Shown: positions 1 to 64,000 of the stretch, in pieces
Position numbering within the stretch: position 1 is the stretch's first letter
Layout: each line of letters begins with the position of its first letter
DNA from: Escherichia coli
GTDB taxonomy: Bacteria; Pseudomonadota; Gammaproteobacteria; Enterobacterales; Enterobacteriaceae
Length of the DNA stretch: 64,000 nucleotides
Direction: 5' to 3' (one strand)
NCBI RefSeq assembly: GCF_045037415.1
Contig: NZ_CP173438.1
Translations under genes and position numbers: made by a program
Notes under the pieces: model-generated
What the model saw: only the letters and a program-made list of their open reading frames with translations
Database searches by the model: none
Told to the model about the DNA's origin: nothing

Positions 1-539
1 CACGTTTCCAGAAAGAAGGCTTCCGCGTCGTGCCACCAGCGGCAGTGCGTCAGGGCGCGTTCATTGCCCGTAACACCGTGCTGATGCCGTCTTACGTCAA
101 CATCGGCGCATATGTTGATGAAGGCACCATGGTTGATACCTGGGCGACCGTCGGTTCCTGTGCGCAGATTGGTAAAAACGTCCACCTTTCCGGTGGCGTG
201 GGTATCGGCGGCGTGCTGGAGCCGCTGCAGGCTAACCCGACCATTATTGAAGATAACTGCTTCATCGGCGCACGCTCTGAAGTGGTTGAAGGGGTGATTG
301 TCGAAGAAGGTTCCGTCATCTCTATGGGCGTATACATTGGTCAGAGCACCCGTATTTATGACCGTGAAACCGGCGAAATCCACTACGGTCGCGTTCCGGC
401 AGGGTCTGTGGTTGTTTCAGGTAATCTGCCGTCGAAAGATGGCAAATACAGTCTCTACTGTGCAGTTATCGTTAAGAAAGTTGACGCGAAAACTCGCGGT
501 AAAGTTGGTATTAACGAACTGCTGCGTACCATCGACTAA
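1..539 (+). CDS. dapD: 2,3,4,5-tetrahydropyridine-2,6-dicarboxylate N-succinyltransferase, C-terminal part (gene begins upstream of window)
   Basis: ORF 30..539 translation matches the DapD hexapeptide-repeat C-terminus; frame stays open to the window edge, so M30 is an internal Met. Confidence 0.9.
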
Positions 540-550
540 AAGTATGTACA

Positions 551-571
551 CGGGCAGCACGACGCTGCCCG
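551..571 (+). terminator. stem-loop downstream of dapD (cgggcagc / gctgcccg)
   Basis: 8-bp perfect inverted repeat with 5-nt loop, 12 nt after the dapD stop; followed by ttgctttc. Confidence 0.45.
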
Positions 572-848
572 ATTGCTTTCTGGCTCAGAATAATTCGTCC
601 TACTCATTTTCCCCCTTTTTTAAATACGTTTTCATCTTGTTTCGGACTGTCATGTAATTCGCAAAATGAAGATAAATGTGCTAATCCATCCCATGGAATA
701 TCATCACAATAAAGCAGGTAATTTTTTGATTTTTACGCCATGATAGAAGTCTGGAAGAAAAAGGCTTTCTGCGATCACAGTCGAGCCGGGCGGGCCAGGC
801 CAAATGCTAAAATAAGCACAATTTACTGACTCATTTTGAGGTAACGCT

Positions 849-1235
849 ATGTACGACAATCTGAAAAGTCTGGGTATTACCAATCCTGAAGAAATTGATC
901 GTTACAGCCTCCGGCAGGAAGCCAACAACGATATTCTGAAAATCTATTTCCAGAAAGACAAAGGCGAGTTTTTCGCCAAGAGCGTGAAGTTTAAATATCC
1001 GCGTCAGCGTAAAACGGTTGTCGCTGATGGTGTGGGGCAGGGTTATAAAGAAGTCCAGGAAATCAGCCCGAATCTACGGTATATCATTGATGAGCTTGAT
1101 CAAATCTGCCAGCGTGACCGCAGCGAAGTTGATCTTAAGCGTAAGATCCTCGATGACTTACGTCACCTGGAGTCAGTAGTAACCAATAAGATCAGCGAGA
1201 TTGAAGCCGATCTGGAAAAACTGACGCGTAAATAA
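849..1235 (+). CDS. yaeH: UPF0325 family protein YaeH
   Basis: 128-aa ORF recognised as YaeH by translation; ATG at 849. Confidence 0.85.
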
Positions 1236-1248
1236 TGTCATTCTGTGG

Positions 1249-1270
1249 GCCGGGTAAAGTCTCACCCGGC
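1249..1270. terminator. hairpin between convergent yaeH and cdaR
   Basis: gccgggt ... acccggc inverted repeat followed by taattttg. Confidence 0.5.
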
Positions 1271-1288
1271 TGTAATTTTGTAATCGAC

Positions 1289-2446
1289 CTACCGCTCTTC
1301 ATCCAGTTGTAACGCCACATACAGCAGCAACCTGTCATCAAAATTGCCCAAATCAAGCCCGGTCAGTTCCGATATACGATTAAGCCGATATTCCAGAGTA
1401 TTACGATGAATAAACAACGCCTTTGACGTTGCCAGCGGTTGCACATTGTGGCGAAACCACGCCGCCAGAGTTCGCCGCAGCAAGCCGTTATTGTCCATCG
1501 CTTTCAGCCGCGCCAGCGGTCGCGCCAGTTCGTTGGCCTGCCAGTCGCCACGCAAACTGTCGAGTAACACAGGTAACATCAGATCCTGATAAAAATAGCA
1601 GCGACTTTCTGGCATCCGCTGTTTACCCACCACCATCGTCGTTTTCGCCGTACGATAGGATCGGGCAATACTGCCAGGACCGGTAAAATAGTTGCCCAGC
1701 GAAACGCGAAAACGCAGCTGGCCATACTCTTTCATGCGGGTAATCAGTTGTTCAACTCGCTTACGATGATCTTCTGCGTCCCAGCGCCCAAAAGAGTTCA
1801 ACGCCGGTTTCAACACCACCATTTCGGTTAGCGAGACAATCGCCACTAGATTATTACGCTCGGGCGTAGTCAGCGCATTTTGCAGTTGCTGTAACTCCGC
1901 CATTGCGCTGTCCACACCAAGCTGACCGCTGTCGACCTCAACAATAGCCACCACTCGCGGTTGATTGAGATCGATCCCCAGCCGTTGCGCCCATTCAGTA
2001 AGTGCGGGAGTATTCTCCTCAGCCTGAATCAGGTTCATCACCAGTTCTTCCCGCAAACGGCTATCCTGCGCCAACAGGTGCATCAACCGCGACTGTTCCA
2101 GCATCATTTCAGCCGTCATGCAGACCAGTTCGCCATATTTACGCAGATTCTCTGGTTCACCTGTCAGGCCAATTACGCCGACAATTTCACCTTCCAGCCG
2201 TAACGGTAGATTAATCCCCTGCCGCACACCGTGCAGATGACGTGCCACCGCGTCATCGATATCGACGACTCGTCCTTGTGAAAGTACCAGCAATGCTCCT
2301 TCGTGCAATTCACCAATACGCTCACGATCGCCGCTGCCGATAATTCGCCCGCGGGCATCCATTACGTTGATATTGGTATCGATGATGCGCATGGTACGTG
2401 CCACAATATCCTGCGCCATTTTGGTATCAAGATGCCAACCAGCCAT
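1289..2446 (-). CDS. cdaR: carbohydrate diacid regulator CdaR (SdaR)
   Basis: ORF 1289..2464 translation; start moved to the MAGWHLDTKMAQ Met (385 aa) in line with the known N-terminus. Confidence 0.85.
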   Translation of the reverse strand: MAGWHLDTKMAQDIVARTMRIIDTNINVMDARGRIIGSGDRERIGELHEGALLVLSQGRVVDIDDAVARHLHGVRQGINLPLRLEGEIVGVIGLTGEPENLRKYGELVCMTAEMMLEQSRLMHLLAQDSRLREELVMNLIQAEENTPALTEWAQRLGIDLNQPRVVAIVEVDSGQLGVDSAMAELQQLQNALTTPERNNLVAIVSLTEMVVLKPALNSFGRWDAEDHRKRVEQLITRMKEYGQLRFRVSLGNYFTGPGSIARSYRTAKTTMVVGKQRMPESRCYFYQDLMLPVLLDSLRGDWQANELARPLARLKAMDNNGLLRRTLAAWFRHNVQPLATSKALFIHRNTLEYRLNRISELTGLDLGNFDDRLLLYVALQLDEER

Positions 2447-2564
2447 AAGTCCTCCATTATGCACGGCTTAGCATAAGGAAGTACGTAACGTACGGCATTG
2501 TGCAAATGCCCAAAGGATGATGAAGATGTATGGAGTTGTGGTGAAGTTCACAGATTGTAAGGAG

Positions 2565-2592
2565 AACCCCTTCCCGTTTTCAGGAAGGGGTT
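2565..2592 (-). terminator. stem-loop downstream of degP
   Basis: aaccccttcc / ggaaggggtt 10-bp inverted repeat just 3' of the degP stop; no clear T-tract. Confidence 0.4.
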
Positions 2593-2600
2593 GAGGGAGA

Positions 2601-4025
2601 TTACTGCATTAACAGGTAGATAGTGCTGTCGCCGCGCTGAATGTTCAGTGCCAGCACAGACGGTTTGCTGTCGAGAACTTTACGCAGTTCAGCGATGTTT
2701 TTCACTGCCTGCTGGTTCGCGCCAATAATCACATCACCTTTCTTCAGGCCGATCTGCGCAGCCGGAGTCCCCGTTTTCACGTTGTTCACCACCACGCCCT
2801 GATCTTTGCCTTTGTTACTCATCTCAGCGCCTTCAATGCCGTTGAAGATGGTGCTGGAATCAACCTGATTCTGGCTGCTCTGCTGAAGTTCCAGGTTCAC
2901 GTTAACCTGCTTCCCGTCGCGCAGTAAGCCCAGGGTCAGTTTGCTACCTACCGGCATAGTGCCCACCTGAGCACGCAGTGCGGCAAAGCTGCTGATTGGC
3001 TTACCGTTCAGTGAGGTGATCACATCACCCGCTTTAATGCCCGCTTTCGCGGCGGAAGAATTCGGCAGAACCTGGCTTACGAAAGCACCGCGCTGAGCGT
3101 CAACTTTCATCGCTTTCGCCAGATCGGAGTTCAGCTCAGTGCCCATAATACCCAACTCACCACGTTTCACCTGGCCGTATTCCACCATCTGCGAGGTCAG
3201 GTTTTTCACCATGTTGCTCGGGATAGCAAAACCGATACCGATGTTTCCGCCGTCCGGTGCGAGGATCGCGGTGTTGATACCAATCAGTTCGCCGTTCAGG
3301 TTAACCAACGCACCACCTGAGTTACCCCGGTTGATCGCTGCATCGGTCTGGATGAAGTTTTCGTAGTTTTCAGCGTTCAGGCCGCTACGTCCCAGCGCAG
3401 AGACAATCCCGGAAGTTACTGTCTCGCCCAGGCCGAACGGGTTACCAATTGCTACGGTGTAATCACCCACGCGCAGCGCATCAGAATCCGCCATCTTAAT
3501 TGCGGTCAGGTTTTTCGGGTTCTGGATCTGGATCAACGCGATATCAGAGCGCGGATCTTTGCCAACCATCTTCGCGTCGAACTTACGACCATCGCTAAGC
3601 TGGACTTTAATCACCGTCGCGTTATCAACAACGTGGTTGTTGGTGACGACATAGCCTTTATCGGCATCAATGATGACGCCGGAACCCAGCGCCATGAATT
3701 TCTGTTGCTGGCCGCCGCCATTACCGCCCGGGCCCCCCTGGCAGAACGGAGAGCTCTGGAACGGAGAACCCTCCTGGCAGAACGGAGAATCATCACCGAA
3801 GAACTGCTGGAAATTACGCGGCATACGCGGCGTATTAACGGTTGTGCTACCTTCTACGTTAATGCTGACCACTGAAGGCATCACCTTTTCGAGCATCGGT
3901 GCAAGGCTTGGCATCTGCTGGGCTGTCGTTGCTGAAGAAGTCTCAGCCGCCGTTGCAGAGAGCGGAGATAACGCCAAACCTAAACTCAGAGCCAGTGCAC
4001 TCAGTGCTAATGTGGTTTTTTTCAT
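2601..4025 (-). CDS. degP: periplasmic serine endoprotease DegP/HtrA (trypsin domain + 2 PDZ)
   Basis: 474-aa translation with signal peptide, GNSGGAL serine protease motif, PDZ regions. Confidence 0.95.
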   Translation of the reverse strand: MKKTTLALSALALSLGLALSPLSATAAETSSATTAQQMPSLAPMLEKVMPSVVSINVEGSTTVNTPRMPRNFQQFFGDDSPFCQEGSPFQSSPFCQGGPGGNGGGQQQKFMALGSGVIIDADKGYVVTNNHVVDNATVIKVQLSDGRKFDAKMVGKDPRSDIALIQIQNPKNLTAIKMADSDALRVGDYTVAIGNPFGLGETVTSGIVSALGRSGLNAENYENFIQTDAAINRGNSGGALVNLNGELIGINTAILAPDGGNIGIGFAIPSNMVKNLTSQMVEYGQVKRGELGIMGTELNSDLAKAMKVDAQRGAFVSQVLPNSSAAKAGIKAGDVITSLNGKPISSFAALRAQVGTMPVGSKLTLGLLRDGKQVNVNLELQQSSQNQVDSSTIFNGIEGAEMSNKGKDQGVVVNNVKTGTPAAQIGLKKGDVIIGANQQAVKNIAELRKVLDSKPSVLALNIQRGDSTIYLLMQ

Positions 4026-4069
4026 GTATTTCAGTCTCGATTAACAGATAACGCAAAATTGCTGTGTTC

Positions 4070-4098
4070 TTCAGATTCGTTTTATAGCGCGAAGTTCC
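4070..4098 (-). promoter_or_regulatory. sigma-E type promoter of degP (-35 GGAACTT, 16-nt spacer, -10 TCTGA)
   Basis: Minus-strand sequence cggaacttcgcgctataaaacgaatctgaagaac read directly; matches the sigma-E consensus and the degP promoter as recalled. Confidence 0.6.
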
Positions 4099-4154
4099 GA
4101 ACTAAAGTTTCTGCAAAAGGTAAAAATTTATTGTTCGTCTTTACAAAAGCCTGG

Positions 4155-5672
4155 TTATTGTTCTACGGCCATCAGACGTCGGTATTCATCCCACGCATAG
4201 AGGTCGGTCATACCGCTGATATAATCCTGCAGCAGGCGGCAACGGTAATAATATTCCCATAGCGGAAACTCAGGAGAATCTGACGGTAATTTACTGACAG
4301 CCTCGACATAGGCCAGCCGATGGCGCGTCGAGAGTTTGTGGAATAAGCGCGTTTCAATAGGGAAACGTTTCACCCGTTCTTTTTCTACCAGTTCAGTAAA
4401 GTCTGATAACGGCAGGTTTAATAAAGGACGATAAATCTCTAATAATCCGCTAATGACCCGATAGCCCTGCAATTCAAGCTGCTCGACATCTGGATGGCTA
4501 AACACATGTTTTACAGCGACATTTTTATATAGCTTAAGAAGATCGCTGCATTCGCTGGCATCTTCCAATAATGCATGATTAAACGTTCCGGCGAAAATCG
4601 CAGGCAGATTATCAATAAATCGTTGTGCCGCGTAGGGTACCAGTTTATTTAGGGTGTTTACCCGTAAATACATAAAAAACTGATCTTCCGTACTGCGGCT
4701 TAAACTATTTGAGCGTGATTTTTCCCAGGCATTTTCAACCACCAGCGAAAAGAGCGAACCTTTCTCATGCTGGCCCCACGCCTCGTGCAAATGATGATAA
4801 AGCTGCTCAACGGTAAATATCCTTTTCTCTACCGCATCTTCAAGGTCTGCCACACAATAGGAGATGTCGTCGGCAGCTTCCATAATCCACGTTAACGGAA
4901 AACGACTGTAAAGCGCCAAATTAAGTTCTTTACGCAACCGGGCAATATAGGCTTCTTCGGAAAGATAATAGCCCGGCTTTTTCATTAAATAGTGATGTGT
5001 CTCAGGCGTTTCACCACGCCACCACGCCGGACGGGTATATTTTAAAATACCGCCAACCTGCGCCCAGGTGAGATTCATCCGCATCAATGTATGCACCAAA
5101 CGAATACCCTGTGCGTTACCTTCAAAATGACATAAGTCCTGACGAATCTTGCGCCGCAGCGCGTTAAGCGGTTCTTCCCCGTCCCGTAAACGTAGTGCCG
5201 CCACGCTGCAGCGATCGTCAGTCAGAGGCTGGCTTTCGGCATCTTCCGGGTACAAACGCTGGCGAAACCAGTCATTTATCGCCGCTTCGCCAAAATGACC
5301 AAACGGCGGATTGCCGATATCGTGCATCAGGCATGACATCTCAACAATGCTTTCAAAGGGCCCGGTCAGTTCATCGAGACCATACGTCTCCAGTAATTTA
5401 AGCTCTTTCAGGCGGCTTAAAATCTCTTTAGCGATATAACGCCCCACCTGCTGGACTTCCATCGAGTGGGTAAGACGCGTGCGCACGGCGGCATTGCGCT
5501 CCAGTGGAAAAACCTGGGTCTTTTGTTGCAGACGACGAATTGCCGGAGAGTTGATGATACGCCCGCGATCGCTCTCGAAGATCCGCAGAATCTCATGTTC
5601 GGTTTTAACGCCCTGCGGTGAACGGTAACGACGATGCCAGTTTATTTTTTTTCGGAAATCAATCTGTGCCAT
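4155..5672 (-). CDS. dgt: dGTP triphosphohydrolase
   Basis: 505-aa translation, HD-domain dGTPase, conserved position after degP. Confidence 0.95.
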
Positions 5673-5755
5673 GTCCTCTCCCGCGTGAGAAATACGCTTC
5701 CCCGTAAGCGCATGGTAAACTATGCCTTCAAATCGGGCTTATCGCGAGTAAATCT

Positions 5756-6454
5756 ATGAAAATCGGCATCATTGGTGCAATGGAAGAAGAAGTTACGCTG
5801 CTGCGTGACAAAATCGAAAACCGTCAAACTATCAGTCTGGGCGGTTGCGAAATCTATACCGGCCAACTGAATGGAACCGAGGTTGCGCTTCTGAAATCGG
5901 GCATCGGTAAAGTCGCTGCGGCGCTGGGTGCCACTTTGCTGTTGGAACACTGCAAGCCAGATGTGATTATTAACACCGGTTCTGCCGGTGGCCTGGCACC
6001 AACGCTGAAAGTGGGCGATATCGTTGTCTCGGACGAAGCGCGTTATCACGACGCGGATGTCACGGCATTTGGTTATGAATACGGTCAGTTACCAGGCTGC
6101 CCGGCAGGCTTCAAAGCTGACGATAAACTGATCGCTGCCGCTGAGGCCTGCATTGCCGAACTGAATCTTAACGCTGTACGTGGCCTGATTGTTAGCGGCG
6201 ACGCTTTCATCAACGGTTCTGTTGGTCTGGCGAAAATCCGCCACAACTTCCCACAGGCCATTGCTGTAGAGATGGAAGCGACGGCAATCGCCCATGTCTG
6301 CCACAATTTCAACGTCCCGTTTGTCGTAGTACGCGCCATCTCCGACGTGGCCGATCAACAGTCTCATCTTAGCTTCGATGAGTTCCTGGCTGTTGCCGCT
6401 AAACAGTCCAGCCTGATGGTTGAGTCACTGGTGCAGAAACTGGCACATGGCTAA
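5756..6454 (+). CDS. mtnN: 5'-methylthioadenosine/S-adenosylhomocysteine nucleosidase
   Basis: 232-aa translation ([12 protein letters not shown]...); known Pfs/MtnN. Confidence 0.95.
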
Positions 6455-7247
6455 GTCACTGTTCAGGGCGCTGGTCGCCCTGTCTTTTCTCGCGCCGCTG
6501 TGGCTCAATGCCGCGCCGCGCGTCATCACGCTTTCTCCCGCCAACACTGAACTTGCCTTTGCCGCCGGGATCACGCCGGTTGGGGTCAGCAGCTATTCCG
6601 ACTATCCTCCACAAGCGCAAAAGATTGAGCAGGTTTCCACCTGGCAGGGGATGAATCTGGAACGCATTGTCGCGCTGAAACCCGATCTGGTGATTGCCTG
6701 GCGTGGAGGTAATGCCGAGCGGCAGGTTGACCAGCTGGCTTCGCTGGGAATAAAAGTGATGTGGGTCGATGCGACAAGCATTGAACAAATTGCCAATGCG
6801 TTACGTCAACTGGCCCCCTGGAGTCCGCAACCGGATAAGGCCGAACAAGCCGCGCAATCCCTGCTGGATCAGTACGCGCAATTGAAAGCGCAATATGCTG
6901 ATAAACCTAAAAAACGTGTTTTTCTGCAATTCGGCATTAATCCGCCATTTACCAGTGGAAAAGAGTCGATTCAGAACCAGGTACTCGAAGTTTGTGGCGG
7001 AGAAAACATCTTTAAAGACAGCCGGGTTCCCTGGCCGCAAGTTAGCCGCGAACAGGTGTTAGCACGCTCGCCACAGGCGATTGTCATTACAGGCGGACCG
7101 GACCAAATTCCTAAAATCAAACAATACTGGGGTGAACAGCTCAAAATTCCCGTTATTCCTCTCACGAGTGACTGGTTTGAACGTGCAAGCCCACGTATTA
7201 TCCTCGCTGCACAACAGCTCTGTAATGCGCTTTCACAGGTAGATTAG
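6447..7247 (+). CDS. btuF: vitamin B12 periplasmic binding protein BtuF
   Basis: ORF 6420..7247; start placed at ATG 6447 (MAKSLFRAL... signal peptide, 266 aa), overlapping the mtnN stop. Confidence 0.9.
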
Positions 7248-7284
7248 TGCCTGACCTTTTCAGGTGCTCAGTGGGGATTGAACA

Positions 7285-7908
7285 ATGCTCGTCTATTGGC
7301 TGGATATAGTCGGCACAGCGGTATTTGCTATCTCTGGCGTTTTGTTAGCCGGAAAATTGCGTATGGACCCTTTTGGTGTTCTGGTATTGGGCGTGGTTAC
7401 CGCAGTAGGCGGCGGAACAATTCGCGACATGGCGCTGGATCACGGCCCGGTATTTTGGGTGAAAGATCCCACCGATCTGGTCGTTGCAATGGTCACCAGC
7501 ATGCTGACCATCGTGCTGGTGCGCCAGCCAAGACGCTTACCAAAATGGATGTTGCCGGTGCTGGACGCCGTTGGTCTGGCGGTGTTTGTCGGCATTGGCG
7601 TGAATAAAGCCTTTAATGCGGAAGCCGGTCCGTTAATCGCGGTTTGTATGGGCGTCATTACTGGCGTTGGCGGCGGAATCATTCGTGATGTACTGGCCCG
7701 CGAAATCCCCATGATTTTACGTACAGAAATCTACGCAACTGCCTGTATTATCGGCGGTATTGTCCACGCTACGGCTTATTACACATTTTCCGTACCACTG
7801 GAAACAGCCAGTATGATGGGCATGGTCGTGACGCTATTGATTCGGCTGGCGGCTATTCGTTGGCATCTTAAGCTACCGACGTTTGCGCTGGATGAGAATG
7901 GTCGTTGA
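7285..7908 (+). CDS. yadS: UPF0126 inner membrane protein YadS
   Basis: 207-aa hydrophobic translation with duplicated G-rich membrane motif. Confidence 0.85.
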   Translation: MLVYWLDIVGTAVFAISGVLLAGKLRMDPFGVLVLGVVTAVGGGTIRDMALDHGPVFWVKDPTDLVVAMVTSMLTIVLVRQPRRLPKWMLPVLDAVGLAVFVGIGVNKAFNAEAGPLIAVCMGVITGVGGGIIRDVLAREIPMILRTEIYATACIIGGIVHATAYYTFSVPLETASMMGMVVTLLIRLAAIRWHLKLPTFALDENGR

Positions 7909-7917
7909 AGAGAGGAG

Positions 7918-7944
7918 ATGTGCCGGATAGTTTATCCGGCACAT
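7918..7944. terminator. 12-bp perfect hairpin between convergent yadS and erpA
   Basis: atgtgccggata gtt tatccggcacat read directly. Confidence 0.45.
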
Positions 7945-7954
7945 GAACAGCAGA

Positions 7955-8299
7955 TTAGATACTAAAGGAAGAACCGCAACCGCAGGTGCTTTTCGCGTTC
8001 GGGTTGGTCACGATGAAACGAGAACCTTCCAGACCTTCGGTATAGTCAACGGAACCGCCGACCAGATATTGCAGGCTCATCGGATCAACCACCAGGCCAA
8101 CGCCCTGTTTTTCGATGGTCATATCGCCTTCGTTCACCTGATCATCAAAGGTGAAACCATACTGGAAGCCGCTGCAACCGCCACCGGTGATATACACGCG
8201 TAATTTCAGATTCGGGTTATCTTCGTCAGCGATCAGGCTTTTAACTTTGTTGGCTGCTGCGTCGGTAAACTCCAGCGGCAGTGCTACGTCATCACTCAT
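7955..8299 (-). CDS. erpA: iron-sulfur cluster insertion protein ErpA (A-type carrier)
   Basis: ORF 7955..8332; start moved to [11 protein letters not shown] (114 aa); C-terminal CGCGSSF cluster-binding motif. Confidence 0.9.
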
Positions 8300-8380
8300 A
8301 TTTTGCTCCAAACGACATCGGCAATTGGGCAAATTCTAACCCAATAATAATCGCCATTATCTAATACCCTGGTATTTCGT

Positions 8381-9820
<1,440 letters not shown>

Positions 9821-10026
9821 TCATACAAATAAGATGACGGCATTTTACTCGCACGTTCCATGAAAATCCTTTGCAAAGCGTAATGTTTCAAATGCACAAA
9901 ACTTTTATACTCTAAGAAATCAGGATTGCACCAGTACAAGCAGCCTGATGTTTGACGAGTATTTAACTTGTTATGAATAACATAGAATAGCAGCCATTCA
10001 CTTTTTCTACGAATCAGGAACCCTCC

Positions 10027-11307
10027 ATGAGTAAGTCTGAAAATCTTTACAGCGCAGCGCGCGAGCTGATCCCTGGCGGCGTGAACTCCCCTGTTCGCGC
10101 CTTTACTGGCGTGGGCGGCACTCCACTGTTTATCGAAAAAGCGGACGGCGCTTATCTGTACGATGTTGATGGCAAAGCCTATATCGATTATGTCGGTTCC
10201 TGGGGGCCGATGGTGCTGGGCCATAACCATCCGGCGATCCGCAATGCCGTGATTGAAGCCGCCGAGCGTGGTTTAAGCTTTGGTGCACCAACCGAAATGG
10301 AAGTGAAAATGGCGCAACTGGTGACCGAACTGGTCCCGACCATGGATATGGTGCGCATGGTGAACTCCGGCACCGAGGCGACGATGAGCGCCATCCGCCT
10401 GGCCCGTGGTTTTACCGGTCGCGACAAAATTATTAAATTTGAAGGTTGTTACCACGGTCACGCTGACTGCTTGCTGGTGAAAGCCGGTTCTGGCGCACTC
10501 ACGTTAGGCCAGCCAAATTCGCCGGGTGTTCCGGCAGATTTCGCCAAACATACCTTAACCTGTACTTATAACGATCTGGCCTCTGTACGCGCCGCGTTTG
10601 AGCAATACCCGCAAGAGATTGCCTGTATTATCGTCGAGCCGGTGGCAGGCAATATGAACTGCGTGCCACCGCTGCCAGAGTTCCTGCCAGGTCTGCGCGC
10701 GCTGTGCGACGAATTTGGCGCGTTGCTGATCATCGATGAAGTGATGACCGGTTTCCGCGTAGCGCTAGCTGGCGCACAGGATTATTACGGTGTGGAACCG
10801 GATCTCACCTGCCTCGGCAAAATCATCGGCGGTGGAATGCCGGTAGGCGCATTCGGTGGTCGTCGTGATGTAATGGATGCGCTGGCCCCGACCGGTCCGG
10901 TCTATCAGGCGGGTACGCTTTCCGGTAACCCGATTGCGATGGCTGCTGGTTTCGCCTGTCTGAATGAAGTCGCACAGCCGGGCGTTCACGAGACGCTGGA
11001 TGAGCTGACAACACGTCTGGCAGAAGGTCTGCGGGAAGCGGCAGAAGAAGCCGGAATTCCGCTGGTGGTAAACCACGTTGGCGGCATGTTCGGTATTTTC
11101 TTTACCGACGCCGAGTCCGTGACATGCTACCAGGATGTGATGTCCTGTGACGTGGAACGCTTTAAACGTTTCTTCCATATGATGCTGGACGAAGGTGTTT
11201 ATCTGGCACCGTCAGCGTTTGAAGCGGGCTTTATGTCTGTGGCGCACAGCATGGAAGATATCAATAACACCATCGATGCTGCACGTCGGGTGTTTGCGAA
11301 GTTGTGA
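10027..11307 (+). CDS. hemL: glutamate-1-semialdehyde 2,1-aminomutase
   Basis: 426-aa translation, class-III aminotransferase. Confidence 0.95.
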
Positions 11308-11313
11308 TGATTT

Positions 11314-11336
11314 TGCCTCGCCCACCGGGCGAGGCA
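11314..11336. terminator. hairpin between convergent hemL and fhuB
   Basis: tgcctcgccc acc gggcgaggca 10-bp inverted repeat. Confidence 0.45.
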
Positions 11337-11341
11337 TCCTA

Positions 11342-13324
11342 TTAACGGCTCTGCTTTCTCAACAAATAGATAAAATATGGCGCGCCGATAAAGGTCGACA
11401 GCAGCCCCGCTGGGATCTGGAATGGAAACAATACCATCCGCCCACACCAGTCAGCGAACACCAGCAGTAATCCTCCCACCAGCGCCGAAATTACGATGTG
11501 TGGCATCGTCCGTCGAAAGCCCATCATCCGCGCAATATGCGGTGCCATTAAACCAACAAAACTCAACGGACCAATGGTCATTGTCGCGGTCGCCGTCAGG
11601 CAAGCCGCTAACAGCAGCAGCGCAATTCGCGTCGGCGTCAGCGCCATCCCCACGGCTCGTGCGGTATCACCACCCAGCGGTAAAATGGTCAGCCAGCGGC
11701 GGCACAGCGGGGTAATCGCCAGCAAAATCACCATCACAATTCCAGTACGCCAGACCTGCGCATCGGTCGCGTTGTAGGTCGAACCGGAAATCCAGGTCAG
11801 AACTTGCGCCATTCGCGGGTCACCACTTGCCTGCAACATCATCAAAAGCATGGTGAACGCGGTACTTAACGCCATCCCCGCCAGTAACATGCGGTGTGGG
11901 GAAAATCCACCGCGTCCGGCGGCGATCATAATGATCAACAGCGTCACCGCCGCCCCGAGACTGCCTGTGGGTAACAGCCAGCCAAAGGCATTACCCGGCA
12001 CCAGAAACAGCATTAACACCACGCCAAACGCCGCGCCGGAGCTAATCCCCAGCACTTCCGGGCTTGCCATCGGGTTTCCGGTCAGCCGCTGAATAATACA
12101 GCCCGCCACCGCCAGCATGACACCCGCAAACAGCGCCGCCATAATTCGCGGCCAGCGCCAGGGCATCAAATCCTCGAGCAACGCCCCGCTCGCCCACGTC
12201 CAGCCGTGCGCATCACGACCAAACGACAGCGCCACCACCACAGCCATCAACAGCAGCACGCCGCCCGCGAGAGCAAACGCCAGCACGTGTTGGCGTTCAG
12301 TCGCGACACGATCGTTGACCTTCATATCCGGCGCGCTAATGCTGCGTAAACGCGGCAGCAGCCACAGTAGCAGCGGCGCACCGATCAACGCAGTGACCGA
12401 ACCGGTAGACACTTCCATCCACACGCGAGTCAGCCAGAGGATGATTTGATCAGAAAGCCACAGAATTAACGCACCAATCAGCGATGCCAGCATCAACCGT
12501 GGCAACAAACGCCGCGCCCCCAGCATTTTCGCCAGCAGTGGCGCGAACAAACCGATAAAGCCGATAATCCCCACCGCGTTCACCAGCAGCGCACTGATGA
12601 CAATCGCCAGCGACAACGCCGCCAGACGAGCGAGCGACAAGGCCAGCCCGAGATTGCGCGCCACGCCATCATCAAGCCCCATCAGAGTTAACGGGCGAAG
12701 TAGCAATAACGTCAGCATCACGCCGCCCAGCAGCTGCGGCCATAAACGCTCAACGCCGCCCCAGTCGGTTTGCGTCAGCGTTCCGGTGCTCCACAGGAAC
12801 ATGCTTTGCAGTTGGTCATGATGGAAGATAACCAGTAACTGATTGATTGCGCCGCAATAAAGGCTCACTACCAGCCCCGCGAGGATCAGCGTTACCGGCG
12901 AAAGCCGTTTCCCCCACGCGACGCCAAAGACGATTAAGCCAACAACACAAGCCCCTGCCAGCGCAGCAAACTGGCTCGCCATCGCGCCGGGGATCGCCCA
13001 GAGCGTGGTGACGGTAATCCCCAGTTGCGCGCCTGTTGCAACACCCAACGTCGTCGGTTCCGCCAGCGGGTTACGCAGCACTTGCTGAAACAGCACGCCC
13101 ACCATCCCCAGGCCCGCGCCCACCAGCAGCGAAATCGCCAGACGCGGCAACAAGCTGTAGTGAAAAATCATCTGCTCGATGACGTCAATATCCGGCGACC
13201 AGGCGGCCTGCGCCCACTGGCTGCGCGGCAGCGCCTGCGAGAAGTTCATCCAGGTCAACGCCGCAGCAGCAACCACCAGCAGCGCCAGCAATAACACCGG
13301 AAAAAGCGCAATTCGTTTACTCAC
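11342..13324 (-). CDS. fhuB: ferrichrome ABC transporter permease FhuB (duplicated permease)
   Basis: 660-aa translation, two FecCD-like halves. Confidence 0.95.
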   Translation of the reverse strand: MSKRIALFPVLLLALLVVAAAALTWMNFSQALPRSQWAQAAWSPDIDVIEQMIFHYSLLPRLAISLLVGAGLGMVGVLFQQVLRNPLAEPTTLGVATGAQLGITVTTLWAIPGAMASQFAALAGACVVGLIVFGVAWGKRLSPVTLILAGLVVSLYCGAINQLLVIFHHDQLQSMFLWSTGTLTQTDWGGVERLWPQLLGGVMLTLLLLRPLTLMGLDDGVARNLGLALSLARLAALSLAIVISALLVNAVGIIGFIGLFAPLLAKMLGARRLLPRLMLASLIGALILWLSDQIILWLTRVWMEVSTGSVTALIGAPLLLWLLPRLRSISAPDMKVNDRVATERQHVLAFALAGGVLLLMAVVVALSFGRDAHGWTWASGALLEDLMPWRWPRIMAALFAGVMLAVAGCIIQRLTGNPMASPEVLGISSGAAFGVVLMLFLVPGNAFGWLLPTGSLGAAVTLLIIMIAAGRGGFSPHRMLLAGMALSTAFTMLLMMLQASGDPRMAQVLTWISGSTYNATDAQVWRTGIVMVILLAITPLCRRWLTILPLGGDTARAVGMALTPTRIALLLLAACLTATATMTIGPLSFVGLMAPHIARMMGFRRTMPHIVISALVGGLLLVFADWCGRMVLFPFQIPAGLLSTFIGAPYFIYLLRKQSR

Positions 13325-14211
13325 GCTTTACCTCCGATGGCGTTATCCAGAATACGCACAAAGTGCATTGCAGAAAGCGTCGCACCATAGAACCAAACTG
13401 CAGGTACGCGCTGAAAGCGTCCGGCGCGGACAAACGGCATGGCCTGCCACAGCGGGGTTGCCATTAGCGCATCCATGTCTTTGCTGTTGTCGTGATCAAA
13501 ACAGAGCACATCAACGTCTTTATACGCTGCCAGACGATCGATACTGACGGCGGTACTGCCCCAGAAGTTGGTTTCCCCTTGCCAGGCATTTGGGATGCCG
13601 TACTCATCGAGAATTTCCTGGAACAAGCTGTTTGGACCGAAGACCAACATATGGCGCGGATCGATAAGCGTCGTCAGCAATAACGGGCGTGCACCACGCT
13701 TCACAAAGCGGGGTTTCATGCTGCGGATAAAGTCTTCATAGTGCGCTAAATGCGTTTCCGCTGCGCTTTGCAGGTTAAGTAAATCTGCCATTTCCGTCAG
13801 TGATTTACGCGCCATCGCCAGTGGCTGTTTGCCGTCGCTGAAGTTAAATCCGCGCCCCGGCGCAATACGTGCCAGCATTTCTGGTGAAGGGCCATATCCT
13901 GCAGACCAGACCATAAACGACGGTTTCATTTCGGTCAGCAGTTCAAGGTTGGGTTCTGTACGCAAACCAACGTCAATCACTGAGTCCGGCAATGGCGGTT
14001 CGCTGACCCACAGGCGATAGTTGATGGTGTCCGCCACGCCGTAAGGCACGATGCCGAGCGCCAGCAGTAACTCCACCGGCAACCACTCCAGTGCCACAAT
14101 ACGATTGGGATCAATAACCGCCGCGTGGGCGGTATTCATCTGCCATAACAACGGAGAAAGCGCCATCGCCGTTAACAGTCGGCGGCGCGAAATAAGAGGT
14201 AAGCCGCTCAT
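13321..14211 (-). CDS. fhuD: ferrichrome periplasmic binding protein FhuD
   Basis: ORF 13321..14214; ATG at 14209-14211 gives the 296-aa MSGLPLISRRRLL (Tat-like) N-terminus; overlaps fhuB start and fhuC stop. Confidence 0.9.
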   Translation of the reverse strand: MSGLPLISRRRLLTAMALSPLLWQMNTAHAAVIDPNRIVALEWLPVELLLALGIVPYGVADTINYRLWVSEPPLPDSVIDVGLRTEPNLELLTEMKPSFMVWSAGYGPSPEMLARIAPGRGFNFSDGKQPLAMARKSLTEMADLLNLQSAAETHLAHYEDFIRSMKPRFVKRGARPLLLTTLIDPRHMLVFGPNSLFQEILDEYGIPNAWQGETNFWGSTAVSIDRLAAYKDVDVLCFDHDNSKDMDALMATPLWQAMPFVRAGRFQRVPAVWFYGATLSAMHFVRILDNAIGGKA

Positions 14212-15008
14212 CAATAAACAAAACTCACAGGTGCAGCACCCGCCGGATGCGGCAGAATACCCATCGGGATGCCATAAATCATTTCGAGGGTTTCGCCGCG
14301 CATAATTTCCGCAGGCGTTCCCTGAGCAATCATTTCACCGCCGCGTAGGGCGACCAGATAATCACAGTAGCGCGCCGCCATATTGATATCGTGCAGCACG
14401 GCAATGACCGTCAGGCCACGCTCCTGACTTAAACGATGCACCAGCGCCAGTACATCAACCTGGTGGGCGATATCCAGCGCCGAAGTCGGTTCGTCGAGCA
14501 ACAGACAGCGGCTATCCTGCGCCACCAGCATGGCGATCCACGCCCGCTGACGTTCGCCGCCAGAAAGGCTATCGACCAGCCGATGCGCCAGCGGTTTTAA
14601 GCCAACCAGCGAGATAGCTTCCTCGACCTTTTCGCGATCTGCAACACCAAAGCGCCCCAGCGCGCCATGCCACGGGTAACGACCAATCGCCACCAGTTCA
14701 CGCACGGTCATCCCTTCTGCCGGAGGAAGCTGCTGCGGCAAATAAGCCACTTTGCGGGCAAACGCTTTGCTGCTCCAGCTTTCCAGCGGTTGGGCATCAA
14801 TAAGAATCTCCCCTTCCGACGGTGGCTGGTGACGACCAAGCATTTTGAGCAGAGTGGATTTACCAGAACCGTTGTGACCAATCAGACCGGTCACTTTCCC
14901 GGCAGGAAAGGTTAACGACAGCGGATGCAAAAGCGTGCGCCCGGGCACACGAAAGGAGATATTACGCAGTGCAAAAGTGGTATCGGAATGATTCGTGTAT
15001 TCCTGCAT
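14211..15008 (-). CDS. fhuC: ferrichrome ABC transporter ATP-binding protein FhuC
   Basis: ORF 14211..15050; start moved to MQEYTNHSDTTFAL (265 aa); Walker A GHNGSGKST. Confidence 0.9.
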   Translation of the reverse strand: MQEYTNHSDTTFALRNISFRVPGRTLLHPLSLTFPAGKVTGLIGHNGSGKSTLLKMLGRHQPPSEGEILIDAQPLESWSSKAFARKVAYLPQQLPPAEGMTVRELVAIGRYPWHGALGRFGVADREKVEEAISLVGLKPLAHRLVDSLSGGERQRAWIAMLVAQDSRCLLLDEPTSALDIAHQVDVLALVHRLSQERGLTVIAVLHDINMAARYCDYLVALRGGEMIAQGTPAEIMRGETLEMIYGIPMGILPHPAGAAPVSFVY

Positions 15009-15059
15009 AACAGCCAACTTGTGAAACGGGCACGGAAATCCGTGCCCCAAAAAGAGAAA

Positions 15060-17309
15060 TTAGAAACGGAAGGTTGCGGTTGCAACGACCTGACGTTCTG
15101 CGCCCCAGAAGCAACCATAAGTGTTAAAGCAGCTGGCGACGTATTCACGATCGAACAGGTTGTTGACATGCAGCGCCACGTTGGAGCCCGCCATGCCGAC
15201 TCGCGCCAGATCATAACGCACTAACGCATCCACGACCGTATAACTTCCCACTTTAAAGGAGTTAGCCGGATCACCATAGCTGGAGCCAGTATAACGACCA
15301 CCGGTGCCCAGCGTCAGACCTGAAAGCGGACCGTCAAAGAAGGTATAGTCAGCCCACAGCGAAGCCATGTGTTTTGGCACCTGTGCAGGCGTATTTCCTT
15401 TGTAGTTGGTGTCAGTGGTGTATTCCGCGTCAGTATAGGTGTAAGAACCAACCAAGTTAACACTCGCCGACAGTGCCGCTTTCGCTTCCAGCTCTACGCC
15501 ACGCGCACGAATCTCACCGCCTTCAACCGAGAACAGTGAACCGTTCGGATCCGCCATCAGGTTATTAGTTTTGGTAAGCTGATACAGTGCGCCAGTCACC
15601 ACAATTGGGCGATCTTCTGGCACATATTTCACGCCGACTTCATACTGTTTGCCTTTCGAAGGTGCAAACAGATCGCCGTTCGCATCAGTCTGTGAAGCGG
15701 GTTCAAATGATTCACTGTAGCTGAAGTAAGGCGTTACGCCGTTGTCGAACAGGTAGTTTACACCACCACGCCAGGTGAACTCTTTGTCGTCACGTTCAGA
15801 TTTATTACCGTAATCACGGTTGAAAGATGACTGATCGGCCCAGTCATAGCGACCGCCAAGCGTAACCAGCACTTTATCCCACTGCGCCTGATCCTGAACA
15901 TACAGGCCGGTTTGTTTCTGTTTCAGCAGAACGCGGTATGGACCAGACGGATTCGGGTGAGCGCCAAAATCAAAGTCACTACGGTCTAAATTATAGATAT
16001 CAGATGGTGCAACTGAACCGGCATAACCAAACCAGGAATCGATGTCATTACGCATACGCATAAAGTCAACGCCAGTCAGCAGAGTGTGATCCACTGAACC
16101 GGTTGCGAATTTGCTTTGCAACTGAGTATCAACAGAGAAGTTTTCTAACTTCTCATTATCGATAACGTACTGACGAGTCAGTGTATGGCCCCATTGAGAC
16201 TGCGGCACGTTAGCACATGGACTCGAAGAGGGGTTTGAAGAATAGAGCGGGTCTGAGCACATGCCGTAGCCATATACGCTCTTTTGCGAGACTTTATTTT
16301 GTGCAAAGCGCAGGTTCTGACGCACAGTAAAGGTGTCGTTAAATTCGTGGTCGAAGCTATAACCAATCATCTTCTCGTTACGAGAATAGGTGTTGTTCTT
16401 CGCGCCTTCGTTAAAGTCGGTCGGCAGACGCTTACCGTTTGGCAGCGGTTCGACAGTCCCCTCTTTCGGCAACCAGCCGTAATAACCGGTTTCCGGCTCG
16501 TTCTGGAAGTAAGAAAGGAAAGTGAAATTGGTTTTATCATTCGGACGCCAGGTAAACGCTGGAGCAATAGCATAACGCTGCTCTTCAGCCCCCTTCTGCT
16601 GGGCATTCGCAGAACGCGCAAGGCCGGTCAGGCGATAAGAGTAAACGCCGTCATCATCCAGCGCATCGCTGAAGTCAAAACCAGTCTGGAATAGGCTGTC
16701 AGTCCCGGCCTTAAACTGAACTTCTTTCAACGGTTCAGTGGTCGGGCGCTTGCTGACCATGTTCAACAGGCCGCCTGGGCTGCTTTTCCCATACAGCACG
16801 GAAACCGGGCCACGCATGATTTCAGCGCGCTCCAGCATATATGGGTCAATAACCGCATCGTTATAGAAGTTGCCCTGCATCTTCAGGCCATTCAGATAGT
16901 TGTTCTGGCTTTGGCCGTCTGCCGCAAATCCGCGGATGATCAGGTAATCATAAGTATTAGATGCGCCACGGGTTCCCACAGCAACGCCAGGGGTATAGCT
17001 AAGCGCTTCTTTCACCGACTTAGGCTGATGCAGTGCCATCTCTTCAGCGGTGACGACAGAAATAGATTGAGGTACTTTTTGAATCGGCGTATCAGTTTTA
17101 GTGCCGGTAGCGGACTGTCGCGCCGCAATAGTTGCAGCTGGCCCCCATGCGCTTTCTTGCGGCGCAGGTGCAGCGGTAACGGTGATAGTGTCTTCTTTCG
17201 GTTCAACCGCTGCCTGTGCATAAACAGACATGCCGCTAACCGCTGTGGCTACTACAACTGCGATTTTACGCAGTGAGTGTTTTGGCTGAGCAGTTTTGGA
17301 ACGCGCCAT
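15060..17309 (-). CDS. fhuA: TonB-dependent ferrichrome outer membrane receptor FhuA (phage T1/T5/phi80 and colicin M receptor)
   Basis: 749-aa translation with signal peptide, TonB box (DTITVTA), terminal ...ATATFRF beta-barrel motif. Confidence 0.95.
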   Translation of the reverse strand: MARSKTAQPKHSLRKIAVVVATAVSGMSVYAQAAVEPKEDTITVTAAPAPQESAWGPAATIAARQSATGTKTDTPIQKVPQSISVVTAEEMALHQPKSVKEALSYTPGVAVGTRGASNTYDYLIIRGFAADGQSQNNYLNGLKMQGNFYNDAVIDPYMLERAEIMRGPVSVLYGKSSPGGLLNMVSKRPTTEPLKEVQFKAGTDSLFQTGFDFSDALDDDGVYSYRLTGLARSANAQQKGAEEQRYAIAPAFTWRPNDKTNFTFLSYFQNEPETGYYGWLPKEGTVEPLPNGKRLPTDFNEGAKNNTYSRNEKMIGYSFDHEFNDTFTVRQNLRFAQNKVSQKSVYGYGMCSDPLYSSNPSSSPCANVPQSQWGHTLTRQYVIDNEKLENFSVDTQLQSKFATGSVDHTLLTGVDFMRMRNDIDSWFGYAGSVAPSDIYNLDRSDFDFGAHPNPSGPYRVLLKQKQTGLYVQDQAQWDKVLVTLGGRYDWADQSSFNRDYGNKSERDDKEFTWRGGVNYLFDNGVTPYFSYSESFEPASQTDANGDLFAPSKGKQYEVGVKYVPEDRPIVVTGALYQLTKTNNLMADPNGSLFSVEGGEIRARGVELEAKAALSASVNLVGSYTYTDAEYTTDTNYKGNTPAQVPKHMASLWADYTFFDGPLSGLTLGTGGRYTGSSYGDPANSFKVGSYTVVDALVRYDLARVGMAGSNVALHVNNLFDREYVASCFNTYGCFWGAERQVVATATFRF

Positions 17310-17330
17310 TGGTATATCTCTGATGAAAGT

Positions 17331-17360
17331 GAATGATAACGTAAACGAGAATGATTATTA
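17331..17360 (-). promoter_or_regulatory. Fur box (iron box) in fhuA promoter/leader
   Basis: Plus strand gaatgataacgtaaacgagaatgattatta; reverse complement contains GATAATCATTCTC...GTTATCATTC, close to the Fur consensus GATAATGATAATCATTATC; lies 22-51 nt upstream of the fhuA ATG. Confidence 0.55.
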
Positions 17361-17528
17361 TAAAGATGCGATAATATTCGAAACGCTGGCGGGTTCGCAA
17401 GTGATATACGCTCTGTGCGTCCATGAAGGGGCGAGAATCAATCAGATGAATCAAAAATGTTAATCTTTGCACCGTAAACCATAAAAATTCCATTACCAAA
17501 AATTAACATTTATGGCAAAGGGAAAAGC

Positions 17529-18539
17529 TTATCGGTAATACACTTCGAAGGTGGCAACAGAATTAACCCGACCACTTTTGACGCTACCCATTTTGATGTA
17601 GCGTGCTTTTAACGGAATAGTAACATTTTGATTTAACGTCGTTTTTTGAACAGGTGTATAGTCTGTATCAAATACCATCACATTGTTATTACTATCGAGG
17701 ATCTGCAGACCAACTCCTTCCGCCATTCCTGAACCAGACTCAATATTAAGAATATTATTACCCGTTACTCCAGTAGAACCTGATGAAGTAAAGCGGTAAT
17801 CAACTTTTACATCCTGAGAACATTTTTCAATCTGAATTTTAAACCGATCATCGGAAACTACAGGTGACACATTGTTAACATCAAAATCATCTGTGCCAAT
17901 ATCATTGAGTGGAACGGTAATATTTTTTTCTATAAGGTCGCATGTGCCCGGTTGAATATTGACCGGAACAGAACTAAAACGAAGCTCTCCAATAACACGA
18001 TTGTCATACTTCCAGTCAGCAACCAGTTTGCTGGTATCAATGGTCCCATTACCGACAGGTCCTGTGACAATAAACTGAATAGCTGCATGTATTGTAATCG
18101 GATAACCATATCCTTTAATCACTGTTGACGAGCCTTTATGCCAGGGCGTCATTAAATATCCGGCGGTGAGTTGCGCACTGGTGTTATTCGCCCACGCCGC
18201 GCGAAAACCGATTCCTGGCACATTAGTCTGAAACACATTGTTAAGTGGGTTATCAGTACGCATATCACCGTTTGTCAATACGGTATATCCTTGCCAGATC
18301 TCACCATTTGCCGTACAGGAAACTGAAATTGACGGACTGTTCGCATTTACTGTCGCAATAATCGTTCCAGGAACGGCATCGCTATTAACAACCAACGCAG
18401 GCACGGAGAATTGTACTGTTGCCGGATTTCCTCCATTTCCAGAAATGTTACAACCGGCGAAAACCTCAGGAATGACGCCCCAGCTAAGAAATATTATGGT
18501 CAATAATGTTCGTATATAAGAGACGAATCCTGGCTTCAT
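17529..18539 (-). CDS. fimbrial adhesin-like protein (two-domain tip subunit), last gene of accessory chaperone-usher operon
   Basis: 336-aa translation with signal peptide and pilin-type C-terminus ...ATFEVYYR; longer than a structural pilin, consistent with lectin + pilin domains. Confidence 0.75.
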   Translation of the reverse strand: MKPGFVSYIRTLLTIIFLSWGVIPEVFAGCNISGNGGNPATVQFSVPALVVNSDAVPGTIIATVNANSPSISVSCTANGEIWQGYTVLTNGDMRTDNPLNNVFQTNVPGIGFRAAWANNTSAQLTAGYLMTPWHKGSSTVIKGYGYPITIHAAIQFIVTGPVGNGTIDTSKLVADWKYDNRVIGELRFSSVPVNIQPGTCDLIEKNITVPLNDIGTDDFDVNNVSPVVSDDRFKIQIEKCSQDVKVDYRFTSSGSTGVTGNNILNIESGSGMAEGVGLQILDSNNNVMVFDTDYTPVQKTTLNQNVTIPLKARYIKMGSVKSGRVNSVATFEVYYR

Positions 18540-18560
18540 TATTTTTTCCTGTCTTATTTG

Positions 18561-21038
18561 TTATCGGCAATCCATTGTGGCTTTATAGATACCCGTGGTG
18601 TATTTTTCTGGCACTGTGACAACTCCTGTACATTGCTGGTTAATCTCTTTTCCCCACTGTACCGTAAATGTCATTGATTCTTGCACACCAGTAATATAAA
18701 CCTCCCCATCTTCACCAACAATCGCTGTACTATTCCCTAATGTCAGCAATGCCCCAAAGGGTACGCGTTCTTTATTATGGACTAATGTCAACAAGGCTCG
18801 TATTCCGCTACGTGCATCAAAATCGACACCAACAACAGCCCCTTTCGAAGGAATAACATCTTGTGTGGCATCAGAAATATCAAGACTATCGTGCCCCTGT
18901 GTATTCACAGTAATAGCGTTATGTCGATAATTCGTCATATTGGGAACAATCGCGTTTCCCCAATAATCAGTATAAACGCCTTGCGCATTTTGTACTTTTA
19001 CATTGGCACCCTCATTAATATGCACGATCGCGAATGAATCCTGCACTGATTGCCCCAATGTTACTCCATGAGCATGAGCAACCACCGCACCTTGCGCACT
19101 GTAATTCCACTGACGACTATTTTTATCATAGCTATATCCCAGACCGAATTCCCCCACTGAGCTACGATAACGTCCATTCATGCTGGCATCATAACCCACA
19201 TTATTATCAGTATAACTTTGCTGTAAATTATAACTCAGGTTGTTATCTTGCAGAGCAGTACCGCCAATTCCCAATTGATGTGATGTATTACTTTTATCGG
19301 AACGGTTTACGTTATACATCGCCCATGAATCTGGCAGCCAGCGAGAGAGAGGAATATTGAGTGTTAATGAAAATTGCTGCTCACCAGCCATTCCTGGCGT
19401 TTTCGTTAGTGTGTAATTAACAGACCAATTAATGTTACTCCAGGTCGTACTGTATCCCATTCCTATACTGCGTTCGGCCCCATGCATTCCCCAATAATCC
19501 TGTTGATAACCGTTAAGGTAGACCGAGCCCCAACGACCAATATTTTGTGAAAGATTAATTTGTAAACGATTACGCCGATTATTTGTCTGTCGATAACTGT
19601 AAATACCCTTGTCATCAGGTGTATCACGTTGATCAAGTGCTTCCTGGAAAGTGTAAAATTGTGATGTAGAATAACGATAACTTGCCAGAGTTACTGTCGT
19701 ATCAGTGTCTGGAAAATCTTTCGCATACTGTGCACGCCATGACAGTCCTGTAGCATCATCACGCCCATCATCAAACTTCGTTTCTGCTGCGGTGATATCA
19801 ACAGATACCGACCCCAGACGGCCTAAATCAGCGCCAATCCCTGTCACACCAGAATGATAAATTGAGGCACCAAGTATGCCGCCATAAATCGTTATTCCAT
19901 AGGGCAAGCCATATATCGCGGTTGCAACACCAAAAACAGGTGTCTCAGCATGATTATCGTTGTCACGGTATTTTCCAGTTGCAAGACTATATTTTAATGC
20001 GCCTTCTCGCTGTAGAATTGGAACCGTTGAACTGGCCTGAATAAAACTGTGTTCTTGCCCGTTGGTTTCTTTGATGGTGACTTCCAGATCGGCCCCCGCC
20101 GTTACCTGGCTTAAGTCTTTAATTTCAAATGGCCCTGCCGATACCCACGTTTGGTAAATAACATAGCCGTTTTGTTTAATCACAACTTGTGCATCGCTGT
20201 TGGCAATACCACGAACCACTGGCGCAAAGCCTTGTTCGCTGTCAGGCAGCATACTGGTGTCCGTTTCAAGCTTTATACCTGTCATCTGCACACTGTCAAA
20301 AAGATCGCCATTTGTGAACGTCTGCCCGACTTCCATCTGGCTTCTTAATGCTTTGATATCGCGTTGCAAACTGGTGCTGATCGACTCCCAACTGGAGTCA
20401 CTGTAAACGGTATTATTTCGTAGCCGCCATACGCCTAAATTAATCCCTGAATTTAAATTCAACCAATTTGAATTCAGGTTATCGCCATCACTGTTTTGCC
20501 GGGAACCACTGGCGTAATAACTTAACCAAACCGCACTCTCACCATCACTCCAGTATTTCGGTGAAATACTCCCTGCGGCCCGCGCATTCTGATAGATTTG
20601 CGGGATCCGCAGACACAGCGTTTGGCTGTCTAACTGGAAATCATAACGTGCGCCATCAATAATCTGAGCAATATCACCAAACTCAGTGTCATCATCCATT
20701 ACTTGTAACGCGGGAATGTCGTCAACTTTAAGACCGAACTCACGGAGATCCGCCTTTGTAAAACGAGGGATGAGCCTTTTTTTATCCGAAGACAGAATGA
20801 AGGTAATATTTCTCTTATCAAGATACTCTTGCCCCCACATAACAGAGGTAAGATATACTCCCGGAGTTAAGTTATTATTATTAACAAAATCCTCCAGCAC
20901 TTGTGTATTTTCAAGTGGGCTATCCAGCTCCAGGATACGAAGGTTAAATTCATCTCGTGCATAGCTCAATGAATACACTGCCGATAATGCAAATGTTATC
21001 CCAGTTAAGACAAATGTGCGATGCAATGGTAGCAGCAT
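18561..21038 (-). CDS. fimbrial outer membrane usher protein
   Basis: 825-aa translation with usher features (N-terminal signal, plug and barrel segments, C-terminal Cys pair). Confidence 0.85.
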   Translation of the reverse strand: MLLPLHRTFVLTGITFALSAVYSLSYARDEFNLRILELDSPLENTQVLEDFVNNNNLTPGVYLTSVMWGQEYLDKRNITFILSSDKKRLIPRFTKADLREFGLKVDDIPALQVMDDDTEFGDIAQIIDGARYDFQLDSQTLCLRIPQIYQNARAAGSISPKYWSDGESAVWLSYYASGSRQNSDGDNLNSNWLNLNSGINLGVWRLRNNTVYSDSSWESISTSLQRDIKALRSQMEVGQTFTNGDLFDSVQMTGIKLETDTSMLPDSEQGFAPVVRGIANSDAQVVIKQNGYVIYQTWVSAGPFEIKDLSQVTAGADLEVTIKETNGQEHSFIQASSTVPILQREGALKYSLATGKYRDNDNHAETPVFGVATAIYGLPYGITIYGGILGASIYHSGVTGIGADLGRLGSVSVDITAAETKFDDGRDDATGLSWRAQYAKDFPDTDTTVTLASYRYSTSQFYTFQEALDQRDTPDDKGIYSYRQTNNRRNRLQINLSQNIGRWGSVYLNGYQQDYWGMHGAERSIGMGYSTTWSNINWSVNYTLTKTPGMAGEQQFSLTLNIPLSRWLPDSWAMYNVNRSDKSNTSHQLGIGGTALQDNNLSYNLQQSYTDNNVGYDASMNGRYRSSVGEFGLGYSYDKNSRQWNYSAQGAVVAHAHGVTLGQSVQDSFAIVHINEGANVKVQNAQGVYTDYWGNAIVPNMTNYRHNAITVNTQGHDSLDISDATQDVIPSKGAVVGVDFDARSGIRALLTLVHNKERVPFGALLTLGNSTAIVGEDGEVYITGVQESMTFTVQWGKEINQQCTGVVTVPEKYTTGIYKATMDCR

Positions 21039-21104
21039 AAATTCCCTTGCGCCCGTAATATTATAAATACAGATCGGTTATTTATAGTAATACACTTCGG
21101 TGAT

Positions 21105-21821
21105 TTATAACTTTTGTTGTCGTTTCCCAGAACTTGAACCGTAGTCAGTTATCACCGACCATTCAACAATACTTCCCGCTCCGACAGGAAGACTAAACCG
21201 CTGCTCAGAAAATGGTCCTACCATCATCAATAATGCGCCAGGTTCAGATTTGCTCTCGGTGGGAACAATATTTTTTCCCGATACTGTCAGATCACTGAAT
21301 GAAATATAAAAAGGCGTTGGATTTTTTACTATGAGCTTCCCCGCTTCTTTATGGAACTTAAGTTTTTCCCATGCAGTGAGAGCATCACTATTATCCAAAG
21401 AAGCTGGCCGCCAAAATAATTTAAGCCGGGCTTTCATTGCAAATTGCAAGGTATTTCTATCTTTTAGTTCTTCTGGCATCGCAGAAACAGATTTTATGTT
21501 TGCCAGAAACAAACTTTCCCTATCCTGAGGAAGTTTGTTTTTATCACCTGTAAATACAATATGGAGTAATGTTTGCCGATTTTCTTCAAGTTTATAAACT
21601 GGAGGCGTAATGAGAAAGGGGGCTTTAGAGCCATCAATATTACTCACCCAGCTTTGCACCAAATAGCGTGCATATGCATCTTTATTTTTTAATGTGATTT
21701 GAACTTCATTTTGATTTGAAGGATAGATAATACGTGTACCGCCAAGAACAATACTTGCCTGAACTTGCAATGCCGTAAGAAGAAACGTAAAACCTAAACA
21801 AACTCGAGAAAAAACTGACAT
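21105..21821 (-). CDS. periplasmic fimbrial chaperone (PapD-like)
   Basis: ORF 21105..21854; start placed at ATG 21821 (MSVFSRVCLGF... signal peptide), preceded by ggaggg 8 nt upstream. Confidence 0.8.
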   Translation of the reverse strand: MSVFSRVCLGFTFLLTALQVQASIVLGGTRIIYPSNQNEVQITLKNKDAYARYLVQSWVSNIDGSKAPFLITPPVYKLEENRQTLLHIVFTGDKNKLPQDRESLFLANIKSVSAMPEELKDRNTLQFAMKARLKLFWRPASLDNSDALTAWEKLKFHKEAGKLIVKNPTPFYISFSDLTVSGKNIVPTESKSEPGALLMMVGPFSEQRFSLPVGAGSIVEWSVITDYGSSSGKRQQKL

Positions 21822-21866
21822 AAATAACCCTCCGTGGTCAAACAGTCCTTTCAAACACTATGAATA

Positions 21867-22433
21867 TTAGCGATAAAATACTTCGAACGTCGCAGATGAG
21901 GCATACTTACCCGCAGTCGGCGCGTTATTACCAACCTGAATAACATTGGCGGTGTAATTGAATATTGTTGGAGTAATGCTCCCGGCATTATCAACATCAG
22001 TGGATGCATCGGGAACTGAACCATCAAATTTCACATCGTTAGCACCGCCATTTTTATTTGTCACCGTAATACCCACATTTGTTGCACTGCCAGCCCCAGC
22101 TTCGCTATTTTCCAGACGCAGGAAACCTGCATCCGTTGTCGTTCCAGAAAATGTCAGGTTTAGTTTGTCCACCAACGGATCGCATTTTATTAATTCAATT
22201 TTAAAATCTTTTGACGTTCCAATACTACCGTCTCCAGAATAGTCCGCTGGGTAAGTATCTGCAAAAGTGACTGTCCCTGTTGTACTGGCAGACTCGTTTA
22301 CATTAATTTCGCAAGTATCGGCAACAATTTTACCGTTAAAGTTAACCACTCCGGTATCTGTAGCAAATACACTGGTACTTACTACAGCGATGAGACTTCC
22401 TGACACTAACAGAGAAAGCAATTTTTTATTCAT
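21867..22433 (-). CDS. major fimbrial subunit (type 1 pilin-like), first gene of accessory operon
   Basis: 188-aa translation, signal peptide, Cys pair, C-terminal ...SSATFEVFYR donor-strand motif. Confidence 0.85.
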   Translation of the reverse strand: MNKKLLSLLVSGSLIAVVSTSVFATDTGVVNFNGKIVADTCEINVNESASTTGTVTFADTYPADYSGDGSIGTSKDFKIELIKCDPLVDKLNLTFSGTTTDAGFLRLENSEAGAGSATNVGITVTNKNGGANDVKFDGSVPDASTDVDNAGSITPTIFNYTANVIQVGNNAPTAGKYASSATFEVFYR

Positions 22434-22734
22434 AAAAATCCCTTAATTATGAGGTAATACACATGATTCCATTCCAGAGCGACTGGTCAGGGCTTGATAA
22501 ATATTGATATTAGAAATATATCCACCAAATAATATTATTTTTAGATTAGAACAAAAAACACATAGCCTGTCTATACAAACTGCAGTAATAAAACAATAAC
22601 CACATGAATTTTAAAGTGTTGTTTTTATTTTAAGAGTTTAAGGTAATAAAATATAACATAAACCCAAAATATATATTAATGGTCGTATATTCATTAAATA
22701 AATATTTATTTGGTTTATCTAAATGATTTCATTA

Positions 22735-22758
22735 CGCTCTCCGCATAAGCGGAGAGCG
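22735..22758 (-). terminator. mrcB terminator hairpin
   Basis: cgctctccgc ataa gcggagagcg perfect 10-bp inverted repeat 10 nt 3' of the mrcB stop, AT-rich tail on minus strand. Confidence 0.55.
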
Positions 22759-22767
22759 ATTACGATA

Positions 22768-25293
22768 TTAATTACTACCAAACATCTCCTTGATCCAGCC
22801 AGCCACGCCGTCGCTGTCTTTTTGCTCCTGTTGAGCAGGTTGCTGTTGCTGCGGCTGAGAAGACTGATCAAACGGATTGCCTGACGGTTGCTGCTGCATC
22901 TCACTCTGCTGGCACAGCGATTGCGGATCGCTGGTCCAGACTGGCAAGACACGCATACCACCGCTGCAAACAAAGTTGCCGTCGTAGTCCACGCCCATAT
23001 CTGCAATATCTTCCGGCGGAACAAGATTCAGCGGTGTTGGCGTCTGGTTAGCCAGATAACGCTGATAAATCGACATTGCCCCGCTGGCACCATACAGTTT
23101 GGTCGGCTGGTTGTTATCACGGCCGACCCAGGTGATGGTCACCGTGCTCCCATCAATGCCCGCAAACCAGGTATCTACGTTATTGTTGGTAGTCCCTGTT
23201 TTCCCTGCCAGATGCAGGTTCGGGTATTTTGCCCCAAGCTGACGTCCCGTACCGCGTTGTACAACCTGCTGCATGGTCCATAGTGTCAGATACGCCGCCT
23301 GCGCCGGAACAGCGCGTTCTGCCTGCGGGAAGCTCTGATACAACACCTTGCCGTCTTCTGCGATGACTGAACGTAGCGCGGAAAGCGGAGCACGATTACC
23401 ACCGCTGGCGATAGTCTGGAAGGCCTGCGCCACTTCGATTGGCGTTAAGTTCAACGCCCCCAACAACATTGCTGGAACTGGATTCAGTTGATCTTTCGGC
23501 ACACCCAGTTTGATCCAGGTATCCGTAACCGCAGGCAGCCCCAACGCCATGCCCAGATTCACCGTTGGCACGTTCATCGAACGGGTCAACGCATCTACCA
23601 GCATCACCCTGCCACTTTCGCTATAACGACGATCATCGTTCTGCGGTGACCAGACCTGGCCATTCGGCTGACGCAGCGCGATTGGCGCATCGGCAATCCA
23701 CGTATTCAAACGATAGATTTTCGGCTGGCTTAAGGCCGTTAGATAAGTCGCTGGTTTTGCAAGGGAACCAATCGAACGACGCGCCTGCATCGCACGGTTG
23801 TAGCCCGCAAACTGCGGCTCAGAGCCACCGACCATCGCACGAACTTCACCGCTAAAGCGGTCAACAACCACAATCGCGGTTTCAAGATCGCTCAACTTAC
23901 GCTGTTTCTTCAGTGCCGGAATGCCTTCCACGGCGGCTTTTTCTGCCGCGTCCTGGGCCACCGAGTCAAAGGTAGTGAAGATCTTCACGCCGGAGAGATC
24001 TTTTACCTTATCGCCTAATTTCGCCTGCAGCTCCTGACGCACCAGCTGCATAAAGGCTGGCTGAGGAGAGATCACCCCACCGCGCGGCTGAACACCCAGC
24101 GGACGTGCACTCAACATGTCATAGAGTTCTTGATCAATAATTTGTTGCTGTTGCAGCAAACGTAGTACCAGGTTACGTCGCTCCAGCGCCAGTTTCGGGT
24201 TACGCCACGGGTTGTAGATGGACGCCCCTTTCACCATACCCACCAACAGCGCCTGCTGATCGAGGCTCAATTCTTCTACCGGGCGACCAAAGTAATACAA
24301 GCTCGCCAGCGGGAAGCCGCGGATTTCGTTGTCGCCGCTCTGACCGAGATACACCTCGTTCATATACAGCTCAAGAATACGGTCTTTGCTGTAACGCGCG
24401 TCCATGATCAGCGCCATGTAGGCTTCGTTCGCTTTACGCCAGTAAGAACGCTCGCTGGAGAGAAACAGGTTTTTAACCAACTGTTGCGTCAGCGTACTCG
24501 CCCCCTGCACCGTGCGTCCGGCAGTCAGGTTTGCCAGCACCGCACGTCCGATTGAGTAGAGACTGATCCCATCATGCTCGTAGAAATGACGGTCTTCTGT
24601 CGCCAGCAAAGTATCCACCAGCAAATCCGGGAAACCACTGCGCGGCACAAACAGACGCTGCTCACCGTTTGGCGAAGAGATCATGGTGATCAGGCGCGGA
24701 TCAAGACGGAAGAAACCGAACTGACGGTTGTTCTCCATATTGACTATCGTCGCCAGATGATCGCCATCAAAGGTCAGACGCGCGCGCACCTGCCCTTCTT
24801 TGCTGTCCGGGAAATCAAACGGACGGCGGATCATCTCAATGCTGTTGGCCTGTACGGTAAACTCACCAGGACGGGTCATTTTCGACACCTGGCGATACTG
24901 GGTCGCCTCCAGCAGCTTCACCATCTCGTTCTTGCTGATGGTCATGTCTGGCTCAAGGTTGACCATTCGACCATAAACTGCCGCGGGCAATTGCCAGACC
25001 TTGCCATCAATACGGCTGCGAATTTTTTGATCGAGATAAACGCCGTAAATGGCGATCAGCACGGCAAAAACGATAGCCAGTTTTAGCAGCAGCCATAGCC
25101 AGCCGCGTTTGCCACGAGGCTTACGCCCTTTGCCTTTGCCCTTACCTTTGCGCGGCATCGGTTCTTCATCCTCATAGTCATCATAATCGTCGTAATCATC
25201 GTCATCTTCGTAACGACGACGGCTTACCTTTTGTTTGACCGGACGCGTCGGTTTCCCTTTGCGTCCAATTGGCTCGCGGTCATTCCCGGCCAT
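22768..25293 (-). CDS. mrcB: penicillin-binding protein 1B (bifunctional glycosyltransferase/transpeptidase)
   Basis: ORF 22768..25308; start moved to [13 protein letters not shown]; acidic [15 protein letters not shown] tract and Gln-rich C-terminus. Confidence 0.9.
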
Positions 25294-25386
25294 GCTTTTT
25301 CTCCGCAATATTCAGGCGCAAAAGCCCGATTTTCTGTTCTTCTGTTGCAAGACAGAAGAAGATATCTCTCAAATTTGCTTTGGTCT

Positions 25387-27816
25387 TCACGAATACTTTT
25401 TCGTTCGTCGCGTCGGTGCGGTGTTTGCCGGGTCGTCCGGCCAGACATGTTTGGGATAACGCCCTTTCATCTCTTTTTGCACCTCACGGTACGCTCCTTT
25501 CCAGAAGGCGCTCAAATCACGCGTGATTTGCAGCGGCCTTTGGGCAGGGGAAAGCAACTCCAGCACCAACGGTACGCGCCCCTGGGCGATAGTCGGATTA
25601 GAGGCCTCACCAAACATCTCCTGCATTCTCACCGCCAGCGCGGGCGGGTTATCTTCATGGTAACGAATGGCGATCCGGCTTCCCGTCGGCACAGTGTAAT
25701 GCGCAGGCAATTCACTATCCAGACGTTGCTGCATTACCCAATCAAGTAATCCACGCAGTGCCTGATAAATATCGAGTGATTTCAGGCCGCGTAGCGAATG
25801 TACGCCTGTCATATGCGGCAGTAGCCACGTTTCCAGCGTCGCCAACAAACTTTCATCATCAACCGCTGGCCAGTCATATTCCGGCAACCACTTTGCGGCA
25901 CATAACAAACGCAAGCGTAGCTGTTCCGCTTCCGCCGTCCAGTTGAGCACGCTTAAACCTTTATCACGAATGCCGTTAAGCATCGCCTGATGCAACTCGT
26001 CTTCCGAGGGTTTCGCCAGCGGTTGCACTTTTACCGTCAACTGACCGATTTGCAGCCGACGCCAGGCTTTCAGCGTACCTTGCGCGTCATCCCACTCCAC
26101 GGTGTCAGACTGCTGTACCAGCTGCGGGCAGCGTTGTACTAACTCATCAATATCGACCGGCAGCGCCAGTAAAATCCGCGCATCCGGCGAAGAACTGCCC
26201 TGCAATAATAACGGCGCGATCAACCATTCGTGGCGGCTAAGCGCATCGTCGGCATCGAGCATCGCCCCCATGCCGTTCGCCAGTTGATAGCGTCCCTCTT
26301 GCCCACGGCGGCGAGCAATACGATCGGCATACGCTCCGGCAAGTCGCGGCGCGATAAGCGAACTGTCTGCCTCACCGCCGCGTACGTTTAAACGTTTTAA
26401 CAGTTGCTGACTACGTTGCTGCCAGGCGGGTTGATTGCGCAAAAACGCCACGCCCAGGTCACTATTGCCCATCCGTGGCGGCTCTTCGAGAATGGCGGCA
26501 ATTTTTGCCGCGGTAGCAGCTTCGTCGTCGTTCTTCGCGCTAACCAGCATTGCCGCTAAACGCGGATCGTTACCCAGCGCTGCCATTTTTTGCCCTTGCG
26601 CACTAAGCCGTTCACCGTCCAGCGCCCCCAGCATCCGTAACAGGCGTTTCGCGGCCAGTAGATTCACCGTTGGCGGTTGATCCAGCCAGCTCATCTGCGC
26701 CGGATCGCTGCATCCCCATTGCAGTAATTCCATCAGCAAACAGGAAAGATCGCTTTGTAATATTTCCGGTTCACTTTGCGCGGCAGCGCGTTCTGCTTGT
26801 TCTTTGGCGATTAAATGCAGGCAGATACCCGGCTCCAGACGCCCGGCACGCCCGGCACGTTGCGTCATCGACGCCTGACTAACACGTTGAGTAACCAGCC
26901 GCGTAAGCCCTGTACGCGGATCAAAACGCGCCACACGCTCCTGGGCACAATCCACCACCAGACGAATACCTTCGATGGTTAAACTGGTTTCAGCAATATT
27001 GGTCGCCAGCACCACTTTACGCATCCCTTGCGGTGCCGGGAGGATCGCTTTTCGCTGATCGTTCAGCGACAACGCGCCATACAGCGGGCAGAGCAACACA
27101 TCACTGCCGATGCGTGAAGTCAGTTGTTCCTGCACACGCTGAATTTCTCCGACGCCAGGTAAAAATAACAGTAATGATCCACTTTCCTGACGCAGCATTT
27201 CGGCGGTGGCAACCGCGACGGCTTCGTCAAAACGCTGATGAGCGGGCAGCGGCAAATAACGGCGTTCAACTGGAAACGAGCGCCCTTCTGAGATGACGAC
27301 GGGCGCTTCTGGCAGCATTTGCTGCAAGCGGTCGTTGTCCAGCGTAGCCGACATAATCAGCAGTTTAAGGTCATCACGCAGACCTTGTTGCACATCGAGT
27401 AACAGCGCCAACGCCAAATCCGCCTGCAAGCTGCGCTCATGAAATTCATCAAGGATCACCAATCCAACACCGCTCAGTTCCGGGTCACGCTGGATCATCC
27501 GCGTCAGCACGCCTTCGGTAACCACTTCCAGGCGGGTATTCGGCCCGACGCAGTTTTGCGCACGCATCCGGTAGCCAACGGTATCGCCTGGCTTTTCGTT
27601 AAGCAGCTCCGCCAGTCGTTGCGCAACGTTACGCGCCGCCAGACGACGCGGCTCCAGCAGGATAATTTTCCCGTTAATGCCGGGATGCGCCAGCAGTTGC
27701 AGCGGCAGCCAGGTTGATTTCCCGGCCCCGGTCGGCGCACTTAATAACACCTGCGATGCACCATCGAGGGCAGCAAGTAACTCAGGTAAGACGGCAGCAA
27801 CGGGCAACGACGACAC
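25387..27816 (-). CDS. hrpB: ATP-dependent RNA helicase HrpB (DEAH box)
   Basis: ORF 25387..27861; GAGKST Walker A and DEFH motif; start taken from the protein length I recall (about 809 aa), which puts it at a GTG 15 codons into the ORF. Confidence 0.8.
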   Translation of the reverse strand: MSSLPVAAVLPELLAALDGASQVLLSAPTGAGKSTWLPLQLLAHPGINGKIILLEPRRLAARNVAQRLAELLNEKPGDTVGYRMRAQNCVGPNTRLEVVTEGVLTRMIQRDPELSGVGLVILDEFHERSLQADLALALLLDVQQGLRDDLKLLIMSATLDNDRLQQMLPEAPVVISEGRSFPVERRYLPLPAHQRFDEAVAVATAEMLRQESGSLLLFLPGVGEIQRVQEQLTSRIGSDVLLCPLYGALSLNDQRKAILPAPQGMRKVVLATNIAETSLTIEGIRLVVDCAQERVARFDPRTGLTRLVTQRVSQASMTQRAGRAGRLEPGICLHLIAKEQAERAAAQSEPEILQSDLSCLLMELLQWGCSDPAQMSWLDQPPTVNLLAAKRLLRMLGALDGERLSAQGQKMAALGNDPRLAAMLVSAKNDDEAATAAKIAAILEEPPRMGNSDLGVAFLRNQPAWQQRSQQLLKRLNVRGGEADSSLIAPRLAGAYADRIARRRGQEGRYQLANGMGAMLDADDALSRHEWLIAPLLLQGSSSPDARILLALPVDIDELVQRCPQLVQQSDTVEWDDAQGTLKAWRRLQIGQLTVKVQPLAKPSEDELHQAMLNGIRDKGLSVLNWTAEAEQLRLRLLCAAKWLPEYDWPAVDDESLLATLETWLLPHMTGVHSLRGLKSLDIYQALRGLLDWVMQQRLDSELPAHYTVPTGSRIAIRYHEDNPPALAVRMQEMFGEASNPTIAQGRVPLVLELLSPAQRPLQITRDLSAFWKGAYREVQKEMKGRYPKHVWPDDPANTAPTRRTKKYS

Positions 27817-27889
27817 AAAACGCTCCAGAGGGTTAACATTCTTCGCGCCACATTGTAGCATCGCGGTAATTCATAACCGAGTGCCTCAC

Positions 27890-29139
<1,250 letters not shown>

Positions 29140-29316
29140 TAGAGTAAGTAACTGGTTAATTTACATTCTGGTCGCGTGCGCAAATACGCTTTTCCTCACA
29201 CAGTTGTCAAGTGTTACGTTTAGATAATTGCTATCCGGAAAAGCATCTGCTATTTATAGCGGCCTCATTTTTCCCCCGAACATGGGGATCGATAGTGCGT
29301 GTTAAGGAGAAGCAAC

Positions 29317-29772
29317 ATGCAAGAAGGGCAAAACCGTAAAACATCGTCCCTGAGTATTCTCGCCATCGCTGGGGTGGAACCATATCAGGAGAAGCCGGGC
29401 GAAGAGTATATGAATGAAGCCCAGCTGGCGCACTTCCGTCGTATTCTGGAAGCATGGCGTAATCAACTCAGGGATGAAGTCGATCGCACCGTTACACATA
29501 TGCAGGATGAAGCAGCCAACTTCCCGGACCCGGTAGACCGTGCAGCCCAGGAAGAAGAGTTCAGCCTCGAACTGCGTAACCGCGATCGCGAGCGTAAGCT
29601 GATCAAAAAGATCGAGAAGACGCTGAAAAAAGTGGAAGACGAAGATTTCGGCTACTGCGAATCCTGCGGTGTTGAAATTGGTATTCGCCGTCTGGAAGCG
29701 CGCCCGACAGCCGATCTATGCATCGACTGCAAGACGCTGGCTGAAATTCGCGAAAAACAGATGGCTGGCTAA
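29317..29772 (+). CDS. dksA: RNA polymerase-binding transcription factor DksA
   Basis: ORF 29299..29772; start moved to [11 protein letters not shown] (151 aa); C4 zinc finger CESCGVEI...CIDC. Confidence 0.95.
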
Positions 29773-29800
29773 TTACAGCCGTTCCATCATGTTTACCACA

Positions 29801-29831
29801 GGCGGGAAATGCTCCCGCCTTATTTTTTGTT
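29801..29831 (+). terminator. dksA rho-independent terminator immediately upstream of gluQ
   Basis: ggcggga aatgc tcccgcc hairpin followed by ttattttttgtt; lies inside the 5' end of the unrefined gluQ ORF. Confidence 0.65.
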
Positions 29832-29838
29832 CAAAGAG

Positions 29839-30735
29839 ATGACAGACACACACTATATTGGTCGCTTCGCCCCCTCTCCTTCCGGCGAGCTTCATTTTGG
29901 TTCTCTGATTGCTGCGCTTGGCAGCTATTTGCAGGCTCGCGCCCGGCAAGGTCGCTGGCTGGTACGCATTGAAGATATCGACCCGCCTCGTGAAGTTCCC
30001 GGTGCCGCAGAGACTATCCTGCGCCAGCTGGAACATTACGGCCTACACTGGGACGGCGACGTTCTCTGGCAATCGCAACGTCACCACGCCTATCGCGAAG
30101 CACTCGCCTGGTTACATGAGCAAGGACTAAGTTATTACTGCACCTGCACGCGTGCGCGTATTCAAAACATTGGCGGTATTTACGACGGTCATTGCCGGGA
30201 TTTGCATCATGGACCAGACAACGCCGCAGTACGTATCCGCCAGCAGCATCCAGTCACCCAGTTTACTGACCTGCTGCGAGGCATTATTCACGCCGACGAA
30301 AAACTGGCACGGGAAGATTTTATTATTCATCGCCGTGATGGTTTGTTTGCCTATAACCTGGCGGTGGTGGTGGATGATCACTTCCAGGGCGTGAGCGAAA
30401 TTGTCCGCGGGGCAGATTTGATCGAACCGACTGTGCGGCAAATCTCGCTGTACCAGCTTTTTGGCTGGAAAGTGCCAGATTACATCCATTTACCGCTGGC
30501 GCTTAATCCACAAGGCGCTAAACTTTCCAAGCAGAATCATGCGCCTGCGTTGCCGAAAGGCGATCCGCGCCCGGTGTTAATCGCGGCACTTCATTTTCTG
30601 GGTCAGCAGGTAGAAACACACTGGCAGGATTTCAGCGTCGAGCAAATCCTTCAGTCAGCCGTCAAAAACTGGCGGCTCACCGCAGTGCCTGAGTCGGCAA
30701 TTGTAAATTCAACATTCTCAAATGCGTCATGCTGA
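29839..30735 (+). CDS. gluQ: glutamyl-Q tRNA(Asp) synthetase
   Basis: ORF 29809..30735; start placed at ATG 29839 ([22 protein letters not shown], class I HIGH-like motif) because the upstream ORF extension overlaps the dksA terminator. Confidence 0.8.
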
Positions 30736-30794
30736 GCTATGATTAGCCGCTATTTTTTTGTCCTGAATGATGTTTGACACTACCGAGGTGTACT

Positions 30795-32192
30795 ATTTTT
30801 ACCCGAGTCGCTAATTTTTGCCGCAAGGTGCTAAGCCGCGAGGAAAGCGAGGCTGAACAGGCAGTCGCCCGTCCACAGGTGACGGTGATCCCGCGTGAGC
30901 AGCATGCTATTTCCCGCAAAGATATCAGTGAAAATGCCCTGAAGGTAATGTACAGGCTCAATAAAGCGGGATACGAAGCCTGGCTGGTTGGCGGCGGCGT
31001 GCGCGACCTGTTACTTGGCAAAAAGCCGAAAGATTTTGACGTAACCACTAACGCCACGCCTGAACAGGTACGTAAACTGTTCCGTAACTGCCGTCTGGTG
31101 GGTCGCCGTTTCCGTCTGGCTCATGTGATGTTTGGCCCGGAGATTATCGAAGTTGCGACCTTCCGTGGACATCACGAAGGTAACGTCAGCGACCGCACGA
31201 CCTCCCAACGCGGGCAAAACGGTATGTTGCTGCGCGACAACATTTTCGGCTCCATCGAAGAAGACGCCCAGCGCCGCGATTTCACTATCAACAGCCTGTA
31301 TTACAGCGTGGCAGATTTTACCGTCCGTGATTACGTTGGCGGCATGAAGGATCTGAAAGACGGCGTTATCCGTCTGATTGGTAACCCGGAAACGCGCTAC
31401 CGTGAAGATCCGGTACGTATGCTCCGCGCGGTTCGTTTTGCCGCCAAATTGGGCATGCGCATCAGCCCGGAAACCGCCGAGCCGATCCCACGCCTGGCAA
31501 CCTTACTGAACGATATCCCACCGGCACGTCTGTTTGAAGAATCGCTGAAACTGTTGCAAGCGGGCTACGGTTACGAAACCTATAAGCTGCTGTGTGAATA
31601 TCATCTGTTCCAGCCGCTGTTCCCGACCATTACCCGCTACTTCACGGAAAATGGCGACAGCCCGATGGAACGCATTATTGAGCAGGTACTGAAGAATACC
31701 GATACGCGTATCCATAACGATATGCGCGTGAACCCGGCGTTCCTGTTTGCCGCCATGTTCTGGTACCCATTGCTGGAGACGGCACAGAAAATTGCTCAGG
31801 AGAGCGGCCTGACCTATCACGACGCTTTCGCACTGGCGATGAACGACGTGCTGGACGAAGCCTGCCGTTCACTGGCGATCCCGAAACGTCTGACTACGCT
31901 AACTCGCGATATCTGGCAGTTGCAGTTGCGTATGTCCCGTCGTCAGGGTAAACGCGCATGGAAACTGCTGGAGCATCCTAAGTTCCGTGCGGCATACGAC
32001 CTGTTGGCCTTACGAGCCGAAGTTGAGCGTAACGCTGAACTGCAACGTCTGGTGAAATGGTGGGGTGAGTTCCAGGTTTCCGCGCCGCCAGACCAAAAAG
32101 GGATGCTTAACGAACTGGATGAAGAACCGTCACCGCGTCGTCGTACTCGTCGTCCACGCAAACGCGCACCGCGTCGTGAGGGTACTACATGA
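30795..32192 (+). CDS. pcnB: poly(A) polymerase I
   Basis: ORF 30774..32192; established PcnB N-terminus (M)[12 protein letters not shown] corresponds to an ATT codon at 30795-30797 (known non-canonical AUU start); basic C-terminal tail. Confidence 0.85.
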
Positions 32193-32668
32193 CAGTGGCG
32201 TATATTGCCATAGGCAGCAATCTGGCCTCTCCGCTGGAGCAGGTCAATGCTGCCCTGAAAGCATTAGGCGATATTCCAGAAAGCCGCATTCTTGCCGTTT
32301 CTTCGTTTTACCGCACCCCACCTCTGGGGCCGCAAGATCAACCCGATTACTTAAATGCCGCCGTCGCGCTGAAAACCACTCTTGCCCCTGAAGAGCTACT
32401 CAATCACACACAGCGTATCGAATTGCAGCAAGGTCGCGTCCGTAAAGCTGAACGCTGGGGACCGCGCACGCTGGATCTCGACATCATGCTGTTTGGTAAT
32501 GAAGTAATAAATACCGAACGTCTGACCGTTCCGCACTACGATATGAAAAATCGTGGCTTTATGCTGTGGCCACTGTTTGAAATTGCGCCGGAGCTGGTCT
32601 TTCCTGATGGAACGATATTAGAAAACTTATTAAGAAAAAATAAATTTCATGAATTAAATAAATGGTAA
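32189..32668 (+). CDS. folK: 2-amino-4-hydroxy-6-hydroxymethyldihydropteridine pyrophosphokinase
   Basis: 159-aa translation ([15 protein letters not shown]...). Confidence 0.95.
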
Positions 32669-33015
32669 TGTAACAGTAACGTGAATATAAATAAATTCCG
32701 AAAAATAACCTCACCCTATTGAAATTAATACACCCTCTCAGTTACAATCATAATTAATATTATTTTTTCGCCCCCCCACCCCATCTCACATACAATACTT
32801 TTCCCGCTGTGTATATTAACTTTTGCTTAAAAATGAATTAAGTGGATATTTAAATTTAAATGTGTACATTATTCTACTTAGTGATGAACAGATGTTAAAT
32901 TCAGTAAATCTTCACATTCATCATTAACAAACTAATCTCTTTTCCTCTATCGGGAATCCCTGCCTGAAAGGGCCCAATTGTAGTTAAACTCATGGAATAT
33001 GATTCAAGGATTTTT

Positions 33016-33600
33016 ATGTCTAAAAAATTAGGTTTTGCGCTCTCTGGTCTTATGCTGGCAATGGTTGCAGGTAGTGCTTCTGCAGATATGGACGGTGGTC
33101 AGTTAAATATCAGTGGTCTGGTTGTTGATAATACCTGTGAAACCCGCGTAGACGGCGGTAATAAAGATGGCCTGATCCTGCTGCAAACTGCAACCGTTGG
33201 AGAAATCTCTGAGGGTGTGCTGGACACTACCGTTGGTGCTAAGGCTAAACCATTCAGCATTACTGTTGACTGTAGTAAAGCTAATCCGGCACCAGGCAGC
33301 ACAGCAAAAATGACTTTTGGTTCAGTCTTCTTTGGTAACAGTAAAGGAACCCTGAATAATGACATGTCAATTAATACTCCATCTGACGGTGTTAATATTG
33401 CTCTGCACAATATTGAAGGTTCTACTATTAAGCAGGTTAAAATCAACAATCCTGGCGATATCTATTCCAAAGCACTGGATGCAACTTCCAAATCCGCAAC
33501 TTATGATTTTAAAGCGTCTTATGTTCGTGCAGATGCAAGTCTGGCAGCCACAGCAGGTTATGTAAAAACTAACACTGCATATACCGTTACTTATCAGTAA
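33016..33600 (+). CDS. yadN: fimbrial major subunit-like protein YadN
   Basis: ORF 32992..33600; start moved to [23 protein letters not shown] signal peptide; pilin C-terminus ...TYQ. Confidence 0.85.
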
Positions 33601-33696
33601 TCACTTCCATTCATATTCATAAATTGAATACATACAGGGAATAATATTGATACTCCATACTATTTCCTGTTTTTTTAACTCTACCAGGAATGGTTT

Positions 33697-34437
33697 ATGT
33701 TTTTCAACACTAAATATACAGCAGCATTATGCTTCGCAACCTGTGTAGCTTTTAGCTCGTCAGCTATAGCAGATATCGTAATTTCCGGTACACGCGTAAT
33801 CTATAAAAGCGACCAAAAAAGTGTCAACATTCGCCTGGAAAATAAAGGCAATAACCCATTACTTGTTCAGAGTTGGCTGGATACTGGTGATGACAATGCT
33901 GAGCCTGGCAGTATTACCGTCCCCTTTACTGCGACTCCGCCCGTATCACGCATTGATGCAAAACGCGGCCAAACCATCAAACTGATGTACACCGCCAGCA
34001 GCGTCCTGCCAAAAGACAGAGAAAGTGTGTTCTGGTTTAACGTACTAGAAGTTCCTCCAAAACCAGATGCCGCAACAGTTGCAAATCAAAGCCTGCTGCA
34101 ATTGGCATTTCGCACACGTATAAAACTGTTCTATCGCCCGGAAGCATTGAAGGGGAATCCCTCAGAAGCACCATTAGCCCTGAAATGGTCCTGGTCAGGT
34201 TCCGAGGGTAAAGCAGCATTACGAGTGGCCAATCCAACCCCTTACTACGTCTCTTTTAGCAGTGGTGATTTAGAAGCCAGCGGTAAACGCTTTCCGATTG
34301 ATGTGAAAATGATTGCACCATTCAGTGATGAAGTCATGAAAGTCACTGGCCTTAATGGCAAAGCAAATTCTGCAAAAGTGCATTTTTACGCCATTAATGA
34401 TTTTGGTGGTGCCATTGAAGGTAATGCCAGTCTGTAA
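33697..34437 (+). CDS. yadV: fimbrial periplasmic chaperone (EcpD/YadV)
   Basis: 246-aa translation, PapD-like chaperone. Confidence 0.85.
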   Translation: MFFNTKYTAALCFATCVAFSSSAIADIVISGTRVIYKSDQKSVNIRLENKGNNPLLVQSWLDTGDDNAEPGSITVPFTATPPVSRIDAKRGQTIKLMYTASSVLPKDRESVFWFNVLEVPPKPDAATVANQSLLQLAFRTRIKLFYRPEALKGNPSEAPLALKWSWSGSEGKAALRVANPTPYYVSFSSGDLEASGKRFPIDVKMIAPFSDEVMKVTGLNGKANSAKVHFYAINDFGGAIEGNASL

Positions 34438-34471
34438 TCAGGCAAGGATATAATTCCGCAGGAAGCATAAC

Positions 34472-37072
34472 GTGACTATAAAACCAACTAAAAATTATCA
34501 CAATCATCTGACCCGTATCGCCACGTTTTGCGCGCTGCTGTATTGCAATGGTGCTTTCTGTGCTGAACTTGTTGAATATGACCATACCTTCCTGATGGGG
34601 CAGAATGCCTCAAATATTGATCTCAGCCGGTATAGTGAAGGTAACCCCGCTATACCGGGTGTGTACGACGTTAGTGTTTATGTCAACGATCAACCTGTTA
34701 TTAACCAAAGCATTACATTTGTCGCAATTGAAGGAAAAAAGAACGCACAAGCCTGTATCACACTTAAAAATTTATTGCAGTTCCATATTAATTCTCCCGA
34801 TATAAACAGCGAAAAAGCCGTTCTGCTTGCCCGGGATGAAGCTCTCGGCAATTGCCTCAATTTGACGGAAATTATCCCTCAGGCTTCCGTTCGTTATGAC
34901 GTTAACGATCAACGTCTGGATATAGACGTTCCTCAGGCCTGGGTAATGAAAAATTACCAAAACTATGTTGATCCATCGTTATGGGAAAATGGCATTAATG
35001 CAGCCATGTTGTCATACAACCTCAACGGATATCATAGTGAAACCCCTGGTCGAAAAAATGACAGCATTTATGCTGCTTTTAACGGTGGGATGAATTTGGG
35101 TGCATGGCGGCTGCGTGCCTCAGGCAACTACAACTGGATGACCGATTCTGGCGGTAATTATGATTTTAAGAATCGGTATATACAGCGTGATATCGCCTCA
35201 CTACGCTCTCAATTCATTATTGGTGAGTCTTATACGACGGGCGAAACCTTTGATTCCGTCAGTATCCGAGGCATTCGCTTATACAGTGACAGCCGCATGT
35301 TGCCTCCGACATTAGCCAGCTTTGCGCCTATCATTCATGGCGTTGCCAATACCAACGCCAAAGTCACTATTACGCAAGGTGGCTATAAGATTTATGAAAC
35401 GACGGTGCCGCCAGGCGCTTTCGTCATTGATGATCTGAGTCCATCAGGGTACGGCAGTGATCTTATTGTTACCATCGAAGAATCCGATGGCTCAAAGCGG
35501 ACATTCTCGCAACCTTTTTCATCGGTCGTTCAAATGTTACGCCCTGGCGTTGGACGTTGGGATATTAGCGGCGGCCAGGTCTTAAAAGATGATATTCAGG
35601 ATGAGCCTAATTTATTTCAGGCCAGCTACTACTACGGTCTGAATAACTATCTGACGGGTTATACCGGTATTCAGATTACCGATAATAACTATACCGCTGG
35701 TTTGTTAGGTCTTGGTCTGAATACTTCGGTCGGTGCATTTTCTTTCGATGTGACTCACTCCAATGTTCGTATACCGGATGATAAAACATACCAGGGGCAA
35801 AGTTATCGTGTTTCCTGGAACAAGTTATTCGAAGAAACAAGTACTTCACTGAATATCGCGGCCTATCGCTATTCGACACAGAATTATCTTGGTCTTAATG
35901 ATGCACTAACTCTGATTGATGAAGTGAAACATCCAGAACAAGATCTTGAACCGAAATCCATGCGTAATTACTCGCGCATGAAAAATCAGGTTACAGTCAG
36001 TATTAACCAACCGTTGAAATTTGAAAAAAAAGATTACGGTTCTTTTTATCTTTCTGGTAGTTGGTCCGATTACTGGGCTTCCGGACAAAATCGTAGCAAT
36101 TACTCCATTGGCTACAGTAACAGTGCATCCTGGGGCAGCTACAGCATCAGTGCACAGCGTTCATGGAATGAGGACGGCGACGCTGATGATAGCGTTTATC
36201 TCAGTTTCACCATTCCTATTGAAAAATTACTTGGCACTGAACAACGTACTTCAGGTTTCCAGAGTATCGATACTCAAATGAGCAGTGACTTTAAGGGTAA
36301 TAACCAACTCAACGTCAGTAGCAGTGGCTATAGCGATAACGCTCGCGTCAGTTATAGCGTGAATACTGGCTATACGATGAATAAAGCCAGCAAAGATTTG
36401 AGTTATGTTGGGGGTTATGCCAGCTATGAATCACCGTGGGGAACTCTGGCAGGTTCAGTTTCTGCAAACAGCGATAACAGTCGTCAAGTTTCTCTCAGCA
36501 CCGACGGTGGTTTTGTATTGCATAGTGGCGGCCTGACCTTCAGTAATGACAGTTTTAGCGACTCCGATACACTGGCGGTAGTTCAGGCTCCAGGTGCTCA
36601 AGGAGCGCGAATAAATTATGGCAACAGTACTATCGATCGATGGGGTTATGGTGTCACCAGCGCTCTTTCTCCTTATCATGAAAACCGTATCGCGCTGGAT
36701 ATCAACGATCTTGAGAACGATGTTGAATTAAAAAGTACCAGTGCTGTAGCTGTGCCTCGTCAGGGTTCTGTCGTTTTTGCTGATTTTGAAACCGTGCAAG
36801 GGCAATCAGCCATTATGAACATCACACGTAGTGATGGCAAAAATATTCCATTTGCTGCAGATATTTATGATGACCAAGGCAATGTCATTGGTAATGTTGG
36901 ACAGGGTGGACAGGCTTTTGTTCGTGGTATTGAACAGCAAGGAAATATCAACATTAAATGGCTCGAAGAAAGTAAACCTGTAAGTTGTCTTGCGCATTAT
37001 CAACAAAGTTCAGAAGCAGAAAAAATAGCGCAATCTATTATTCTGAATGGAATTCGGTGTCAGATTCAGTAA
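34472..37072 (+). CDS. htrE: fimbrial outer membrane usher HtrE
   Basis: 866-aa translation; GTG start read at 34472. Confidence 0.9.
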   Translation: MTIKPTKNYHNHLTRIATFCALLYCNGAFCAELVEYDHTFLMGQNASNIDLSRYSEGNPAIPGVYDVSVYVNDQPVINQSITFVAIEGKKNAQACITLKNLLQFHINSPDINSEKAVLLARDEALGNCLNLTEIIPQASVRYDVNDQRLDIDVPQAWVMKNYQNYVDPSLWENGINAAMLSYNLNGYHSETPGRKNDSIYAAFNGGMNLGAWRLRASGNYNWMTDSGGNYDFKNRYIQRDIASLRSQFIIGESYTTGETFDSVSIRGIRLYSDSRMLPPTLASFAPIIHGVANTNAKVTITQGGYKIYETTVPPGAFVIDDLSPSGYGSDLIVTIEESDGSKRTFSQPFSSVVQMLRPGVGRWDISGGQVLKDDIQDEPNLFQASYYYGLNNYLTGYTGIQITDNNYTAGLLGLGLNTSVGAFSFDVTHSNVRIPDDKTYQGQSYRVSWNKLFEETSTSLNIAAYRYSTQNYLGLNDALTLIDEVKHPEQDLEPKSMRNYSRMKNQVTVSINQPLKFEKKDYGSFYLSGSWSDYWASGQNRSNYSIGYSNSASWGSYSISAQRSWNEDGDADDSVYLSFTIPIEKLLGTEQRTSGFQSIDTQMSSDFKGNNQLNVSSSGYSDNARVSYSVNTGYTMNKASKDLSYVGGYASYESPWGTLAGSVSANSDNSRQVSLSTDGGFVLHSGGLTFSNDSFSDSDTLAVVQAPGAQGARINYGNSTIDRWGYGVTSALSPYHENRIALDINDLENDVELKSTSAVAVPRQGSVVFADFETVQGQSAIMNITRSDGKNIPFAADIYDDQGNVIGNVGQGGQAFVRGIEQQGNINIKWLEESKPVSCLAHYQQSSEAEKIAQSIILNGIRCQIQ

Positions 37073-37091
37073 CTACAAGGGACGTCAAATG

Positions 37092-37661
37092 ATAAAAACA
37101 ACGCCACATAAAATAGCGATACTGATGGGAGTATTATTATCACCCTCAGTATTTGCAACGGATATTAATGTTGAGTTTACAGCCACTGTCAAAGCGACAA
37201 CCTGTAACATCACACTTACTGGTAATAATGTCACGAATGATGGCAATAATAACTACACTTTGAGAATCCCTAAGATGGGCCTGGATAAGATCACGAATAA
37301 AACGACAGAATCTCAGGCTGATTTTAAACTGGTTGCCAGTGGGTGCAGCAGTGGCATTAGCTGGATTGATACCACTCTGACCGGAAACGCATTATCAAGC
37401 TCATCCAAGCTTATTATACCGCTGTCTGGTGATTTATCTTCGACGACAAGTAATATCGGTATGGGTTTCAAAAAACGGACTACTGATGATGCCACTTTCC
37501 TTCAACCTAACAACAGTGCGGACAAGATACGCTGGAGCACAGAAGAAATGCAGCCCGATAAAGGTCTTGAAATGACTGTCGCGCTACGTGAAACCGCAGC
37601 AGGGCAAGGCGTGCCGGGGATTTTTCGCGCCCTGGCGACGTTTAATTTCATCTATCAATAA
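37092..37661 (+). CDS. yadM: fimbrial-like protein YadM
   Basis: ORF 37047..37661; start moved to MIKTTPHKIAILMGVLLS signal peptide (189 aa). Confidence 0.8.
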   Translation: MKTTPHKIAILMGVLLSPSVFATDINVEFTATVKATTCNITLTGNNVTNDGNNNYTLRIPKMGLDKITNKTTESQADFKLVASGCSSGISWIDTTLTGNALSSSSKLIIPLSGDLSSTTSNIGMGFKKRTTDDATFLQPNNSADKIRWSTEEMQPDKGLEMTVALRETAAGQGVPGIFRALATFNFIYQ

Positions 37662-37675
37662 GAAGGATAATTAAG

Positions 37676-38278
37676 ATGACATTTAAAAATTTACGTTATG
37701 GATTATCCAGCAGTGTCGTTTTGGCTGCCTCATTGTTCAGCGTACCCTCTTATGCGGCAACTGACAGCATTGGGCTGACCGTGATTACCACCGTAGAAAT
37801 GGGTACTTGTACCGCTACATTAGTAAATGACTCTGATCAGGACATTTCTGTTGTTGATTTTGGTGATGTATATATTTCTGAAATCAATGCCAAGACCAAA
37901 GTAAAAACATTCAAACTCAAATTCAAAGACTGTGCGGGTATCCCCAATAAAAAAGCGCAAATAAAATTAACCAAGCGAGCCACATGCGAGGGGACTGCTA
38001 ATGACGGTGCAGGGTTCGCAAATGGTTCCACAGCCACAGATAAAGCAAGTGCCGTCGCCGTTGAAGTCTGGAGCACCGAAACTCCGGCAACAGGGAGAGC
38101 AACACAATTTAGTTGTGTGACACCAGCATCTCAAGAGGTAACTATTTCCACTGCTGCCAATGCGGTTGTTTATTACCCGATGAGTGCTCGCCTGGTCGTT
38201 GAAAAAAATAAAACCGTAAGTAATGTCACTGCAGGTAAATTTTCTGCACCTGCCACATTTACAGTAACCTATAACTAA
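37676..38278 (+). CDS. yadL: fimbrial-like protein YadL
   Basis: 200-aa translation, signal peptide, pilin C-terminus ...ATFTVTYN. Confidence 0.8.
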   Translation: MTFKNLRYGLSSSVVLAASLFSVPSYAATDSIGLTVITTVEMGTCTATLVNDSDQDISVVDFGDVYISEINAKTKVKTFKLKFKDCAGIPNKKAQIKLTKRATCEGTANDGAGFANGSTATDKASAVAVEVWSTETPATGRATQFSCVTPASQEVTISTAANAVVYYPMSARLVVEKNKTVSNVTAGKFSAPATFTVTYN

Positions 38279-38304
38279 CAGACTGACAGATTCAGGAACT
38301 ATAT

Positions 38305-38901
38305 ATGCATCCCACTCAACGTAAGCTGATGAAGAGAATAATTCTGTTTCTGTCATTACTGTTTCCCATTACCTGTCCAGCGATCGCTGGACAGGATATT
38401 GACCTTGTTGCTAATGTAAAAAACAGCACTTGCAAAAGCGGAATCAGTAACCAGGGTAATATTGATCTTGGTGTCGTTGGGGTGGGATATTTTTCAGGTA
38501 ATGTTACTCCTGAAAGCTATCAACCAGGTGGAAAAGAGTTCACTGTCACTGTCTCAGACTGTGCATTACAGGGAACTGGCGATGTGCTAAATCAGTTACA
38601 TATTGATTTTAGAGCCCTTAGCGGTGTCATGGCTGCAGGCTCCAGGCAAATATTTGCCAATGAAGTGACAACCGGGGCTAAAAATGTCGGTGTCGTTCTC
38701 TTTTCCATTCAGGACCCGGCCAATATATTCAATGTTCTTAGTTCAGCGGGAAATTCTCGTTCAATCTATCCAGTAATGACTTCTGCCCTGAATAATTCGT
38801 CATGGAAATTTTATGCCAGAATGCAAAAAATCGATCCCGCGCTGGATGTCATATCTGGCCAGGTGATGAGTCATATATTAGTTGATGTGCACTACGAATA
38901 A
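38305..38901 (+). CDS. yadK: fimbrial-like protein YadK
   Basis: 198-aa translation, signal peptide, conserved order. Confidence 0.8.
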   Translation: MHPTQRKLMKRIILFLSLLFPITCPAIAGQDIDLVANVKNSTCKSGISNQGNIDLGVVGVGYFSGNVTPESYQPGGKEFTVTVSDCALQGTGDVLNQLHIDFRALSGVMAAGSRQIFANEVTTGAKNVGVVLFSIQDPANIFNVLSSAGNSRSIYPVMTSALNNSSWKFYARMQKIDPALDVISGQVMSHILVDVHYE

Positions 38902-38952
38902 TATATCAAAACAAACGACTGCTATTATGACAGCAGCGAATAGTGGGTAATC

Positions 38953-40206
38953 ATGAAGACATTCTTCAAATACTTTGTTTTTTTAGTACTATCCTGCTCT
39001 TGCTTTACAGCGATTAGTAAGGATACAAGTTTTCTTGTTGGTAACAATGCCGGGGTAGGCGATGGTAATTTCAACGGCCCGAGCACTGCGGCTCAGGTCA
39101 CTTTTAGATATGCATCAACAACCAATAATTTAGTTTTTTATAAACCTACTCAACTTGGCCCGACAGGTGTTAAATTACGCTGGGAACAATTAGATACAGC
39201 CAGCGGTGGCGGTTTTCTTTACTGTAATGCCTCTGACAGGGCAAATCCAGATGGACTAATGGATATTGAAAATGCCATGGCTGATTCTGGTAAAACCTAT
39301 GGTGGACATAAGTTATTTAAAACCTCTGTCCCAGGCTTGTATTACACTCTATTTATTGCAAAACTTTGGTCTGCATATTCAACAAAAACAACTATTAGCG
39401 ACTCTGGTTTATATATTGGAGATACCACACCACAAAAATTCCAGTGGATCATCACAGACCCTGATCTACAACATATCGGCTGCGATAACGCGATGCGGTA
39501 CGATAGATTCTGGGCCATCGGCGGTGTTGTACACGATCTTACGATTGAATTTTATACTGATACCGATTTTAACCCTACAACAAACCAGGACGTATCATTG
39601 TCCAGTAATTCGACATATCTTTATGCGTTTAAGGCCTACAGTCCCGGTTCTCGTGTTGTTGATCACAGCCATCACCTTTATATCGACTTTGATCTACTCA
39701 ATGTTAAATTAACTAACCCCACCTGCTTTACTGCTGTACTTACCGGAAAATCAGTAAGTGGTTCGACGGTAAAAATGGGAGAATATGCACCAGGGCAGAT
39801 TAAAAATGGTGCTACTCCGGTTCCTTTTGATATTTCTCTCCAGAACTGTGTTCGCGTTGGCGATATAGAGACAAAGCTATCTTCAGGGAAGCTGGGTACA
39901 GAAAATAAGCAACTCCTGGGTAACACTCTTACTGGAAGCGGCGCAGCAAAAGGCGTTGCGGTATTGATTGAAGGATTAGCAAACAGAAAAAGTGCCCTAA
40001 TGATACTGAAACCGAATGATTCAACTTCTGTTTATAAAGATAATACGGGTCAGGCTCAGGATCACGATTCAGATGCAATTTACCCAGAAGATCAAGGTAT
40101 AACATATCCACTTCATTTCCAGGCGACGTTAAAGCAAGACGGAAATATTGCTATCGAACCAGGAGAATTTAAAGCCACCAGTACTTTCCAGGTAACCTAT
40201 CCCTGA
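38953..40206 (+). CDS. yadC: fimbrial tip adhesin-like protein YadC
   Basis: 417-aa translation ending ...[10 protein letters not shown]; last gene of the yad operon. Confidence 0.8.
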
Positions 40207-40318
40207 TAACATTGTGGCACCGTCTGGTAATGGCGGTGCCACAATAGATAAATCATTGCCCCCACCAATGTGGCTGATAAAATGCCAGACAGCACGACAT
40301 TACTTATCAGGATACGTT

Positions 40319-41113
40319 ATGAAACCAACCACTATTGCTTCATTGCAAAAATGCAAACAAGAAAAAAAACGTTTCGCGACCATCACTGCTTACGATTATA
40401 GCTTCGCAAAACTGTTTGCCGAAGAAGGACTTAACGTCATGCTGGTCGGCGATTCTCTGGGCATGACGGTTCAGGGGCATGACTCCACGCTACCGGTTAC
40501 CGTTGCTGATATCGCCTACCACACTGCCGCCGTGCGTCGCGGCGCGCCAAACTGCCTTCTGTTAGCAGACCTGCCATTTATGGCGTATGCCACGCCGGAA
40601 CAAGCCTTTGAAAACGCCGCAACGGTAATGCGTGCCGGAGCCAACATGGTCAAAATTGAAGGCGGTGAGTGGCTGGTAGAAACCGTACAAATGCTGACCG
40701 AACGTGCCGTTCCAGTTTGTGGTCATTTAGGCCTAACCCCACAGTCAGTAAATATTTTCGGTGGCTACAAAGTCCAGGGGCGCGGCGATGAAGCGGCCGA
40801 TCGACTGCTCAGCGATGCATTAGCCTTAGAAGCTGCTGGGGCACAACTGCTGGTACTGGAGTGCGTGCCGGTTGAACTGGCGAAACGCATTACCGAAGCA
40901 CTGGCGATCCCGGTTATCGGTATTGGCGCAGGCAACGTCACTGACGGGCAAATCCTCGTGATGCACGACGCGTTCGGCATTACCGGCGGTCATATTCCTA
41001 AATTCGCCAAAAATTTCCTCGCCGAAACGGGCGACATCCGCGCGGCTGTGCGGCAGTATATGGCTGAAGTGGAGTCCGGCGTTTATCCGGGCGAAGAACA
41101 CAGTTTCCATTGA
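40319..41113 (+). CDS. panB: 3-methyl-2-oxobutanoate hydroxymethyltransferase
   Basis: ORF 40214..41113; start moved to [11 protein letters not shown] (264 aa). Confidence 0.95.
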
Positions 41114-41124
41114 GGAGTGACGTT

Positions 41125-41976
41125 GTGTTAATTATCGAAACCCTGCCGCTGCTGCGTCAGCAAATCCGCCGCCTGCGTATGGAAGGTAAGCGCGTGGCGC
41201 TGGTGCCCACCATGGGTAACCTGCACGACGGCCATATGAAGCTGGTCGACGAAGCCAAAGCCCGCGCCGATGTGGTCGTCGTCAGTATTTTCGTTAACCC
41301 AATGCAGTTTGACCGCCCGGAAGATCTGGCACGTTATCCACGGACCTTGCAAGAGGACTGCGAAAAGCTGAACAAACGTAAAGTGGATTTAGTTTTCGCG
41401 CCTTCGGTAAAAGAGATCTACCCGAACGGTACAGAAACCCACACCTATGTTGATGTTCCTGGTCTTTCCACCATGCTGGAAGGTGCCAGCCGTCCGGGAC
41501 ATTTTCGCGGCGTTTCGACTATTGTCAGCAAGCTGTTCAACCTGGTCCAGCCGGACATCGCTTGCTTCGGCGAAAAGGACTTTCAGCAACTGGCGCTGAT
41601 CCGCAAAATGGTTGCCGATATGGGCTTTGATATTGAGATTATCGGCGTACCGATTATGCGCGCCAAAGACGGTCTGGCGCTGAGTTCCCGTAACGGTTAT
41701 CTGACGGCGGAACAACGCAAAATTGCGCCCGGTCTGTACAAGGTTTTAAGTTCGATTGCCGACAAATTGCAGGCTGGCGAACGGGATCTCGATGAAATTA
41801 TTGCCATTGCCGGGCAAGAACTGAATGAAAAAGGCTTCCGCGCCGATGATATTCAGATTCGTGATGCCGACACATTGCTGGAAGTCTCTGAAAACAGCAA
41901 ACGCGCAGTGATTCTGGTAGCCGCCTGGCTTGGCGATGCTCGCCTGATCGACAACAAAATGGTCGAACTGGCGTAA
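41125..41976 (+). CDS. panC: pantothenate synthetase
   Basis: ORF 41110..41976; GTG at 41125 gives the known (M)[12 protein letters not shown]-terminus, 283 aa. Confidence 0.9.
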
Positions 41977-42057
41977 TGCTTAACTGGCGCTACGGCTGAT
42001 GGCGCCAGCTATTCATTGCCACGTTATCTGTAAGCGATTATTCATAACGCAGACAAC

Positions 42058-42255
42058 TTAGTTAATCATTTTATCAATCTCAGCAAGAGGTAAATTTGCC
42101 ATCTCTGCAACGTCTTCCCGAGACATTCCTTTACTCAGAAGACGCAGGGCCAGTCTTACCTTCTGGAGTCCCTCTTTATATCCCTTCTGAAATCCCTTCT
42201 CTTCAAACCACTGCGCCAACGTCTGCCTGGTTTCTCTCCGTGTCTTTATTTCCAT
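42058..42255 (-). CDS. 65-aa ORF paralogous to the C-terminal tail of the adjacent Rpn nuclease (possible free-standing Rpn tail / RpnS-like small protein)
   Basis: Translation ...TLAQWFEEKG...LALRLLSKGMSREDVAEMANLPLAEIDKMIN aligns with the last ~65 aa of the 306-aa RpnC-like protein; 78-nt DNA segment 42073..42150 matches 42339..42416 at 75/78. Confidence 0.4.
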   Translation of the reverse strand: MEIKTRRETRQTLAQWFEEKGFQKGYKEGLQKVRLALRLLSKGMSREDVAEMANLPLAEIDKMIN

Positions 42256-42323
42256 ATGTTCCCTTAATTATCTGGTCAGTTAACAATAACAATTATCTGG
42301 CTATAACTGATAATGCAGATAAC

Positions 42324-43244
42324 TTAGCTAATCAGCTTATCAACCTCAGCAAGAGGTAAATTTGCCATCTCTGCAACGTCTTCCCGAGACATCCCTTTAC
42401 TCAGAAAACGCAGGGCGAATTCCTGTCTTACTTCCTGTCTAACCTCTTGTATTACCTCCTGTCTTACCTCCTGTCTTACCTCCTGCCTTCCCCTCTCTTC
42501 AAACCACTGCGCCAGCGTCATCATAGACTCCCCTCCCGTTTCCCTGTCTCGCAACACACCATAAAACAAATCCGCTTGTTCAGTATGACCGCGTTGCAGC
42601 ATATAGTTTTGCATGGCAACTAACTGACTTCCGCTAGTGTACCCTTCGTCAATCAGCGTGACCAGTTGCTCCAGCAATAACATTAAGTCGCGCTGGCGAA
42701 TATGCTTTTGCAGTAGTTCGAGAATCGCAATCCGCCGGTGCTGCATGATTTCGTCATCCGGCGTGATGGTGATATCCACCAGCGGGAAAGGGTTGTTGTA
42801 AACGCGTCGCGCCAGCTCCGGCGAGTAAAACATATCAAACCAGCACATTGAGAGCGGATAAGGTGTGGCCTCGCCCTGATAAAACAGAATCGGCACCACC
42901 AGCGGCAGCTTATCGTGATCCGCCTCCAGATGCCGGTGCATGGCGGCAATGGCATAGCGCATCATGCGAAAGGTCATTTTCTTATCCGGCTTGCTTTGGT
43001 GTTCAATCACAACATGCAGATAACCCGTACTACCCTGCATCTGTACGGAATAGAGCACGTCAGTGCTGTGCCCTTTCAGGCTTTCTTCAATAAAACTCCC
43101 CGACTCAAGATGCAGCGTGTCGAGGTCACACAGTTCGCGTAGCTCCGCTGGCAAATGGATATCCAGAAAGTCGCGAGCCGTTTCCGCATGCATTAAAAAT
43201 TGTTTAAACACCGCATCATGCGGTGTGGTACTCGGTGCATCCAT
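42324..43244 (-). CDS. rpnC: recombination-promoting nuclease RpnC-like (YhgA/transposase_31 family, PD-(D/E)XK)
   Basis: 306-aa translation; position between panC and panD matches yadD/rpnC of K-12; C-terminal RQEV tandem repeats. Confidence 0.8.
   Translation of the reverse strand: MDAPSTTPHDAVFKQFLMHAETARDFLDIHLPAELRELCDLDTLHLESGSFIEESLKGHSTDVLYSVQMQGSTGYLHVVIEHQSKPDKKMTFRMMRYAIAAMHRHLEADHDKLPLVVPILFYQGEATPYPLSMCWFDMFYSPELARRVYNNPFPLVDITITPDDEIMQHRRIAILELLQKHIRQRDLMLLLEQLVTLIDEGYTSGSQLVAMQNYMLQRGHTEQADLFYGVLRDRETGGESMMTLAQWFEERGRQEVRQEVRQEVIQEVRQEVRQEFALRFLSKGMSREDVAEMANLPLAEVDKLIS
42421..42492 (-). repeat. six tandem 12-nt units (tcctgtcttacc-like) inside rpnC 3' region encoding (RQEV)n
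   Basis: Read directly: tcctgtcttact tcctgtctaacc tcttgtattacc tcctgtcttacc tcctgtcttacc tcctgccttccc. Confidence 0.85.
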
Positions 43245-43517
43245 CTCCCCTGCCTTCCGTGTTGTCTTGCGTGAAGGCAGTATCCAGTCAAGGTGTGCCG
43301 TCGTCAGCCGCCTCTTTAGTGTTTACCGAGCAGCGTTCAGATAAATTTCAATTGGTTACAGGCGTTACATGGCACGCTTCGGCACGGTACGCAAACTGCT
43401 GATGCAAATGCCGTCAGATGAGTAGACACTAAACAAAAATCGGGCAATACTGCGTGAGAATTTCCTCAAAGCAGGCATCGCCTGCTTCGTTAACGACAGG
43501 GTAGAAAGGTAGAAGTT

Positions 43518-43898
43518 ATGATTCGCACGATGCTGCAGGGCAAACTCCACCGCGTGAAAGTGACTCATGCGGACCTGCACTATGAAGGTTCTTGCGCCAT
43601 TGATCAGGATTTTCTTGACGCAGCCGGTATTCTCGAAAACGAAGCCATTGATATCTGGAATGTTACCAACGGCAAGCGTTTCTCCACCTATGCCATCGCG
43701 GCAGAACGCGGTTCGAGAATTATTTCTGTCAACGGTGCGGCGGCCCACTGCGCCAGCGTCGGCGATATTGTCATCATCGCCAGCTTCGTTACCATGCCAG
43801 ATGAAGAAGCTCGCACCTGGCGACCCAACGTCGCCTATTTTGAAGGCGACAACGAAATGAAACGTACCGCGAAAGCGATTCCGGTACAGGTTGCCTGA
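43518..43898 (+). CDS. panD: aspartate 1-decarboxylase proenzyme
   Basis: 126-aa translation ([29 protein letters not shown]...), pyruvoyl self-cleavage site G-S present. Confidence 0.95.
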
Positions 43899-43901
43899 TT
43901 G

Positions 43902-45131
43902 TTATCCCTGCGGCTGGTTACTCACCAGCCGCGACATCGTCTCCAGCGAATCTGTTCTTAAGATATAAAGTCGTTTTAGTAACAACGGATTATCCCCCGG
44001 TTTTACTTTGCCTTTCATGGTCGTCACAGCCAGGTGAAATCCGGCTTCTTTTGCTGCCTTCACGGCTTTGTCATTAAATCCGCCAAATGGATAAGAAAGA
44101 TACAAAACATGTGGATTAAATTGCGCCAGAGCGCGGCGTGAACGTGCAAAATCAAACAGAATATTGTGCTCACTACGGCTCAGCAATATAGGCCGCCGAT
44201 AACCATCTATCCGATGCAAAAAATGAGTATGTGACTGGAAATCAAATACATCGCGAATTTCGTTAAGTTCAGAAACGCTCATAAATTGCAGCGATTTTGG
44301 GTTCCATTTCTGCGGGTGACGTTTGATGCGCGAGGTAACAATAAACGCCGTCGCCTTCATGCCATATTGTTTCAACACAGGATACGCATAGCGGCTCACC
44401 GACTTGAGGCCATCATCAAAGGTAATCACCACCGCTCGCGCAGGGAGATTGATCTTATTCTTCACGTAACCTTCCAGCTGCGCCATGCTCAGTGTCGCGT
44501 ATCCCCTGTCGCGCAGCCAGGCCATCTGGTTATTGAAAGCGCGTACCGAGGTGGTCGTCGAAGTATGGCGAAAACGGGTGTTTTCTTCATCGCGCAAAAT
44601 ATGGTGATAGGTTAGCACCGGCAGGCCATTATCGGGTTGGGCATCCAGCGCGCTGATATAGGCCAGTCGATCGCCAATACGGATCTGATACCAGGTTTGA
44701 TTTAACCTGTCTTTCAGTTTATGCAAAATCGGGTAGCGCAAATTGTCCGCCAGTACTCCAAATGGCGCACTGCCCACACTCGGCGCGTTATAGACCTGCG
44801 TATCTTTCCAGGTAACTAAGTTCTGATTACTCAGCGGCTTGTTGAGGTCACCCAAACCGTCTTCAACTTTTTGTCGCCCCTGAACCGGCTCGAGATGCCC
44901 TTTATCGATAAACCCTTTGCCAAGGCCAAAATTAAATACGTAATAACTTGCGGCAGTGGGCTCCACGGCAATGATTTGTCCGGCCCGAATATTCCCCACC
45001 GTCACCATCTTGTCACCAATTTGCGCCCAGACCGCGGCATTTTCGATGGTTTGCATATAACGGGCAGGTAACGCGGCACTGACACTTGCGGTAAACAGCA
45101 TCAGCAGGAGAATAACAGCTTGTTTGTACAT
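43902..45131 (-). CDS. yadE: polysaccharide deacetylase family protein YadE
   Basis: 409-aa translation with signal peptide, NodB-type deacetylase region. Confidence 0.85.
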
Positions 45132-45194
45132 GAAAAAATAACCGAGGGTGAAACAACGCTTTTATTGTAGCAAAAGCGTCATCAGAATCGCGGG

Positions 45195-45635
45195 TTAATA
45201 CTCATACAAATTATGTTTGAGGACGAAAGGCGGATTTTTTTGTTGCTGGTGCCAAAGACTACTCACCTCCGGCGCACCCAGTTCGACAATACGCTCGCGA
45301 AACGCTGAACTGGTCATGGTTTCACGGCAAGCCATCATCTGTTCAATTAACGGTAACGTGACACCAGAAATCACTTCGCAACGGGAGTGTTTGTGGCTTA
45401 ATAATGAAGCCACGCGGTACGGTGGCGCTCCGGCTATATCGGTTAAGAAAATAACGCCTTCACCAGAGTCCGTTTCATGCAAGGCATCGCACATCATGCG
45501 GCTGAGCATATTAGAGCTTAATCCGCGCCAGAAATTCACGGCCCGGCACTGAAGAAGTGCCCCATGTTTTTTCTCCAGCGCATCCAGTATCTCTTGCGCC
45601 CGGTCATCGTGACAGGTAATTACCCAACCTAACAT
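45195..45635 (-). CDS. yadI: PTS EIIA (mannose family)-like protein YadI
   Basis: 146-aa translation (MLGWVITCHDDRAQE...). Confidence 0.85.
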   Translation of the reverse strand: MLGWVITCHDDRAQEILDALEKKHGALLQCRAVNFWRGLSSNMLSRMMCDALHETDSGEGVIFLTDIAGAPPYRVASLLSHKHSRCEVISGVTLPLIEQMMACRETMTSSAFRERIVELGAPEVSSLWHQQQKNPPFVLKHNLYEY

Positions 45636-45739
45636 CGCCTTCCTCCTTAGCCGAAAATCAGTCTACCCTGACCATTGTTGATAAAGGGTGATAGCCGTCA
45701 AAACTCCTCTCCCCCAAATCCAGAGGAGAGGAAATAGCC

Positions 45740-46510
45740 TTAGCTACGCAAACCACGTCCACGTTGGATCAGCGACCAACAGATCAAATAAAACGCCACA
45801 ATAAAGACCACCAGTACGCCAAAGGTAGTGACCAGCGGAACATCATTGATACCGAGGAAGCCGTAGCGGAAACCACTGATCATATAAACGATTGGGTTCA
45901 GGTGCGACAGCCCTTGCCAGAACGGCGGCAACAAAGTCAGGGAGTAAAACACCCCGCCCAAATACGTGAGTGGCGTTAACACAAAGGTTGGCACCAGGCT
46001 GATGTCATCGAACGTTTTAGCAAACACGCCGTTCAGCAAACCCGCAAGGGAGAATAGCACCGCAGTGAGCACCAGGGTTAAGGCAACGAATACCCACGAA
46101 TGCACCTGAAACGGCACAAAAAACAGTGAAATTGCCGTCACCAGAATACCAACAAACAGACCACGCGCCACGCCACCACCGACATATCCGGCAATAATGA
46201 CATGAGTCGGAACCGGCGCTACCAGCAGCTCTTCAATATTACGCTGGAACTTGGCACCAAAAAATGATGACGCGACGTTAGCGTAGGCGTTGGTGATCAC
46301 CGACATCATGATCAGCCCCGGTACGATGAACTGCATGTAGCTGAAGCCATGCATATCGCCAATACGCGAACCAATCAGGTTACCGAAGATAATAAAGTAA
46401 AGGGTCATGGTGATGACTGGCGGCACCAGCGTCTGCACCCAGATACGCATAAAGCGATGGATCTCTTTCGCCCAGATGCTTTTTAGCGCCACCCAGTAAA
46501 GATGCATCAT
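45740..46510 (-). CDS. yadH: ABC-2 type transporter permease YadH
   Basis: 256-aa hydrophobic translation; overlaps the yadG stop. Confidence 0.9.
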   Translation of the reverse strand: MMHLYWVALKSIWAKEIHRFMRIWVQTLVPPVITMTLYFIIFGNLIGSRIGDMHGFSYMQFIVPGLIMMSVITNAYANVASSFFGAKFQRNIEELLVAPVPTHVIIAGYVGGGVARGLFVGILVTAISLFFVPFQVHSWVFVALTLVLTAVLFSLAGLLNGVFAKTFDDISLVPTFVLTPLTYLGGVFYSLTLLPPFWQGLSHLNPIVYMISGFRYGFLGINDVPLVTTFGVLVVFIVAFYLICWSLIQRGRGLRS

Positions 46511-47433
46511 GTGCGATCTCCTTGTTTTTCATTAACCAGTGAAACAAACAGCTCTTCCAGACGGTTAGCTTTGTTACGCATACTTAATACCTGAATGCCC
46601 TGCTCACTTAACTGCGTAAATACGCTGTTGATGCCCTGCTCACGCAGCACTTCAACTTCCAGCGTGGCGGTATCTACCAGTCGATACTGATAGCCATCGA
46701 GCTTCGGTAACGGACTTTTCGGTGCGAGATCGAGAATAAAGGTTTCTGATTTCAGCTTCGCCAGCAGCGCCTTCATCGAAGTATTTTCCACCAACTCACC
46801 GTGTTGAATAATGCCGATATTGCGGCACAGCATTTCTGCTTCTTCCAGGTAGTGTGTGGTGAGAATGATGGTGGTGCCTTTGTCGTTTAAATCCTTCAAA
46901 AAGCCCCACATTGAGCGGCGAAGTTCAATATCCACGCCTGCGGTCGGTTCGTCGAGAATCAGTAGTTTAGGTTCATGCATTAACGCACGGGCAATCATTA
47001 AACGGCGCTTCATCCCGCCAGATAACATACGCGCACGTTCGTTGCGTTTTCCCCATAGATCGAGTTGTTTAAGATACTTTTCGCTGCGAATGTACGCTTC
47101 TTTGCGCTCCACACCGTAGTACCCTGCCTGATTCACCACAATTTGCTGCACGGTTTCAAACGGGTTGAAGTTAAATTCCTGTGGCACCAGACCCAACTGA
47201 CGTTTAGCGTTTACGACATCTTTCTCGAGATCGTAACCAAATACGCTGACCCGCCCGGAGGTTTTATTTACCAGAGAGCTGATAATACCGATAGTGGTCG
47301 ATTTTCCGGCCCCGTTCGGCCCGAGAAGCGCATAAAAATCACCCGCTTCGACCTGCAAATCGATTCCACGAAGCGCCTGAACGCCGCCTGGATAGGTTTT
47401 TTTAAGCTGTTGAAGTTCCAGTGCAATGGTCAT
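46507..47433 (-). CDS. yadG: ABC transporter ATP-binding protein YadG
   Basis: 308-aa translation, Walker A GPNGAGKST, signature LSGGMKRR. Confidence 0.9.
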   Translation of the reverse strand: MTIALELQQLKKTYPGGVQALRGIDLQVEAGDFYALLGPNGAGKSTTIGIISSLVNKTSGRVSVFGYDLEKDVVNAKRQLGLVPQEFNFNPFETVQQIVVNQAGYYGVERKEAYIRSEKYLKQLDLWGKRNERARMLSGGMKRRLMIARALMHEPKLLILDEPTAGVDIELRRSMWGFLKDLNDKGTTIILTTHYLEEAEMLCRNIGIIQHGELVENTSMKALLAKLKSETFILDLAPKSPLPKLDGYQYRLVDTATLEVEVLREQGINSVFTQLSEQGIQVLSMRNKANRLEELFVSLVNEKQGDRT

Positions 47434-47541
47434 AAATTTTTACTTACCTTACGTTCTTACACTTTATCTGTGGTTTAAATCGTCCCGGAGTTGCCCTATA
47501 TTAGCCAAACGTAATTATTTGGTTACAGGTCGTTAACCTCC

Positions 47542-48204
47542 ATGAAAGACATAGATACACTCATCAGCAACAATGCACTATGGTCAAAAATGCTGGTGGA
47601 AGAGGATCCCGGGTTTTTTGAGAAACTGGCACAAGCGCAAAAACCGCGCTTTCTATGGATTGGATGTTCCGACAGTCGCGTTCCTGCAGAACGTTTAACC
47701 GGTCTTGAGCCGGGCGAACTCTTTGTTCACCGTAATGTTGCTAACCTGGTCATTCACACCGACCTGAACTGCCTTTCCGTGGTTCAGTATGCAGTGGATG
47801 TACTCGAAGTTGAACACATTATTATCTGTGGCCACTACGGTTGCGGCGGCGTACAAGCCGCAGTTGAAAACCCGGAACTGGGGCTTATCAACAACTGGCT
47901 GCTGCATATCCGCGATATCTGGTTCAAACATAGCTCATTGCTCGGCGAAATGCCGCAAGAGCGCCGTCTGGATACCTTGTGTGAACTGAACGTCATGGAA
48001 CAGGTGTATAACCTGGGCCACTCCACCATTATGCAATCAGCGTGGAAACGCGGGCAGAAAGTTACCATTCACGGCTGGGCCTACGGCATTCACGACGGCT
48101 TGCTGCGTGATCTGGATGTCACAGCGACTAACCGCGAAACCCTTGAGCAACGTTACCGTCACGGGATCTCCAACCTCAAGCTGAAACACGCCAACCACAA
48201 ATAA
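47542..48204 (+). CDS. can: beta-class carbonic anhydrase 2
   Basis: 220-aa translation with CSDSR and HxxCG zinc ligand motifs. Confidence 0.95.
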
Positions 48205-48213
48205 AAATGCCAT

Positions 48214-48234
48214 GCCGGATGCAACACATCCGGC
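48214..48234. terminator. hairpin between convergent can and hpt
   Basis: gccggatg caaca catccggc inverted repeat. Confidence 0.45.
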
Positions 48235-48244
48235 AACTTCACAC

Positions 48245-48781
48245 TTACTCGTCCAGCAGAATCACTTTGCCGATATACGGCAGATGACGGTAACGCTGTG
48301 CGTAATCAATGCCGTAACCCACCACAAACTCATCCGGGATCGAGAAACCGATAAATTCTACCGGGACGTTCACTTCACGACGGGACGGTTTATCCAGCAG
48401 CGTACAAATCGCCAACGACTTCGGTTCGCGCAGGCTTAAGATCTCACGCACTTTCGACAGTGTATTCCCCGAGTCGATGATATCTTCAACAATCAGCACG
48501 TCCTTGCCACGGATATCTTCATCCAGATCTTTGAGGATTTTCACATCACGGGTGGTGGACATGCCGCTACCGTAGCTGGAGGCGGTCATAAAGTCGACTT
48601 CATGAGATACCTGAACTTCACGGCACAGGTCCGCCATAAACATAAATGAGCCACGCAGCAGACCCACCAGCACCATATCGCTGCCGCTGTCTTTGTAACG
48701 CTCAGTAATCTGACGACCCAGTTCGGCGATACGCGCTTTAATCTCCGCTTCGGGGATCATTACTTCTACAGTATGTTTCAT
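48245..48781 (-). CDS. hpt: hypoxanthine phosphoribosyltransferase
   Basis: ORF 48245..48856; start moved to [15 protein letters not shown] (178 aa); PRPP-binding [13 protein letters not shown]. Confidence 0.95.
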
Positions 48782-48986
48782 ATCTATAACCATATGATTT
48801 AAAAACAAATCACTTCGCACGGGCAGGTTTTGGCACCGCAACAAAGCGCAAGACACGCAGTATACCAGTAAAACTATTCATTCGCGGAATCTGTTAATAA
48901 AGCTCGAATTGTGATGACGATCACACATGTTAAAACCTATAATTAATTGCTACTAAAATATTAATGAATTGAAATGGTGTCTCTTT

Positions 48987-51377
48987 ATGGCAATTAACAA
49001 TACCGGCTCGCGGCGATTACTCGTCACGCTAACAGCCCTTTTTGCAGCGCTTTGCGGGCTGTATCTACTCATTGGCGGAGGCTGGCTGGTCGCGATTGGC
49101 GGCTCCTGGTACTACCCTATCGCTGGCCTTGTGATGCTCAGCGTCGCCTGGATGCTGTGGCGCAGTAAACGCGCCGCGCTTTGGCTGTACGCAGCCCTGC
49201 TGCTCGGCACTATGATTTGGGGCGTCTGGGAAGTTGGTTTCGACTTCTGGGCGCTGACTCCGCGCAGCGACATTCTGGTCTTCTTCGGCATCTGGCTGAT
49301 CCTGCCGTTTGTCTGGCGTCGCCTGGTCATTCCTGCCAGCGGCGCAGTTGCCGCACTGGTGGTCGCACTGCTGATTAGCGGTGGTATCCTGACCTGGGCC
49401 GGATTTAACGATCCGCAGGAAATCAGCGGCACCTTAAGCGCCGATACCACGCCAGCAGAAGCCATCTCCCCCGTTGCCGATCAGGACTGGCCTGCCTATG
49501 GTCGCAATCAGGAAGGTCAACGCTTTTCACCTCTGAAACAAATTAACGCTGATAACGTCCACAAGCTGAAAGAAGCCTGGGTGTTCCGTACTGGCGATGT
49601 GAAGCAGCCGAACGATCCGGGCGAAATCACCAATGAAGTGACGCCAATTAAAGTGGGCGACACCCTTTACCTGTGTACCGCGCACCAACGTCTGTTTGCG
49701 CTGGATGCCGCCAGCGGTAAAGAGAAATGGCATTACGATCCTGAGCTGAAAACCAACGAGTCCTTCCAGCATGTAACCTGCCGTGGCGTCTCTTATCATG
49801 AAGCCAAAGCAGAAACTGCTTCGCCGGAAGTGATGGCGGATTGCCCGCGTCGTATCATTCTTCCGGTCAATGATGGTCGTCTGATTGCAATTAACGCTGA
49901 AAACGGCAAGCTGTGCGAAACCTTCGCCAATAAAGGCGTGCTCAATCTGCAAAGCAATATGCCGGACACCAAACCGGGTCTGTATGAGCCGACTTCGCCG
50001 CCGATTATCACCGATAAAACCATCGTGATGGCCGGTTCAGTCACCGATAACTTCTCAACCCGTGAAACATCTGGCGTGATCCGTGGTTTTGATGTCAACA
50101 CCGGGGAGCTGCTGTGGGCTTTTGATCCGGGCGCGAAAGATCCGAATGCGATCCCGTCTGACGAACATACCTTTACCTTTAACTCACCAAACTCGTGGGC
50201 ACCAGCGGCCTATGACGCGAAGCTGGATCTGGTCTATCTGCCGATGGGCGTCACCACGCCAGATATTTGGGGTGGTAACCGCACACCGGAACAGGAACGT
50301 TATGCCAGCTCGATTCTGGCGCTGAATGCCACTACCGGGAAACTGGCGTGGAGCTACCAGACCGTTCACCACGACCTGTGGGATATGGATCTTCCGGCAC
50401 AGCCGACGCTGGCGGACATCACCGTTAATGGTCAGAAAGTGCCGATTATTTACGCTCCGGCGAAAACCGGCAACATTTTTGTGCTCGATCGTCGTAATGG
50501 TGAACTGGTGGTTCCGGCCCCGGAAAAACCGGTTCCCCAAGGTGCTGCCAAAGGCGATTACGTGACCCCTACTCAACCCTTCTCGGAACTGAGCTTCCGT
50601 CCGACGAAAGATTTGAGCGGTGCGGATATGTGGGGTGCCACCATGTTTGACCAGTTGGTGTGCCGCGTGATGTTCCACCAGATGCGCTATGAAGGCATTT
50701 TTACGCCGCCATCTGAACAGGGTACGCTGGTCTTCCCGGGTAACCTGGGGATGTTCGAATGGGGCGGGATTTCCGTTGATCCGAATCGTGAAGTGGCGAT
50801 TGCCAACCCAATGGCACTGCCGTTTGTTTCGAAACTGATCCCACGCGGTCCAGGCAACCCGATGGAACAGCCGAAAGATGCCAAAGGCACGGGTACGGAA
50901 TCCGGCATCCAGCCACAGTACGGTGTACCGTATGGTGTCACGCTCAACCCGTTCCTCTCACCGTTTGGTCTGCCATGTAAACAGCCAGCATGGGGCTATA
51001 TCTCAGCATTGGATCTGAAAACCAATGAAGTGGTGTGGAAAAAACGTATTGGTACGCCGCAGGACAGTATGCCATTCCCGATGCCTGTACCGGTGCCGTT
51101 CAATATGGGTATGCCGATGCTTGGCGGGCCAATCTCCACGGCGGGTAACGTGCTGTTTATCGCCGCTACGGCAGATAACTACCTGCGCGCTTACAACATG
51201 AGCAACGGTGAAAAACTGTGGCAGGGTCGTTTACCAGCGGGTGGTCAGGCTACGCCAATGACCTATGAAGTGAATGGCAAGCAGTATGTGGTGATCTCCG
51301 CAGGCGGTCACGGTTCATTTGGTACGAAGATGGGCGACTATATTGTGGCTTATGCGCTGCCGGATGATGTGAAGTAA
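48987..51377 (+). CDS. gcd: PQQ-dependent membrane glucose dehydrogenase
   Basis: ORF 48969..51377; start moved to MAINNTGSRRLL (796 aa); N-terminal TM helices and PQQ beta-propeller. Confidence 0.95.
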   Translation: MAINNTGSRRLLVTLTALFAALCGLYLLIGGGWLVAIGGSWYYPIAGLVMLSVAWMLWRSKRAALWLYAALLLGTMIWGVWEVGFDFWALTPRSDILVFFGIWLILPFVWRRLVIPASGAVAALVVALLISGGILTWAGFNDPQEISGTLSADTTPAEAISPVADQDWPAYGRNQEGQRFSPLKQINADNVHKLKEAWVFRTGDVKQPNDPGEITNEVTPIKVGDTLYLCTAHQRLFALDAASGKEKWHYDPELKTNESFQHVTCRGVSYHEAKAETASPEVMADCPRRIILPVNDGRLIAINAENGKLCETFANKGVLNLQSNMPDTKPGLYEPTSPPIITDKTIVMAGSVTDNFSTRETSGVIRGFDVNTGELLWAFDPGAKDPNAIPSDEHTFTFNSPNSWAPAAYDAKLDLVYLPMGVTTPDIWGGNRTPEQERYASSILALNATTGKLAWSYQTVHHDLWDMDLPAQPTLADITVNGQKVPIIYAPAKTGNIFVLDRRNGELVVPAPEKPVPQGAAKGDYVTPTQPFSELSFRPTKDLSGADMWGATMFDQLVCRVMFHQMRYEGIFTPPSEQGTLVFPGNLGMFEWGGISVDPNREVAIANPMALPFVSKLIPRGPGNPMEQPKDAKGTGTESGIQPQYGVPYGVTLNPFLSPFGLPCKQPAWGYISALDLKTNEVVWKKRIGTPQDSMPFPMPVPVPFNMGMPMLGGPISTAGNVLFIAATADNYLRAYNMSNGEKLWQGRLPAGGQATPMTYEVNGKQYVVISAGGHGSFGTKMGDYIVAYALPDDVK

Positions 51378-51382
51378 CCATA

Positions 51383-51404
51383 ATGCCCGGAGAGATCCGG
51401 GCAT
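51383..51404 (+). terminator. hairpin downstream of gcd (between convergent gcd and cueO)
   Basis: atgcccgg agagat ccgggcat followed by atttcc. Confidence 0.45.
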
Positions 51405-51423
51405 ATTTCCGAATACGGTCTTT

Positions 51424-52974
51424 TTATACCGTAAACCCTAACATCATCCCCGTATCTTCATGCTCCAGCAGATGGCAGTGCGCCATATAAGCATGTTCTT
51501 TCGGTGCATCGTGATTAAACTTCACCAGCACTTCGCTGACATTACCTTCTACCTTAACGGTATCTTTCCAGCCTGCGCGATGCGTCGCTGGCGGTTTGCC
51601 ATTTTCTGACAAGATACGGAACTGCGTACCGTGGATATGGAACGGATGCAGCATCATGTCGCCCACGCCAGAGATAACCCAACGTTCGTACTGCCCTTTC
51701 GCCGCCGCAAACATCGGCTTATTCATATCAAACGCCTGACCGTTGATTTTGTTGGCATGGTGGAAATCGAACTTCCCGCTGTGGTTCATATGATTCATAT
51801 TGCCGTGCCCCATATGGCCCATCATCTGGCTGTGATCCATCCCGGCCATGGCCTGATCGCCATATTTCTCCATCAGCATCTGCATCCCCATCATATCGAG
51901 CATTGGGTCCATAGAAAGTTGCAGATTGCGTACCGTCAGCCCTTCCAGCGAAGGTAACGCAGGCAGGCTACTTAATGTGTCTGGCAAAGCACCAGAGGCA
52001 CTAATGGCAATCGGCTGAATCCGCATTACCGGATGCGGCTTGTCAAACGGCGCAATCGCCATCCCCATCTGGCTGACCGGCAGCGTCACCAGGTCAAAGG
52101 GTTTGTTATCGTTAACCTCCACCAGCACTTCAAAACGCTCGCCCATCAGCACTGGCAGCTCGTTCACCTTCACCGGTTCAGGTAGCAGACCGCCGTCGCT
52201 GGCAATCACATAAAGCGGGCGATTGTCGCTGGTGGCGAAATTGAGCGAGCGGGCATTACAGCCATTGAGCAAACGCAGGCGCAGCCAGCCACGCGGGGCA
52301 GCGTGTTGCGGGTAGATTGCACCGTTGGTCAGCAACGTATCGCCAAACCAACCCACAGCGGCGGTCATCACATCCAGTTGATAATCAATCTGCCCGTCTG
52401 CGTTAAATTTTTTATCCTGAACAATCACCGGGACATCATCAATACCCCACTGTTTTGGCAGCATTAATTTCAGGATCTCGTCATCTTCAATCACCACCAA
52501 ACCAGCCAGCCCCATCGCCACCTGACGTCCGGTCTTGCCATGTTGATGTGGATGGAACCAGCAGGTAGCGGCAGGTTGATCAACGTTCAACGTCACCGAG
52601 CGCTTGCCACCTGGCGGAATAATTCCCTGCGGGCCGCCGTCCACTTCACCCGGTACTTCCAGCCCGTGCCAGTGCAACGTCGTCTCTTCCGTCAGTTGGT
52701 TGTAGATATCAACCGTTACCGCTTTGCCGCGCTGTAATTTCACCGCCGGCCCCAGCAGATTGCCGTTATAGCCCCAGGTAGTTGCGGTTTTCCCGCCAAA
52801 GGTGGACTGACCTGCGCCAATAGTTAACTGAATGCGATTACGGGCATCGGTCGTGAGCAAATCAGGGATTGGTAACGTTGGGCGTTCCGCCGCAAATACT
52901 GCGCGGCTCCACAGCGGCAAGGCTGAAGCCACCCCCAGCGCGACGGAATATTTCAAGAAATCACGACGTTGCAT
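51424..52974 (-). CDS. cueO: multicopper oxidase CueO (Tat-exported cuprous oxidase)
   Basis: ORF 51424..53013; start moved to [14 protein letters not shown] twin-arginine signal (516 aa); HWHG and [13 protein letters not shown] copper sites; Met-rich insert. Confidence 0.95.
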
Positions 52975-53139
52975 AGTTATTTCCTTATTCTTAAGCAGGC
53001 GAAACAAAATCAAACGTTGAGCATAGTCCTTCCCCTTACGGGAAGGTCAAGCCGCAGACACAATTTAATCGACAATAATGGTCGTCGCCTCGCTCGCAGT
53101 GTGCTAACGTTTATCTTCTTTAAGCCCCTGGTAGAAGCA

Positions 53140-53487
53140 ATGAAGACGTTTTTCAGAACAGTGTTATTCGGCAGCCTGATGGCCGTTTGCGCAAACAGTT
53201 ACGCGCTCAGCGAGTCTGAAGCCGAAGATATGGCCGATTTAACGGCAGTTTTTGTTTTTCTGAAGAACGATTGTGGTTACCAGAACTTACCTAACGGGCA
53301 AATTCGTCGCGCGCTGGTCTTTTTCGCCCAGCAAAACCAGTGGGATCTCAGTAATTACGACACCTTCGACATGAAAGCCCTCGGTGAAGACAGCTACCGC
53401 GATCTCAGTGGCATTGGCATTCCCGTCGCTAAAAAGTGCAAAGCCCTGGCCCGCGATTCCTTAAGCCTGCTTGCCTACGTCAAATAA
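53140..53487 (+). CDS. yacC: uncharacterized periplasmic protein YacC
   Basis: ORF 52969..53487; start moved to MKTFFRTVLFGSLMAVCANSYA signal peptide (115 aa). Confidence 0.8.
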   Translation: MKTFFRTVLFGSLMAVCANSYALSESEAEDMADLTAVFVFLKNDCGYQNLPNGQIRRALVFFAQQNQWDLSNYDTFDMKALGEDSYRDLSGIGIPVAKKCKALARDSLSLLAYVK

Positions 53488-53592
53488 TCCCTGATACCTT
53501 TTTGTAGAAATATTGACCGTGCATCCGCGGTCAATGTTAGCTATTATGTTGCGCCATTTTTTTACGGGTGTTAACAAAGGAGGTATCAACCC

Positions 53593-54459
53593 ATGGCCGA
53601 AAAAAAACAGTGGCATGAAACGCTACACGACCAGTTTGGGCAGTACTTTGCGGTAGATAACGTTCTGTATCATGAAAAGACCGATCACCAGGATCTGATC
53701 ATTTTTGAGAACGCCGCATTTGGTCGCGTAATGGCGCTGGATGGCGTAGTACAAACCACCGAGCGCGACGAGTTTATCTATCATGAGATGATGACCCATG
53801 TTCCGCTACTGGCCCACGGTCACGCGAAACATGTGCTGATTATCGGCGGCGGCGACGGTGCCATGCTGCGTGAAGTAACCCGACATAAAAACGTTGAGTC
53901 AATCACGATGGTGGAAATCGATGCGGGTGTCGTGTCGTTCTGCCGTCAGTATCTTCCCAACCATAACGCCGGTAGTTACGACGATCCGCGCTTTAAGCTG
54001 GTGATCGACGATGGCGTCAATTTCGTTAATCAAACCAGCCAGACCTTTGATGTCATTATCTCCGACTGCACCGATCCTATCGGTCCCGGCGAAAGTCTGT
54101 TCACTTCGGCATTTTATGAAGGCTGCAAACGTTGCCTGAATCCTGGCGGTATTTTCGTTGCGCAGAACGGCGTCTGCTTTTTACAGCAGGAAGAGGCCAT
54201 CGACAGTCATCGCAAACTCAGCCATTACTTCAGCGATGTTGGCTTTTATCAGGCGGCGATCCCGACCTATTACGGCGGCATCATGACCTTTGCATGGGCG
54301 ACAGATAACGACGCCTTACGCCATCTTTCAACCGAAATTATTCAGGCGCGTTTTCTCGCTTCTGGCCTGAAATGCCGTTATTACAATCCGGCAGTCCATA
54401 CGGCAGCTTTTGCCTTACCCCAGTATCTGCAAGATGCACTGGCTTCACAGCCGTCCTAA
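53593..54459 (+). CDS. speE: spermidine synthase
   Basis: 288-aa translation ([11 protein letters not shown] motif). Confidence 0.95.
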
Positions 54460-54474
54460 GGAGAAGATAAGAAA

Positions 54475-55269
54475 TTGAAAAAACTGAAACTGCATGGCTT
54501 TAATAATCTGACCAAAAGTCTGAGTTTTTGTATTTACGATATCTGCTACGCCAAAACTACCGAAGAGCGCGACGGTTATATTGCTTATATCGATGAACTC
54601 TATAATGCCAACCGTCTGACCGAAATCCTGTCAGAAACCTGTTCCATTATCGGGGCCAATATTCTTAACATCGCCCGCCAGGATTACGAACCACAAGGTG
54701 CCAGCGTCACTATTCTGGTGAGTGAAGAACCGGTCGACCCGAAACTTATCGACAAAACAGAACACCCCGGCCCACTGCCAGAAACGGTCGTTGCCCATCT
54801 CGATAAAAGTCATATTTGCGTACATACCTACCCGGAAAGTCATCCTGAAGGCGGTTTATGTACCTTCCGCGCCGATATTGAAGTCTCTACCTGCGGCGTG
54901 ATTTCTCCGCTGAAGGCGCTGAATTACCTGATCCACCAGCTTGAGTCCGATATTGTGACTATTGATTATCGCGTGCGCGGTTTTACTCGCGACATTAACG
55001 GTATGAAGCACTTTATCGACCATGAGATTAATTCGATTCAGAACTTTATGTCTGACGATATGAAGGCGCTGTATGACATGGTGGATGTGAACGTCTATCA
55101 GGAGAATATCTTCCATACCAAGATGTTGCTTAAAGAGTTCGACCTTAAGCACTACATGTTCCACACCAAACCGGAAGATTTAACCGACAGCGAGCGCCAG
55201 GAAATTACCGCTGCGCTGTGGAAAGAAATGCGCGAGATTTATTACGGGCGCAATATGCCCGCTGTTTAA
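54475..55269 (+). CDS. speD: S-adenosylmethionine decarboxylase proenzyme
   Basis: 264-aa translation; TTG start read at 54475. Confidence 0.9.
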
Positions 55270-55273
55270 CGTC

Positions 55274-55301
55274 TCAGGCGGAGCACGGAGGCTCCGCCTG
55301 A
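55274..55301. terminator. hairpin between convergent speD and yacL
   Basis: tcaggcggagc acggag gctccgcctga followed by tttactt. Confidence 0.5.
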
Positions 55302-55306
55302 TTTAC

Positions 55307-55669
55307 TTACTTCTGCTGCACGAAATTACGGTAAGCCGCCACCACCTGAAGAAAATCCTCAACGCCACACAGTGACAAGCTCTCTTCATCGTAGTAGTTC
55401 ATCCCCTCTTCCATTTCATCGCCAGCGAATTCCAGTTGATTGGCGCGAACCATCACCTCTTCACCATCCATCCATAGCGTGTATTCATGCCCTGCCCGTT
55501 GCCAGGAACGTTCGCTACCTTTCAATGCGTGCGCCGCTTGTTCCACTTCATCAAGCAAGGCCAGGTTTTCTTTCACCTCTTCATTAAACCAGTGCCCGAC
55601 CACTTCATGCCCCATGGACATGCGCACCTTTACCACTCCGGTAATATCGCGCAGAAATTCGTAATCCAT
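55307..55669 (-). CDS. yacL: UPF0231 family protein YacL
   Basis: ORF 55307..55717; start moved to [13 protein letters not shown] (120 aa). Confidence 0.85.
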
Positions 55670-55773
55670 AGTGTGTTCCTCTGCTCCCGGCAATGCGCCG
55701 AAATCGCATTGCGCCATTGATGTAATTATCGCAGTCTTACCGGAGAAAAACAGCGGAACGGCGATGGTTTAGA

Positions 55774-55810
55774 AATAAAAAATGCCCGGGAATCTCATTC
55801 ACCGGGCATT
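55774..55810 (-). terminator. acnB rho-independent terminator
   Basis: aatgcccgg ... ccgggcatt inverted repeat; A-run on plus strand gives a T-tract after the stem on the minus strand, 34 nt 3' of the acnB stop. Confidence 0.55.
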
Positions 55811-55843
55811 GTGTCGTTTATGCGCAGCGCGTGCGCTTACTTA

Positions 55844-64000: not shown

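Follow-up and report, generated by a model that had tools for sequence, protein, structure and literature searches.

A seven-cytosine tract in the folK-yadN spacer of Escherichia coli ST131: probably a slowly slipping repeat, not a switch for Yad fimbriae

Background

Yad fimbriae help ExPEC to colonise tissues during bloodstream infection (PMC13245861), and in the Escherichia coli genome analysed here the AT-rich spacer upstream of the yad operon carries a run of seven cytosines (C7). The question that this locus raises is whether the run is a phase-variation repeat, in which slipped-strand changes of length switch or tune fimbrial expression, or a homopolymer like any other. Phase variation mediated by C7 had been proposed by a sequence-only reading of the 64,000-nucleotide stretch under analysis (hereafter the window), with the proposal flagged as speculative and with the caution that seven residues is short. 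We found no paper in the literature that mentions the tract. We examined its position relative to the yadN promoter, its distribution and length among complete E. coli genomes, and its likeness to known repeat systems.

Results and discussion

Position and composition of the spacer

On the + strand of the window the gene order is pcnB, folK, the spacer, yadN, yadV, htrE and the remaining yad operon. The folK gene (32189..32668, +), which encodes HPPK and closes the pcnB-folK unit, ends with a TAA stop codon at 32668; yadN (33016..33600, +), which encodes the major Yad fimbrial subunit and is followed by yadV, htrE, yadM, yadL, yadK and yadC, begins with an ATG at 33016. The open reading frames give these boundaries, and so does RefSeq for an identical genome. 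A longer yadN reading frame is possible from 32992; the placement of the Shine-Dalgarno sequence AAGGA (33006..33010, +), conserved in all alleles, fits the start at 33016. The 347 bp in between (32669..33015, +) make up the control region of the yad operon and are very AT-rich, both as the sequence-only reading had recognised: the GC content is 31.4%, against 50.3% for the window, and falls to 28.5% in the lowest 200 nt, so that the yad promoter region is well above average in AT content (31% versus 50% GC).

The tract stands within a short GC-rich island inside this AT-rich DNA, CG-C7-A-C4, which with the preceding T6 reads TTTTTT-CG-CCCCCCC-A-CCCC, at exactly the coordinates and in the T-rich surroundings reported earlier. 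A T6 run (32763..32768, +), which is T2, T7 or T8 in sister alleles, adjoins it; the C7 repeat itself (32771..32777, +) lies 102 bp past the folK stop, with 239-245 bp separating it from the yadN ATG downstream; and ACCCC (32778..32782, +), kept in all three tract-bearing sub-alleles, follows directly on its 3' side. C7 is the sole run of seven or more C or G in the 64 kb, and a run of that length appears in 0.2% of 5000 mononucleotide shuffles of the spacer. Because about 3.8 such runs would be expected in 64 kb under a first-order Markov model of the window, where one is seen, the single C7 is no anomaly: it is locally conspicuous and unremarkable at window scale.

H-NS silencing and placement of the promoter

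The yad genes are repressed by H-NS in strains CFT073 and EC958, and deletion of hns raises all of them in EC958 (Ellison et al., PMC13245861); H-NS binding at yad has been detected by ChIP-seq in CFT073, and induction has been seen both with serum and in infected tissue (PMC13245861). The earlier suggestion that H-NS binds the spacer was right in kind, silencing being already published for EC958, the spacer of which is identical to that of the window. Silencing of yad by H-NS has also been shown for K-12, whose spacer appears in a published list of H-NS-associated 'promoter islands' (PMC3661553), and overproduction of SlyA raises yadN (PMC5797941).

In CFT073, about 200 bases upstream of yadN suffice for H-NS-repressed, serum-responsive promoter activity, and a yad reporter is derepressed more than 100-fold without H-NS (PMC13245861). 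Alignment of the alleles maps the CFT073 position -200 to 32831, which makes 32831..33015 (+) the presumed core yadN promoter and 5' untranslated region, a placement that is carried over from a CFT073 construct of diverged sequence. C7, at -239 to -245, falls outside these 200 bp both by alignment and by plain distance. The tract is also outside every open reading frame, and a consensus scan of the spacer found no -35/-10 pair flanking it. That scan is otherwise uninformative, because its three promoter-like sites match the 2.6 found in shuffled sequence; the best match, a sigma-70-like TTGAAA-18-TACAAT (10/12; 32719..32748, +), is weak evidence and, if used, would place the tract at about +8 to +27 of a transcript and not in the promoter spacer. 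The tract is thus probably not within a promoter spacer, and any effect on initiation would have to act from a distance.

One other element of the upstream half stands out in the alignment. The GAATATAAATA box (32683..32693, no strand assigned) is invariant across all eight diverged spacer alleles and may be a site of protein binding or of H-NS nucleation. A search for the H-NS high-affinity motif TCGATAAATT gave one match with two mismatches (32688-32697), which is indistinguishable from background: the window has 81 matches, shuffled sequence about 65, and one shuffle in 100 gave as many.

Allele identity and distribution across E. coli

The spacer and the surrounding 5 kb are base-for-base those of the ST131 strain EC958. 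Among 5426 complete E. coli genomes, megablast of positions 32560-33120 found 428 at 99% identity or more, 138 at 95-99% and about 500 with a related allele at 80-90%; the remaining genomes, K-12 derivatives included, begin to align only some 28 bp ahead of the yadN ATG (in K-12 DH1 the match begins at query base 429). The window's own allele is present in 419 of the 5426, and several of the identical matches are labelled O25b:H4-ST131. In a representative alignment the divergence starts about 18 codons ahead of the folK stop and spans the entire spacer, the last 18 or so codons of folK being part of the lineage-specific allele.

In K-12, O104:H4 and CFT073 the spacer allele differs strongly from that of the window, and a run of five or more C or G is absent from every other allele aligned, namely those of K-12/DH1, O104:H4, the CFT073 type and two types nearer the window. 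The sequence-only reading had placed the locus in the setting of K-12, which does not suit it: the spacer is that of EC958, and the K-12 allele is diverged and has no C run. As K-12 and most other E. coli alleles are without the run, the tract is no general mechanism of yad control.

Tract length in the window's allele and its nearest sister

Tract lengths were counted from exact matches to queries of 86-89 nt, for which any single difference brings identity below 99%. Twelve of the 419 genomes with the EC958-type allele were set aside for other differences; the 407 complete genomes with these flanks comprise 397 with C7, 8 with C6 and 2 with C8, that is, C7 is kept in 97.5%. In the SE15-type sister allele, which has a 5-bp deletion adjoining the tract and includes the clade A reference strain SE15, the counts are 130 C8, 4 C7 and no C9. 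Neither the C7 nor the C8 type therefore holds multiple lengths at appreciable frequency. The caution that C7 is short was justified; C7 is near-fixed in its lineage.

For comparison, an A8 run in htrE (36024-36031) was counted in the same genomes, with 548 A8, 2 A7 and no A9. C7 is about 7 times as variable as this control (Fisher odds ratio 6.9, p = 0.006), and so appears to be a modest mutational hot spot; the difference may partly reflect selection and not mutability, because the A8 control, unlike C7, is coding and A:T. Over 40 kb around the tract, two C8 and two C6 genomes each differ from the window by 1-2 SNPs, by a 6-bp repeat difference at 22618 common to all four, and by the tract.

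A recurrent urinary tract infection followed over several years gives an indication of how fast the tract changes. From one patient, isolates U12A (2012) and U15A (2015) have C7, and U13A (2013) and U14A (2014) have C6. The genomes are PacBio assemblies that were polished with Illumina reads for homopolymer indels (Forde et al., PMC6692316), and the 2013 and 2014 isolates represent a separate sublineage co-existing in the patient (PMC6692316). The C6 of U13A and U14A is a real mutation, arising in one event and inherited for at least 8 months. Single origin and stable inheritance are what a mutational hot spot would show, and not a switch flipping once in a few hundred generations. A scan of metagenomes returned eight matches, too few for population statistics: three C7, one C8, one low-coverage C7 in a C8 allele, two related alleles without the tract and one unrelated sequence.

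Long tracts in a sister lineage

Much longer tracts emerged among the poorly matching genomes. Strain L1PEag1 has T8-CG-C13 at the homologous site, and a search with its sequence led to three more complete genomes: PM06121 (T7-CG-C13), A42 (T7-CG-C11) and SCU-124 (T7-G-C12). The four strains were isolated from a plant, from seawater, from a marsupial and from a healthy student. Over 40 kb, PM06121 shares 99.5% identity with the window and has a near-identical yad operon; the long-tract genomes are a sister lineage with the same yad allele as the window, as judged from their sequences. Exact-protein look-ups added four long-type sequences: the YadV of PM06121 (324 blocks of the collection) gave C13, C13 and C12 among the matches listed, together with one contig that starts precisely past the tract, and YadN, found without any change in 29,367 blocks, gave one further C12, as well as seven C7 and two C8, among the matches listed. 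The long type therefore comprises at least eight sequences (C13 in four, C12 in three and C11 in one). In the four complete genomes the roughly 700 bp flanking the tract are otherwise identical, and short-read contigs break at the long tract. To our knowledge, a run of 11-13 C is beyond the usual range in E. coli.

The site is thus a real length-polymorphic repeat, ranging from C6 to C13 between close relatives, and multiple lengths at appreciable frequency are present just in the long-tract lineage. Variability grows with length, from about 2.5% at C7 and 3% at C8 to about 50% at C11-C13, as expected of slippage. The sequence-only reading had asked for a comparison of tract length across genomes, and the outcome is divided: length is nearly invariant within the C7 allele and varies over the allele family, where C8 and C11-C13 are found.

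A candidate Rho-loading zone after folK

Composition sets the upstream half of the spacer apart. Its first 170 nt contain 41 C and 13 G, and the C/G ratio of this segment is 2.3-3.2 across all eight diverged alleles, with the last 170 nt balanced; the 78 nt at 32720-32797 have 24 C and 3 G and are among the most C-over-G-biased stretches of the window. The RNA of the upstream half (32669..32830, +; 162 nt) folds with a minimum free energy of -8.4 kcal/mol (z +0.29), which is to say that it is essentially unstructured, and a terminator scan found no intrinsic terminator or hairpin downstream of folK. There are, then, about 80 nt of untranslated sequence in which C far exceeds G, with little structure and without an intrinsic terminator. 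Rho-dependent terminators (rut sites) at operon ends are alike in offering C-rich, G-poor, unstructured and untranslated RNA after the last stop codon, without a hairpin; on the yad side, the role is predicted from composition, structure and the K-12 literature.

Because the C-over-G composition is conserved despite sequence turnover, it suggests that the upstream half-spacer, the likely 3' untranslated region of pcnB-folK, is a rut-like Rho-loading zone that ends the pcnB-folK transcript and shields the silent yad genes from read-through. The pcnB-folK operon of K-12 has been described as Rho-dependently terminated (Mohanty and Kushner, PMC1636475), a statement that may be based on the absent hairpin terminator and not on a direct test. 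Entries for folK and yadN are absent from the supplementary tables of PMC7815308, and the supplementary data searched contained no mapped 3' ends or bicyclomycin data for the folK locus. In such a C-rich background slippage-prone runs would arise easily, and the C run may be the extreme local form of a selected composition.

Poly-C is the best ligand of Rho, and the alternative that survives best, doubtful as we consider it, is that the C run is retained as part of the pcnB-folK Rho-loading site and that its length tunes termination and not initiation. The bias of 24 C to 3 G around the tract, the persistent C/G ratio, the lack of RNA structure and of an intrinsic terminator, and the published description of pcnB-folK termination all accord with this proposal, subject to the reservations just given about that description and about 3'-end and bicyclomycin data. 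The alleles without a C run speak against it: their bias of C over G is the same, and a Rho zone would thus not require the run.

Comparison with contingency repeats

Most proven cases of G:C contingency repeats have nine or more residues. Repeat screens for G:C runs accordingly use a threshold of more than 8 (PMC1891110), of which the C7 of the window and the C8 of the SE15 type fall short and which only the rare sister lineage, at C11-C13, exceeds. That the poly-C is nevertheless a contingency repeat, with slipped-strand length changes switching or tuning yad, C7 and C8 as 'locked' forms and C11-C13 as fast-switching ones, seems to us unlikely. The proposal draws on the polymorphism of the tract from C6 to C13 across closely related alleles, on the three lengths seen in eight sequences of the long lineage against an otherwise identical flank in its four complete genomes, on the excess variability of C7 over the A8 control, and on the position upstream of an operon for an adhesin with a part in virulence (PMC13245861).

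It also has a precedent in the C-stretches of Bordetella fim2, fim3 and fimX, where poly-C likewise lies upstream of a fimbrial major-subunit gene. The fimX tract is C7 in B. pertussis, C13 in B. bronchiseptica and C9 in B. parapertussis, and C7 and C8 alleles differ in transcript level (PMC1891110). Orthologous tract lengths differ by lineage there as they do in yad (C7, C8, C11-C13), and a short tract in one lineage is therefore compatible with function. The Bordetella stretch, however, is inside the promoter, between the BvgA or 'fim box' site and the -10, where length affects transcription, whereas some 240 bp separate the yad tract from the start codon; C7 is, unlike its Bordetella counterpart, 97.5% invariant and outside the fragment that suffices in a related allele. 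Other simple repeats lie upstream of the core promoter and alter spacing or shape between distal sites and RNA polymerase: the distal TAAA repeat of Neisseria meningitidis nadA and the poly-T 'rheostat' of Helicobacter pylori sabA (PMC2791445, PMC4081817). On our analysis, an effect of the yad tract on initiation would be conceivable only in a distal arrangement of this type. Those repeats have defined operators (NadR, IHF) or an adjacent -35 and expression measured by repeat number; the yad tract is likened to them by its position.

Several other observations weigh against a contingency role. C6 was stable for at least 8 months in the patient sublineage, no -35/-10 pair flanks the tract, and most E. 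coli yad alleles are tract-less yet under the same H-NS regulation. The cryptic chaperone-usher fimbriae silenced by H-NS (yad, yeh, sfm, elf/ycb) are the same system and share the AT-rich spacer, to which the ST131 allele adds CG-C7-A-C4. Yad has been described as 'not phase-variable' (PMC13245861), a statement that rests on alleles without the tract (CFT073, K-12) or with a short one (EC958), and an effect of length on expression would be hypothetical at this locus. C7-mediated phase variation is accordingly unsupported for this allele, with 97.5% invariance, heritable C6 and a tract outside the promoter fragment of about 200 bp. In the lineage of the window, C7 is no rapid on/off switch for Yad fimbriae; it is an ordinary repeat, of putative regulatory role, in a regulatory region already known. 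We still entertain a part for the tract in tuning yad expression, as an outside chance that is slimmer again for the window's own C7, because of the parallel with Bordetella fimX, where C7 and C13 occur across species and C7 and C8 differ in expression.

Sequencing error and other explanations

A more prosaic explanation, improbable in our judgement, is that the variants of plus or minus one residue and the C11-C13 spread are sequencing or assembly errors and that the tract is invariant within each lineage. Homopolymer indels are a known class of error, 15 of them having been found in the 454 draft of EC958 (PMC4134206); deletions dominate in a nanopore-like manner (8 C6 versus 2 C8 in one allele, 4 C7 versus no C9 in the other); SCU-124 carries two more unusual indels in a space of 700 bp; and one metagenome variant has a coverage of 1.1. 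Error does not explain the Illumina-polished U13A and U14A, which share C6 in agreement with the published sublineage split, with C7 in U12A and U15A from the same patient. Nor does it sit well with the two C8 and two C6 genomes compared over 40 kb each, in which other homopolymer indels are absent, or with the A8 control, variant in 2 of 550. The C11-C13 spread may be partly technical, long homopolymers being hard to call, but 11 or more C's, found in eight independent assemblies, are not.

More ambitious, and a longer shot than either of the two preceding proposals, is the idea that the poly-C provides lineage-tuned control of Yad in phylogroup B2. The long form would slip often and alter yad expression through the phasing of the box or H-NS site to the promoter or through Rho loading on transcripts that read through or have a long 5' untranslated region; pandemic ST131 would have fixed a near-locked C7 (EC958 type) or C8 (SE15 type), and C6 or C8 variants, such as those of U13A and U14A in recurrent urinary tract infection, would have been selected. 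If true, E. coli, known for fimbrial switches that work by inversion or methylation, would also have one based on a repeat.

Those two known switches, fimS of type 1 fimbriae and the Dam/Lrp switch of pap (P fimbriae), are alike in that they control chaperone-usher fimbriae in the same species, and the sequence-only reading had suggested a check for inverted repeats of an invertible switch. In the spacer, only short AT-rich inverted repeats were found, the sole exact one being a perfect 9-nt pair, GATATTTAA and TTAAATATC (32845-32853 and 33103-33111). A separate candidate, an IS1 promoter insertion in strain AZ 186, was set aside when the IS1 proved to sit in codons 3-6 of yadN and not in the spacer. 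There is no GATC between 32478 and 33173, which excludes a methylation switch of the pap or agn43 type, and no Rfam family matches 32400-33200 at E <= 1. That the spacer holds a fimS-like invertible element or a pap- or agn43-like Dam switch is scarcely credible: the perfect 9-nt pair speaks for it, but its second arm is inside the yadN coding sequence and both arms are AT-rich 9-mers in AT-rich DNA, the annotation of the locus shows no recombinase gene adjoining the operon, the listed matches of at least 99% identity are all single and collinear, with no split or inverted copy apart from the one IS1 insertion, and the 9-bp inverted repeats and FimB/FimE recombinases of fimS are missing at yad, as are the paired GATC sites and PapI/PapB of pap.

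Proposed organisation of the spacer

The explanation that we prefer, with a probability of roughly 70%, is that the ST131 spacer consists of two halves and that C7 is a slowly slipping ordinary repeat in the first of them, and not a switch for Yad. The first 160 nt or so past folK would most likely be an untranslated tail in which Rho ends the pcnB-folK transcript. The last 185-200 bp or so would be the yadN promoter, silenced by H-NS and induced by host cues such as serum. Within the first half, C7 would behave as any 7-nt G:C run does in repair-proficient E. coli, slipping by one base rarely and mostly by contraction, each change then being stably inherited; slippage that is rare and heritable in this way would make no on/off switch in the window's allele. 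Drift would have brought the same repeat to C8 in the SE15 type, and expansion to an unstable C11-C13 in the sister lineage. If length does matter, it would probably act through the spacing of upstream sites to the promoter or through Rho loading, and not through a -35/-10 spacer.

As an ordinary repeat of this kind, C7 has familiar relatives. Polymorphic intergenic mononucleotide repeats of E. coli have reportedly served as strain markers, in work attributed to Gur-Arie et al. in 2000 and Diamant et al. in 2004; the yad tract is likewise a non-coding run that varies in length from lineage to lineage and keeps its length within a clone.

Conclusions

The regulatory spacer is among the most divergent parts of the yad locus, and the C tract within it is usable as a fine-scale lineage marker for ST131 and its relatives. 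The same site is a hazard for assembly, liable to breakage and miscounting. The contrast between C7 in one genome and C11-C13 in a sister lineage indicates that a short homopolymer is best judged against its orthologues in sister lineages, besides its own length in one genome. That tract length has no effect on yad expression is the likelier case; if it does have one, it would explain differences between strains in the production of Yad fimbriae and would add a repeat-based mechanism to the control of fimbriae in E. coli.

Boundary of allelic divergence and the folK-yadN spacer

Divergence between lineages begins inside folK, about 18 codons ahead of the stop codon (window 32611-32668), and continues through the yad operon; the C-terminus of FolK therefore varies by lineage, that of K-12 ending in ...EMLRQILHTRAFDKLNKW and that of the window in a different 18 residues. 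A housekeeping gene that is essential to the cell thus appears to contain a recombination boundary of the yad 'island'. Just beyond it, 15 nt past the folK stop codon, an 11-nt box (GAATATAAATA, window 32683-32693) is unchanged across all eight of the strongly diverged spacer alleles; the H-NS motif match at this place is not above chance.

Point changes are found close to the C7 tract (window 32771-32777). Strain 1434, a single ST131 genome, carries a G-to-A substitution at the equivalent of window 32770, directly adjoining the tract, which converts T6-CG-C7 to T6-CA-C7. Two further single-nucleotide polymorphisms, at window 32745 and 32796, flank the tract and occur in the combinations T..C, C..T and C..C in the three tract-bearing sub-alleles; the outgroup alleles have T..T, so that all four combinations are present once the outgroup is counted, a pattern that implies recombination or recurrent mutation within approximately 50 bp of the tract.

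Actual and possible disruptions of yad coding genes, and a second fimbrial locus

In one ST131 genome, strain AZ 186, an IS1 element lies within codons 3-6 of yadN (equivalent to window 33023-33032), flanked by a duplication of its target, AAAAATTAGG; the insertion inactivates the major subunit gene. The usher gene htrE contains an A8 run within its coding sequence (window 36024-36031), which is A7 in two of 550 genomes (IPCEC42 and Nord8). The shorter run would shift the htrE reading frame, and these variants represent either true loss of function or assembly errors.

A four-gene chaperone-usher fimbrial operon is located on the minus strand between fhuA and mrcB (window ~17529-22433); the operon is missing from CFT073. 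In the spacer upstream of it, TTGTTT (window 22618) is present as a single copy in the window, compared with two copies in four other ST131 genomes and PM06121.

Long tracts and draft assemblies

In drafts of the long-tract lineage, short-read contigs begin exactly with the first base past the poly-C tract, both in the draft contig L034 and at nine similar places, indicating that the long tract breaks assemblies. Accordingly, surveys of draft genomes could miss the long tract.

Follow-up and report, generated by a model that had tools for sequence, protein, structure and literature searches.

What is the role of a second, separately encoded Rpn nuclease tail that sits directly behind the gene for the nuclease itself, and does it act as an antitoxin to its neighbor? 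Rpn nucleases form a recently recognized toxin-antitoxin and antiphage system, with the toxin's own tail serving as the antitoxin. When the tail is encoded separately, toxin and antitoxin need no longer match, which bears on how the specificity of such systems evolves. We addressed this question in a 64,000-nucleotide stretch of Escherichia coli DNA (hereafter the window). The region that holds both open reading frames (ORFs) is the panB-panC / rpnC (yadD) / panD-yadE neighborhood of E. coli, and the features on which the argument draws are the following.

42324..43244, minus strand: rpnC/yadD, encoding RpnC_L, 306 aa (ORF, TIGR01784, RefSeq WP_000339933.1)
42058..42255, minus strand: 65-aa free-standing copy of the RpnC tail, assigned to rpnCSs (ORF, BLASTP, end of TIGR01784, RefSeq WP_000404123.1)
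42324..42524, minus strand: putative internal frame rpnC_S, 66 aa (ATGATG at 42524-42519, GGAGG at about 42536-42532)
42409..42504, minus strand: tandem 12-nt units encoding the RQEV/IQEV repeats of helix 1 of the RpnC tail (repeat search)
42256..42323, minus strand: 68-nt spacer from the rpnC stop to the start of the mini ORF (sequence)
42034..42150, no strand assigned: downstream arm of the direct repeat (partner 42300-42416; 117 nt, 90%)
42153..42223, no strand assigned: second, more diverged repeat arm (partner 42449-42519; 71 nt, 75%)
41984..42008, no strand assigned: G+C-rich hairpin between panC and the mini ORF (terminator scan, RNA fold)

The larger ORF belongs to the Rpn nuclease family (TIGR01784 / Pfam PF04754 Transposase_31): the TIGR01784 model ("Rpn family recombination-promoting nuclease") aligns over residues 8-304 and scores 271.1 bits, above its curated cut-off of 52.1. 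The equivalog cut-offs for RpnA and PRK09956 are not reached, and the assignment is therefore at family level only; the orthologue in K-12 is named RpnC by RefSeq. On the plus strand, panC ends with a stop codon at 41976, and 81 nt separate the stops of panC and of the 65-aa ORF. RefSeq genomes that are identical over a 1.5-kb stretch annotate the 65-aa product as a separate CDS, "RpnC/YadD family protein," under WP_000404123.1. PADLOC had no model for RpnC or for the 65-aa protein, and an Rfam scan of positions 38000-47000 returned zero RNA families.

Both ORFs had been picked out in a sequence-only reading of the window, and their coordinates, the 68-bp spacing between them and the similarity of the small product to the RpnC tail all hold up against the ORF list and BLASTP. 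That reading had proposed a comparison of the product with Rpn C-terminal tails: BLASTP aligns it with residues 239-306 of RpnC (41/68 identities, 10 gap positions, E 2e-22), and TIGR01784 also aligns with it, at the C-terminal end of the profile (213-272 of 273; E 3.4e-9). At the DNA level, the direct repeat reported earlier (42073..42150 and 42339..42416, identical at 75 of 78 positions) was recovered exactly, as was a shorter shared block, the exact 19-nt sequence TCTTCAAACCACTGCGCCA at 42200 and 42496. The first repeat arm takes in the helix-turn-helix-like end of the tail together with the stop codon and continues for about 24 nt past it; the second spans the TLAQWFEE block and the repeat region. 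The duplicated unit begins at the TLAQWFEE codons, and the last 30 residues of the two tails are nearly identical in this strain. That the ORF could be unrelated to Rpn tails is excluded by these alignments.

In addition, the 65-aa protein carries its own leader of 12 residues, MEIKTRRETRQT, for which a protein search gives the consensus M(E/D)IKTRRETRQT among homologues. A leader that is a diverged copy of the part of rpnC upstream of the internal start was considered and rejected, as 132 of 500 shuffled sequences aligned as well; in local alignments, neither the spacer nor the opening 34 nt of the ORF resembles the rpnC upstream sequence more than expected by chance. Overall, the alignments and repeats indicate that the 65-aa ORF is almost certainly rpnCSs and arose by tandem duplication of the end of rpnC. 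The tandem duplication would have taken in the final ~200 bp of rpnC, beginning with the TLAQWFEE block and ending ~24 nt beyond the stop, and the duplicated tail would later have gained its own ribosome-binding site, ATG and 12-codon leader.

The existence, origin and naming of rpnCSs are already known, and the locus is a rediscovery of a published feature. The main text of Zhong et al. (2023; PNAS 120:e2307382120, PMC10400941) describes RpnS tails that are translated from internal starts and block the toxic full-length RpnL, as the sequence-only reading had correctly stated. In its Fig. 2I and main text, rpnCSs is named as a separate small ORF 3' of rpnC, its loss by deletion or fusion is reported, and each downstream copy is derived from its own upstream gene, with RpnESs clustering with RpnE_S and RpnCSs with RpnC_S. 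The main text also describes hypervariable four-residue repeats in the long first helix of the RpnS tail, and an assay in which one extra repeat in only one partner abolished the neutralization of RpnC (Fig. 4D). According to the same main text, RpnC_S is made in K-12 (ribosome profiling and SPA tagging), the RpnESs/YpaA protein was detected in K-12 by SPA tagging, and in some species RpnS is sometimes a separate gene annotated as DUF4351. No expression or function test of rpnCSs is reported in the main text. A commentary (PMC10400984) mentions the second copy and suggests that decoupling enhances regulatory flexibility, and the limited literature searched contained no later paper on what the downstream copies do.

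The locus in the window is the same gene as that of Zhong et al. (2023), with nothing different in kind; the allele here encodes 65 aa and has a 19-residue variable segment. In K-12, rpnESs (ypaA) is likewise a free-standing Rpn tail just 3' of a nuclease gene, at the paralogous locus rpnE, and differs from rpnCSs in its independent origin and its locus. The intragenic antitoxins RpnA_S, RpnB_S, RpnC_S and RpnP2_S contain the homologous domain, a long repeat-bearing helix with a small helical unit, and bind the toxic RpnL through the shared tail in a manner specific to repeat number. Their internal start lies inside rpn, so the repeats of toxin and antitoxin necessarily match. On the other hand, rpnCSs has its own start, a leader and independently varying repeats, and obligatory matching is thereby lost.

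The extra DNA between rpnC and panC had been taken to be strain-specific, which is wrong. A total of 1555 among 5426 complete E. coli genomes (~29%) carry the mini-ORF junction (42200-42335), always on the chromosome, and the carriers include ST131, CFT073 and Nissle 1917; rpnC itself is in essentially all complete E. coli genomes. In a protein search, E. coli, E. marmotae and other Escherichia yielded free-standing homologues with lengths of 59-77 aa, and in the E. marmotae and cryptic-clade loci the gene is likewise placed between rpnC and panC. The spacer and leader are 93-97% identical to those of the E. marmotae and cryptic-clade loci, and panC is ~92% identical; since the divergence of spacer and leader from E. 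marmotae is about that of panC, the duplication is old. By these comparisons rpnCSs is an old gene of single origin that has been repeatedly lost. Alignment with K-12 gives a panC-rpnC spacer of 73 bp without a mini ORF, close to the ~70 bp given in the sequence-only reading. In K-12 and in the other cases of loss, either the gene would have been deleted or the downstream tail would have become fused to the rpnC body. One metagenomic contig (L044) has a three-tail array with two tandem free-standing copies; the junction of this array is present in one piece in 0 complete E. coli genomes, and we set it aside as possibly an assembly artefact.

The in-frame Met pair that had been pointed out in RpnC is present as ATGATG at 42524-42519, after GGAGG, and this rpnC_S start region is identical to that of K-12, which suggests that rpnC_S is expressed in this strain. 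The mini ORF has UAAGG (42266-42262) 6 nt 5' of its ATG. Every intact copy sampled keeps the UAAGG, the ATG and the leader, the length variants (59-77 aa) are all in frame, and the spacer is almost invariant, with three variable positions among the 13 RefSeq loci carrying the mini ORF. A consensus scan of the minus-strand spacer found no sigma-70 consensus, and a terminator scan found no terminator-like hairpin between rpnC and the mini ORF. For these reasons an independent transcription unit for the mini ORF was dropped from consideration. On these results, the mini ORF is most likely co-transcribed with rpnC_S from the internal rpnC promoter reported for K-12.

The minus-strand RNA fold of 41970-42340 contains one strong local hairpin, that at 41984-42008; the fold of the region as a whole is not unusually stable (z = -1.24). 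In K-12 the counterpart of this hairpin lies directly 3' of rpnC. Downstream of rpnC no other structure resembles a terminator, and the convergent transcripts probably share this one. Translation of the mini ORF would thus begin at its own UAAGG-N6-ATG, and the transcript would end at the shared hairpin before panC. On balance, we lean toward the view that the 65-aa protein is made.

For the comparison of the two tails, we defined the variable segment as the residues between AQWFEE and (F/L)L(S/N)KGM, and considered the 23 distinct haplotypes that have both tails, arranged in each as in the window. The free-standing variable segment starts at residue 20, in keeping with RpnSs as defined by Zhong et al., in which the hypervariable repeats begin 8-20 residues after the initiating Met, within helix 1. 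Among free-standing homologues it is 11 to 29 residues long and composed of KGFQ/KGYK/KGIE/RQEV units, and in the RpnC tail it ranges from 13 to 53 aa between strains, with varying repeat number. Internal and free-standing segments are unequal in length in 22 of the 23 haplotypes: 29/19 (internal/free-standing) in the window, and elsewhere 33/19, 37/23, 29/17, 13/21 and 53/21. In the single pair of equal length (29/29), the repeat sequences are unrelated. Furthermore, one and the same Ss allele adjoins rpnC alleles of differing repeat counts (37 and 53; 29 and 33). Across these haplotypes, internal and free-standing repeat lengths do not co-vary. The unequal lengths reflect this lack of co-variation and not an avoidance of matching, as chance suffices when both segments vary widely. 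The comparison of lengths and repeat mismatch is an addition made here, although figures S3 and S6 of Zhong et al. may already show the repeat variation of the Ss copies.

The types of repeat also change position between strains. In the window, RQEV-type repeats are found in rpnC and KGFQ/KGYK-type repeats in the small ORF; the arrangement in CFT073 is the reverse, with KGIE-type repeats in rpnC and RQ(A/E)V-type repeats in the small ORF. Some rpnC fragments or internal-start ORFs have KGFQ (Ss-type) tails (P0062, P0056, P0065 and P0066), and some free-standing copies have a tail of the K-12 RpnC type (P0045 and P0068). Such distributions make it very probable that recombination occurs between the two tails. 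They bear on the two functions that had been suggested for the small ORF: tail swapping agrees with the switch of repeat types between strains, but dosage control fits poorly, given that 22 of 23 haplotypes have tails of unequal repeat length and that one mismatched repeat abolished neutralization in the published test.

Taking these observations together, we consider it likely that the best explanation overall is rpnCSs as a decoupled, non-matching and recombining copy of the tail. Its product would pair through helix 1 with Rpn tails, and the free-standing tail would arise from unequal recombination and gene conversion between the two tails and in turn serve as material for them. Tail exchange would swap or fuse tails, so that toxin-antitoxin specificity changes. 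The main text of PMC10400941 neither proposes nor tests a mismatched or switching pair of tails. The locus provides a handy natural test case for such a pair, given the 1555 complete genomes and many allele pairs available.

A further-reaching version holds that the free-standing tail is a stored alternative specificity cassette that is systematically non-cognate. A single exchange across the TLAQWFEE and LSKGMSREDVAE blocks would then give a new repeat set to the nuclease and, at the same time, to its built-in antitoxin, and such two-tail exchange would resemble cassette switching at hsdS specificity genes or pilin loci. If true, the defense system could escape phage counter-measures. We offer this version tentatively, and regard it as rather doubtful.

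An alternative to the decoupled, recombining tail is that the small ORF supplies a second dose of the cognate antitoxin, extra or separately regulated, and neutralizes the resident RpnC_L in the way RpnC_S does. The close relationship of the free-standing tail to the RpnC tail, above all over the nearly identical last 30 residues, agrees with this, as do the regulatory flexibility that the commentary sees in decoupling and the production of RpnESs in K-12. However, the variable helix of the small protein is 10 residues shorter than that of RpnC_L and RpnC_S in the window (19 vs. 29 residues) and consists of another repeat type, the lengths show no co-variation across haplotypes, and in the published assay (main text of PMC10400941) a single added repeat was enough to abolish neutralization. 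The mismatch in repeat length, combined with the one-repeat rule, renders a plain second dose doubtful, and we consider it unlikely as an account of the gene. On the narrower point, efficient neutralization of the resident RpnC_L by the 65-aa protein appears somewhat doubtful from its repeats; the published specificity test concerned one artificial repeat in K-12 RpnC, and natural Ss variants may still bind.

Less likely still is that the small ORF is an inert leftover, a neutral by-product of unequal crossing-over at the repeat-rich 3' end of rpnC that is neither made nor used. Coding status was assessed in 49 loci representing 30 distinct haplotypes, including ones without the small ORF or only partly recovered. 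All copies of the small ORF among these loci are intact and in frame except one, in strain AF10, in which an IS3 element cuts the mini ORF after codon 12. The tolerance of this insertion would be expected of a dispensable remnant, as would the absence of the gene from 71% of complete E. coli genomes and the lack of a promoter consensus of its own. Pseudogene flags assigned by PGAP ("missing N-terminus") in CFT073, O145 and other strains could be read in the same way; however, the flagged copies keep the same ATG and an open frame, and the flags arise because the product is compared with full-length Rpn, not from a defect of the ORF. Pairwise pN/pS over alignable codons is below 1 but relaxed in the small ORF (0.45), compared with 0.28 in the internal tail and 0.16 in the nuclease domain, which suggests only moderate constraint on the small ORF in a small sample where gene conversion confounds pN/pS. 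Against an inert remnant, the ATG, UAAGG, 12-codon leader and spacer have diverged no more than panC among Escherichia species, the only part that is missing from the published rpnC tail is the leader of the free-standing copy itself, and in K-12 the protein encoded by the analogous ypaA has been detected.

An AF2 model of the small protein based on 37 homologues (mean pLDDT 73.7, medium) places helices at residues 6-20/22-41, with a kink at 21, and at 46-52 and 57-64, a predicted layout in line with the published description of RpnS. Like RpnS, the product would consist of a long helix 1 that carries the four-residue repeats and, after it, a small helix-turn-helix-like unit. A Foldseek search against the PDB gave no match with E <0.6, and RpnA_S, for which there is a three-helix crystal structure, was absent from the top matches; the weak top matches are helix-turn-helix domains. 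Among PDB sequences, phmmer found no Rpn chain and returned only a designed repeat protein and spartin, with weak scores. A Pfam-A scan of the 65-aa protein gave no significant family and no PF27070; its best match was DUF2802 at E 0.0039, and the best helix-turn-helix family reached E 0.04.

These weak similarities, the HHpred relationship between RpnS and helix-turn-helix motifs noted in the main text of PMC10400941, and two conserved copies of CCAGATAATT in the spacer (42300-42291 and 42275-42266, 25 nt apart) could suggest an autoregulator that binds the spacer repeats or other operators and not the nuclease; this is very unlikely, as none of the similarities reaches significance (Foldseek E-values are all above 0.6), that main text reports no DNA binding by RpnS, and the CCAGATAATT repeat could be chance or a remnant. 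Small stand-alone proteins with DUF4351 (PF14261) or HTH_Rpn_C (PF27070) in other bacteria are among the nearest known counterparts, to which rpnCSs is linked through its homology with RpnC and not through a profile score. Several close homologues of the 65-aa protein carry weak precomputed matches to HTH_Rpn_C.

The small ORF downstream of rpnC (rpnCSs, a free-standing copy of the RpnC tail) is inconsistently named across RefSeq. Among the panC-rpnC loci compared for their labels (L001, L003-L011, L016 and L017), the same small gene is variously called "hypothetical protein," "RpnC/YadD family protein," "transposase" or a pseudogene "missing N-terminus," and its start and frame are intact at every one of these loci. 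In Escherichia coli AF10 (NZ_OZ546911.1), the small ORF is interrupted by an IS3-family element right behind the 12-codon leader; only a residual MEIKTRRETRQT is left, running on into IS sequence, and rpnC is intact:

L012, ~1090-1215: IS3-family insertion, E. coli AF10, NZ_OZ546911.1

In two Logan assemblies, SRR27381294 (L032) and ERR11595342 (L047), rpnC is called as two ORFs (136 + 153 aa and 124 + 161 aa), and the nuclease frame is therefore interrupted, with the small ORF downstream intact in both. The toxin could have been inactivated and the tails kept; alternatively, the split could be a sequencing error.

The 68-nt spacer between rpnC and the small ORF in the window contains two exact copies of CCAGATAATT, 25 nt apart, which bracket a TTGTTATTGTTA tandem immediately upstream of the small-ORF ribosome-binding site:

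42266-42300, minus strand: CCAGATAATT pair, inside the 68-nt spacer

The pair is kept in all 68-nt spacers among the RefSeq loci compared and is a possible protein-binding site, or possibly a trace of the spacer's origin. A divergent small-ORF allele with the leader MDITARRETRQT occurs in E. coli GCA_031091935.1 (L040) and GCA_040040565.1 (L041), where this spacer measures 43 nt rather than 68 and only about half of the window's spacer can be aligned to it:

L040/L041, 1457-1501: rpnC-to-small-ORF spacer of the divergent allele

Two free-standing tail ORFs stand in tandem on an 814-nt metagenome contig (L044), both with the same spacer ahead of them:

ERZ27229452 k115_66508, 42-221: first tail ORF
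ERZ27229452 k115_66508, 290-499: second tail ORF

The first joins the rpnCSs leader to an O145-type internal tail, as would be expected if the unequal crossover that generates the fusion alleles (rpnC body joined to the downstream tail) had left its reciprocal product here. The tandem arrangement may be an assembly artefact, because its junction was found in one piece in no complete E. coli genome.

E. coli LR-31 (L014) and O157 AR-0429 (L015) lack the small ORF, yet their panC-rpnC spacer is ~290 nt long:

L014 and L015, ~278-575: panC-rpnC spacer with insert

The insert contains a palindromic core, CCCCAGTCACTTACTTATGTAAGCTCCTGGGGATT, and looks like a candidate ERIC/IRU intergenic repeat.

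What the first reader, a model, noticed from the sequence alone, without database searches (positions are those of the whole stretch)
42421..42492. Perfect 12-nt tandem array inside the rpnC tail
Six consecutive 12-nt units encode an RQEV-type repeat immediately upstream of the conserved tail. The paralogous mini-ORF has a non-repetitive sequence (EGFQKGYKEGLQKV) at the same position. A short in-frame tandem array is prone to slipped-strand expansion or contraction, so tail length may vary between isolates.
Basis: seen in the sequence. Interest (0 to 1): 0.5.

Follow-up and report, generated by a model that had tools for sequence, protein, structure and literature searches.

The report
Known variable repeat in RpnC antitoxin tail

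Summary
The array is real but not perfect. There are six 12-nt units (in-frame register 42417-42488, minus strand) encoding RQEV-RQEV-RQEV-IQEV-RQEV-RQEF. Only units 2 and 3 are identical (TRF: 85% matches).

It lies in rpnC (yadD), between panD and panC. It sits 12 codons after the conserved internal start (ATGATG at 42519-42524, RBS GGGAGGGGAG), which in K-12 makes the small antitoxin RpnC_S.

Copy number varies between E. coli genomes. I saw 2, 3, 4, 6, 7 and 8 units in fetched complete genomes, 5 in four others, and up to 11 in database proteins. Every length difference I parsed is a multiple of 12 nt.

Four complete genomes differ from the window, across 40.4 kb, by little more than loss of one exact AGACAGGAGGTA unit. 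So units are gained or lost about as fast as, or faster than, point substitutions.

Zhong et al. 2023 (PNAS, PMC10400941) already reported all the main points:
- the strain-variable four-residue (dodecamer) repeats in RpnS/RpnL, most numerous in RpnC;
- loss of RpnC_L neutralisation when repeat numbers are mismatched;

Verdict: genuine, correctly interpreted, already known. Slippage as the mechanism and within-population heterogeneity remain untested.

The parts
42324..43244 (-). rpnC (yadD) full-length ORF, RpnC_L, 306 aa plus stop
   Evidence: ORF list. Pfam Transposase_31 PF04754 E 3.3e-86. NCBIfam TIGR01784 Rpn family, 271 bits against a cutoff of 52. 100% identical DNA is annotated rpnC in complete E. 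coli genomes.
42624..43226 (-). N-terminal YhgA-like PD-(D/E)XK nuclease domain (residues 7-207)
   Evidence: Pfam match to residues 7-207. D62 and the E81-H-Q83 motif are visible in the translation.
42528..42537 (-). Shine-Dalgarno-like GGGAGGGGAG, 3 nt upstream of the internal start
   Evidence: Sequence read. Identical in K-12 MG1655 and in 8 more of the 12 fetched loci. Internal initiation in K-12 rpnC was shown by ribosome profiling and SPA tagging in PMC10400941.
42327..42524 (-). RpnC_S: 66-aa small protein (antitoxin) read from internal ATG ATG (M241/M242) in the same frame
   Evidence: for coordinates. A profile of these tails hits the RpnA_S crystal structure 7TH0 at E 5.6e-07. The AlphaFold2 model has helices 4-42, 47-53 and 58-65, pLDDT 82. 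Function is taken from PMC10400941.
42417..42488 (-). Six-unit 12-nt (four-residue) repeat array, RQEV RQEV RQEV IQEV RQEV RQEF, residues 253-276 of RpnC_L and 13-36 of RpnC_S
   Evidence: TRF, unit dissection, lag-12 statistic.
42453..42476 (-). The two identical AGACAGGAGGTA units, the part that changes copy number in this allele lineage
   Evidence: This unit is present x1 in L003 and in the 5-unit allele, x2 in the window and L005, and x3 in L006. The only gap against L013-L015, L018 and L019 is one such unit.
42327..42416 (-). Conserved end of the tail (ALRFLSKGMSREDVAEMANLPLAEVDKLIS): end of helix 1 plus two short helices
   Evidence: Alignment A2, model. Weak helix-turn-helix-like fold matches only.
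   Evidence: ORF. The DNA alignment shows duplication from about the internal start to about 20 nt past the stop. TIGR01784 C-terminal match E 3e-09. Annotated 'RpnC/YadD family protein' or 'hypothetical protein'. Its 5' junction is present in 1,555 of 5,426 genomes. Described as rpnCSs in PMC10400941.
42157..42198 (-). Degenerate repeat of rpnCSs (KGFQ KGYK EGLQ KV)
   Evidence: Translation. KGFQ is x1 in the 65/67-aa forms and x2 in the 71-aa forms of other strains.

Best explanation
The array is the hypervariable four-residue repeat of the Rpn toxin-antitoxin 'gene within a gene'. rpnC encodes a full-length PD-(D/E)XK nuclease, RpnC_L. From the internal ATG at 42522-42524 it also encodes the 66-residue RpnC_S, which binds and silences RpnC_L.

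The 24 repeat residues lie in the long first helix of that C-terminal domain, which is the dimerisation and pairing surface. Each 12-nt unit therefore lengthens the helix by four residues in both proteins at once. Only partners with equal repeat number pair productively.

Units are gained or lost one at a time where neighbouring units are identical or nearly so. The most likely route is replication slippage or unequal exchange between the 12-nt repeats, which yields the allele series seen among strains.

What each step rests on:
- Shown here: the identity of the gene, the position of the array relative to the internal start, the helix prediction, homology to RpnA_S, copy-number variation among genomes, and unit-sized change on a near-identical background.
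- Taken from the literature: RpnC_S expression, antitoxin activity, and specificity by repeat number.
- Inferred: the slippage mechanism and selection by phage.
For: Gene identity.

The internal start and RBS are identical to K-12. In K-12, RpnC_S was detected experimentally (PMC10400941).

The array starts at residue 13 of RpnC_S, inside the 8-20 residue range the paper gives for all RpnS repeats.

The model puts residues 4-42 in one continuous helix. The tail profile matches the RpnA_S structure 7TH0 at E 5.6e-07.

Copy number is 2 to 8 units in complete genomes and up to 11 in database proteins. Every length difference I parsed is a multiple of 12 nt.

Allele census at >=99% identity, all lower bounds: 5-unit 4 genomes, 6-unit (window allele) 218, 7-unit 227, 8-unit 9.

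L013 against the window: 20,921 nt with 0 mismatches and one 12-nt gap. Eight strains over 40.4 kb show 3 singleton SNPs, one 6-nt indel private to the window, and the 12-nt unit splitting them 4 against 4.

The unit that changes is the exactly repeated AGACAGGAGGTA, present x1, x2 and x3 in different strains.

The paper shows that adding one repeat to RpnC_S or to RpnC_LS alone abolishes neutralisation, and adding it to both restores it.
Against: No experiment was done on this RQEV-type allele. The published +1-repeat test used the K-12 KGIE-type allele.

The simple sigma-70 scan found no internal promoter on the minus strand inside rpnC. The paper cites dRNA-seq start sites in K-12.

Foldseek against the PDB gave no significant hit and did not list 7TH0 in its top 50. 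The structural link therefore rests on the sequence profile and the secondary-structure prediction.

Antiphage activity was shown for plasmid RpnP2, not for RpnC. PADLOC (2023) has no matching model.

Slippage is not distinguished from unequal recombination. The four 5-unit strains may descend from a single event, so the rate is not measured.
Confidence: 0.85

Rival explanations
1. Tail diversity is produced mainly by recombination that swaps whole tail segments, between rpnC and the adjacent rpnCSs copy or between strains. It is not produced by unit-by-unit slippage.
For: Tails are mosaic. The same repeat type is joined to different C-terminal ends (...DKLIS...DKLINSN...DKVINLI...DKMIN) and vice versa. 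The tail and rpnCSs share 107-nt stretches at 92.5% identity in direct orientation about 270 nt apart, a ready substrate for exchange. The paper notes fusions of the rpn N-terminal region with rpnSs.
Against: The 5-unit against 6-unit difference has no accompanying substitution anywhere in the tail or in 21-40 kb of flank. The x1, x2, x3 series of one exact unit is what unit-sized events give. Segment exchange probably explains the large jumps between the KGIE-type and RQEV-type arrays. It does not explain the single-unit steps.
Confidence: 0.25
2. The repeat is a neutral low-complexity spacer. Copy number drifts without functional consequence.
For: Many alleles coexist at appreciable frequency in E. 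coli. No phenotype was tested here.
Against: Published experiments show that a one-unit mismatch abolishes neutralisation of RpnC_L by RpnC_S. The repeat lies in a predicted continuous helix, not a loop. The same four-residue periodicity recurs in Salmonella and other enterobacterial homologues and in rpnCSs.
Confidence: 0.07
3. The copy-number differences are assembly or sequencing artefacts.
For: Tandem repeats can collapse in short-read assemblies. L013 is a metagenome scaffold.
Against: The whole array is 72 nt, shorter than a read, and its units are distinguishable. The alleles recur identically in many independent complete genomes: 218, 227, 9 and 4. P0001 is seen on 401 contigs.
Confidence: 0.01

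Closest known systems
E. coli RpnC_L / RpnC_S with hypervariable four-amino-acid repeats (Zhong et al. 2023, PNAS 120:e2307382120; PMC10400941)
   Same: Same gene and the same locus (panD-rpnC-panC). The internal start and RBS are the same as in K-12. The repeats occupy the same position after the initiating Met, and the unit is the same 12 nt (four residues). The strain-to-strain variation in unit number is the same, and so is the optional downstream rpnCSs copy.
   Different: The window carries an RQEV-type array of six units. K-12 carries a four-unit KGIE/KGIQ/RQEV/SQEF array. The published mismatch experiment used the K-12 allele plus one KGIE. This study adds only the observation that near-isogenic genomes differ by one unit.
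RpnA_S crystal structure (PDB 7TH0)
   Same: Homologous domain by sequence profile (E 5.6e-07). The predicted architecture matches: a long first helix followed by two short helices.
   Different: 7TH0 is 49 residues and has no repeat insertion. Pairwise sequence search from RpnC_S alone does not find it, and Foldseek did not rank it.
TAEL repeats of the EcoR124I / EcoR124II HsdS specificity subunit (comparison made in PMC10400941)
   Same: A four-residue (12-nt) in-frame repeat in a helical spacer. Its copy number (2 or 3) changes molecular specificity, and it changes by unit gain or loss.
   Different: There the repeat sets the spacing of DNA target half-sites in a restriction enzyme. Here it sets protein-protein pairing between a toxin and its antitoxin. 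This rests on the paper's discussion and my general knowledge and was not tested here.
Simple-sequence contingency loci (phase-variable genes of Neisseria, Haemophilus, Campylobacter)
   Same: A short tandem repeat inside a coding region, with copy number differing among very close relatives.
   Different: Those use units not divisible by three (or promoter spacers) to switch genes on and off at high rate. This unit is 12 nt, so the frame is always kept and the outcome is a change of specificity, not on/off switching. A high switching rate is not demonstrated.

Membership tests
Rpn family (recombination-promoting nuclease; Pfam PF04754 Transposase_31, TIGR01784) | N-terminal YhgA-like PD-(D/E)XK domain | tested here: met
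   PF04754 at residues 7-207, E 3.3e-86. TIGR01784 271 bits against a cutoff of 52.1.
Rpn family, RpnC orthologue | Located between panD and panC and near-identical to annotated E. coli rpnC | tested here: met
   5,424 of 5,426 complete genomes match, annotated rpnC. K-12 has the same gene order. The N-terminal 235 residues are 227/235 identical to K-12.
RpnL/RpnS gene-within-gene toxin-antitoxin | In-frame internal start with RBS giving a small C-terminal protein | tested here: met
   GGGAGGGGAG-TCT-ATGATG is identical to K-12. Only the sequence was tested. Expression was shown in K-12 by the paper and was not measured for this allele.
RpnL/RpnS gene-within-gene toxin-antitoxin | RpnS domain homologous to the solved RpnA_S three-helix bundle | tested here: met
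   Profile A2 hits 7TH0_A at E 5.6e-07. The model has helices 4-42, 47-53 and 58-65. Foldseek gave no significant hit.
RpnL/RpnS gene-within-gene toxin-antitoxin | Four-residue repeats beginning 8-20 residues after the RpnS Met, with number varying among strains of a species | tested here: met
   The repeat starts at residue 13 of RpnC_S. There are 2 to 8 units in complete genomes and up to 11 in database proteins.
RpnL/RpnS gene-within-gene toxin-antitoxin | RpnL is toxic (DNA endonuclease, SOS induction) and is neutralised only by RpnS with a matching repeat number | not testable with these tools
   Known for K-12 RpnC only, from PMC10400941.
Antiphage defence system | Protects against phage; recognised by defence-system models | tested here: inconclusive
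   No PADLOC v2.0.0 (2023) model matched, and I did not establish whether that library holds an Rpn model. Protection was shown for plasmid RpnP2, not RpnC.
Phase-variable contingency locus | Repeat changes shift the frame or promoter spacing to switch expression on and off | tested here: not met
   The unit is 12 nt and all parsed alleles keep the frame. One possible -25-nt allele (H59) was not followed up.
Phase-variable contingency locus | High-frequency length heterogeneity within clonal populations | not testable with these tools
   Needs read-level or amplicon data. The only indirect evidence is that one unit differs on a 40-kb near-identical background.

The most novel reading that the evidence does not exclude
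The array may behave as a true hypermutable locus, changing unit number within clonal lineages much faster than point mutation. The RpnC nuclease itself might promote this. If so, lineages would continually re-key the RpnC_L/RpnC_S pair. The free-standing rpnCSs copy has a different, shorter repeat that should not pair with this RpnC_L. It would then be an archived earlier tail left by such turnover, or a decoy with its own role. My data show only that one unit differs between genomes that are otherwise almost identical over 40 kb. They do not exclude this reading, and they do not measure a rate or count independent events.
Probability: 0.15. Interest if true: 0.55.

Novelty: already known. 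Interest (0 to 1): 0.15.

Why it matters
The repeat number is a molecular key that decides which small antitoxin can silence which Rpn nuclease. Its variation is therefore likely part of an arms race with phage, and it keeps paralogous Rpn systems insulated from each other. That is interesting biology, but it has been published for this very gene. The residual value here is small: a genome-scale confirmation, an allele census for the RQEV-type lineage, and evidence that single-unit changes occur on near-isogenic backgrounds. The last point bears on the open question of how and how fast the dodecamer repeats expand.

Tried and rejected
- Pairwise sequence search of RpnC_S against solved structures gave only weak helix-turn-helix-like and designed-repeat hits. 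A profile was needed to reach 7TH0.
- Foldseek of the 66-residue model against the PDB gave nothing significant (best E 0.6, partial HTH matches), so I make no fold-level claim.
- The sigma-70 consensus scan found no internal minus-strand promoter in rpnC, so I do not annotate one.
- PADLOC gave no hit.
- The paper's supplementary alignments are not held as text. I could not check whether this exact RQEV allele is shown there.
- A literature search for later work on RpnC repeats found nothing beyond the 2023 paper and its commentary.
- I considered whether the three AGGAGGT motifs in the array create extra internal starts. I rejected this because no start codon lies at Shine-Dalgarno spacing.
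- I considered an assembly artefact and rejected it (see rivals).

Full report
**Observation**

The window holds a period-12 tandem array at the stated place. TRF reports 42421-42489, 5.8 copies, 85% matches, no indels, score 103, the strongest tandem repeat in the 64 kb. A lag-12 self-comparison over 72 nt gives 51 of 60 matches. The window-wide mean is 16.5 (sd 3.9) and the next best place scores 34.

The array is not perfect. In the reading frame of the minus-strand gene the units (42417-42488) are AGGCAGGAGGTA, AGACAGGAGGTA, AGACAGGAGGTA, ATACAAGAGGTT, AGACAGGAAGTA, AGACAGGAATTC. They encode RQEV RQEV RQEV IQEV RQEV RQEF, and only units 2 and 3 are identical.

**What the gene is**

The array lies in a 306-codon ORF, 42324-43244 on the minus strand, between panC (ending at 41976) and panD (43518-43898).
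- The protein has a YhgA-like Transposase_31 domain at residues 7-207 (E 3.3e-86).
- It passes the NCBIfam Rpn-family model.
- The tail region (397 nt) matches 5,424 of 5,426 complete E. coli genomes, where it is annotated rpnC.
- K-12 MG1655 has the same panD-rpnC-panC order.

**Anatomy of the tail**

Twelve codons upstream of the array lies ATG ATG (M241/M242, 42519-42524), preceded by GGGAGGGGAG-TCT. This stretch is base-for-base identical in K-12 and in most fetched loci. Read from there, the frame gives a 66-residue protein in which the repeat occupies residues 13-36.

An AlphaFold2 model built on an alignment of 27 tails (A2) has mean pLDDT 82. It places residues 4-42 in one continuous helix, followed by two short helices at 47-53 and 58-65. 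A profile of A2 matches the crystal structure of RpnA_S (7TH0) at E 5.6e-07. Pairwise search and Foldseek were uninformative apart from weak helix-turn-helix-like matches.

**The mini-ORF**

ORF 42058-42255 (minus strand, 65 aa) is a second copy of the tail. The DNA homology runs from about the internal start to about 20 nt past the stop. It has its own ATG and an AAGGGA motif upstream. It is annotated 'hypothetical protein' or 'RpnC/YadD family protein' in other genomes. Its unique 5' junction is present in 1,555 of 5,426 genomes.

At the position of the array it has KGFQ KGYK EGLQ KV, a degenerate three-unit version of the same period. Other strains have KGFQ twice (71-aa form). It is therefore not truly non-repetitive.

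**Does copy number vary?**

Yes.
- In an even-step sample of 60 genomes, nearly all single-piece matches differ from the query span by -48, -36, -24, 0, +12 or +24 nt. The exceptions are a few two-piece or partial rows and H59 at -25.
- By my reading of those spans, roughly 37 of the 60 have the K-12-like four units.
- Twelve loci were fetched and parsed:

| Units | Loci |
|---|---|
| 2 | L011 |
| 3 | L007 |
| 4 | K-12 L002, EDL933 L010 |
| 6 | L001, L003, L009, L012 (and the window) |
| 7 | L005 |
| 8 | L004, L006, L008 |

- Database proteins reach about 11 units (P0019, P0020), and Salmonella homologues vary in the same way.
- Allele-specific queries count, at >=99% identity and as lower bounds: 4 genomes with the 5-unit form, 218 with the window's 6-unit form, 227 with a 7-unit form and 9 with an 8-unit form.

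**How the changes look**

Within the RQEV lineage the exactly repeated unit AGACAGGAGGTA is present once (L003 and the 5-unit allele), twice (the window, L005) or three times (L006). Protein P0001 (302 aa, seen on 401 contigs) is the window protein minus one RQEV and nothing else.

A metagenome scaffold carrying it (L013) aligns to the window over 20,921 nt with zero mismatches and one 12-nt gap.

I aligned 40.4 kb from four complete genomes with 5 units, three with 6 units, and the window. The only differences are three singleton SNPs, one 6-nt indel private to the window, and the 12-nt unit, which splits the strains four against four.

Unit gain or loss therefore happens on a time scale comparable to or shorter than single substitutions in 40 kb. 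Whether the four 5-unit strains reflect one event or several cannot be told from this region.

**Comparison with what is known**

Zhong et al. 2023 (PMC10400941) report the following:
[quoted passage not shown] This was shown by ribosome profiling and tagging, including for rpnC.
- RpnS blocks the toxic nuclease RpnL.
- The repeats begin 8-20 residues after the RpnS Met, in the first helix, which forms the dimer interface in the RpnA_S crystal.
- Adding one repeat to RpnC_S or to RpnC_LS alone abolishes neutralisation, and adding it to both restores it.
- A second copy, rpnCSs, lies downstream of rpnC in some strains.
- The mechanism of expansion of 'these dodecamer repeats' is left open.

The accompanying commentary (PMC10400984) restates this. 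A search for later work found nothing further. The finding is therefore an instance of a published phenomenon in the very gene where it was studied.

**Mechanism, and what each step rests on**

- Shown here: gene identity, position of the array in the RpnC_S frame, predicted helical context, homology to RpnA_S, copy-number polymorphism, and unit-sized change on a near-isogenic background.
- From the literature: production of RpnC_S, its antitoxin action, and specificity by repeat number.
- Inferred: units change by replication slippage or unequal exchange between the identical neighbouring units.
- Also inferred: larger differences between the KGIE-type and RQEV-type arrays, and the mosaic C-terminal ends, reflect segment exchange, possibly with rpnCSs.
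- Also inferred: phage pressure selects for the diversity.
- By the published rule, the 65-aa RpnCSs here has a different and shorter repeat, so it should not pair with the 6-unit RpnC_L. Its role is open.

**Verdict**

It is already known. Interest is low. The only increment is the census and the near-isogenic one-unit difference.

Noticed in passing
window 42058-42255 (-): The free-standing rpnCSs copy is present in about 29% of complete E. coli genomes (1,555 of 5,426). It has its own variable KGFQ unit, x1 or x2. Its repeat does not match the adjacent rpnC array, so by the published pairing rule it should not neutralise this RpnC_L.
   Followed up: partly
window ~22615-22630: The window lacks one 6-nt unit (GTTTTT on the + strand) that seven otherwise near-identical E. 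coli genomes carry. It lies in an AT-rich intergenic stretch between mrcB and a fimbrial gene. This is a second small tandem-unit indel in the same clone.
   Followed up: no
window 42454-42460, 42466-42472, 42478-42484 (- strand): Three perfect AGGAGGT (Shine-Dalgarno consensus) motifs lie at 12-nt spacing inside the array. No start codon follows at the right distance, so this is probably a by-product of the R-Q-E-V codons, though such motifs could bind ribosomes within the ORF.
   Followed up: partly
hit H59, strain C6, NZ_CP195945.1 124265-124631: The match spans 367 nt for query positions 1-392 (-25 nt), not a multiple of 12 or 3. This may be a frameshifted rpnC tail in that strain.
   Followed up: no
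L009, L010 and L011 (rpnC-panC spacer): Some strains without an annotated rpnCSs still have a 220-300-nt spacer between rpnC and panC, against 73 nt in K-12. One strain (PS10-3) has an rpnCSs pseudogene lacking its N-terminus. This suggests decaying remnants of the second copy.
   Followed up: no
window 59711-59760, 25166-25213, 21066-21109: Other short tandem repeats reported by TRF (periods 21/15/6, 18/9 and 23). They were not examined.
   Followed up: no
window 22330-62720 against L014, L015 and L017-L021: The window belongs to a tight clone. Eight strains from the USA, Japan, Sweden, Switzerland, Saudi Arabia and elsewhere share 40.4 kb with only three singleton SNPs.
   Followed up: partly

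Follow-up and report, generated by a model that had tools for sequence, protein, structure and literature searches.

The gene described here is the chromosomal cueO of an Escherichia coli lineage that is all but identical to strain SK1144 (a reading to which we give a probability of about 98%). It lies within a 64,000-nucleotide stretch of DNA that was analysed as a whole (the window), corresponds to a feature that is already known, and is a standard, intact copy with nothing new about it. The product carries every defining feature of the CueO family that can be tested from sequence, and identical DNA is annotated as cueO in RefSeq genomes. The preliminary description of this DNA had recognised a canonical CueO arrangement and this stands, with the twin-arginine motif, the Met-rich insert and the full set of copper ligands kept; it had also given the exact interval of the gene but left the strand, which is minus, unstated. 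The features of the locus are collected in Table 1.

Table 1. Coordinates of cueO and associated features in the window.
Feature	Position	Strand	Details
cueO coding sequence	51424..52974	minus	516 aa + TAA; multicopper (cuprous) oxidase CueO
Tat signal peptide	52891..52974	minus	aa 1–28, followed by AERPT...
Twin-arginine motif RRDFLK	52951..52968	minus	aa 3–8
Met/His-rich insert	51772..51912	minus	aa 355–401; 14 Met and 5 His in 47 residues
T1 copper ligands	window CueO		H443, C500, H505, M510; all present
T2 copper ligands	window CueO		H101, H446; all present
T3 copper ligands	window CueO		H103, H141, H143, H448, H499, H501; all present
Shine-Dalgarno AAGGAA	52981..52986	minus	6 nt upstream of the cueO ATG
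cueO promoter, MerR/CueR type	53020..53050	minus	-35 TTGACC (53050–53045), 19-nt spacer, -10 TATGCT (53025–53020)
CueR operator dyad CCTTCCC-N5-GGGAAGG	53028..53046		inside the promoter spacer; perfect 7-nt inverted repeat
Intergenic hairpin ATGCCCGGA-gaga-TCCGGGCAT	51383..51404		perfect 9-bp stem; within the 46 bp separating the stop codons of the convergent genes gcd and cueO
Antisense ORF	51631..51957	plus	108 aa, GTG start; non-coding mirror of cueO codons 340–448

Translation runs through 517 codons, from an ATG at 52974–52972 to a TAA at 51426–51424. A mechanical ORF listing carries the frame on to a TTG at 53013 (a 529-aa version), and this start was dropped for the ATG at 52974, which is the RefSeq-annotated start in identical sequence and in K-12; the 172-aa yacC extension from the ORF listing was likewise dropped in favour of the annotated ATG start. 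The protein scores 979.2 bits against the CueO equivalog model NF008205 of NCBIfam (cut-off 525), with aa 1–516 aligned to positions 1–528 of the 529-position profile, and contains three Pfam multicopper oxidase domains, Cu-oxidase_3 (55–165), Cu-oxidase (221–293) and Cu-oxidase_2 (396–516), all above their gathering scores. The gene order is gcd / cueO / yacC-speED, and the wider arrangement hpt-gcd / cueO / yacC-speE-speD is that of K-12. The window is ordinary E. coli chromosome in an orientation reversed with respect to K-12 numbering.

The twin-arginine signal RRDFLK named in the preliminary description occupies residues 3–8 and agrees with the Tat consensus (S/T)-R-R-x-F-L-K. It is followed by a hydrophobic core and a cleavage context of VFA|A, and the crystallised mature CueO (1kv7 and others) begins at residue 29 of the window protein. 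The Pfam TAT_signal model matches aa 1–20 with 21.1 bits, slightly below its gathering score of 22.7; sub-threshold scores are usual for so short a model. CueO is described as a Tat substrate (PMC11494321).

All 12 of the catalytic copper ligands (T1, T2 and T3) are present. They fall in four copper-binding motifs, HWHG at residue 101, HPH at 141, HPFHIHG at 443 and a fourth of 13 residues at 499. The Met/His-rich string quoted in the preliminary description matches the insert letter for letter, and its density of methionines is far beyond chance: against the Met content of the other residues, the binomial probability of at least 14 Met in 47 is ~1e-10, and across the 135 ORF segments in the window that reach 100 aa the runner-up 47-aa stretch has seven. 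The region had been described as thought to bind extra copper, which is right in substance but dated, as crystal structures place Cu5, Cu6 and Cu7 within the insert or adjacent to it. The ligands of all three are present in the window protein (M355, D360, D439 and M441 for Cu5; M358 and M362 for Cu6; M364, M368 and M376 for Cu7), with M355, D360 and all those of Cu6 and Cu7 lying within the insert; the ligand identities are taken from PMC11494321. The insert lies over the T1 site; according to the same study (2024), it is dispensable for catalysis and aids the recruitment of strongly chelated Cu(I), with Cu5 as the sole substrate site and a negligible role for Cu6 and Cu7.

The alignment with K-12 CueO that had been proposed as a check is gap-free, with 511 of the 516 residues identical, and the protein aligns end to end with K-12 CueO PDB chains including 5b7e, 7f0v, 1kv7 and many others. 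Relative to K-12 CueO (YacK, b0123; PDB 1KV7, 3OD3, 3NT0, 5B7E) the length is the same (516 aa) and identity is 99.0% at the amino acid level and 96.8% at the nucleotide level. The two share the Tat signal, the length of the Met-rich insert, the copper ligands, the promoter and operator, the 5′ UTR and the neighbouring genes, and differ by five substitutions (S191N, S271N, K350N, G399S and A464T), none of them at a metal ligand. G399S is the single one inside the Met/His-rich insert. All five are conservative, surface-type changes (S/N, K/N, G/S, A/T). The coding sequences differ at 44 synonymous and 5 non-synonymous codons, as purifying selection acting on the cueO frame would produce. Outside the gene, a 155-bp block containing REP/BIME-like palindromes, which K-12 carries between the stop codons of cueO and gcd, is lacking in the window (at 51378–51380), so that the spacer is 46 bp rather than 201 bp.

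The same allele is widespread. From 51300 to 53200 the DNA is shared at 100% identity with E. coli SK1144 and no fewer than 14 further complete genomes, whose annotation for it reads gcd / cueO / yacC. Of 5426 complete E. coli genomes, 5424 have a match, and 869 records match at an identity of at least 99%. Across its 64 kb the window is collinear with SK1144 and departs from it at two places, a 6-bp indel and a SNP. The SNP is at position 29083; the indel, at 22618, leaves a short tandem run with one TTGTTT unit fewer and is intergenic, upstream of a chaperone-usher fimbrial operon with four genes.

In E. coli L37 (NZ_CP034589.1) cueO is annotated as a pseudogene (frameshifted, with an internal stop) and has 83% identity over 80% of the Met-rich segment, which could be an artefact of assembly quality or a genuinely decayed allele. 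Nineteen PLSDB records labelled as plasmids carry cueO at 96.6–100% identity (e.g. CP054241.1, NZ_CP057359.1, NZ_OP242285.1). Several of these are 0.65–4.9 Mb and are probably chromosomes or chromosome fragments, and others, among them one E. fergusonii record of 100 kb, are 100–400 kb, sizes that suggest captured chromosomal segments or mislabelled replicons.

A direct pattern search on the cueO strand finds a promoter reading TTGACC-TTCCCGTAAGGGGAAGGAC-TATGCT, with the operator ACCTTCCC-GTAAG-GGGAAGGA inside it; the published CueR signal is ACCTTCCC-(5)-TGGAAGGT, a 19-bp spacer is typical of CueR promoters, and the CueR targets listed there include the yacC-yacK(cueO) divergon (PMC1526738). 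The whole region upstream of cueO as far as yacC, with the promoter, operator and 5′ UTR, is 100% identical to K-12. The site is the known CueR-type promoter, and its control by copper and CueR would be that of K-12. A scan for generic sigma-70 consensus promoters between 51300 and 53250, which allows spacers of 16–18 nt only, finds no site on either strand; the cueO promoter is missed because its spacer is 19 nt.

The hairpin between gcd and cueO is conserved in K-12 and may be a bidirectional terminator. It is uncalled in a terminator scan because a long T run is absent on both sides. The two calls that the scan did make here (52449–52429 and 51589–51601) were discarded, as both are inside the cueO coding sequence and their number is at chance level (2 found, 1.9 expected).

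From the K-12 enzyme, with which identity is 99%, we infer that this allele encodes an active cuprous oxidase that contributes to copper tolerance, is exported and is regulated by CueR. A rise in cytoplasmic Cu(I) would lead CueR, bound to the dyad in the over-long 19-nt spacer, to reshape the promoter such that RNA polymerase starts transcription, as in K-12. The Tat system would then export the precursor, with its 28-residue twin-arginine signal, into the periplasm, where the enzyme of three cupredoxin domains is predicted to oxidise toxic Cu(I) to Cu(II). Electrons would pass from Cu5 to the T1 copper and on to the T2/T3 trinuclear cluster, at which O2 is reduced to water. The insert would cap the T1 site and limit the access of bulky phenolic substrates, and its thioethers may provide a transient Cu(I)-binding surface that supplies Cu5.

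Several relatives share the fold of CueO. The Hafnia alvei CueO (PDB 8R4F; PMC12041951) is likewise a cuprous oxidase of three domains whose T1 site is covered by a Met-rich domain (E = 1.3e-216), but this domain is larger and the alignment breaks into two stretches around the insert, that of the window being of the E. coli type. Plasmid oxidases of the PcoA/CopA type (TIGR01480), FtsP (SufI) and laccases have the same three-domain cupredoxin fold, several with Tat signals, and give weaker matches to the window protein, such that the gene might be taken for one of these paralogues and not for cueO. FtsP, a Tat-exported E. coli cell-division protein, has no copper sites. The PcoA/CopA-type enzymes are periplasmic, Tat-exported copper resistance oxidases that likewise have Met-rich regions; PcoA is encoded in a pco operon and regulated by PcoRS/CusRS, not CueR. 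The curated cut-offs reject all three identities: the FtsP model scores 298.9 bits (cut-off 581), the PcoA-type copper_res_A model 120.4 (478.95) and the laccase model 37.9 (558.9), and only the CueO model is above its own cut-off; an ascorbate oxidase model is also far below. FtsP/SufI structures align to aa 2–350 only and have no Met-rich insert, and the chromosomal synteny is that of cueO, making a paralogue vanishingly improbable. The gene could still be cueO and yet be a decaying or functionally altered allele, with an enzyme impaired by the five differences from K-12, one of which lies within the insert, and at least one E. coli genome (L37) does have an annotated cueO pseudogene. This is very unlikely, since the frame is intact and full-length, all ligands are conserved, and synonymous codon differences far outnumber the non-synonymous ones, all five of which are conservative; the allele also recurs in many independent complete genomes. 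An intact, typical cueO accounts for the locus, none of the findings speaks against it, and the idea that G399S subtly retunes Cu(I) recruitment is a long shot.

The 108-aa antisense ORF noted in the preliminary description exists as given, and the account offered for it holds in part. It was said to be rich in His and Met codons; it is rich in His (19 residues) but not in Met (5). The codons of the ORF and of cueO are in exact register, and the His-richness of the ORF arises because a sense ATG (Met) reads as CAT (His), while sense CAT and CAC (His) read as ATG and GTG (Met and Val) on the antisense strand. The Met-rich insert was also said to account for the ORF, and it does explain the composition but not the open frame. 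In this register antisense stops arise from sense TTA, CTA and TCA only, and the frame is open because these codons are rare in cueO (10 of 516). The length of the open run, 115 codons, is unremarkable: among 5000 shuffles of the cueO codons the mean is 139±38 and 72% have a run at least as long, so the ORF is no longer than the composition of the sense gene predicts.

The idea that the ORF is, at least in the lineages with an open frame, a genuine overlapping gene whose small, His-rich product may bind metal has in its favour 108 open codons with a GTG start, a product that is 18% His, and an open frame in five of the nine E. coli alleles examined, the window allele included. The His-richness is however an arithmetical mirror of the ATG codons, and the open run falls below the shuffle mean. 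The frame is not kept open across the nine alleles: a TAG is present at antisense codon 82 in K-12, O157:H7 G5295, strain 110 and GPEC1176, owing to a change in the Leu367 codon from CTG to CTA that is synonymous in cueO, and because the frame is broken in these four alleles by such a change the ORF is not a gene. Strain differences fall at the third positions of cueO codons, the first positions of the antisense frame, and are silent in cueO yet alter the antisense protein (e.g. D2N, V41I, G74R and W92R). The consensus scan of both strands between 51300 and 53250 gives no promoter-like site for the ORF, and the 12 nt upstream of its GTG (GGAACTGCGTACC) contain no Shine-Dalgarno-like purine run. 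An overlapping gene is therefore highly improbable, and translation of the antisense peptide in the lineages with an open frame, as part of a copper-related overlapping pair, is no less far-fetched. The ORF is a by-product of a coding stretch rich in Met and poor in Leu (TTA/CTA) and Ser (TCA) codons, and has no function.

Elsewhere in the window, Rfam and tRNA scans of its whole length find nothing in or near cueO, and the only Rfam family match is HtrA_thermometer (RF02700) in the degP 5′ leader (4020–4065, minus strand; 77 bits, gathering score 52). The fimbrial operon downstream of the SK1144 indel (~17529–22433, minus strand; genes for a fimbrial protein, an usher, a chaperone and a fimbrial protein) is situated between fhuA and mrcB, which in K-12 are presumably separated by just a short gap. 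Within aceF there are ~300-bp direct repeats with 83% identity (63271–63878), in keeping with the tandem arrangement of lipoyl domains in the E2p subunit. A 136-aa off-frame ORF rich in Met, Ile and Thr (~59502–59909, plus strand) lies inside a DUF3300 (yacH-like) gene and is probably a compositional by-product of a repetitive coding region.

CueO is among the best-studied enzymes of bacterial copper homeostasis, and the allele in the window is a common natural variant of it. Long antisense ORFs of odd composition are the expected mirror of the sense codons opposite Met-rich coding segments, and become candidate genes only where the frame is conserved across strains.
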